Shown here: one piece after another, positions 1 to 10,479 of the stretch
How positions within the stretch are numbered: the first letter of the stretch is position 1
Layout: each line of letters begins with the position of its first letter
NCBI GenBank assembly: GCA_903916665.1
Contig: CAIWXP010000093.1
Coordinates: 1-10,479, forward strand
Source: Candidatus Iainarchaeum sp.
GTDB lineage: Archaea > Iainarchaeota > Iainarchaeia > Iainarchaeales > 0-14-0-20-30-16
DNA length: 10,479 nucleotides
Direction of reading: 5' to 3'
The notes under the pieces: generated by a model
The model's database searches: none
The model's input: only the letters and a program-made list of their open reading frames with translations
What the model was told of the DNA's origin: nothing
Position numbers and translations under genes: made by a program

Positions 1-60
1 AATGATAACACTTTAAATGCAAATGAAGAATATAGTATTGAATTAGATGAAAAACAAGAA

Positions 61-2421
61 ATGGAATCAGAAAATGAAAATACAAATGATTCTGATGAAC
101 ATGAAGAAAAATATGATGATAAAATAAATATAGAATTAACTTTTTTTGAAAATCCGGAAACTGGTCATGCATTGGTTGGAAGAAAACCAAGCGTATTCAA
201 AAAATATGGTGAAGACGCATCATTATATTTAGGAAAAGTTTTTGAACCTAATTATCCAGAAAAAGAAATATACTTTGATTCTTTAGATCCACAGGTAATA
301 TTTGTATGTGGTTCAAGAGGTTCTGGAAAATCCTATATTTTAGGTGTTATTGCAGAAGAGCTTGCGCTAAAAAATAAAAATGTTGGACAAATAGTAATAG
401 ATCCGGTTGGTGTTTTTTGGTCAATGAAATATCCTAACAAAGAGGATAGGGAAATTCAAGAATTACAAAAATATGGTTTGGAACCAAAGGGCTTAGAAAA
501 TGTAATTGTTTTTGTACCTGAAAGTGCAGCAAATAAATTACCCAAGGAAACCTATGATGCCACTTTTACAATTCAGCCTGCATTTCTAACCTCAGAAGAT
601 TGGGCATTAACATTTGGTATTGATAGATTTGCGCCTTCTGGATTATTGTTAGAAAAAGTAATTAAAAATGTTCGTGATGGTTATCGTGCCATAAATGGTT
701 TAATTTTTAGACCCAAAGCAGATAATTACGATATGAATGATATTATTTATTGTTTGGAAAATGATGTTGAATTAAACTCAAAAGAAAGAGGCTATAGAAA
801 GGAATCTATCAGGGCTTTGGTTTCAAGATTTGAAGCTGCAAAAACCTGGGGTATATTTTCAAAAAAAGGAACACCATTAATTGAATTATCTGTTCCCGGC
901 CAATTAACTGTTATTGATACTAGTTTTTTAGATGAAAATGTTTCTGCTTTGCTTGTTGGAATATTAGCAAGAAGAATTTTGAATGCAAGAAAATTAAGTT
1001 CAAGAAAAGAAGCATCTAAAAAAATTAATACTGATTTACCAAACATAGATTTGGAAAATGATATTCCTCCTACTTGGTTATTTTTAGATGAAGCACACAC
1101 TCTAATTCCTTCGGGAAGTTTGGCAACACCCGCATCAAAATCAATTGTAGAATATGTTAAACAAGGAAGAAAGCCAGGTTGTTCATTGGTTGTAGCAACA
1201 CAGCAACCTTCTGCCATAGATACAAGAGTTTTATCTCAGGTAGGAACATTAATAACCTATAAATTAGTTTTTGATGATGATATTAAAGCAGTTTTCAAAA
1301 GATTACCAACAATAGTTCCAAAAAGATTTAGAGAAACTAGTTTTATAAAACGATTAAGCGTTGGTGTTCCATTGTTTGCAGATAAAGTAGAAACAACTTC
1401 AAGAGCTTTTGTTATGACTGTTAGACCAAGAATGAGTCAACATGAAGGAAGAGAAATACAAACTGCTGAAACTCAAGCACAATTAACCGATGATGAAATT
1501 TTAAGAACAATGGTTAGCATTACACAAAATAAAATTAGACAATTTGAAGAATTAGATGTTAGTTCATTGAGAACGCTTTTAAAAATATTAAATATGAAAT
1601 ATAAAACGGATATTGATTTTGATACTCTATCTCAAAAATTAATTGACAGCGAAGTTATTTTAGAAAAAGATAGATATTTTATAACTAAAGAAGCAGAATC
1701 TGAACACTATGAAGAAAAAGTATCCTATCATATTATTGAACCACAATATAATGAAGAAGAAATTTTAGGTTTTGTAAAAAGAAGTACGGGTTGGAGTAAT
1801 TTTACAAATAAAACCGTTTACAGACCAATCTTTAAAGTTAATTATAAAATATTTAACGAAGATGGAAGTTACGTTGACAATGCCTGCTATGTTGATAGTG
1901 TTAAGGTTGAATTTTTACATTTTTTAGATAAAGAATTTGCCTATTCTTCTGGTCTAAGTATTTTAAGAACTTTAGATGCTGATGATATTAGAATATTAAT
2001 TGAATTACCAAAAAAACAAGGATTTGATATGGATTTCTTGAAAGATAATTTTGCTTTTGGTGATGTTAAATTAAAAAATACAATGGATAGATTAGGAACT
2101 TTGGGATTATTAAGAAGAGAAAGAAGAGGAACAAAAAATATTTTCTTTTTAATTAAAAATTTAGAAGTACCAATGAATCCATTGCACAAAGTATTAAGTA
2201 CTTTAGATGATTTGCCAGTTGTTTCTGATCAAATAAAAAAAGAAGATATATTAGAAGCAAGAGCTACTTTTGAAACAGTGAGAAATATTTTAGGAACTCT
2301 ATGGAGCTCAATTAAAATTGATGATATTGAAACGCTTTTAAAACAAGAAGTTTTAGTAACTAATTTAGATACAAAAGATACACAAATTTTTGATTCCTAT
2401 ACAGGAAAGAAAATAAATTAG
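61..2421 (+). CDS. FtsK/HerA-superfamily P-loop ATPase (HerA/DUF87-like) with acidic N-terminal tail and long C-terminal extension containing a winged-helix-like segment
   Basis: 786 aa ORF. Walker A GSRGSGKS is at nt 310-333, Walker B LFLDEAH at nt 1078-1098, and the FtsK/HerA-type ATQQPS motif at nt 1195-1212, followed by VLSQ. The C-terminal third has a MarR-like wing signature, DRLGTLGLLRRERRGTKNIFFLI (about nt 2085-2155). The reading frame stays open from nt 1 to the ATG at 61, so the true N-terminus may lie upstream of the window. Confidence 0.85.
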   Translation: MESENENTNDSDEHEEKYDDKINIELTFFENPETGHALVGRKPSVFKKYGEDASLYLGKVFEPNYPEKEIYFDSLDPQVIFVCGSRGSGKSYILGVIAEELALKNKNVGQIVIDPVGVFWSMKYPNKEDREIQELQKYGLEPKGLENVIVFVPESAANKLPKETYDATFTIQPAFLTSEDWALTFGIDRFAPSGLLLEKVIKNVRDGYRAINGLIFRPKADNYDMNDIIYCLENDVELNSKERGYRKESIRALVSRFEAAKTWGIFSKKGTPLIELSVPGQLTVIDTSFLDENVSALLVGILARRILNARKLSSRKEASKKINTDLPNIDLENDIPPTWLFLDEAHTLIPSGSLATPASKSIVEYVKQGRKPGCSLVVATQQPSAIDTRVLSQVGTLITYKLVFDDDIKAVFKRLPTIVPKRFRETSFIKRLSVGVPLFADKVETTSRAFVMTVRPRMSQHEGREIQTAETQAQLTDDEILRTMVSITQNKIRQFEELDVSSLRTLLKILNMKYKTDIDFDTLSQKLIDSEVILEKDRYFITKEAESEHYEEKVSYHIIEPQYNEEEILGFVKRSTGWSNFTNKTVYRPIFKVNYKIFNEDGSYVDNACYVDSVKVEFLHFLDKEFAYSSGLSILRTLDADDIRILIELPKKQGFDMDFLKDNFAFGDVKLKNTMDRLGTLGLLRRERRGTKNIFFLIKNLEVPMNPLHKVLSTLDDLPVVSDQIKKEDILEARATFETVRNILGTLWSSIKIDDIETLLKQEVLVTNLDTKDTQIFDSYTGKKIN

Positions 2422-2429
2422 GTGATTTG

Positions 2430-3011
2430 ATGGGCATAAAATTATTGCAAGTTAATGAAAATGTTTTATCTTTAATAAATAAAAAGATAGGATCATATTT
2501 TTTAGGAATTATACTTTTTATAGTTGGAATTATATTCGAAATTTACTATTTTTCAGACAAGGATATATATGTTTTGATAATTGGAATTGTATTGATGATT
2601 ATTGGTGTATTGGTATTTCTGTTTACAAAAAGGGAATATTATACATTTGACAAAACACAAAATAAATTATTAATTAGTTTAAAATCGATAGTAAGTAATA
2701 CAACAGATTCAAGAGATTTAAAGAAAATAAAAGAAATTGAATATACTACTTCTACAAAAATATCTACTTCACAAAAGGGATTATCAGTAAATACAACCTA
2801 TTTTATGGTTATAAAATTTGAGGACTCACAGGATATATTTATTTCATTAAATTCTAAAAATCAAAATAGTGTAACTAGCCTTTTAGGTAATTCTAGCTAT
2901 AGATTAACTTGCCAAAAAACTGCTGAATTCTTAAAGGTTCAATTTAAAGAAATAAGTCCGGAGTCCGTAATTAAAGACGCATTTAATTTGGGAAAAAGTA
3001 ACAATATATAA
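2430..3011 (+). CDS. Small membrane protein: two N-terminal TM helices plus a soluble domain of about 125 aa, function unknown
   Basis: Hydrophobic helices YFLGIILFIVGIIFEIYYF and IYVLIIGIVLMIIGVLVFLF lie at about nt 2490-2624. GGTGA at 2421-2425 overlaps the upstream TAG stop and sits 4 nt before the ATG at 2430. The ORF track begins at TTG 2427, which is only 1 nt from the SD, so ATG 2430 is preferred. No recognisable catalytic motif. Confidence 0.7.
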   Translation: MGIKLLQVNENVLSLINKKIGSYFLGIILFIVGIIFEIYYFSDKDIYVLIIGIVLMIIGVLVFLFTKREYYTFDKTQNKLLISLKSIVSNTTDSRDLKKIKEIEYTTSTKISTSQKGLSVNTTYFMVIKFEDSQDIFISLNSKNQNSVTSLLGNSSYRLTCQKTAEFLKVQFKEISPESVIKDAFNLGKSNNI

Positions 3012-3022
3012 AAATTAAAAAA

Positions 3023-3054
3023 GATTGGCAAATTGTTTCTTATACTTGCCAATC
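3023..3054. terminator. Hairpin terminator between convergent genes (stronger for the minus-strand gene)
   Basis: GATTGGCAA (3023-3031) pairs perfectly with TTGCCAATC (3046-3054), giving a 9 bp stem and a 14 nt loop. On the minus strand the hairpin is followed by TTTTTTAATTTTT. On the plus strand only a weak TTTATT follows. Confidence 0.6.
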
Positions 3055-3064
3055 AGTTTATTAA

Positions 3065-4300
3065 TTAAAGATTTTCGGATTTTAAATCAATATTTTTAAC
3101 ATAAACATTTTTTGCAAATATTGCTTTACTTGATAAAAACATTTTATAGATTAATGCAAAGAATGCAATGATAAATATTGCAATAATTATCCAGATTGTT
3201 GATCCTTCTCCAAAACTAAACAAACCTGTGAATGAAGTTCCTAAACTAAAATTTGATTTGTTTACATCTAGATTTTGATCTTCTGCAGTTTGTAAATCAA
3301 TTTCTTTATACAATTGACCTGCAAAATAAACATTTAGATCTTTTTCTTCTTTTTCTGCTTGTAAAAAGTATGTTTGACTAGGTTGTAATAGCAATGAAAA
3401 TTCTCTTTTATTTGTATTAACATCTAAAGAAACATACTCTGTTCCAACATTTGTTATTGCTAATTCTTTTGTATTCTTTGTGTAAGCAACTAAAATATCT
3501 TGGTTTTTTAAAGTTAGGTTTAATTGACCTAAATCTATTTGTTCACCAGATAATGTTTCAATGGCATAGAAATAAATTGGAGTATAATTTATATTATAAT
3601 CTTCATCCATTTTTATTGTTAATATAATATTTCTTTCTTCATCTTTTGATAAAGAAAAATAATTTTCATTAAATGTTAAATTTAATTTGTTTTTATCTGG
3701 AGAATCAACAATTGCACCAATTTTAAATGTTGAACTAGATCCAACATTTTTAAAACTAAATAAAACTGTTTGTTCTTTATTTGCATCAATTAAAATATTT
3801 CTTGTTGAAATATTTTGTAAAACTAATTTTGGTGCTTCATTGGTATAATCTGAAGTTTTATATACTAATTTTTCTTTTGCAATTACTTTTACATTAATTA
3901 TAGTTTCTCTAGTTTCTGTCATTCCATTATAATTTACAGCTGTAATTAATTTAACCGGATAATCGCCGGGTAACTCATTACCTACTTTAATATACAATGG
4001 CAAATCAAAATTTGAAAAATTACTAGTTTTAGGAGTTATATATGCGTATAATGGAGAATCTACTTTTTGATAGAAAGTTAATTCACTATCAGAATTTAAA
4101 CCATAATATATTCTTAATTGATAATCCGTACCCTGTTGTAAAGTTAATGTATTACTCTCAGGGTAAATATCATAGTTTAACTTGTATTGTGCACCAGCAT
4201 TAGCAAAGGCCAAAGCCAATAGTACAAAAGTTACTAACATTAAACCCTTTAATAAAGATTTTGTATCATAATCAAAAACCATAGGATCAGCTCCAATCAT
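3065..4300 (-). CDS. Surface-exposed beta-sandwich (CARDB/NEW3-like) protein with N-terminal signal sequence and C-terminal TM anchor
   Basis: 411 aa. The N-terminal hydrophobic segment LMLVTFVLLALAFANA precedes an A-x-A-type cleavage site. The C-terminal helix TIWIIIAIFIIAFFALIYKMFL is at nt 3134-3199. The middle part has alternating beta-strand patterns typical of CARDB-like modules, for example EQTVLFSFKNVGSSSTFKIGAIV...ERNIILTIKM. This is a fold-level call only. Confidence 0.7.
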   Translation of the reverse strand: MIGADPMVFDYDTKSLLKGLMLVTFVLLALAFANAGAQYKLNYDIYPESNTLTLQQGTDYQLRIYYGLNSDSELTFYQKVDSPLYAYITPKTSNFSNFDLPLYIKVGNELPGDYPVKLITAVNYNGMTETRETIINVKVIAKEKLVYKTSDYTNEAPKLVLQNISTRNILIDANKEQTVLFSFKNVGSSSTFKIGAIVDSPDKNKLNLTFNENYFSLSKDEERNIILTIKMDEDYNINYTPIYFYAIETLSGEQIDLGQLNLTLKNQDILVAYTKNTKELAITNVGTEYVSLDVNTNKREFSLLLQPSQTYFLQAEKEEKDLNVYFAGQLYKEIDLQTAEDQNLDVNKSNFSLGTSFTGLFSFGEGSTIWIIIAIFIIAFFALIYKMFLSSKAIFAKNVYVKNIDLKSENL

Positions 4301-4322
4301 ATATAGAACTTAGCAAAGAAGT

Positions 4323-4385
4323 CTTTATAAAGTTATTTATTGTTTAACTCATCCAATTAATCTAGTTTATAAATGGCTTTAAATA
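4323..4385. promoter_or_regulatory. Divergent promoter region with two TATA-like boxes, each about 26-27 nt upstream of its start codon (leaderless pattern)
   Basis: The palindromic CTTTATAAAG (4323-4332) is centred about 27 nt from the minus-strand ATG at 4300. TTTAAATA (4378-4385) is centred about 26 nt from the plus-strand ATG at 4407. Neither gene has an SD. TATA-like strings are common in AT-rich DNA, so confidence is modest. Confidence 0.4.
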
Positions 4386-4406
4386 CATCGCTTCATTATA
4401 TATACA

Positions 4407-5180
4407 ATGGACCAAAAAAAGATTTTATTATTTTGCTTTGCATTTTTACTAATTTTGAGCCCTATTTTTGCCAAAGCTGAAATAAACATAGATATTTTAG
4501 AAAATACCCCTTACATAGACTACACCTTGCCATTTACTTCCAGTTTTAGCATCGATTTACCAGATTTTGGTAATTTAATCTATCTTAAAGTATTGCCCAG
4601 TGATATTAATTATATATTTAATAATGGCAAATTAACAATTAATTCTGCCACTCCTGGAACATTGGTATTAAAATATGAAGGCACGGATTTTTTAGATAAT
4701 CATTCATTCTATGATAAAACTTTAGATTTTAACATATTTCAAGAAACAACAATAAATATTCAATGTGATAAGAACATTTCAAAAATAAATACTTTAGAAA
4801 TAAATAATACTAATTATTCAATAAAAACCAGTGAACCAACTACTTTACACATATTAATAGAAAAGGATCCATTCAGGTGGCAAAATATTCTAATTATATC
4901 ACTTTGTTTAGCGTTTGTAATTATAATTATGGTTCCAATACTATTGAAAAAATTTCCAAAAGAAAAAAAGAAAAAACTATATTTAGATGCAACACAACAA
5001 AAAGTATATGATACGGTTAAAAAACAAAAAGAAATGACACAACAATCTATTGCAAACCAATTAAACCTAAACAAAAGTCATTTAAGCAAGATATTAAACA
5101 AAATGGAAAGAAATGATCTAATTGAAAGAAAGAAAGTAGGAAAAGTAAATAAAATTATTTTAACAGACAATAAAAAATAA
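4407..5180 (+). CDS. Type-I membrane-tethered transcription regulator: signal peptide, ectodomain, single TM helix, C-terminal cytoplasmic winged helix-turn-helix (MarR/ArsR-like)
   Basis: 257 aa. Signal peptide MDQKKILLFCFAFLLILSPIFAKA is at nt 4407-4478. The ectodomain is about 130 aa. The TM helix WQNILIISLCLAFVIIIMVPILL is at nt 4878-4946, followed by a positive-inside KKFPKEKKKK stretch. The wHTH pattern is at nt 4983-5165: QQKVYDTVKKQKEMTQQSIANQLNLNKSHLSKILNKMERNDLIERKKVGKVNKIILT (helix-turn-helix plus a basic wing). Confidence 0.75.
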   Translation: MDQKKILLFCFAFLLILSPIFAKAEINIDILENTPYIDYTLPFTSSFSIDLPDFGNLIYLKVLPSDINYIFNNGKLTINSATPGTLVLKYEGTDFLDNHSFYDKTLDFNIFQETTINIQCDKNISKINTLEINNTNYSIKTSEPTTLHILIEKDPFRWQNILIISLCLAFVIIIMVPILLKKFPKEKKKKLYLDATQQKVYDTVKKQKEMTQQSIANQLNLNKSHLSKILNKMERNDLIERKKVGKVNKIILTDNKK

Positions 5181-5341
5181 TATAAATTCATTTTCAAATA
5201 TCTTGCCCGGGGTATAACGCATAGCAACCAAAATTATTTCTTTTAAGCCAACTGTTTTCTTTTATAATTGCCAAAAACGTTTCTTTGTAGAAAGAAAAGG
5301 TATTAACGCTTTGGGTAGCCTGTAGCCTTTCTAAAAGGCTC

Positions 5342-5384
5342 AGTTTCCTATAGTTTCCAATCAGTTATATATATGGTTTCCAAT
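5342..5384 (+). promoter_or_regulatory. Three direct copies of a (A/G)GTTTCC(A/T)AT decamer bracketing a TATA-like element: putative operator/promoter of the coiled-coil protein gene
   Basis: AGTTTCCTAT (5342-5351) and AGTTTCCAAT (5352-5361) are exactly tandem with a 10 bp period. GGTTTCCAAT is at 5375-5384. TTATATATAT (5365-5374) lies between copies 2 and 3. The start codon is at 5428, preceded by GGAGGTGA. Confidence 0.45.
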
Positions 5385-5427
5385 ATAACCCTATTACATT
5401 TTAATTAAATTCACTGGAGGTGAATAA

Positions 5428-6570
5428 ATGATAACTAAACTATTAGCAGTTTTAGGCGTATTATTCCTAGCAACAGTAGTATTAGCTAGTGCAGTACATG
5501 CAGATACAAATACAGATAGTAATTCGGGAGCCGGAAATACGCAATTAATTTCAGCAAATGATGGCCCACAAACAGGATCAAATATGGATGGTAATCAAAC
5601 AGATTATCAAACAAAAATAAAAGATCAAATAGAAGAGAAAAAGAAAGAATTACAAGATAAATTAGATAAAGGAAAAGCTAATTTTCAAGATAAAATAGAT
5701 CAGATGAAAGATAAATTAGATAAATTTAAACAACAGGCTAAAGACAGATTAGATAAACTAAAGGAAACACAGGATAATTGGAAACAAGAAAAGGGAAAAT
5801 TTCCTGGTTTAAATATGATGTTAAATAGCCCAGAAGGAAAAATGGCAACAATGCAATATATTCAAGTATTAGGAGATCAAATTGCAGAACATTTTAAAAG
5901 TTTAGCAGATAAAAATGGTCCCTTAGCAAGCTATTGGTTAACAAAACCAGATGAAATAAATTCTATTGTTGCAAATTTAGATTCAAATTCAACAAAAGAA
6001 GATATTTTAAATGCAATACAAGAATTAAAAAAGACTTGGCAAAACAATGAGCCTCAAAGAAAAGCAGCCATTGGAGTAAACTATGTTGATGGTGTAACAA
6101 GAGTTGTTCCAAAGATGGAAAACATATTAAATAGTCTAGATAAAAAATTAGATACTCTTGAAGCAGCAGGTATTGATGATAACACTGCAAGAACACAATA
6201 TTATTTAGCCATTGAAAGTATTGCTAATTTAAAACTAGATTTAACTAATACACAAGAACAATTGAAAACAAAAATCTCAGATACAAATATTGATGTTAAT
6301 TCAATAAATAGTTTATTGAAAACATTAAATGTGGAAGTAAAAGATACTAGAAAAACAATTGTTGATGCAGTTAATGAATTTAATAAATTAAAAAGAGATT
6401 TTGCAAAAGATAAACAAGCAGAAAAAGATCAAAATAGGGTATTTGATGGTAATAGACCAAGAAAACATCCACAAATAAGAGACACAAATAAAGCAGATGA
6501 TCAAAATGGTACGGACCTAAATACAGAAGATGATAATCAAAACACAGCAGATGTAAATCAAGGACAATAG
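5428..6570 (+). CDS. Secreted coiled-coil protein with K/D/Q-rich periodic repeats and acidic/N/Q-rich disordered C-terminal tail
   Basis: 380 aa. Signal peptide MITKLLAVLGVLFLATVVLASAVHA is at nt 5428-5502. A full SD, GGAGGTGA, lies at 5416-5423. A repeated (Q/K)D(K/R)(L/I)D(K/Q) motif recurs with 11-7-11 residue spacing. There is no second TM segment. Confidence 0.75.
   Translation: MITKLLAVLGVLFLATVVLASAVHADTNTDSNSGAGNTQLISANDGPQTGSNMDGNQTDYQTKIKDQIEEKKKELQDKLDKGKANFQDKIDQMKDKLDKFKQQAKDRLDKLKETQDNWKQEKGKFPGLNMMLNSPEGKMATMQYIQVLGDQIAEHFKSLADKNGPLASYWLTKPDEINSIVANLDSNSTKEDILNAIQELKKTWQNNEPQRKAAIGVNYVDGVTRVVPKMENILNSLDKKLDTLEAAGIDDNTARTQYYLAIESIANLKLDLTNTQEQLKTKISDTNIDVNSINSLLKTLNVEVKDTRKTIVDAVNEFNKLKRDFAKDKQAEKDQNRVFDGNRPRKHPQIRDTNKADDQNGTDLNTEDDNQNTADVNQGQ
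5656..5757 (+). repeat. In-frame periodic DNA/protein repeat inside the coiled-coil protein gene
   Basis: GATAAATTAGATAAA occurs exactly at 5656-5670 and 5710-5724. Diverged copies are GATAAAATAGATCAG (5689-5703) and GACAGATTAGATAAA (5743-5757). Spacings are 33, 21 and 33 nt, which is 11, 7 and 11 residues. Confidence 0.7.
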
Positions 6571-6579
6571 GGTGATTAA

Positions 6580-6891
6580 ATGAAATATTTAATTGCAATA
6601 TTATTTATTGGTTTAATTGGATTGGTTGTATTATCTGGTTGTGTAGCTAGCAATCAGAAAGATACAAACACAGGTCCAGAAAATGATCAGTTAACAAAAA
6701 TATCCACCGATTTAAATCAAAACTCAACATTAAACAATACGGATAATCAAATATCCAATGATTTAAACGAACTAAATGTAGATGATAATTCTGCAAACGC
6801 AGATGCATTAGATATAAATAGTTTGGATACTGATCTATCACAAATAGATTCTTTGTTACAAGACCCAGATCCATTTACAACTTTAAATTAA
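6580..6891 (+). CDS. Small putative lipoprotein with N/D/Q/T-rich low-complexity mature region
   Basis: 103 aa. The signal peptide ends in the lipobox LSGC (Cys21 codon at 6640-6642). GGTGATT at 6571-6577 sits 4 nt upstream of the ATG and directly after the TAG stop of the preceding gene. A hairpin plus T-run terminator follows. Confidence 0.6.
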   Translation: MKYLIAILFIGLIGLVVLSGCVASNQKDTNTGPENDQLTKISTDLNQNSTLNNTDNQISNDLNELNVDDNSANADALDINSLDTDLSQIDSLLQDPDPFTTLN

Positions 6892-6896
6892 AACAT

Positions 6897-6941
6897 AAAA
6901 GCATTCACGAAACATCTGCGTGAATGTTTCTTTTTTTATTT
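6897..6941. terminator. Bidirectional hairpin plus T-run terminator between the lipoprotein gene and the C39-like peptidase gene
   Basis: CATTCACG (6902-6909) pairs with CGTGAATG (6919-6926), giving an 8 bp perfect stem extendable by G-U and A-U pairs. The loop is 9 nt. TTTCTTTTTTTATTTTT follows on the plus strand and CTTTTATGTTTT on the minus strand. Confidence 0.7.
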
Positions 6942-7430
6942 TTATATTGGCCCGTATTGCCTGCCCAAATCAAATTTGTTTTTTGATAAAACTAAAAGCC
7001 ATCTAATATATTTATGATTTATTTGTTTATCATGCCATCTTTTATCAAAATCATCAAATTTTATTTTAAAACATTTGCCATTCCAAGGATCATTCATAAT
7101 TAAATTATCTTTATCATAGCCAATTATTACTGAATAATGGCCATCATTTGAACTAGGTTCTTTGTAGTGAACTATAACGGGTAAACTTAAATCAATAAAA
7201 TGTTTAATATTGTGAATATTTGCGTTTTCATGAACAAAACAATAAAATCCACTTCGTCTAGAAACATCAATCATATATTTATGAATTGTTCCATATAATG
7301 GCTGGGTTTTTGCTAATTTAGATATGTCCTGTTCTTTTATATTTTTTTTAAAAAATGCAAAAACCATTTCTAAACTAGCTGGCCCGCAAGTATATCCTGT
7401 TTTTTGATGATAGTATGGAACTTTTAACAT
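6942..7430 (-). CDS. Stand-alone C39-like (Peptidase_C39_2-type, papain-fold) cysteine peptidase, cytoplasmic
   Basis: 162 aa. The N-terminus VPYYHQKTGYTCGPASLEMV carries an oxyanion Gln and catalytic Cys15. DGHYSVIIGY supplies His98 and IMNDPW supplies Asp114. An in-frame TAG two codons upstream of the ATG (minus strand, 7434-7436) rules out a longer N-terminus or signal peptide. Confidence 0.85.
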   Translation of the reverse strand: MLKVPYYHQKTGYTCGPASLEMVFAFFKKNIKEQDISKLAKTQPLYGTIHKYMIDVSRRSGFYCFVHENANIHNIKHFIDLSLPVIVHYKEPSSNDGHYSVIIGYDKDNLIMNDPWNGKCFKIKFDDFDKRWHDKQINHKYIRWLLVLSKNKFDLGRQYGPI

Positions 7431-7436
7431 AAACTA

Positions 7437-7459
7437 TTTATATCATTGTAATATTTAAA
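7437..7459. promoter_or_regulatory. Back-to-back TATA-like boxes in the 36-45 bp divergent spacer between the C39-like peptidase gene and sua5
   Basis: TTTATATC (7437-7444) is centred about 26 nt upstream of GTG 7467, which is 9 nt before ATG 7476. The minus-strand TTTAAATA (7452-7459) is centred about 26 nt upstream of the minus-strand ATG at 7430. No SD is present on either side. Confidence 0.4.
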
Positions 7460-7475
7460 TATTACAGTGATAAAT

Positions 7476-8453
7476 ATGAAAACAAAGATAGTAAAGGCAA
7501 CAGACCAAAATATAAAAAAAGCAACAAAGGAAATTATGGCAGGAAACTTAGTTGCGTTTCCAACAGAAACTGTCTATGGTTTGGGAGCAAACGCATTGAA
7601 TGAAAATGCAATTAAAAAAATATTTATCGCAAAAGGAAGACCTCAAGATAATCCATTAATTATGCACATTTCAAAAGCAAATGATATTTACAAATATGTT
7701 ACTAACGTACCCAAAAAGGTAGAAAAACTAATTAATAAATATTGGCCAGGACCCTTAACCATTATTTTAAAAAAGAAAAAAATAGTTCCAAACATTATTA
7801 CTGCTGGACTAAATAGCGTGGCCATAAGAATACCACAAAATAAAATCGCATTAGAACTAATTTCTAAATCCAATTGTCCCATTGCAGCCCCTTCTGCAAA
7901 TACATCAGGAAAACCTAGTCCTACAACCGCAAAACACGTATATGAGGATTTAAACACTAAAATCTCAACAATAATTGATGGCGGGCCTTGCAGCATAGGA
8001 TTAGAATCAACAGTAATTGATTTTACAACAAGAATTCCAACCCTTTTACGACCAGGTGCAATAACAAAGGAAATGATAGAAAAAATAATTGGTAAAATAA
8101 ACCTATCAAAAAGTAATGCAAAAAAAATAAAAAGTCCTGGCATGAAATATAATCATTATAAACCAAAAGCGGAAGTTATTTTAATTAAAACAAAGATAGT
8201 AAAAAGATTTATTACAGAAATATCTGAAAAAAATAAAGTTCTTTGCATATTAAATTCAAAAACAAAAATAAATATAAAAAACAAAATAACCTATAAAAAT
8301 GATAAACACCTAGGTCAAAACCTATTTGCTTGGTTTAGAGATGCAGATAGTAAAAAATTTAACATAATTATTGTTGAAGCTACAAAAGAAACTAAATTAG
8401 GTGTTGCAATAATGAATAGATTAAAAAAGGCTAGTAATGTTATTATTGAATAA
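7476..8453 (+). CDS. sua5: L-threonylcarbamoyladenylate synthase Sua5/TsaC (YrdC domain plus Sua5 C-terminal domain), tRNA t6A37 pathway
   Basis: Hallmark motifs are present: LVAFPTETVYGLGANA, KGRPQDNPLIMHI, YWPGPLT, IRIPQN, IAAPSANTSGKPSPTTA, and SPGMKYNHYKP opening the Sua5 C-terminal domain. The ORF track starts at GTG 7467. ATG 7476 is used here, but GTG 7467 remains possible if the mRNA is leaderless. Confidence 0.93.
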   Translation: MKTKIVKATDQNIKKATKEIMAGNLVAFPTETVYGLGANALNENAIKKIFIAKGRPQDNPLIMHISKANDIYKYVTNVPKKVEKLINKYWPGPLTIILKKKKIVPNIITAGLNSVAIRIPQNKIALELISKSNCPIAAPSANTSGKPSPTTAKHVYEDLNTKISTIIDGGPCSIGLESTVIDFTTRIPTLLRPGAITKEMIEKIIGKINLSKSNAKKIKSPGMKYNHYKPKAEVILIKTKIVKRFITEISEKNKVLCILNSKTKINIKNKITYKNDKHLGQNLFAWFRDADSKKFNIIIVEATKETKLGVAIMNRLKKASNVIIE

Positions 8454-8468
8454 TGAAATGGGGATAAT

Positions 8469-9140
8469 ATGTTTATTATAGCACATAGAGGATTTCACAG
8501 AGTAGATCCAGAAAATAGATTAAAAGCATTTAATGATGCCATCGGAATAGCAGATTATATTGAAATGGATCTAAGAAAAACTTTAGACAATAAAATTATT
8601 ATAAATCACAACCCAAGTATAAACGGCTATAAAATATCAAAATATAGCTATAAAGATTTATTAAAAATAAATTCAGATTTGTGTACATTTGAACAGGTAT
8701 TAAAAAAACTTTCAGGAAAAATAAAATTTGACATAGAACTAAAAGAAACTGGCTACGAAGATAAAATATTACAATTAATTAATAAATATTTAAAACCAAA
8801 AGATTTTATTATTATTTCTTTCAAAACAAAAGCAATTAAAAAAATAAAGGAATTAAATTCTAAAATAAAAACAGGTTTACTAATTGCATCAGAAATAGAA
8901 ATATTAGAACTGCGAAAACTATTAAAATATACAAAGGCAGACTATATTATGCCAGAACATTATTTCCTTGATTTAAAATTATACAATCCAAAAAAATTTC
9001 CAAATCACAAATTAATCCTTTGGACCGTTGACGGTAAATTCTTGGAAAAACATTTTAAAAAATATAAAGATAATAAATTCATCTACGCAATAACTACAGA
9101 CGATCCTGATTTGGCAAAAAAAATGTTAAAGAAGAAATAG
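8469..9140 (+). CDS. Glycerophosphodiester phosphodiesterase family (GDPD, UgpQ-like short form), with variant motifs
   Basis: 223 aa. The N-terminus IIAHRGFHRVDPENRLKAFNDAIGIADYIEMDLRKTLDNKIIINHNP matches the GDPD pattern HRG...PEN(T)...E.D...HD. ENT is replaced by ENR and HD by HN. A partial SD, GGGGAT, lies at 8460-8465. Confidence 0.75.
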   Translation: MFIIAHRGFHRVDPENRLKAFNDAIGIADYIEMDLRKTLDNKIIINHNPSINGYKISKYSYKDLLKINSDLCTFEQVLKKLSGKIKFDIELKETGYEDKILQLINKYLKPKDFIIISFKTKAIKKIKELNSKIKTGLLIASEIEILELRKLLKYTKADYIMPEHYFLDLKLYNPKKFPNHKLILWTVDGKFLEKHFKKYKDNKFIYAITTDDPDLAKKMLKKK

Positions 9141-9145
9141 AATTA

Positions 9146-10453
9146 TTAAACTTTATTTTTAACTACTTTTCTTATTTTTGTTATTTCGTCTTCTAATTTG
9201 ATGTTAATCTCTTTAGGCGTTACTACTATTAAAAATATGGCAATTATTACTCCCACTACACCTATTGCTGCAAATGCAGGTATATTTCCTAAAGTATCGG
9301 CCAAGAATCCCGCCAATATTGGGCCAACAACATAGCCAAAGTTAGTTGCAAAATCCGCTTGACTTTCTATTTCTGTTTCAACATATCTTGTTTCAGAAAC
9401 ATAATCTGCATAGGTTGCTCTATTCGCGGGCTCAGTTAGTGCTAAAAATATGCTTGATAGGAATGCTAAAATAATTAAAACTATTGGTATTTTAATAAAA
9501 AAGAAAAGAGTTAATATTAAACAACTAAATAATAGAGAATACATCGCAGTTTTCTTTTTTCCATATCGCGATGTAAAAAAATTGACAAACCAACCTACAA
9601 AAACAAAAGGCAACAAATAGGCAACTAAAAATAAACTAGATAGTATTCCCAAACCAACCCAACTTTCCGCAACCAACGGCCCAATTTCACAAAATATTGC
9701 ATCAATAATATTTAGCATAACAGTTACTAATAAAACTGGAAATATTAATTTACTAATCTTTTTCCAAATATAAATTTCGGAATATTTTTTTTGCCTACTA
9801 CAATTAATCCTATTGTCTAGTTCTTCTTTATCTTGGCTTTTCAATACTTTGTTTTGCTTAATTAATATTAAAATCAAAATTATAAAAAATATAAATGCCA
9901 GGCCCAAAAATATCCACGCTGCAACAAATGGTTTTACATCTAAAACTTCACCAATTAAAAAACCAGCAATTATGGGTGCTAATAAATAACCTAAAGAGGA
10001 AAATACAGCCAATACTCCGGCACCCGTAGCGTGCTCCTCTTCTTTTACATAGGCTCCAACAAATTCATATCTTCCAATATTAAATAAATCATAGTATAAT
10101 CCCCAAATAACCATTGCTAAAATATACATCCAAATGGTAGTTGCTTTCCACAAAACTAAAGGATAAAATAAACATACTGCAAACAAAACCAAATAGGTTC
10201 TTCTTAAACTAGTATTCTTTAAAACTTTACATAGAACAACATCGAAAAACATTCCAGCTAAAGAAGAAGTACCAATAATAATTCCCATCATTGTTTTTGA
10301 TATGCCTTCACCAGTTATTACCAAGGGCACAACATATTGTAATAAACCATCAAACATTGTCCAAAATAAAATTAGAAAGCCCATCGCATACAATGGTTTA
10401 TTCTTAAAACCCACTTTTTTAATATGATCGTGCAAATGAAATATTGTTGGCAT
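9146..10453 (-). CDS. Major facilitator superfamily-type transporter (about 12 TM helices, 6+6 with a charged central loop)
   Basis: 435 aa and strongly hydrophobic throughout. A central hydrophilic loop (KQNKVLKSQDKEELDNRINCSRQKKYSEIY) separates two bundles of about six helices each. Substrate cannot be inferred, and the MFS motif A is weak. Confidence 0.65.
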   Translation of the reverse strand: MPTIFHLHDHIKKVGFKNKPLYAMGFLILFWTMFDGLLQYVVPLVITGEGISKTMMGIIIGTSSLAGMFFDVVLCKVLKNTSLRRTYLVLFAVCLFYPLVLWKATTIWMYILAMVIWGLYYDLFNIGRYEFVGAYVKEEEHATGAGVLAVFSSLGYLLAPIIAGFLIGEVLDVKPFVAAWIFLGLAFIFFIILILILIKQNKVLKSQDKEELDNRINCSRQKKYSEIYIWKKISKLIFPVLLVTVMLNIIDAIFCEIGPLVAESWVGLGILSSLFLVAYLLPFVFVGWFVNFFTSRYGKKKTAMYSLLFSCLILTLFFFIKIPIVLIILAFLSSIFLALTEPANRATYADYVSETRYVETEIESQADFATNFGYVVGPILAGFLADTLGNIPAFAAIGVVGVIIAIFLIVVTPKEINIKLEDEITKIRKVVKNKV

Positions 10454-10479
10454 AGTAATTAGAAATATATTCTTATTTA

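What the first reader, a model, noticed from the sequence alone, without database searches (positions are those of the whole stretch)
61..3011. FtsK/HerA-type ATPase with unusual architecture, translationally coupled to a 2-TM protein: candidate membrane-docked translocase or defence module
Seen in sequence: the ATPase core (Walker A at 310-333, Walker B at 1078-1098, ATQQPS at 1195-1212) covers only about residues 75-460 of 786. It is preceded by a D/E/N-rich acidic tail. It is followed by an extension of about 320 aa that I cannot assign, apart from a MarR-like winged-helix segment (LGTLGLLRRERRGTKNIFF, about nt 2085-2155) and a possible second one near nt 1560-1700. The TAG stop (2419-2421) overlaps a GGTGA SD, and the next ATG is at 2430, so the 2-TM protein is almost certainly co-transcribed and co-translated. 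Established knowledge: FtsK/HerA/VirB4-clade hexameric ATPases pump DNA or protein through membrane-associated pores. Canonical HerA sits with NurA/Mre11/Rad50, none of which are here. The crenarchaeal Ced DNA-import system pairs a HerA/VirB4-like ATPase with small membrane proteins. HerA-like ATPases are also partners in anti-phage systems such as SIR2-HerA and DUF4297-HerA. Inference: this pair may be a nucleic-acid-binding ATPase recruited to the membrane by the 2-TM partner, in a combination I do not recognise as a described system.
Basis: partly seen in the sequence, partly recalled or inferred. Interest (0 to 1): 0.75.

Follow-up and report, generated by a model that had tools for sequence, protein, structure and literature searches.

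The report
Lineage-wide HerA-type ATPase, orphan membrane neighbour
The large gene is one member of an uncharacterised HerA-type ring ATPase family carried by hundreds of Iainarchaeota (DPANN archaea) and bearing a unique DNA-binding-like tail, while the small membrane gene behind it occurs only in this contig and is not a conserved partner.

Summary
The sequence observations are accurate, with one error. The ATPase gene is cut by the 5' end of the contig, so the "acidic tail" is really an internal linker. Full-length relatives carry about 70 more residues, starting with a conserved short motif (MFDIFDTI).

The ATPase has a HerA-clade fold. It belongs to a family found in 321 species-level genomes, essentially all Iainarchaeota/Diapherotrites, and scores far below every curated HerA or VirB4 cut-off.

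Its C-terminal extension is conserved across the family. A confident AlphaFold model resolves it as a tandem duplication of a winged helix plus a PepSY-like alpha/beta unit. That module occurs nowhere outside this family and has no match among solved or viral structures.

The 2-TM ORF is probably a real gene co-transcribed with the ATPase here. It has no homolog anywhere and sits in a ~640-bp insertion that the closest relatives (74-78% identity) lack. No NurA, Mre11, Rad50, defence effector or conserved membrane partner accompanies the family.

Best reading: a stand-alone housekeeping hexameric DNA translocase with DNA-binding winged helices and an N-terminal tether. I do not read it as a membrane-docked pair or a defence module. 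Its function remains inferred.

The parts
1..2421 (+). HerA-clade ATPase gene, cut at its 5' end by the contig end. The annotated ATG at 61 is probably internal.
   Evidence: The frame is open from nt 1. Homologs are 831-877 aa with a conserved N-terminus. Pfam DUF87 scores 56 bits against a cut-off of 23.
1..135 (+). Tail end of a low-complexity D/E/N/K-rich linker. In full-length relatives this linker joins an N-terminal D-[IL]-F-[DE]-[DE]-[VIL]-[FL] motif to the motor.
   Evidence: Alignments. Motif and composition analysis gives E 26% and K 17% across the family. pLDDT is below 50 for res 1-21.
136..1452 (+). HerA-type motor (res ~26-464). It has a small N-terminal beta domain and a RecA-like core with Walker A (310-333), Walker B (1078-1098) and ATQQPS (1195-1212). 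It also has an invariant basic helix (R304 R305 R310 K311 R315) and an invariant RPRMSQHEGR end motif.
   Evidence: Foldseek top hits are all HerA hexamers, at E 3.6e-18 to 1e-13. Model pLDDT is above 90.
1489..1683 (+). Winged helix 1 (res 477-541).
   Evidence: The AF2 model shows three helices plus a beta hairpin. N511, K513 and Y514 are nearly invariant.
1720..1947 (+). PepSY-like alpha/beta unit 1 (res 554-629), one helix plus four strands. It ends in the invariant GEFLHF...ES.G motif.
   Evidence: AF2 models. hhalign aligns this repeat with repeat 2 at probability 94%, E 1.1e-7.
1954..2151 (+). Winged helix 2 (res 632-697), of TrmB/MarR/MecI type with a basic wing (RRERRGTK).
   Evidence: Pfam TrmB hits 31 of 49 family members. 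The family profile hits MecI and MarR in the PDB. Foldseek matches ArsR/Lrs14/MarR/TubR at rmsd 2-3 A over about 70 residues.
2188..2418 (+). PepSY-like alpha/beta unit 2 (res 710-786), ending ...FDSYTGKKIN.
   Evidence: Pfam PepSY scores above its gathering cut-off at the aligned C-terminus of four homologs, at 24.9-34.4 bits against 24. AF2 model.
2419..2429 (+). Junction: the TAG stop overlaps the GGTGA Shine-Dalgarno, which lies 5 nt before the ATG at 2430.
   Evidence: The same type of SD precedes the other operon-internal genes of the window.
2430..3011 (+). Orphan 193-aa protein with two TM helices and a ~125-aa soluble domain of unknown fold. It lies in a lineage-specific ~640-bp insertion (2422-3064).
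   Evidence: It matches only itself in the 5.8-billion-protein collection. It has no hit in 88 loci. The DNA alignment with L001 and L003 shows the insertion. Pfam, PDB and PADLOC give no match.
3018..3059 (.). Inverted repeat (GATTGGCAA...TTGCCAATC) between the convergent genes. It may be a bidirectional transcript end.
   Evidence: the repeat finder pair I10. The consensus scan does not call it a terminator.

Best explanation
The large ORF is the 5'-truncated copy of a housekeeping, stand-alone HerA-clade ATPase specific to Iainarchaeota (Diapherotrites).

Shown here:
- It has the HerA monomer fold with complete ATPase motifs.
- Its domain order is conserved: a short N-terminal motif, a long E/K-rich linker, the motor, then two repeats of [winged helix + PepSY-like unit].
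- It occurs in hundreds of species in varied housekeeping neighbourhoods.

Inferred:
- It assembles into a hexameric ring and translocates double-stranded DNA through its pore, as all structurally characterised HerA proteins do.
- The MarR/MecI-type winged helices, with their basic wings, load or orient the ring on DNA. This would be comparable in logic to the FtsK gamma domain.
- The N-terminal motif on its flexible linker tethers the motor to an unidentified cellular partner.
- The likely role is chromosome maintenance, either segregation/decatenation or end processing.

The 2-TM gene is a strain-specific accessory ORF inserted at a variable spot behind the ATPase gene. It is probably co-transcribed here but is not part of the machine.
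For: HerA identity:
- All top Foldseek hits are HerA hexamers (9x1m at 3.6e-18, 4d2i, 7wrw and others, 430-520 aligned columns).
- Pfam DUF87 is above its cut-off, and HerA_C matches 48 of 49 members.

Spread and conservation:
- 321 species genomes hold a relative. Those that carry a taxon name are almost all labelled Iainarchaeota/Diapherotrites, and they include two complete genomes.
- At least 951 protein clusters match, with about 44% identity across the family and more than 100 invariant positions.

Extension:
- The model is confident (pLDDT 89 for the whole protein, 93.5 for the extension).
- The extension is an internal duplication.
- TrmB and PepSY hits occur in family members, and the profile hits MecI/MarR.
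- Only 39 of 1.84 billion representative proteins match the module, and all are family members or their fragments.

Housekeeping character:
- Neighbours are GlmS/PGM/GlmU, tRNA and ribosomal genes, with SMC within about 8 kb in 14 loci.
- Three members carry inteins inside the P-loop.
- A single TBP-fold gene, a DNA-binding fold, follows the ATPase directly in about 16 of 75 loci.

2-TM ORF not a partner.
Against: - No experiment or multimer model supports hexamer formation or a DNA substrate here.
- The full-length pTM is only 0.61, so the placement of the extension relative to the ring is unknown.
- PepSY domains are normally extracytoplasmic protein-interaction modules, so the extension may bind proteins and not DNA.
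- The wHTH matches are generic.
- The binding partner of the N-terminal motif is unknown.
- I could not determine whether these genomes also encode canonical HerA/NurA, so the choice between repair and segregation is open.
- Proximity to SMC may only reflect inherited gene order.
- In this strain the 2-TM gene is tightly coupled to the ATPase gene, so a local functional link cannot be excluded.
Confidence: 0.6

Rival explanations
1. The ATPase and the 2-TM protein form a membrane-docked translocase, like Ced or type IV secretion, that moves DNA or protein across the membrane.
For: - An 8-nt gap and a genuine operon-internal SD make co-translation likely.
- The ORF is too long to arise by chance.
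- In the window's clade the gene is flanked by surface proteins, and upstream by type IV pilin-like genes.
Against: - The 2-TM protein has no homolog in 5.8 billion proteins or in 88 family loci.
- The closest relatives lack it.
- Pilin-like and surface genes flank only the relatives at 70% identity or more.
- The family has no TM segment and no recurrent membrane neighbour.
- VirB4 scores 20 bits against a cut-off of 643.
Confidence: 0.04
2. An anti-phage defence HerA module, of the SIR2-HerA or DUF4297-HerA type, with an unrecognised effector.
For: - PADLOC HerA models hit at 1.4e-21 and mad8 at 7.6e-17.
- Antiphage HerA structures are among the top fold matches.
- The slot behind the gene is variable and holds an NTP_transf_2 gene in one relative.
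Against: - The hits cover only the shared ATPase core.
- NCBIfam antiphage HerA equivalogs score 43-46 bits against cut-offs of 800-850.
- No SIR2, DUF4297 or nuclease neighbour appears in any locus.
- Lineage-wide conservation with over 100 invariant residues, in housekeeping contexts, is unlike defence genes.
Confidence: 0.05
3. It is simply the Iainarchaeota ortholog of repair HerA. It would work with a NurA nuclease encoded elsewhere in DNA end resection, with the extension as a lineage-specific decoration.
For: - The best fold matches are archaeal HerA-NurA complexes (9x1m, 4d2i).
- Inteins and strong conservation fit a repair or replication protein.
Against: - The helicase_HerA equivalog scores 43 bits against a cut-off of 970, no better than the antiphage HerAs.
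- No NurA/Mre11/Rad50 lies within 6-8 kb in any locus.
- The N-terminal beta domain, where NurA docks on HerA, is reduced to about 50 residues.
Confidence: 0.2
4. The motor acts on a protein or RNA substrate, or is an ATP-dependent regulator. The PepSY-like units would bind a protein client and the winged helices would serve as protein-interaction modules.
For: - PepSY domains are known protein-binding or inhibitor modules, and Pfam PepSY hits are above cut-off in homologs.
- The extension as a whole has no DNA-binding counterpart in the PDB.
Against: - All characterised HerA-clade motors act on DNA (my knowledge, plus the hit list).
- wHTH-2 has a basic wing and matches DNA-binding repressors.
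- An invariant basic helix sits in the core.
- The recurrent neighbour has a TBP fold.
Confidence: 0.12

Closest known systems
Archaeal HerA (the HerA-NurA DNA end-resection helicase, e.g. Sulfolobus 4d2i and Thermococcus 9x1m)
   Same: It shares the monomer fold over about 430-460 aligned positions, the Walker A and B motifs, the TQxPS sensor and the GRK motif. It probably forms a hexameric DNA-translocating ring.
   Different: - Sequence similarity is very weak (14-19% identity, 43 bits against a cut-off of 970).
- There is no NurA/Mre11/Rad50 linkage.
- The N-terminal barrel is reduced.
- It has a 320-aa C-terminal [wHTH + PepSY-like]x2 extension, plus an N-terminal motif and a long charged linker.
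FtsK/SpoIIIE DNA pumps
   Same: They belong to the same superfamily and share the design logic: an N-terminal localisation element, a long low-complexity linker, the motor, and a C-terminal winged helix that reads DNA (the gamma domain).
   Different: - It is not a member. Pfam FtsK_SpoIIIE matches only 3 of 49 members, weakly.
- The fold is closer to HerA.
- The N-terminal element is a short motif, not a 4-TM domain.
- It has two winged helices interleaved with PepSY-like units.
- The resemblance is an analogy, not a tested homology.
Antiphage HerA partners (SIR2-HerA/Nezha, DUF4297-HerA, TdpAB)
   Same: The HerA ATPase core, with Foldseek E-values of 1e-13 to 1e-16.
   Different: There is no effector gene, the protein is conserved lineage-wide in housekeeping contexts, and it scores far below the curated cut-offs.
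Ced DNA-import system (CedB ATPase plus the small membrane proteins CedA, CedA1 and CedA2)
   Same: In this one contig, a HerA/VirB4-like ATPase sits next to a small 2-TM protein.
   Different: The 2-TM protein is an orphan, the adjacency is absent in all relatives, and there is no polytopic CedA-like gene. No sequence model of Ced was available to test.
Bacterial DUF853/YjgR (HerA_C) ATPases
   Same: 48 of 49 family members match Pfam HerA_C, and some database entries are named 'DUF853 family protein'.
   Different: The matches are weak and partial (the window protein scores 17.9 bits against a cut-off of 22). DUF853 proteins lack the wHTH/PepSY extension.

Membership tests
Pfam DUF87 / HerA central domain (PF01935) | Score above the gathering cut-off (23.2 bits) | tested here: met
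   56.1 bits, E 7.4e-15, res 82-306. 48 of 49 family members match.
HerA clade (structural) | RecA-like core with the HerA-specific inserts, and fold matches to HerA before any other ATPase | tested here: met
   The top 50 Foldseek PDB hits are all HerA or TdpA hexamers, at E 3.6e-18 to 7e-13 and TM (target) 0.4-0.58.
HerA clade (structural) | Full-size N-terminal HAS barrel | tested here: inconclusive
   Only four short strands (res 28-72) precede Walker A in the model. No residue-level superposition was available.
HerA clade (structural) | Hexameric ring | not testable with these tools
   No multimer prediction was available.
Canonical repair HerA (NCBIfam NF040819 / NF040937) | Equivalog score cut-off | tested here: not met
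   43.0 bits against 970, and 38.3 against 800.
Canonical repair HerA | Gene linkage with nurA, mre11 and rad50 | tested here: not met
   None appears in 8 annotated loci. No recurrent nuclease-like neighbour cluster appears in 88 loci.
Antiphage HerA systems (NF042943 / NF042944; SIR2-HerA, DUF4297-HerA) | Equivalog score and an adjacent effector (SIR2, DUF4297) | tested here: not met
   45.8 bits against 850, and 43 against 800. PADLOC found no effector among the neighbours. The contexts are housekeeping.
VirB4 / type IV secretion ATPase (TIGR00929) | Family score cut-off | tested here: not met
   20.3 bits against 643.
FtsK/SpoIIIE (PF01580) | Pfam match, N-terminal TM anchor and a gamma domain | tested here: not met
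   The window protein has no hit. Only 3 of 49 members match, at E of about 0.002 and below the cut-off. No TM segment is present.
Ced DNA import system | CedB together with conserved CedA/A1/A2 membrane proteins | tested here: not met
   No conserved membrane neighbour exists, and the 2-TM ORF is an orphan. Homology to CedB itself was not tested, because no model or sequence was at hand.
TrmB/MarR-type winged helix | wHTH fold and a family match | tested here: met
   - The window protein itself has no Pfam hit, but 31 of 49 aligned members match TrmB (best E 2.6e-8).
- The family profile hits MecI and MarR.
- Foldseek gives rmsd 2-3 A to ArsR/Lrs14/MarR.
PepSY (PF03413) | Score above the gathering cut-off (24 bits), and a helix plus four-stranded sheet | tested here: inconclusive
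   - The window protein is below threshold.
- Four homologs score 24.9-34.4 bits at the aligned C-terminus.
- The model shows one helix plus four strands in both units.
- No structural hit to a solved PepSY domain was returned.

The most novel reading that the evidence does not exclude
This family would be the FtsK-like chromosome pump of Iainarchaeota. It would be a HerA-derived hexameric dsDNA translocase tethered by its N-terminal DIFDEVF motif and long linker to the division or replication machinery. Its duplicated winged-helix/PepSY module would load or orient it on the chromosome, possibly together with the small TBP-fold protein often encoded next to it. That would be an independent archaeal solution to late chromosome segregation.
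Probability: 0.15. Interest if true: 0.8.

Novelty: new variant of a known kind. Interest (0 to 1): 0.42.

Why it matters
How most archaea clear and segregate their chromosomes at division is still poorly understood, and they generally lack FtsK. HerA was proposed long ago, from comparative genomics, as a possible archaeal counterpart.

This family is conserved across a lineage and is intein-bearing. It combines a HerA-clade motor with DNA-binding-type winged helices and an N-terminal tether, an architecture that mirrors FtsK in its logic. That makes it a concrete, testable candidate in DPANN archaea with small genomes.

Even if it proves to be a repair helicase, the [winged helix + PepSY-like]x2 module is a previously undescribed accessory domain arrangement on a ring ATPase.

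The practical lesson for the scan is that the tight gene pair that drew attention is a strain-specific accident, not a system.

Tried and rejected
- **2-TM homologs.** I searched with the search for homologous proteins, blastp and tblastn against 88 loci, Pfam, NCBIfam, PADLOC and PHROGs, and the soluble domain alone against PDB and Pfam. Nothing significant came back. A PH-like fold remains my unsupported guess.
- **Mobile-element signature around the 640-bp insertion.** I found only AT-rich chance repeats.
- **Bacterial-type promoters and terminators.** The scan was uninformative.
- **Pilus or Ced-like link.** Class III signal-peptide genes flank the ATPase only in the window's clade. Rejected as a family feature.
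- **Conserved downstream partner.** Most loci have a convergent gene next. Rejected.
- **Literature.** Four full-text searches found no description of this family. A fifth search, on canonical HerA/Mre11/Rad50 in DPANN archaea, did not settle that question. Iyer et al. 2004 was not held.
Full report
**1. What is in the sequence**

The window is a whole 10,479-bp contig with about 27% GC.
- Walker A GSRGSGKS at nt 310-333
- Walker B LFLDEAH at nt 1078-1098
- ATQQPS at nt 1195-1212

The TAG stop at 2419-2421 overlaps GGTGA, and an ATG follows at 2430. That downstream ORF encodes 193 aa with two strongly hydrophobic helices.

In this window, GGTGA-like Shine-Dalgarno sequences 4-5 nt upstream of the start occur before operon-internal genes (5428, 6580, 8469). 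They are absent before the first genes of transcription units. Co-transcription of the 2-TM ORF with the ATPase gene is therefore plausible. A 194-codon open frame is not expected by chance at this base composition (about 3e-4 per window).

**2. One error in the observation**

The reading frame is open from nt 1 to the ATG at 61 (NDNTLNANEEYSIELDEKQE-M...). All close homologs (62-84% identity, 831-877 aa) have about 70-90 further N-terminal residues beginning MFDIFDTI. In the 84%-identical P0001 the structured part begins at residue 114, against residue 43 of the extended window translation.

The gene is therefore cut by the contig end. The "D/E/N-rich acidic tail" is the distal part of an internal low-complexity linker.

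Across the family, a short motif D-[IL]-F-[DE]-[DE]-[VIL]-[FL] sits near the N-terminus. An E/K-rich linker follows it (E 26%, K 17%), which places Walker A at a median position of 226.

**3. The ATPase family**

- Pfam gives DUF87 (56 bits against a cut-off of 23) and a weak HerA_C match.
- NCBIfam HerA equivalogs, both repair and antiphage, score 38-46 bits against cut-offs of 800-970. VirB4 scores 20 against 643.
- PADLOC HerA and mad8 hits cover only the core.
- An AlphaFold2 model built on 116 sequences is confident (pLDDT 89.2).
- Its top 50 Foldseek matches in the PDB are all HerA-type hexamers: T. kodakarensis HerA-NurA at 3.6e-18, S. solfataricus HerA, D. radiodurans HerA, SIR2-HerA, DUF4297-HerA and TdpA.

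So this is a HerA-clade motor that lies about equally far, in sequence, from every characterised HerA subfamily.

Spread and conservation:
- At least 951 protein clusters match, at E of about 1e-200 and roughly 44% identity.
- Relatives occur in 321 species-representative genomes. Among the 80 best loci listed, many records are labelled only 'archaeon' or 'uncultured archaeon'. Those that carry a taxon name are almost all Iainarchaeota/Diapherotrites (including Forterrea), apart from two bins labelled Thaumarchaeota and Micrarchaeota. They include the complete genomes CP010424 and CP064981.
- More than 100 positions are invariant across 116 sequences. These include a basic helix (R304, R305, R310, K311, R315) and an RPRMSQHEGR motif that closes the core.
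- Three members carry inteins inside the Walker A loop. To my knowledge, that pattern is typical of conserved housekeeping nucleic-acid enzymes.

**4. The C-terminal extension**

It is conserved family-wide. A dedicated model (pLDDT 93.5) resolves it into four parts:
- winged helix 1 (res 477-541)
- an alpha/beta unit of one helix plus four strands (554-629)
- winged helix 2 (632-697)
- a second alpha/beta unit (710-786)

hhalign aligns the two halves with each other (probability 94%, E 1.1e-7), so the extension is a tandem duplication.

Winged helix 2 is of TrmB/MarR/MecI type:
- Pfam TrmB matches 31 of 49 members.
- The family profile hits MecI and MarR in the PDB.
- Foldseek matches ArsR, Lrs14, MarR and TubR at 2-3 A.

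The last unit passes Pfam's PepSY cut-off in four homologs (24.9-34.4 bits). The window protein itself stays below the threshold.

The module as a whole has no match in the PDB or in BFVD. An exhaustive phmmer search of 1.84 billion representative proteins found only 39 matches. All were at the C-terminal end of family members or of their fragments. At this sensitivity the module is exclusive to the family.

**5. Context, and the test of the pairing**

The 2-TM protein matches only itself among 5.8 billion proteins. It has no blastp or tblastn hit in 88 loci around family members.

The slot behind the ATPase gene varies within the window's own clade:
- In the closest relatives (P0003 at 78%, P0005 at 74% identity) the ATPase stop is followed after about 50 nt by the convergent ~410-aa surface-protein gene.
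- The window has an extra ~640 bp there, containing the 2-TM ORF.
- A third relative has different genes at that spot, including an NTP_transf_2 gene.

The downstream genes (the ~410-aa surface protein, a membrane-tethered MarR, a secreted coiled-coil protein and a 103-aa protein) are syntenic only in 7 close loci. An upstream block of class III signal-peptide (pilin-like) genes is likewise confined to that clade.

In distant members the neighbours are GlmS/PGM/GlmU, tRNA and ribosomal genes, with SMC within about 8 kb in 14 loci. NurA, Mre11, Rad50 and defence effectors never appear.

Of 75 distinct loci with downstream sequence, most have a convergent gene next. The only recurrent same-strand neighbour is a ~100-aa single TBP-fold protein (Pfam TBP 26.6 bits against 22.9). 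It is adjacent in about 16 loci and nearby in about 6 more.

**6. Interpretation**

Shown:
- a HerA-fold ATPase with a complete catalytic set
- a conserved and unique domain order
- lineage-wide distribution in housekeeping contexts
- an orphan, inserted 2-TM gene

Inferred, from the behaviour of all characterised HerA proteins and from the DNA-binding character of the winged helices, the basic helix and the TBP-fold neighbour:
- It forms a hexameric dsDNA translocase acting in chromosome maintenance.
- The C-terminal winged helices load or orient it on DNA.
- The N-terminal motif and linker tether it to an unknown partner.

In logic this mirrors FtsK (anchor, linker, motor, gamma winged helix). 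Membership in FtsK/SpoIIIE was tested and not met, so the resemblance is an analogy only.

I rate the general statement (a stand-alone housekeeping HerA-clade nucleic-acid motor, with the 2-TM ORF not a partner) at about 0.6. The specific FtsK-like segregation role I rate at about 0.15.

Rivals are listed separately with their evidence:
- repair HerA ortholog with NurA encoded elsewhere: 0.2
- protein or RNA substrate: 0.12
- defence module: 0.05
- membrane-docked pair: 0.04

**7. Novelty and verdict**

No paper in the held library describes this family. Database entries call it "hypothetical", "DUF87 domain-containing" or "ATP-binding protein".

It is a new variant of a known kind: a HerA-clade ATPase with a previously undescribed [wHTH + PepSY-like]x2 module and an N-terminal tether.

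Interest is moderate. The family is a worthwhile target for archaeal chromosome biology, but its function rests on inference. Decisive tests could not be run here: a whole-genome inventory of HerA/NurA/FtsK, hexamer-DNA modelling, broader fold searches and biochemistry.

Noticed in passing
L019:3905-4210, L025:4656-4958, L085:8413-8715 and about 19 other loci (not in the window): A ~100-aa protein made of a single TBP-fold domain (Pfam TBP above cut-off) lies directly downstream of the ATPase, on the same strand with a gap of 7-82 nt. This holds in about 16 of 75 loci, and the gene is a few kb away in about 6 more. It is the only recurrent same-strand neighbour and a possible DNA-binding partner.
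   Followed up: partly
L001:251-1544(-), L003:2774-5431(-), L004:3289-5951(-), L010, L014 (beyond the window's 5' end): A divergent block of four ~200-240-aa genes begins with class III (archaeal type IV pilin-like) signal peptides, e.g. KKGQA or KGQADTVFEVLIAVILLGF. No PilB/FlaI-type ATPase is visible nearby. The block is confined to the window's clade.
   Followed up: partly
P0152 (1492 aa), P0002 (1299 aa), P0013 (1277 aa): Inteins with homing-endonuclease domains are inserted inside the Walker A P-loop (GSGK|C...HN|S) of family members.
   Followed up: partly
homolog N-termini (e.g. P0001 res 1-8, P0037 res 26-33); absent from the window because of the contig break: A conserved short linear motif D-[IL]-F-[DE]-[DE]-[VIL]-[FL] is followed by a 100-250-aa E/K-rich linker. 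Its binding partner is unknown, and it does not fit a canonical PIP box.
   Followed up: partly
window 4407-5180 (+): This protein has a signal peptide, an extracellular domain, one TM helix and a cytoplasmic MarR/DUF7343 winged helix, so it looks like a membrane-tethered transcription regulator. It is conserved next to the ~410-aa surface protein (3065-4300, -), a secreted coiled-coil protein (5428-6570) and a 103-aa protein (6580-6891) in 7 close relatives.
   Followed up: partly
window 792-1217 (-): This 141-aa antisense ORF inside the ATPase gene recurs in 62 loci only because it mirrors the conserved ATQQPS region. It is not a gene.
   Followed up: yes
L004:8588-10563: In one relative, the slot that holds the 2-TM ORF in the window holds three other genes (351 aa, 59 aa and an NTP_transf_2/Polbeta nucleotidyltransferase). 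The spot seems to be a small hot spot for accessory genes.
   Followed up: no
window 1909-1953 (res 617-631): The motif GEFLHF...ES.G lies at the junction of PepSY-like unit 1 and winged helix 2. E617, S629 and G631 are invariant and H620 is nearly invariant across 116 sequences. Its function is unknown, and its geometry could not be inspected because no coordinates were available.
   Followed up: no
window 6942-7430 (-): A stand-alone C39-type cysteine peptidase domain (161 aa) has no ABC transporter attached. It sits next to Sua5, GDPD and an MFS transporter.
   Followed up: no
L005:18040-19150, L006:16286-18580 and 12 other loci: An SMC gene lies about 6-8 kb downstream of the ATPase in 14 loci, within a block that also holds GlmS/PGM/GlmU and a wHTH+S_layer_C protein. 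This may only reflect inherited gene order.
   Followed up: no

What the first reader, a model, noticed from the sequence alone, without database searches (positions are those of the whole stretch)
4407..5180. Signal-peptide / ectodomain / TM / C-terminal wHTH: a type-I membrane-tethered one-component regulator
Seen in sequence: a cleavable-looking signal peptide (4407-4478), an ectodomain of about 130 aa, one TM helix (4878-4946) followed by a KKFPKEKKKK positive-inside stretch, and then a complete winged-helix DNA-binding module (4983-5165) as the last 65 residues. Established knowledge: the classical membrane-bound regulators (ToxR/CadC type) have the opposite order, with an N-terminal cytoplasmic DNA-binding domain and a C-terminal periplasmic sensor. 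Inference: this protein would sense something outside the cell and bind DNA while anchored in the membrane, or after regulated proteolytic release. A cytoplasmic cysteine peptidase is encoded 1.8 kb downstream. It is divergently paired with a surface beta-sandwich protein and sits directly upstream of a promoter carrying a triple repeat (5342-5384), which is an obvious candidate target.
Basis: partly seen in the sequence, partly recalled or inferred. Interest (0 to 1): 0.65.

Follow-up and report, generated by a model that had tools for sequence, protein, structure and literature searches.

The report
Membrane-tethered archaeal regulator with conserved operator
This gene encodes a membrane protein with an outside sensor-like domain and an inside DNA-binding domain, part of a widespread but unstudied archaeal family that always sits next to the same three-fold DNA repeat and the same pair of secreted-protein genes, giving a directly testable regulator–target pair.

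Summary
ORF 4407..5180 encodes a 257-aa protein with a signal-peptide-like N-terminus, a confidently modelled all-beta ectodomain, one TM helix, a Lys-rich linker and a minimal C-terminal winged helix (Pfam DUF7343 and MarR above cut-off; 0.8–1.4 Å to CzrA and MexR). Positive-inside statistics place the wHTH in the cytoplasm in 92 of 98 family members.

The architecture is not unique. The profile search found 889 representative clusters, and most of the best hits have the same layout. It belongs to the known class of transmembrane transcription regulators, but with the reverse domain order to ToxR, CadC and ArnR.

The GTTTCC triple repeat bracketing a TATA box recurs with the same geometry downstream of the regulator gene, in close relatives and in two remote ones. 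It always precedes a signal-peptide helical protein and a small lipobox protein. The recognition helix and wing are 93–94% conserved.

The C39 peptidase and the divergent 411-aa gene are not part of the conserved module.

Best model: a membrane-anchored regulator, probably a repressor, of the adjacent two-gene envelope operon. DNA binding itself is untested. I rate it a new variant of a known kind, interest about 0.55.

The parts
4407..5180 (+). Gene for the 257-aa membrane-tethered wHTH protein (whole ORF including stop)
4407..4472 (+). Signal-peptide-like N-terminus (res 1-22: KK n-region, hydrophobic core, conserved small residue at 22; alternative AKA|E site ends at 4478)
   Evidence: cleavage not testable here
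4479..4877 (+). All-beta ectodomain (res 25-157), invariant PYIDYT and LPDF motifs, net acidic, four N-X-S/T sequons, no Pfam family
4878..4946 (+). Single transmembrane helix (res 158-180)
4947..4988 (+). Short Lys-rich cytoplasmic tether KKFPKEKKKKLYLD (res 181-194), low pLDDT
4989..5165 (+). Minimal winged helix (res 195-253); recognition helix 5073-5111 (KSHLSKILNKMER), wing 5121-5162 (IERKKVGKVNKIIL)
5342..5351 (+). Operator copy 1, AGTTTCCTAT
5352..5361 (+). Operator copy 2, AGTTTCCAAT, abutting the BRE position
5365..5374 (+). TATA box TTATATATAT of the downstream operon, bracketed by the repeats
   Evidence: conserved position; archaeal promoter role inferred
5375..5384 (+). Operator copy 3, GGTTTCCAAT, between the TATA box and the predicted transcription start
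5428..6570 (+). Conserved downstream gene 1: signal peptide plus all-alpha extracytoplasmic protein (380 aa); SD GGAGGTG at 5416-5422
6580..6891 (+). Conserved downstream gene 2: small acidic protein with lipobox-like LSGC (103 aa), 9 nt after gene 1
4324..4385 (.). Conserved divergent promoter region: TTTATAAA (4324-4331), block TTATTGTTTAACTCA (4337-4351), TATA candidates 4366-4374 and 4376-4385 for the regulator gene (probably leaderless)

Best explanation
ORF 4407..5180 encodes a single-pass membrane protein. After export of its N-terminal half, an acidic beta-sandwich domain faces outside and a 65-residue winged helix sits on a 14-residue Lys-rich tether at the cytoplasmic face. It belongs to an archaea-wide, uncharacterised family (C-terminal wHTH = Pfam DUF7343) that works as a transmembrane one-component transcription regulator. 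While still membrane-anchored, its wHTH binds the three direct GTTTCC repeats (5342-5384). Two are tandem at 10-bp spacing just upstream of the BRE/TATA, and one lies between the TATA box and the transcription start. These repeats bracket the TATA box of the adjacent operon, which encodes a secreted helical protein (380 aa) and a small lipoprotein-like protein (103 aa). The site positions overlap where TFB and RNA polymerase must bind, so the most likely action is repression, relieved or tightened when the ectodomain changes the protein's oligomeric state. The operator lies immediately 3' of the regulator's own gene in all lineages. This would let a diffusion-limited membrane protein find its site, possibly through coupled transcription, translation and membrane insertion.

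Shown: architecture, fold, topology signals, family conservation, operator conservation and three-gene linkage. Inferred: that this wHTH is what binds GTTTCC, the sign of regulation, the signal, and the transertion rationale.
For: Domain content and fold. Topology: 8 K/R against 2 D/E after the TM; in 98 family proteins, mean K+R is 4.98 after the TM against 1.77 before, with more after in 92 of 98; the ectodomain is net negative and the tail net positive. Repeats: RGTTTCCWAT 3 hits against 0.15 expected. GTTTCC start offsets of 0, +10 and +33 occur at the same place in the window, L001/L002/L015, L006/L007, L008/L014, L009 and L011; L004 and L012 have two-copy variants. The same triple around a TATA-like box occurs in the remote loci L016 (offsets 0, +9, +32; 39% GC) and L139 (0, +9, +33; 42% GC), with a degenerate version in L017. 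The composite pattern hits once per locus and only at that site, in 10 of the first 17 family loci. Flanking intergenic sequence is not conserved. The recognition helix is 93% and the wing 94% identical across relatives, against 50% for the ectodomain and 27% for the TM, and the signature K[SA]x[LM][ST]K...GK[VI]NK is kept in remote operator-bearing members. Negative control: L138 has a different helix and wing, no repeats and no downstream pair. The trio of regulator, signal-peptide helical protein and lipobox protein is conserved in close and remote loci. TTRs are an established class in archaea, and their target-search constraint and transertion are discussed in the literature (PMC10269533; PMC11856585).
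Against: No binding data exist, and another factor could bind GTTTCC. The wHTH has no flanking dimerisation helices, and direct rather than inverted repeats are unusual for MarR/ArsR-like domains. The sign of regulation rests on site position alone. The downstream proteins in remote loci resemble the window's only in features plus marginal sequence similarity (E 1e-3 to 1e-5 in a tiny database). Two relatives lack the pair or the repeats (L142; L010, a fusion or deletion). The GRRNK subfamily has a different layout. Signal-peptide cleavage and topology were not run through dedicated predictors.
Confidence: 0.58

Rival explanations
1. Same protein and same operator, but it acts as an activator. 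The two tandem upstream copies recruit or stabilise TBP/TFB at the weakly BRE-like promoter, and the membrane-bound form turns the operon on.
For: Copies 1 and 2 lie upstream of the BRE/TATA, where archaeal activators bind (established knowledge). The characterised membrane-bound regulators ToxR, TcpP, CadC and ArnR are activators (PMC10269533; PMC6396743).
Against: Copy 3 sits between the TATA box and the predicted start, which is a classic repressor position, and it is the best-conserved copy (kept in the two-copy loci L004 and L012).
Confidence: 0.22
2. Regulated proteolysis. The wHTH is released from the membrane, for example by the nearby cytoplasmic C39-type cysteine peptidase (6942..7430) or by an intramembrane protease, and acts as a soluble factor.
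For: A C39 peptidase without a signal peptide is encoded 1.8 kb downstream. A second, 28%-identical C39 gene lies immediately divergent from the family member in L142. The linker is disordered.
Against: C39 is absent from the other family loci examined. No site-2 protease or rhomboid is in the conserved module. The linker has no Gly-Gly motif. A released 65-residue monomeric wHTH would lose the avidity that membrane or ectodomain oligomerisation provides. Strict adjacency of operator and regulator gene is better explained by a non-diffusible regulator.
Confidence: 0.1
3. Not a transcription regulator. The protein is a structural subunit of an envelope complex formed with the two downstream extracytoplasmic proteins. 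Its wHTH tethers DNA to the membrane non-specifically or binds a protein partner, and GTTTCC is read by another factor.
For: The three genes are linked over deep divergence, as in complexes. wHTH domains can mediate protein contacts (established knowledge). The close relatives are syntenic with a HerA/FtsK-like ATPase.
Against: The recognition helix and the basic wing are the most conserved parts. The best structural matches are DNA-bound repressors. The HerA-like gene is lost from the neighbourhood in remote relatives, while the operator stays.
Confidence: 0.12
4. Reversed or different topology. The N-terminal segment is not exported, or the wHTH lies outside, so the protein cannot reach DNA.
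For: No dedicated topology or signal-peptide predictor could be run.
Against: The positive-inside bias is strong and family-wide (92 of 98). The n-region carries K/R in 85 of 98. The ectodomain is acidic and the tail basic.
Confidence: 0.03

Closest known systems
Transmembrane transcription regulators (TTRs) as surveyed by Demey et al. 2023 (PMC10269533)
   Same: [quoted passage not shown] Single-pass like 56% of TTRs. Like ~57% of them, it has no recognisable domain apart from the DNA-binding one. The class is common in archaea (1,384 in 367 of 404 species).
   Different: That survey is a census. This family, its ectodomain, its operator and its linked genes are not described there as far as I could read.
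ToxR/TcpP/CadC-type bitopic regulators (with ToxS/TcpH-type partners)
   Same: A single TM; an extracytoplasmic domain coupled directly to a winged-helix DNA binder; direct-repeat operators near the promoter; extracytoplasmic partner proteins encoded next to the regulator.
   Different: Reverse order: here an N-terminal exported domain with a signal peptide and a C-terminal wHTH. The wHTH is a MarR/ArsR-like minimal domain (DUF7343), not OmpR/PhoB Trans_reg_C. The system is archaeal, with a TATA/BRE promoter. The neighbours have their own operator-controlled promoter.
ArnR/ArnR1 of Sulfolobus acidocaldarius (the studied archaeal membrane-bound regulators)
   Same: Archaeal, membrane-anchored, one-component; bind cis boxes in the promoter of a surface-structure gene (PMC6396743).
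   Different: ArnR has an N-terminal HTH, cytoplasmic HAMP and sensor domains, and two C-terminal TM helices with no ectodomain. The present family has an exported sensor-like domain and one TM.
MarR/ArsR-family cytoplasmic repressors (MexR, ZitR, CzrA)
   Same: The wHTH core superposes at 0.8-1.4 A and scores above the Pfam MarR cut-off.
   Different: No N- or C-terminal dimerisation helices and no ligand pocket; membrane-tethered; apparent direct-repeat rather than palindromic operator.
TfoS/ChiS of Vibrio cholerae (TTRs whose DNA-binding part follows the membrane/periplasmic part)
   Same: A membrane-embedded regulator that must meet its promoter at the membrane; the target-search constraint is discussed (PMC11856585). 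That their DNA-binding domains are C-terminal is my own recollection and was not checked here.
   Different: Bacterial, multi-domain (kinase-like or AraC-type), two TM helices, unrelated DNA-binding domains.

Membership tests
Transmembrane transcription regulator (functional class, PMC10269533) | At least one predicted transmembrane region | tested here: met
   KD peak 3.25 at res 161-179; AF2 helix 158-181
Transmembrane transcription regulator (functional class, PMC10269533) | A predicted DNA-binding domain in the same polypeptide | tested here: met
   DUF7343, MarR, HTH_24 and HTH_Crp_2 above cut-offs; wHTH fold
Transmembrane transcription regulator (functional class, PMC10269533) | DNA-binding domain on the cytoplasmic side | tested here: met
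   Positive-inside statistics, 92 of 98 family members; indirect, with no dedicated predictor or experiment
Transmembrane transcription regulator (functional class, PMC10269533) | Binds DNA and regulates transcription while in the membrane | not testable with these tools
   Only comparative support: conserved adjacent operator
Pfam PF24034 DUF7343 | Score at or above the gathering threshold (27.6 bits) | tested here: met
   35.1 bits, res 209-252, profile positions 18-61 of 62; also in all relatives
ToxR/CadC family | N-terminal cytoplasmic OmpR/PhoB-type winged helix (Trans_reg_C) | tested here: not met
   No Trans_reg_C hit; the wHTH is C-terminal and MarR-like
ToxR/CadC family | C-terminal periplasmic sensor domain after a single TM | tested here: not met
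   The exported domain is N-terminal, res 25-157
MarR family (canonical) | wHTH matching the MarR profile | tested here: met
   PF01047 33.6 bits against a 24.6 cut-off
MarR family (canonical) | Dimerisation helices flanking the wHTH (about 140-aa soluble homodimer) | tested here: not met
   Only three helices plus a wing after the TM helix; 65 residues
ArnR-type archaeal membrane regulators | N-terminal HTH, HAMP/sensor domains, two C-terminal TM helices | tested here: not met
   Architecture differs; ArnR layout taken from PMC6396743
Regulated-intramembrane-proteolysis substrates | A conserved dedicated protease partner or a cleavage motif | tested here: inconclusive
   C39 present near only 2 family loci; no S2P or rhomboid in the conserved module; cleavage itself not testable

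The most novel reading that the evidence does not exclude
The three genes form an ancient, archaea-wide, self-contained envelope feedback module. The exported beta-sandwich domain of the regulator senses the amount or assembly state of the very proteins it controls (the secreted helical protein and the small lipoprotein). The regulator acts essentially in cis: it is inserted into the membrane next to its own gene and captures the GTTTCC operator a few dozen base pairs downstream. Gene order itself is then part of the mechanism. This would be a prokaryotic type-I receptor wired directly to a promoter, with a defined operator that can be tested across phyla.
Probability: 0.25. Interest if true: 0.72.

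Novelty: new variant of a known kind. Interest (0 to 1): 0.55.

Why it matters
Very few archaeal transcription factors have a known operator, and the only membrane-bound ones I found described with experiments (ArnR/ArnR1) have no outside domain. This work provides several things:

- A broad archaeal family found in MAGs labelled DPANN/Diapherotrites, Methanobacteriota and Hydrothermarchaeales, plus unnamed MAGs.
- A predicted 10-bp recognition unit with a fixed three-site geometry around a TATA box.
- A defined two-gene target.
- A minimal 65-residue DNA-binding module suited to EMSA, structural work and in vitro transcription.

It would be a clean system for asking how a membrane-tethered factor finds and controls an archaeal promoter, and what signal genome-reduced DPANN cells read from outside. 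It also gives a functional hypothesis for Pfam DUF7343 and for proteins now labelled 'uncharacterized membrane protein'.

Tried and rejected
- **Rfam and tRNA scans of the window:** nothing found.
- **Bacterial sigma-70 promoter and terminator scan:** no enrichment, and not relevant to an archaeon.
- **Scan of viral contigs for the composite GTTTCC pattern:** more than 120 scattered chance hits, uninformative.
- **PDB by sequence:** only weak MarR, Lrs14 and TFE hits for the regulator, and none for the 380-aa protein.
- **Structure and fold search of the 380-aa protein:** an all-alpha bundle with no match at E <= 1e-3, so no function assigned.
- **Ectodomain fold search:** only loose matches to the N-terminal beta domain of M1 aminopeptidases and to LppM (TM-score about 0.3, rmsd 7-8 A), treated as fold-level resemblance only.
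- **Literature searches for 'DUF7343' and 'COG2512':** no relevant paper. The archaeal 'dark matter' paper does not describe this module.
- **HerA-like ATPase and divergent 411-aa gene as parts of the system:** rejected as core parts because remote relatives lack them.
- **C39 peptidase as the release protease:** downgraded after a tblastn of all family loci.
- **Structured RNA in the 5181-5341 spacer:** one conserved hairpin, no covariation.
- **Palindromes after copy 3:** recurrent, but short and expected in AT-rich DNA.

Full report
**1. What is in the sequence**

The window is about 27% G+C. ORF 4407..5180 on the + strand encodes 257 residues.

Hydropathy gives two hydrophobic segments, residues 4-24 and 158-180. 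The first is preceded by Lys4-Lys5 and followed by IFA|KAE. In 18 homologues the residue aligned with Ala22 is always small (A/S/G/C/T), which fits a signal peptidase I site.

The second segment is followed by KKFPKEKKKK: 8 K/R against 2 D/E in 20 residues. Residues 25-157 are net acidic (9 K/R, 18 D/E) and carry four N-X-S/T sequons.

Pfam finds nothing in residues 1-190. At residues ~191-254 it finds a winged helix: DUF7343 35.1 bits (cut-off 27.6), MarR 33.6 (24.6), and HTH_Crp_2 and HTH_24 above cut-off. NCBIfam gives only sub-threshold Sta1, ArsR and Lrs14-type hits.

An AlphaFold2 model built on the 18-sequence alignment has mean pLDDT 86.8. It shows an all-beta domain (eleven strands, residues 24-152), a TM helix 158-181, a low-confidence linker, and a canonical H1-H2-H3-wing module (H195-207, H212-219, H223-235, hairpin 239-252) with no further helices.

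Foldseek superposes that module on MexR (1.4 Å over 68 columns) and CzrA (0.8 Å over 61). The ectodomain gives only loose beta-sandwich matches to the M1 aminopeptidase N-domain and LppM, with TM-score about 0.3 and rmsd 7-8 Å.

**2. Topology**

No dedicated predictor was available, so I used the positive-inside rule across the family. I took the 98 retrieved proteins that have an N-terminal hydrophobic segment, one TM helix and a 55-115-residue tail.

- Mean K+R in the 15 residues after the TM is 4.98, against 1.77 before it.
- 92 of the 98 have more K+R after than before, 5 are equal and 1 has fewer.
- The exported part is net negative (-0.052 per residue) and the tail net positive (+0.137 per residue).
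- 85 of the 98 have K/R in the N-terminal n-region.

Whether or not the N-terminal segment is cleaved, the beta domain is outside and the wHTH inside.

**3. The family and how common the architecture is**

The word-indexed search found 18 full-length relatives at 40-70% identity, all with the same layout.

The exhaustive profile search against 1.84 billion cluster representatives found 889 proteins at E <= 1e-3 and 28 at E <= 1e-10. Among the 147 best hits outside the core family:

- 74 have an N-terminal hydrophobic segment, one TM and a short C-terminal tail.
- 18 have one TM plus the tail.
- 35 are fragments of fewer than 200 aa.

Ten sampled remote members all carry DUF7343 at the extreme C-terminus and no other domain.

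Source names are 'uncharacterized membrane protein', 'MarR family transcriptional regulator [archaeon]', 'ArsR family regulator' or 'hypothetical protein'. Genome records place members in Candidatus Diapherotrites (DPANN), Methanobacteriota and Hydrothermarchaeales MAGs.

No solved structure is related beyond the generic wHTH.

The architecture is therefore widespread, catalogued only as a DUF, and uncharacterised as far as my searches show. No paper contains 'DUF7343'.

**4. What is conserved around it**

In close relatives (L001-L009, regulator 40-48% identical) the order is:

1. Four or five small minus-strand genes.
2. A DUF87/HerA-like ATPase.
3. A divergent ~400-aa gene.
4. The regulator.
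5. A 293-320-aa gene.
6. An 86-101-aa gene.
7. Then GDPD or Sua5, and DnaJ-DnaK-GrpE.

The ATPase is 71-74% identical and the divergent protein 36-48% identical to the window's.

In remote relatives the ATPase and the divergent gene are gone. Their places are taken by PCNA, RadA, chorismate mutase or GatE. A trio persists on one strand:

| Locus | Regulator (aa) | Next gene (aa) | Small gene (aa) |
|---|---|---|---|
| P0021 contig | 267 | 310 | 98 |
| L016 | 295 | 385 | 108 |
| L017 | 299 | 400 | 79 |
| L139 | 315 | 371 | 104 |

In all of them the middle protein has a signal peptide and is helical. The small one has a signal peptide ending in a lipobox-like L(S/A)GC and an acidic tail. Sequence similarity between remote and close versions is only marginal, so I call them equivalent by features and position. 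Homology is not proven.

The window's 380-aa protein models as an all-alpha bundle (core pLDDT about 85) with no significant fold match.

The C39 peptidase (6942..7430; Pfam C39_2 64.8 bits, no signal peptide) has a homologue in only one other family locus, L142. There it is immediately divergent from the regulator gene. It is not part of the conserved module.

**5. The operator**

RGTTTCCWAT occurs three times in the window, at 5342, 5352 and 5375, against 0.15 expected. None of 200 shuffles reached three. Plain GTTTCC occurs four times on the + strand against 0.86 expected, three of them here.

The copies bracket TTATATATAT (5365-5374). GGAGGTG (5416-5422) and the ATG at 5428 follow.

In every family locus that reaches far enough, GTTTCC copies occur downstream of the regulator gene with start offsets 0, +10 and +33. 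These are the window, L001/L002/L015, L006/L007, L008/L014, L009 and L011. L004 and L012 keep copies 2 and 3, and L012's copy 1 reads GTTGCC.

The consensus is TAGTTTCCTAnAGTTTCCAAtnAnTTATATATATrGTTTCCAAT. Sequence on either side is not conserved, although the proteins are only about 45% identical.

In L001 a 221-aa gene and a doubtful 74-aa ORF are called between the regulator and the operator, and the operator has stayed with the downstream gene.

The same arrangement is also found in remote, higher-GC loci:

- L016: AGTTTCCATGGTTTCCAGAAGCATAGATATATGGTTTCCAC (offsets 0, +9, +32).
- L139: AGTTTCCACAGTTTCCACAACAACTAGTTATATGGTTTCCGC (offsets 0, +9, +33).
- L017: one good copy and one degenerate copy.

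By my own estimate, a given ~85-nt spacer in a ~40% GC genome would hold three copies by chance with probability about 1e-6. This was not computed with a tool. The composite pattern matches once per locus and only at this site, in 10 of the first 17 family loci.

The recognition helix and wing are correspondingly conserved, at 93% and 94% identity, against 50% for the ectodomain and 27% for the TM. The signature K[SA]x[LM][ST]K[IV]x...GK[VI]NK holds in the remote operator-bearing members.

L138 is related only through its TM and wHTH and has a different helix and wing (KTTLARIL...GKAKR). It has neither the repeats nor the downstream pair.

A subfamily with SKAK[IV]SKI...GRRNK has two tandem paralogous regulator genes. 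Its spacer is different, with TGAAC-N6-TGAAC plus a single GTTTC(C/A)AGAAA element. This fits co-variation of protein and site, but the sample is too small to count as proof.

**6. Mechanism**

Taking the TATA centre at about -26, I predict the transcription start near 5395. This rests on established archaeal promoter geometry.

- Copy 3 then covers about -21 to -12.
- Copy 2 covers about -44 to -35, overlapping the BRE.
- Copy 1 covers about -54 to -45.

Proteins bound between the TATA box and the start, or over the BRE, normally block TFB or RNAP recruitment in archaea. I therefore favour repression; activation through the upstream pair is the main alternative.

The 10-bp spacing of copies 1 and 2 puts them on one DNA face. 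This suits a row of parallel membrane-anchored monomers whose association would be set by the TM or ectodomain.

The tether is only 14 residues, so the DNA must come to the membrane. The operator lies 14 to ~160 bp after the regulator's stop codon in most loci. This would minimise the search problem discussed for bacterial TTRs (PMC11856585), possibly through coupled transcription, translation and insertion. That step is inference.

The signal is unknown. Both regulated products are extracytoplasmic, and characterised TTRs such as ToxR/ToxS and TcpP/TcpH use neighbouring extracytoplasmic partners (PMC10269533). A feedback loop on envelope proteins is therefore attractive but untested.

**7. 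Comparison with known systems and novelty**

The protein meets the operational definition of a transmembrane transcription regulator, a class shown to be common in archaea (PMC10269533).

- **ToxR/CadC family:** it is not a member. The wHTH is of a different type and the domain order is reversed.
- **Canonical MarR protein:** it is not one. The dimerisation helices are missing.
- **ArnR:** it is unlike ArnR, which has an N-terminal HTH, a cytoplasmic sensor and two C-terminal TM helices (PMC6396743).

New here, within the limits of an incomplete literature library, is the definition of a deep archaeal family with a conserved three-site operator and a conserved two-gene target. I classify it as a new variant of a known kind.

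**8. Verdict**

The central interpretation is supported by comparative evidence, and the peptidase and divergent-gene links are not. My confidence is about 0.9 in the architecture and topology. It is about 0.58 that this wHTH controls the adjacent operon through the GTTTCC repeats. Interest is 0.55: a solid, directly testable regulator-operator pair in a poorly understood area, but not a new principle.

Noticed in passing
L010 5980-7047 (protein P0017): One relative's regulator ORF runs straight into the C-terminal domain of Sua5 (PF03481), and the operator and both downstream genes are missing. This is either a real deletion fusing the two genes or an assembly or gene-call artefact.
   Followed up: partly
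window 61-2421; L001 2755-6654: The DUF87/HerA-like ATPase is 71-74% identical between genomes whose neighbouring genes are only 36-48% identical. In L001 it carries an intein with a LAGLIDADG domain (1299 aa). In relatives it is preceded by four or five small minus-strand genes with no Pfam hit. By eye, its C-terminal third looks wHTH-like (LGLLRRERRGTKNIFFL).
   Followed up: partly
window 4337-4351: TTATTGTTTAACTCA, between the two divergent TATA boxes, is conserved as TTATTGTTT(A/C)ACTCA in all close relatives. It shares GTTTC with the operator in about half of them and could be an autoregulatory or second-factor site.
   Followed up: partly
window 5324-5340: A perfect hairpin or palindrome, AGCCTTT-CTA-AAAGGCT, abuts operator copy 1. 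It is conserved in L011 and L012 but without covariation. The 160-nt spacer also has other blocks shared with L012.
   Followed up: partly
window 5400-5425; L001 9825-9838; L009 6760-6778; L011 1583-1600; L012 1829-1846: A short palindrome with a GAAT...ATTC theme recurs between operator copy 3 and the Shine-Dalgarno sequence in most lineages but not in L004. It could be a 5'-UTR hairpin or a second operator, or chance in AT-rich DNA.
   Followed up: partly
window 6942-7430 (-); L142 161-700 (-): A stand-alone C39-type cysteine peptidase without a signal peptide or ABC transporter lies near the regulator gene in two of the family loci, in different arrangements. The two are 28% identical.
   Followed up: yes
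L140 3042-4951; L141 3060-4933: In a Methanobacteriota-type subfamily the regulator gene is tandemly duplicated, with the paralogues 2 nt apart. The downstream protein has a faint CW_binding_2-like N-domain plus helical xGxYGxAF repeats. The spacer has ATGAACTTTTTTGAACC instead of the GTTTCC triple.
   Followed up: partly
L001 8836-9501: A 221-aa gene is inserted between the regulator and the operator in one lineage. By eye it has a minimal nucleotidyltransferase-like motif (GSTAN...DVDAILIF), which may indicate a mobile toxin-antitoxin-type insertion.
   Followed up: no
window 2427-3011: A 194-aa protein with two N-terminal TM helices lies between the HerA-like gene and the 411-aa gene. It has no counterpart at that position in L004 or L006.
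   Followed up: no
window 3065-4300 (-): The divergent 411-aa protein has a signal-anchor-like N-terminus and a C-terminal TM helix with a conserved IYKxFL...F(G/A)K tail, but no Pfam hit.
   Followed up: partly
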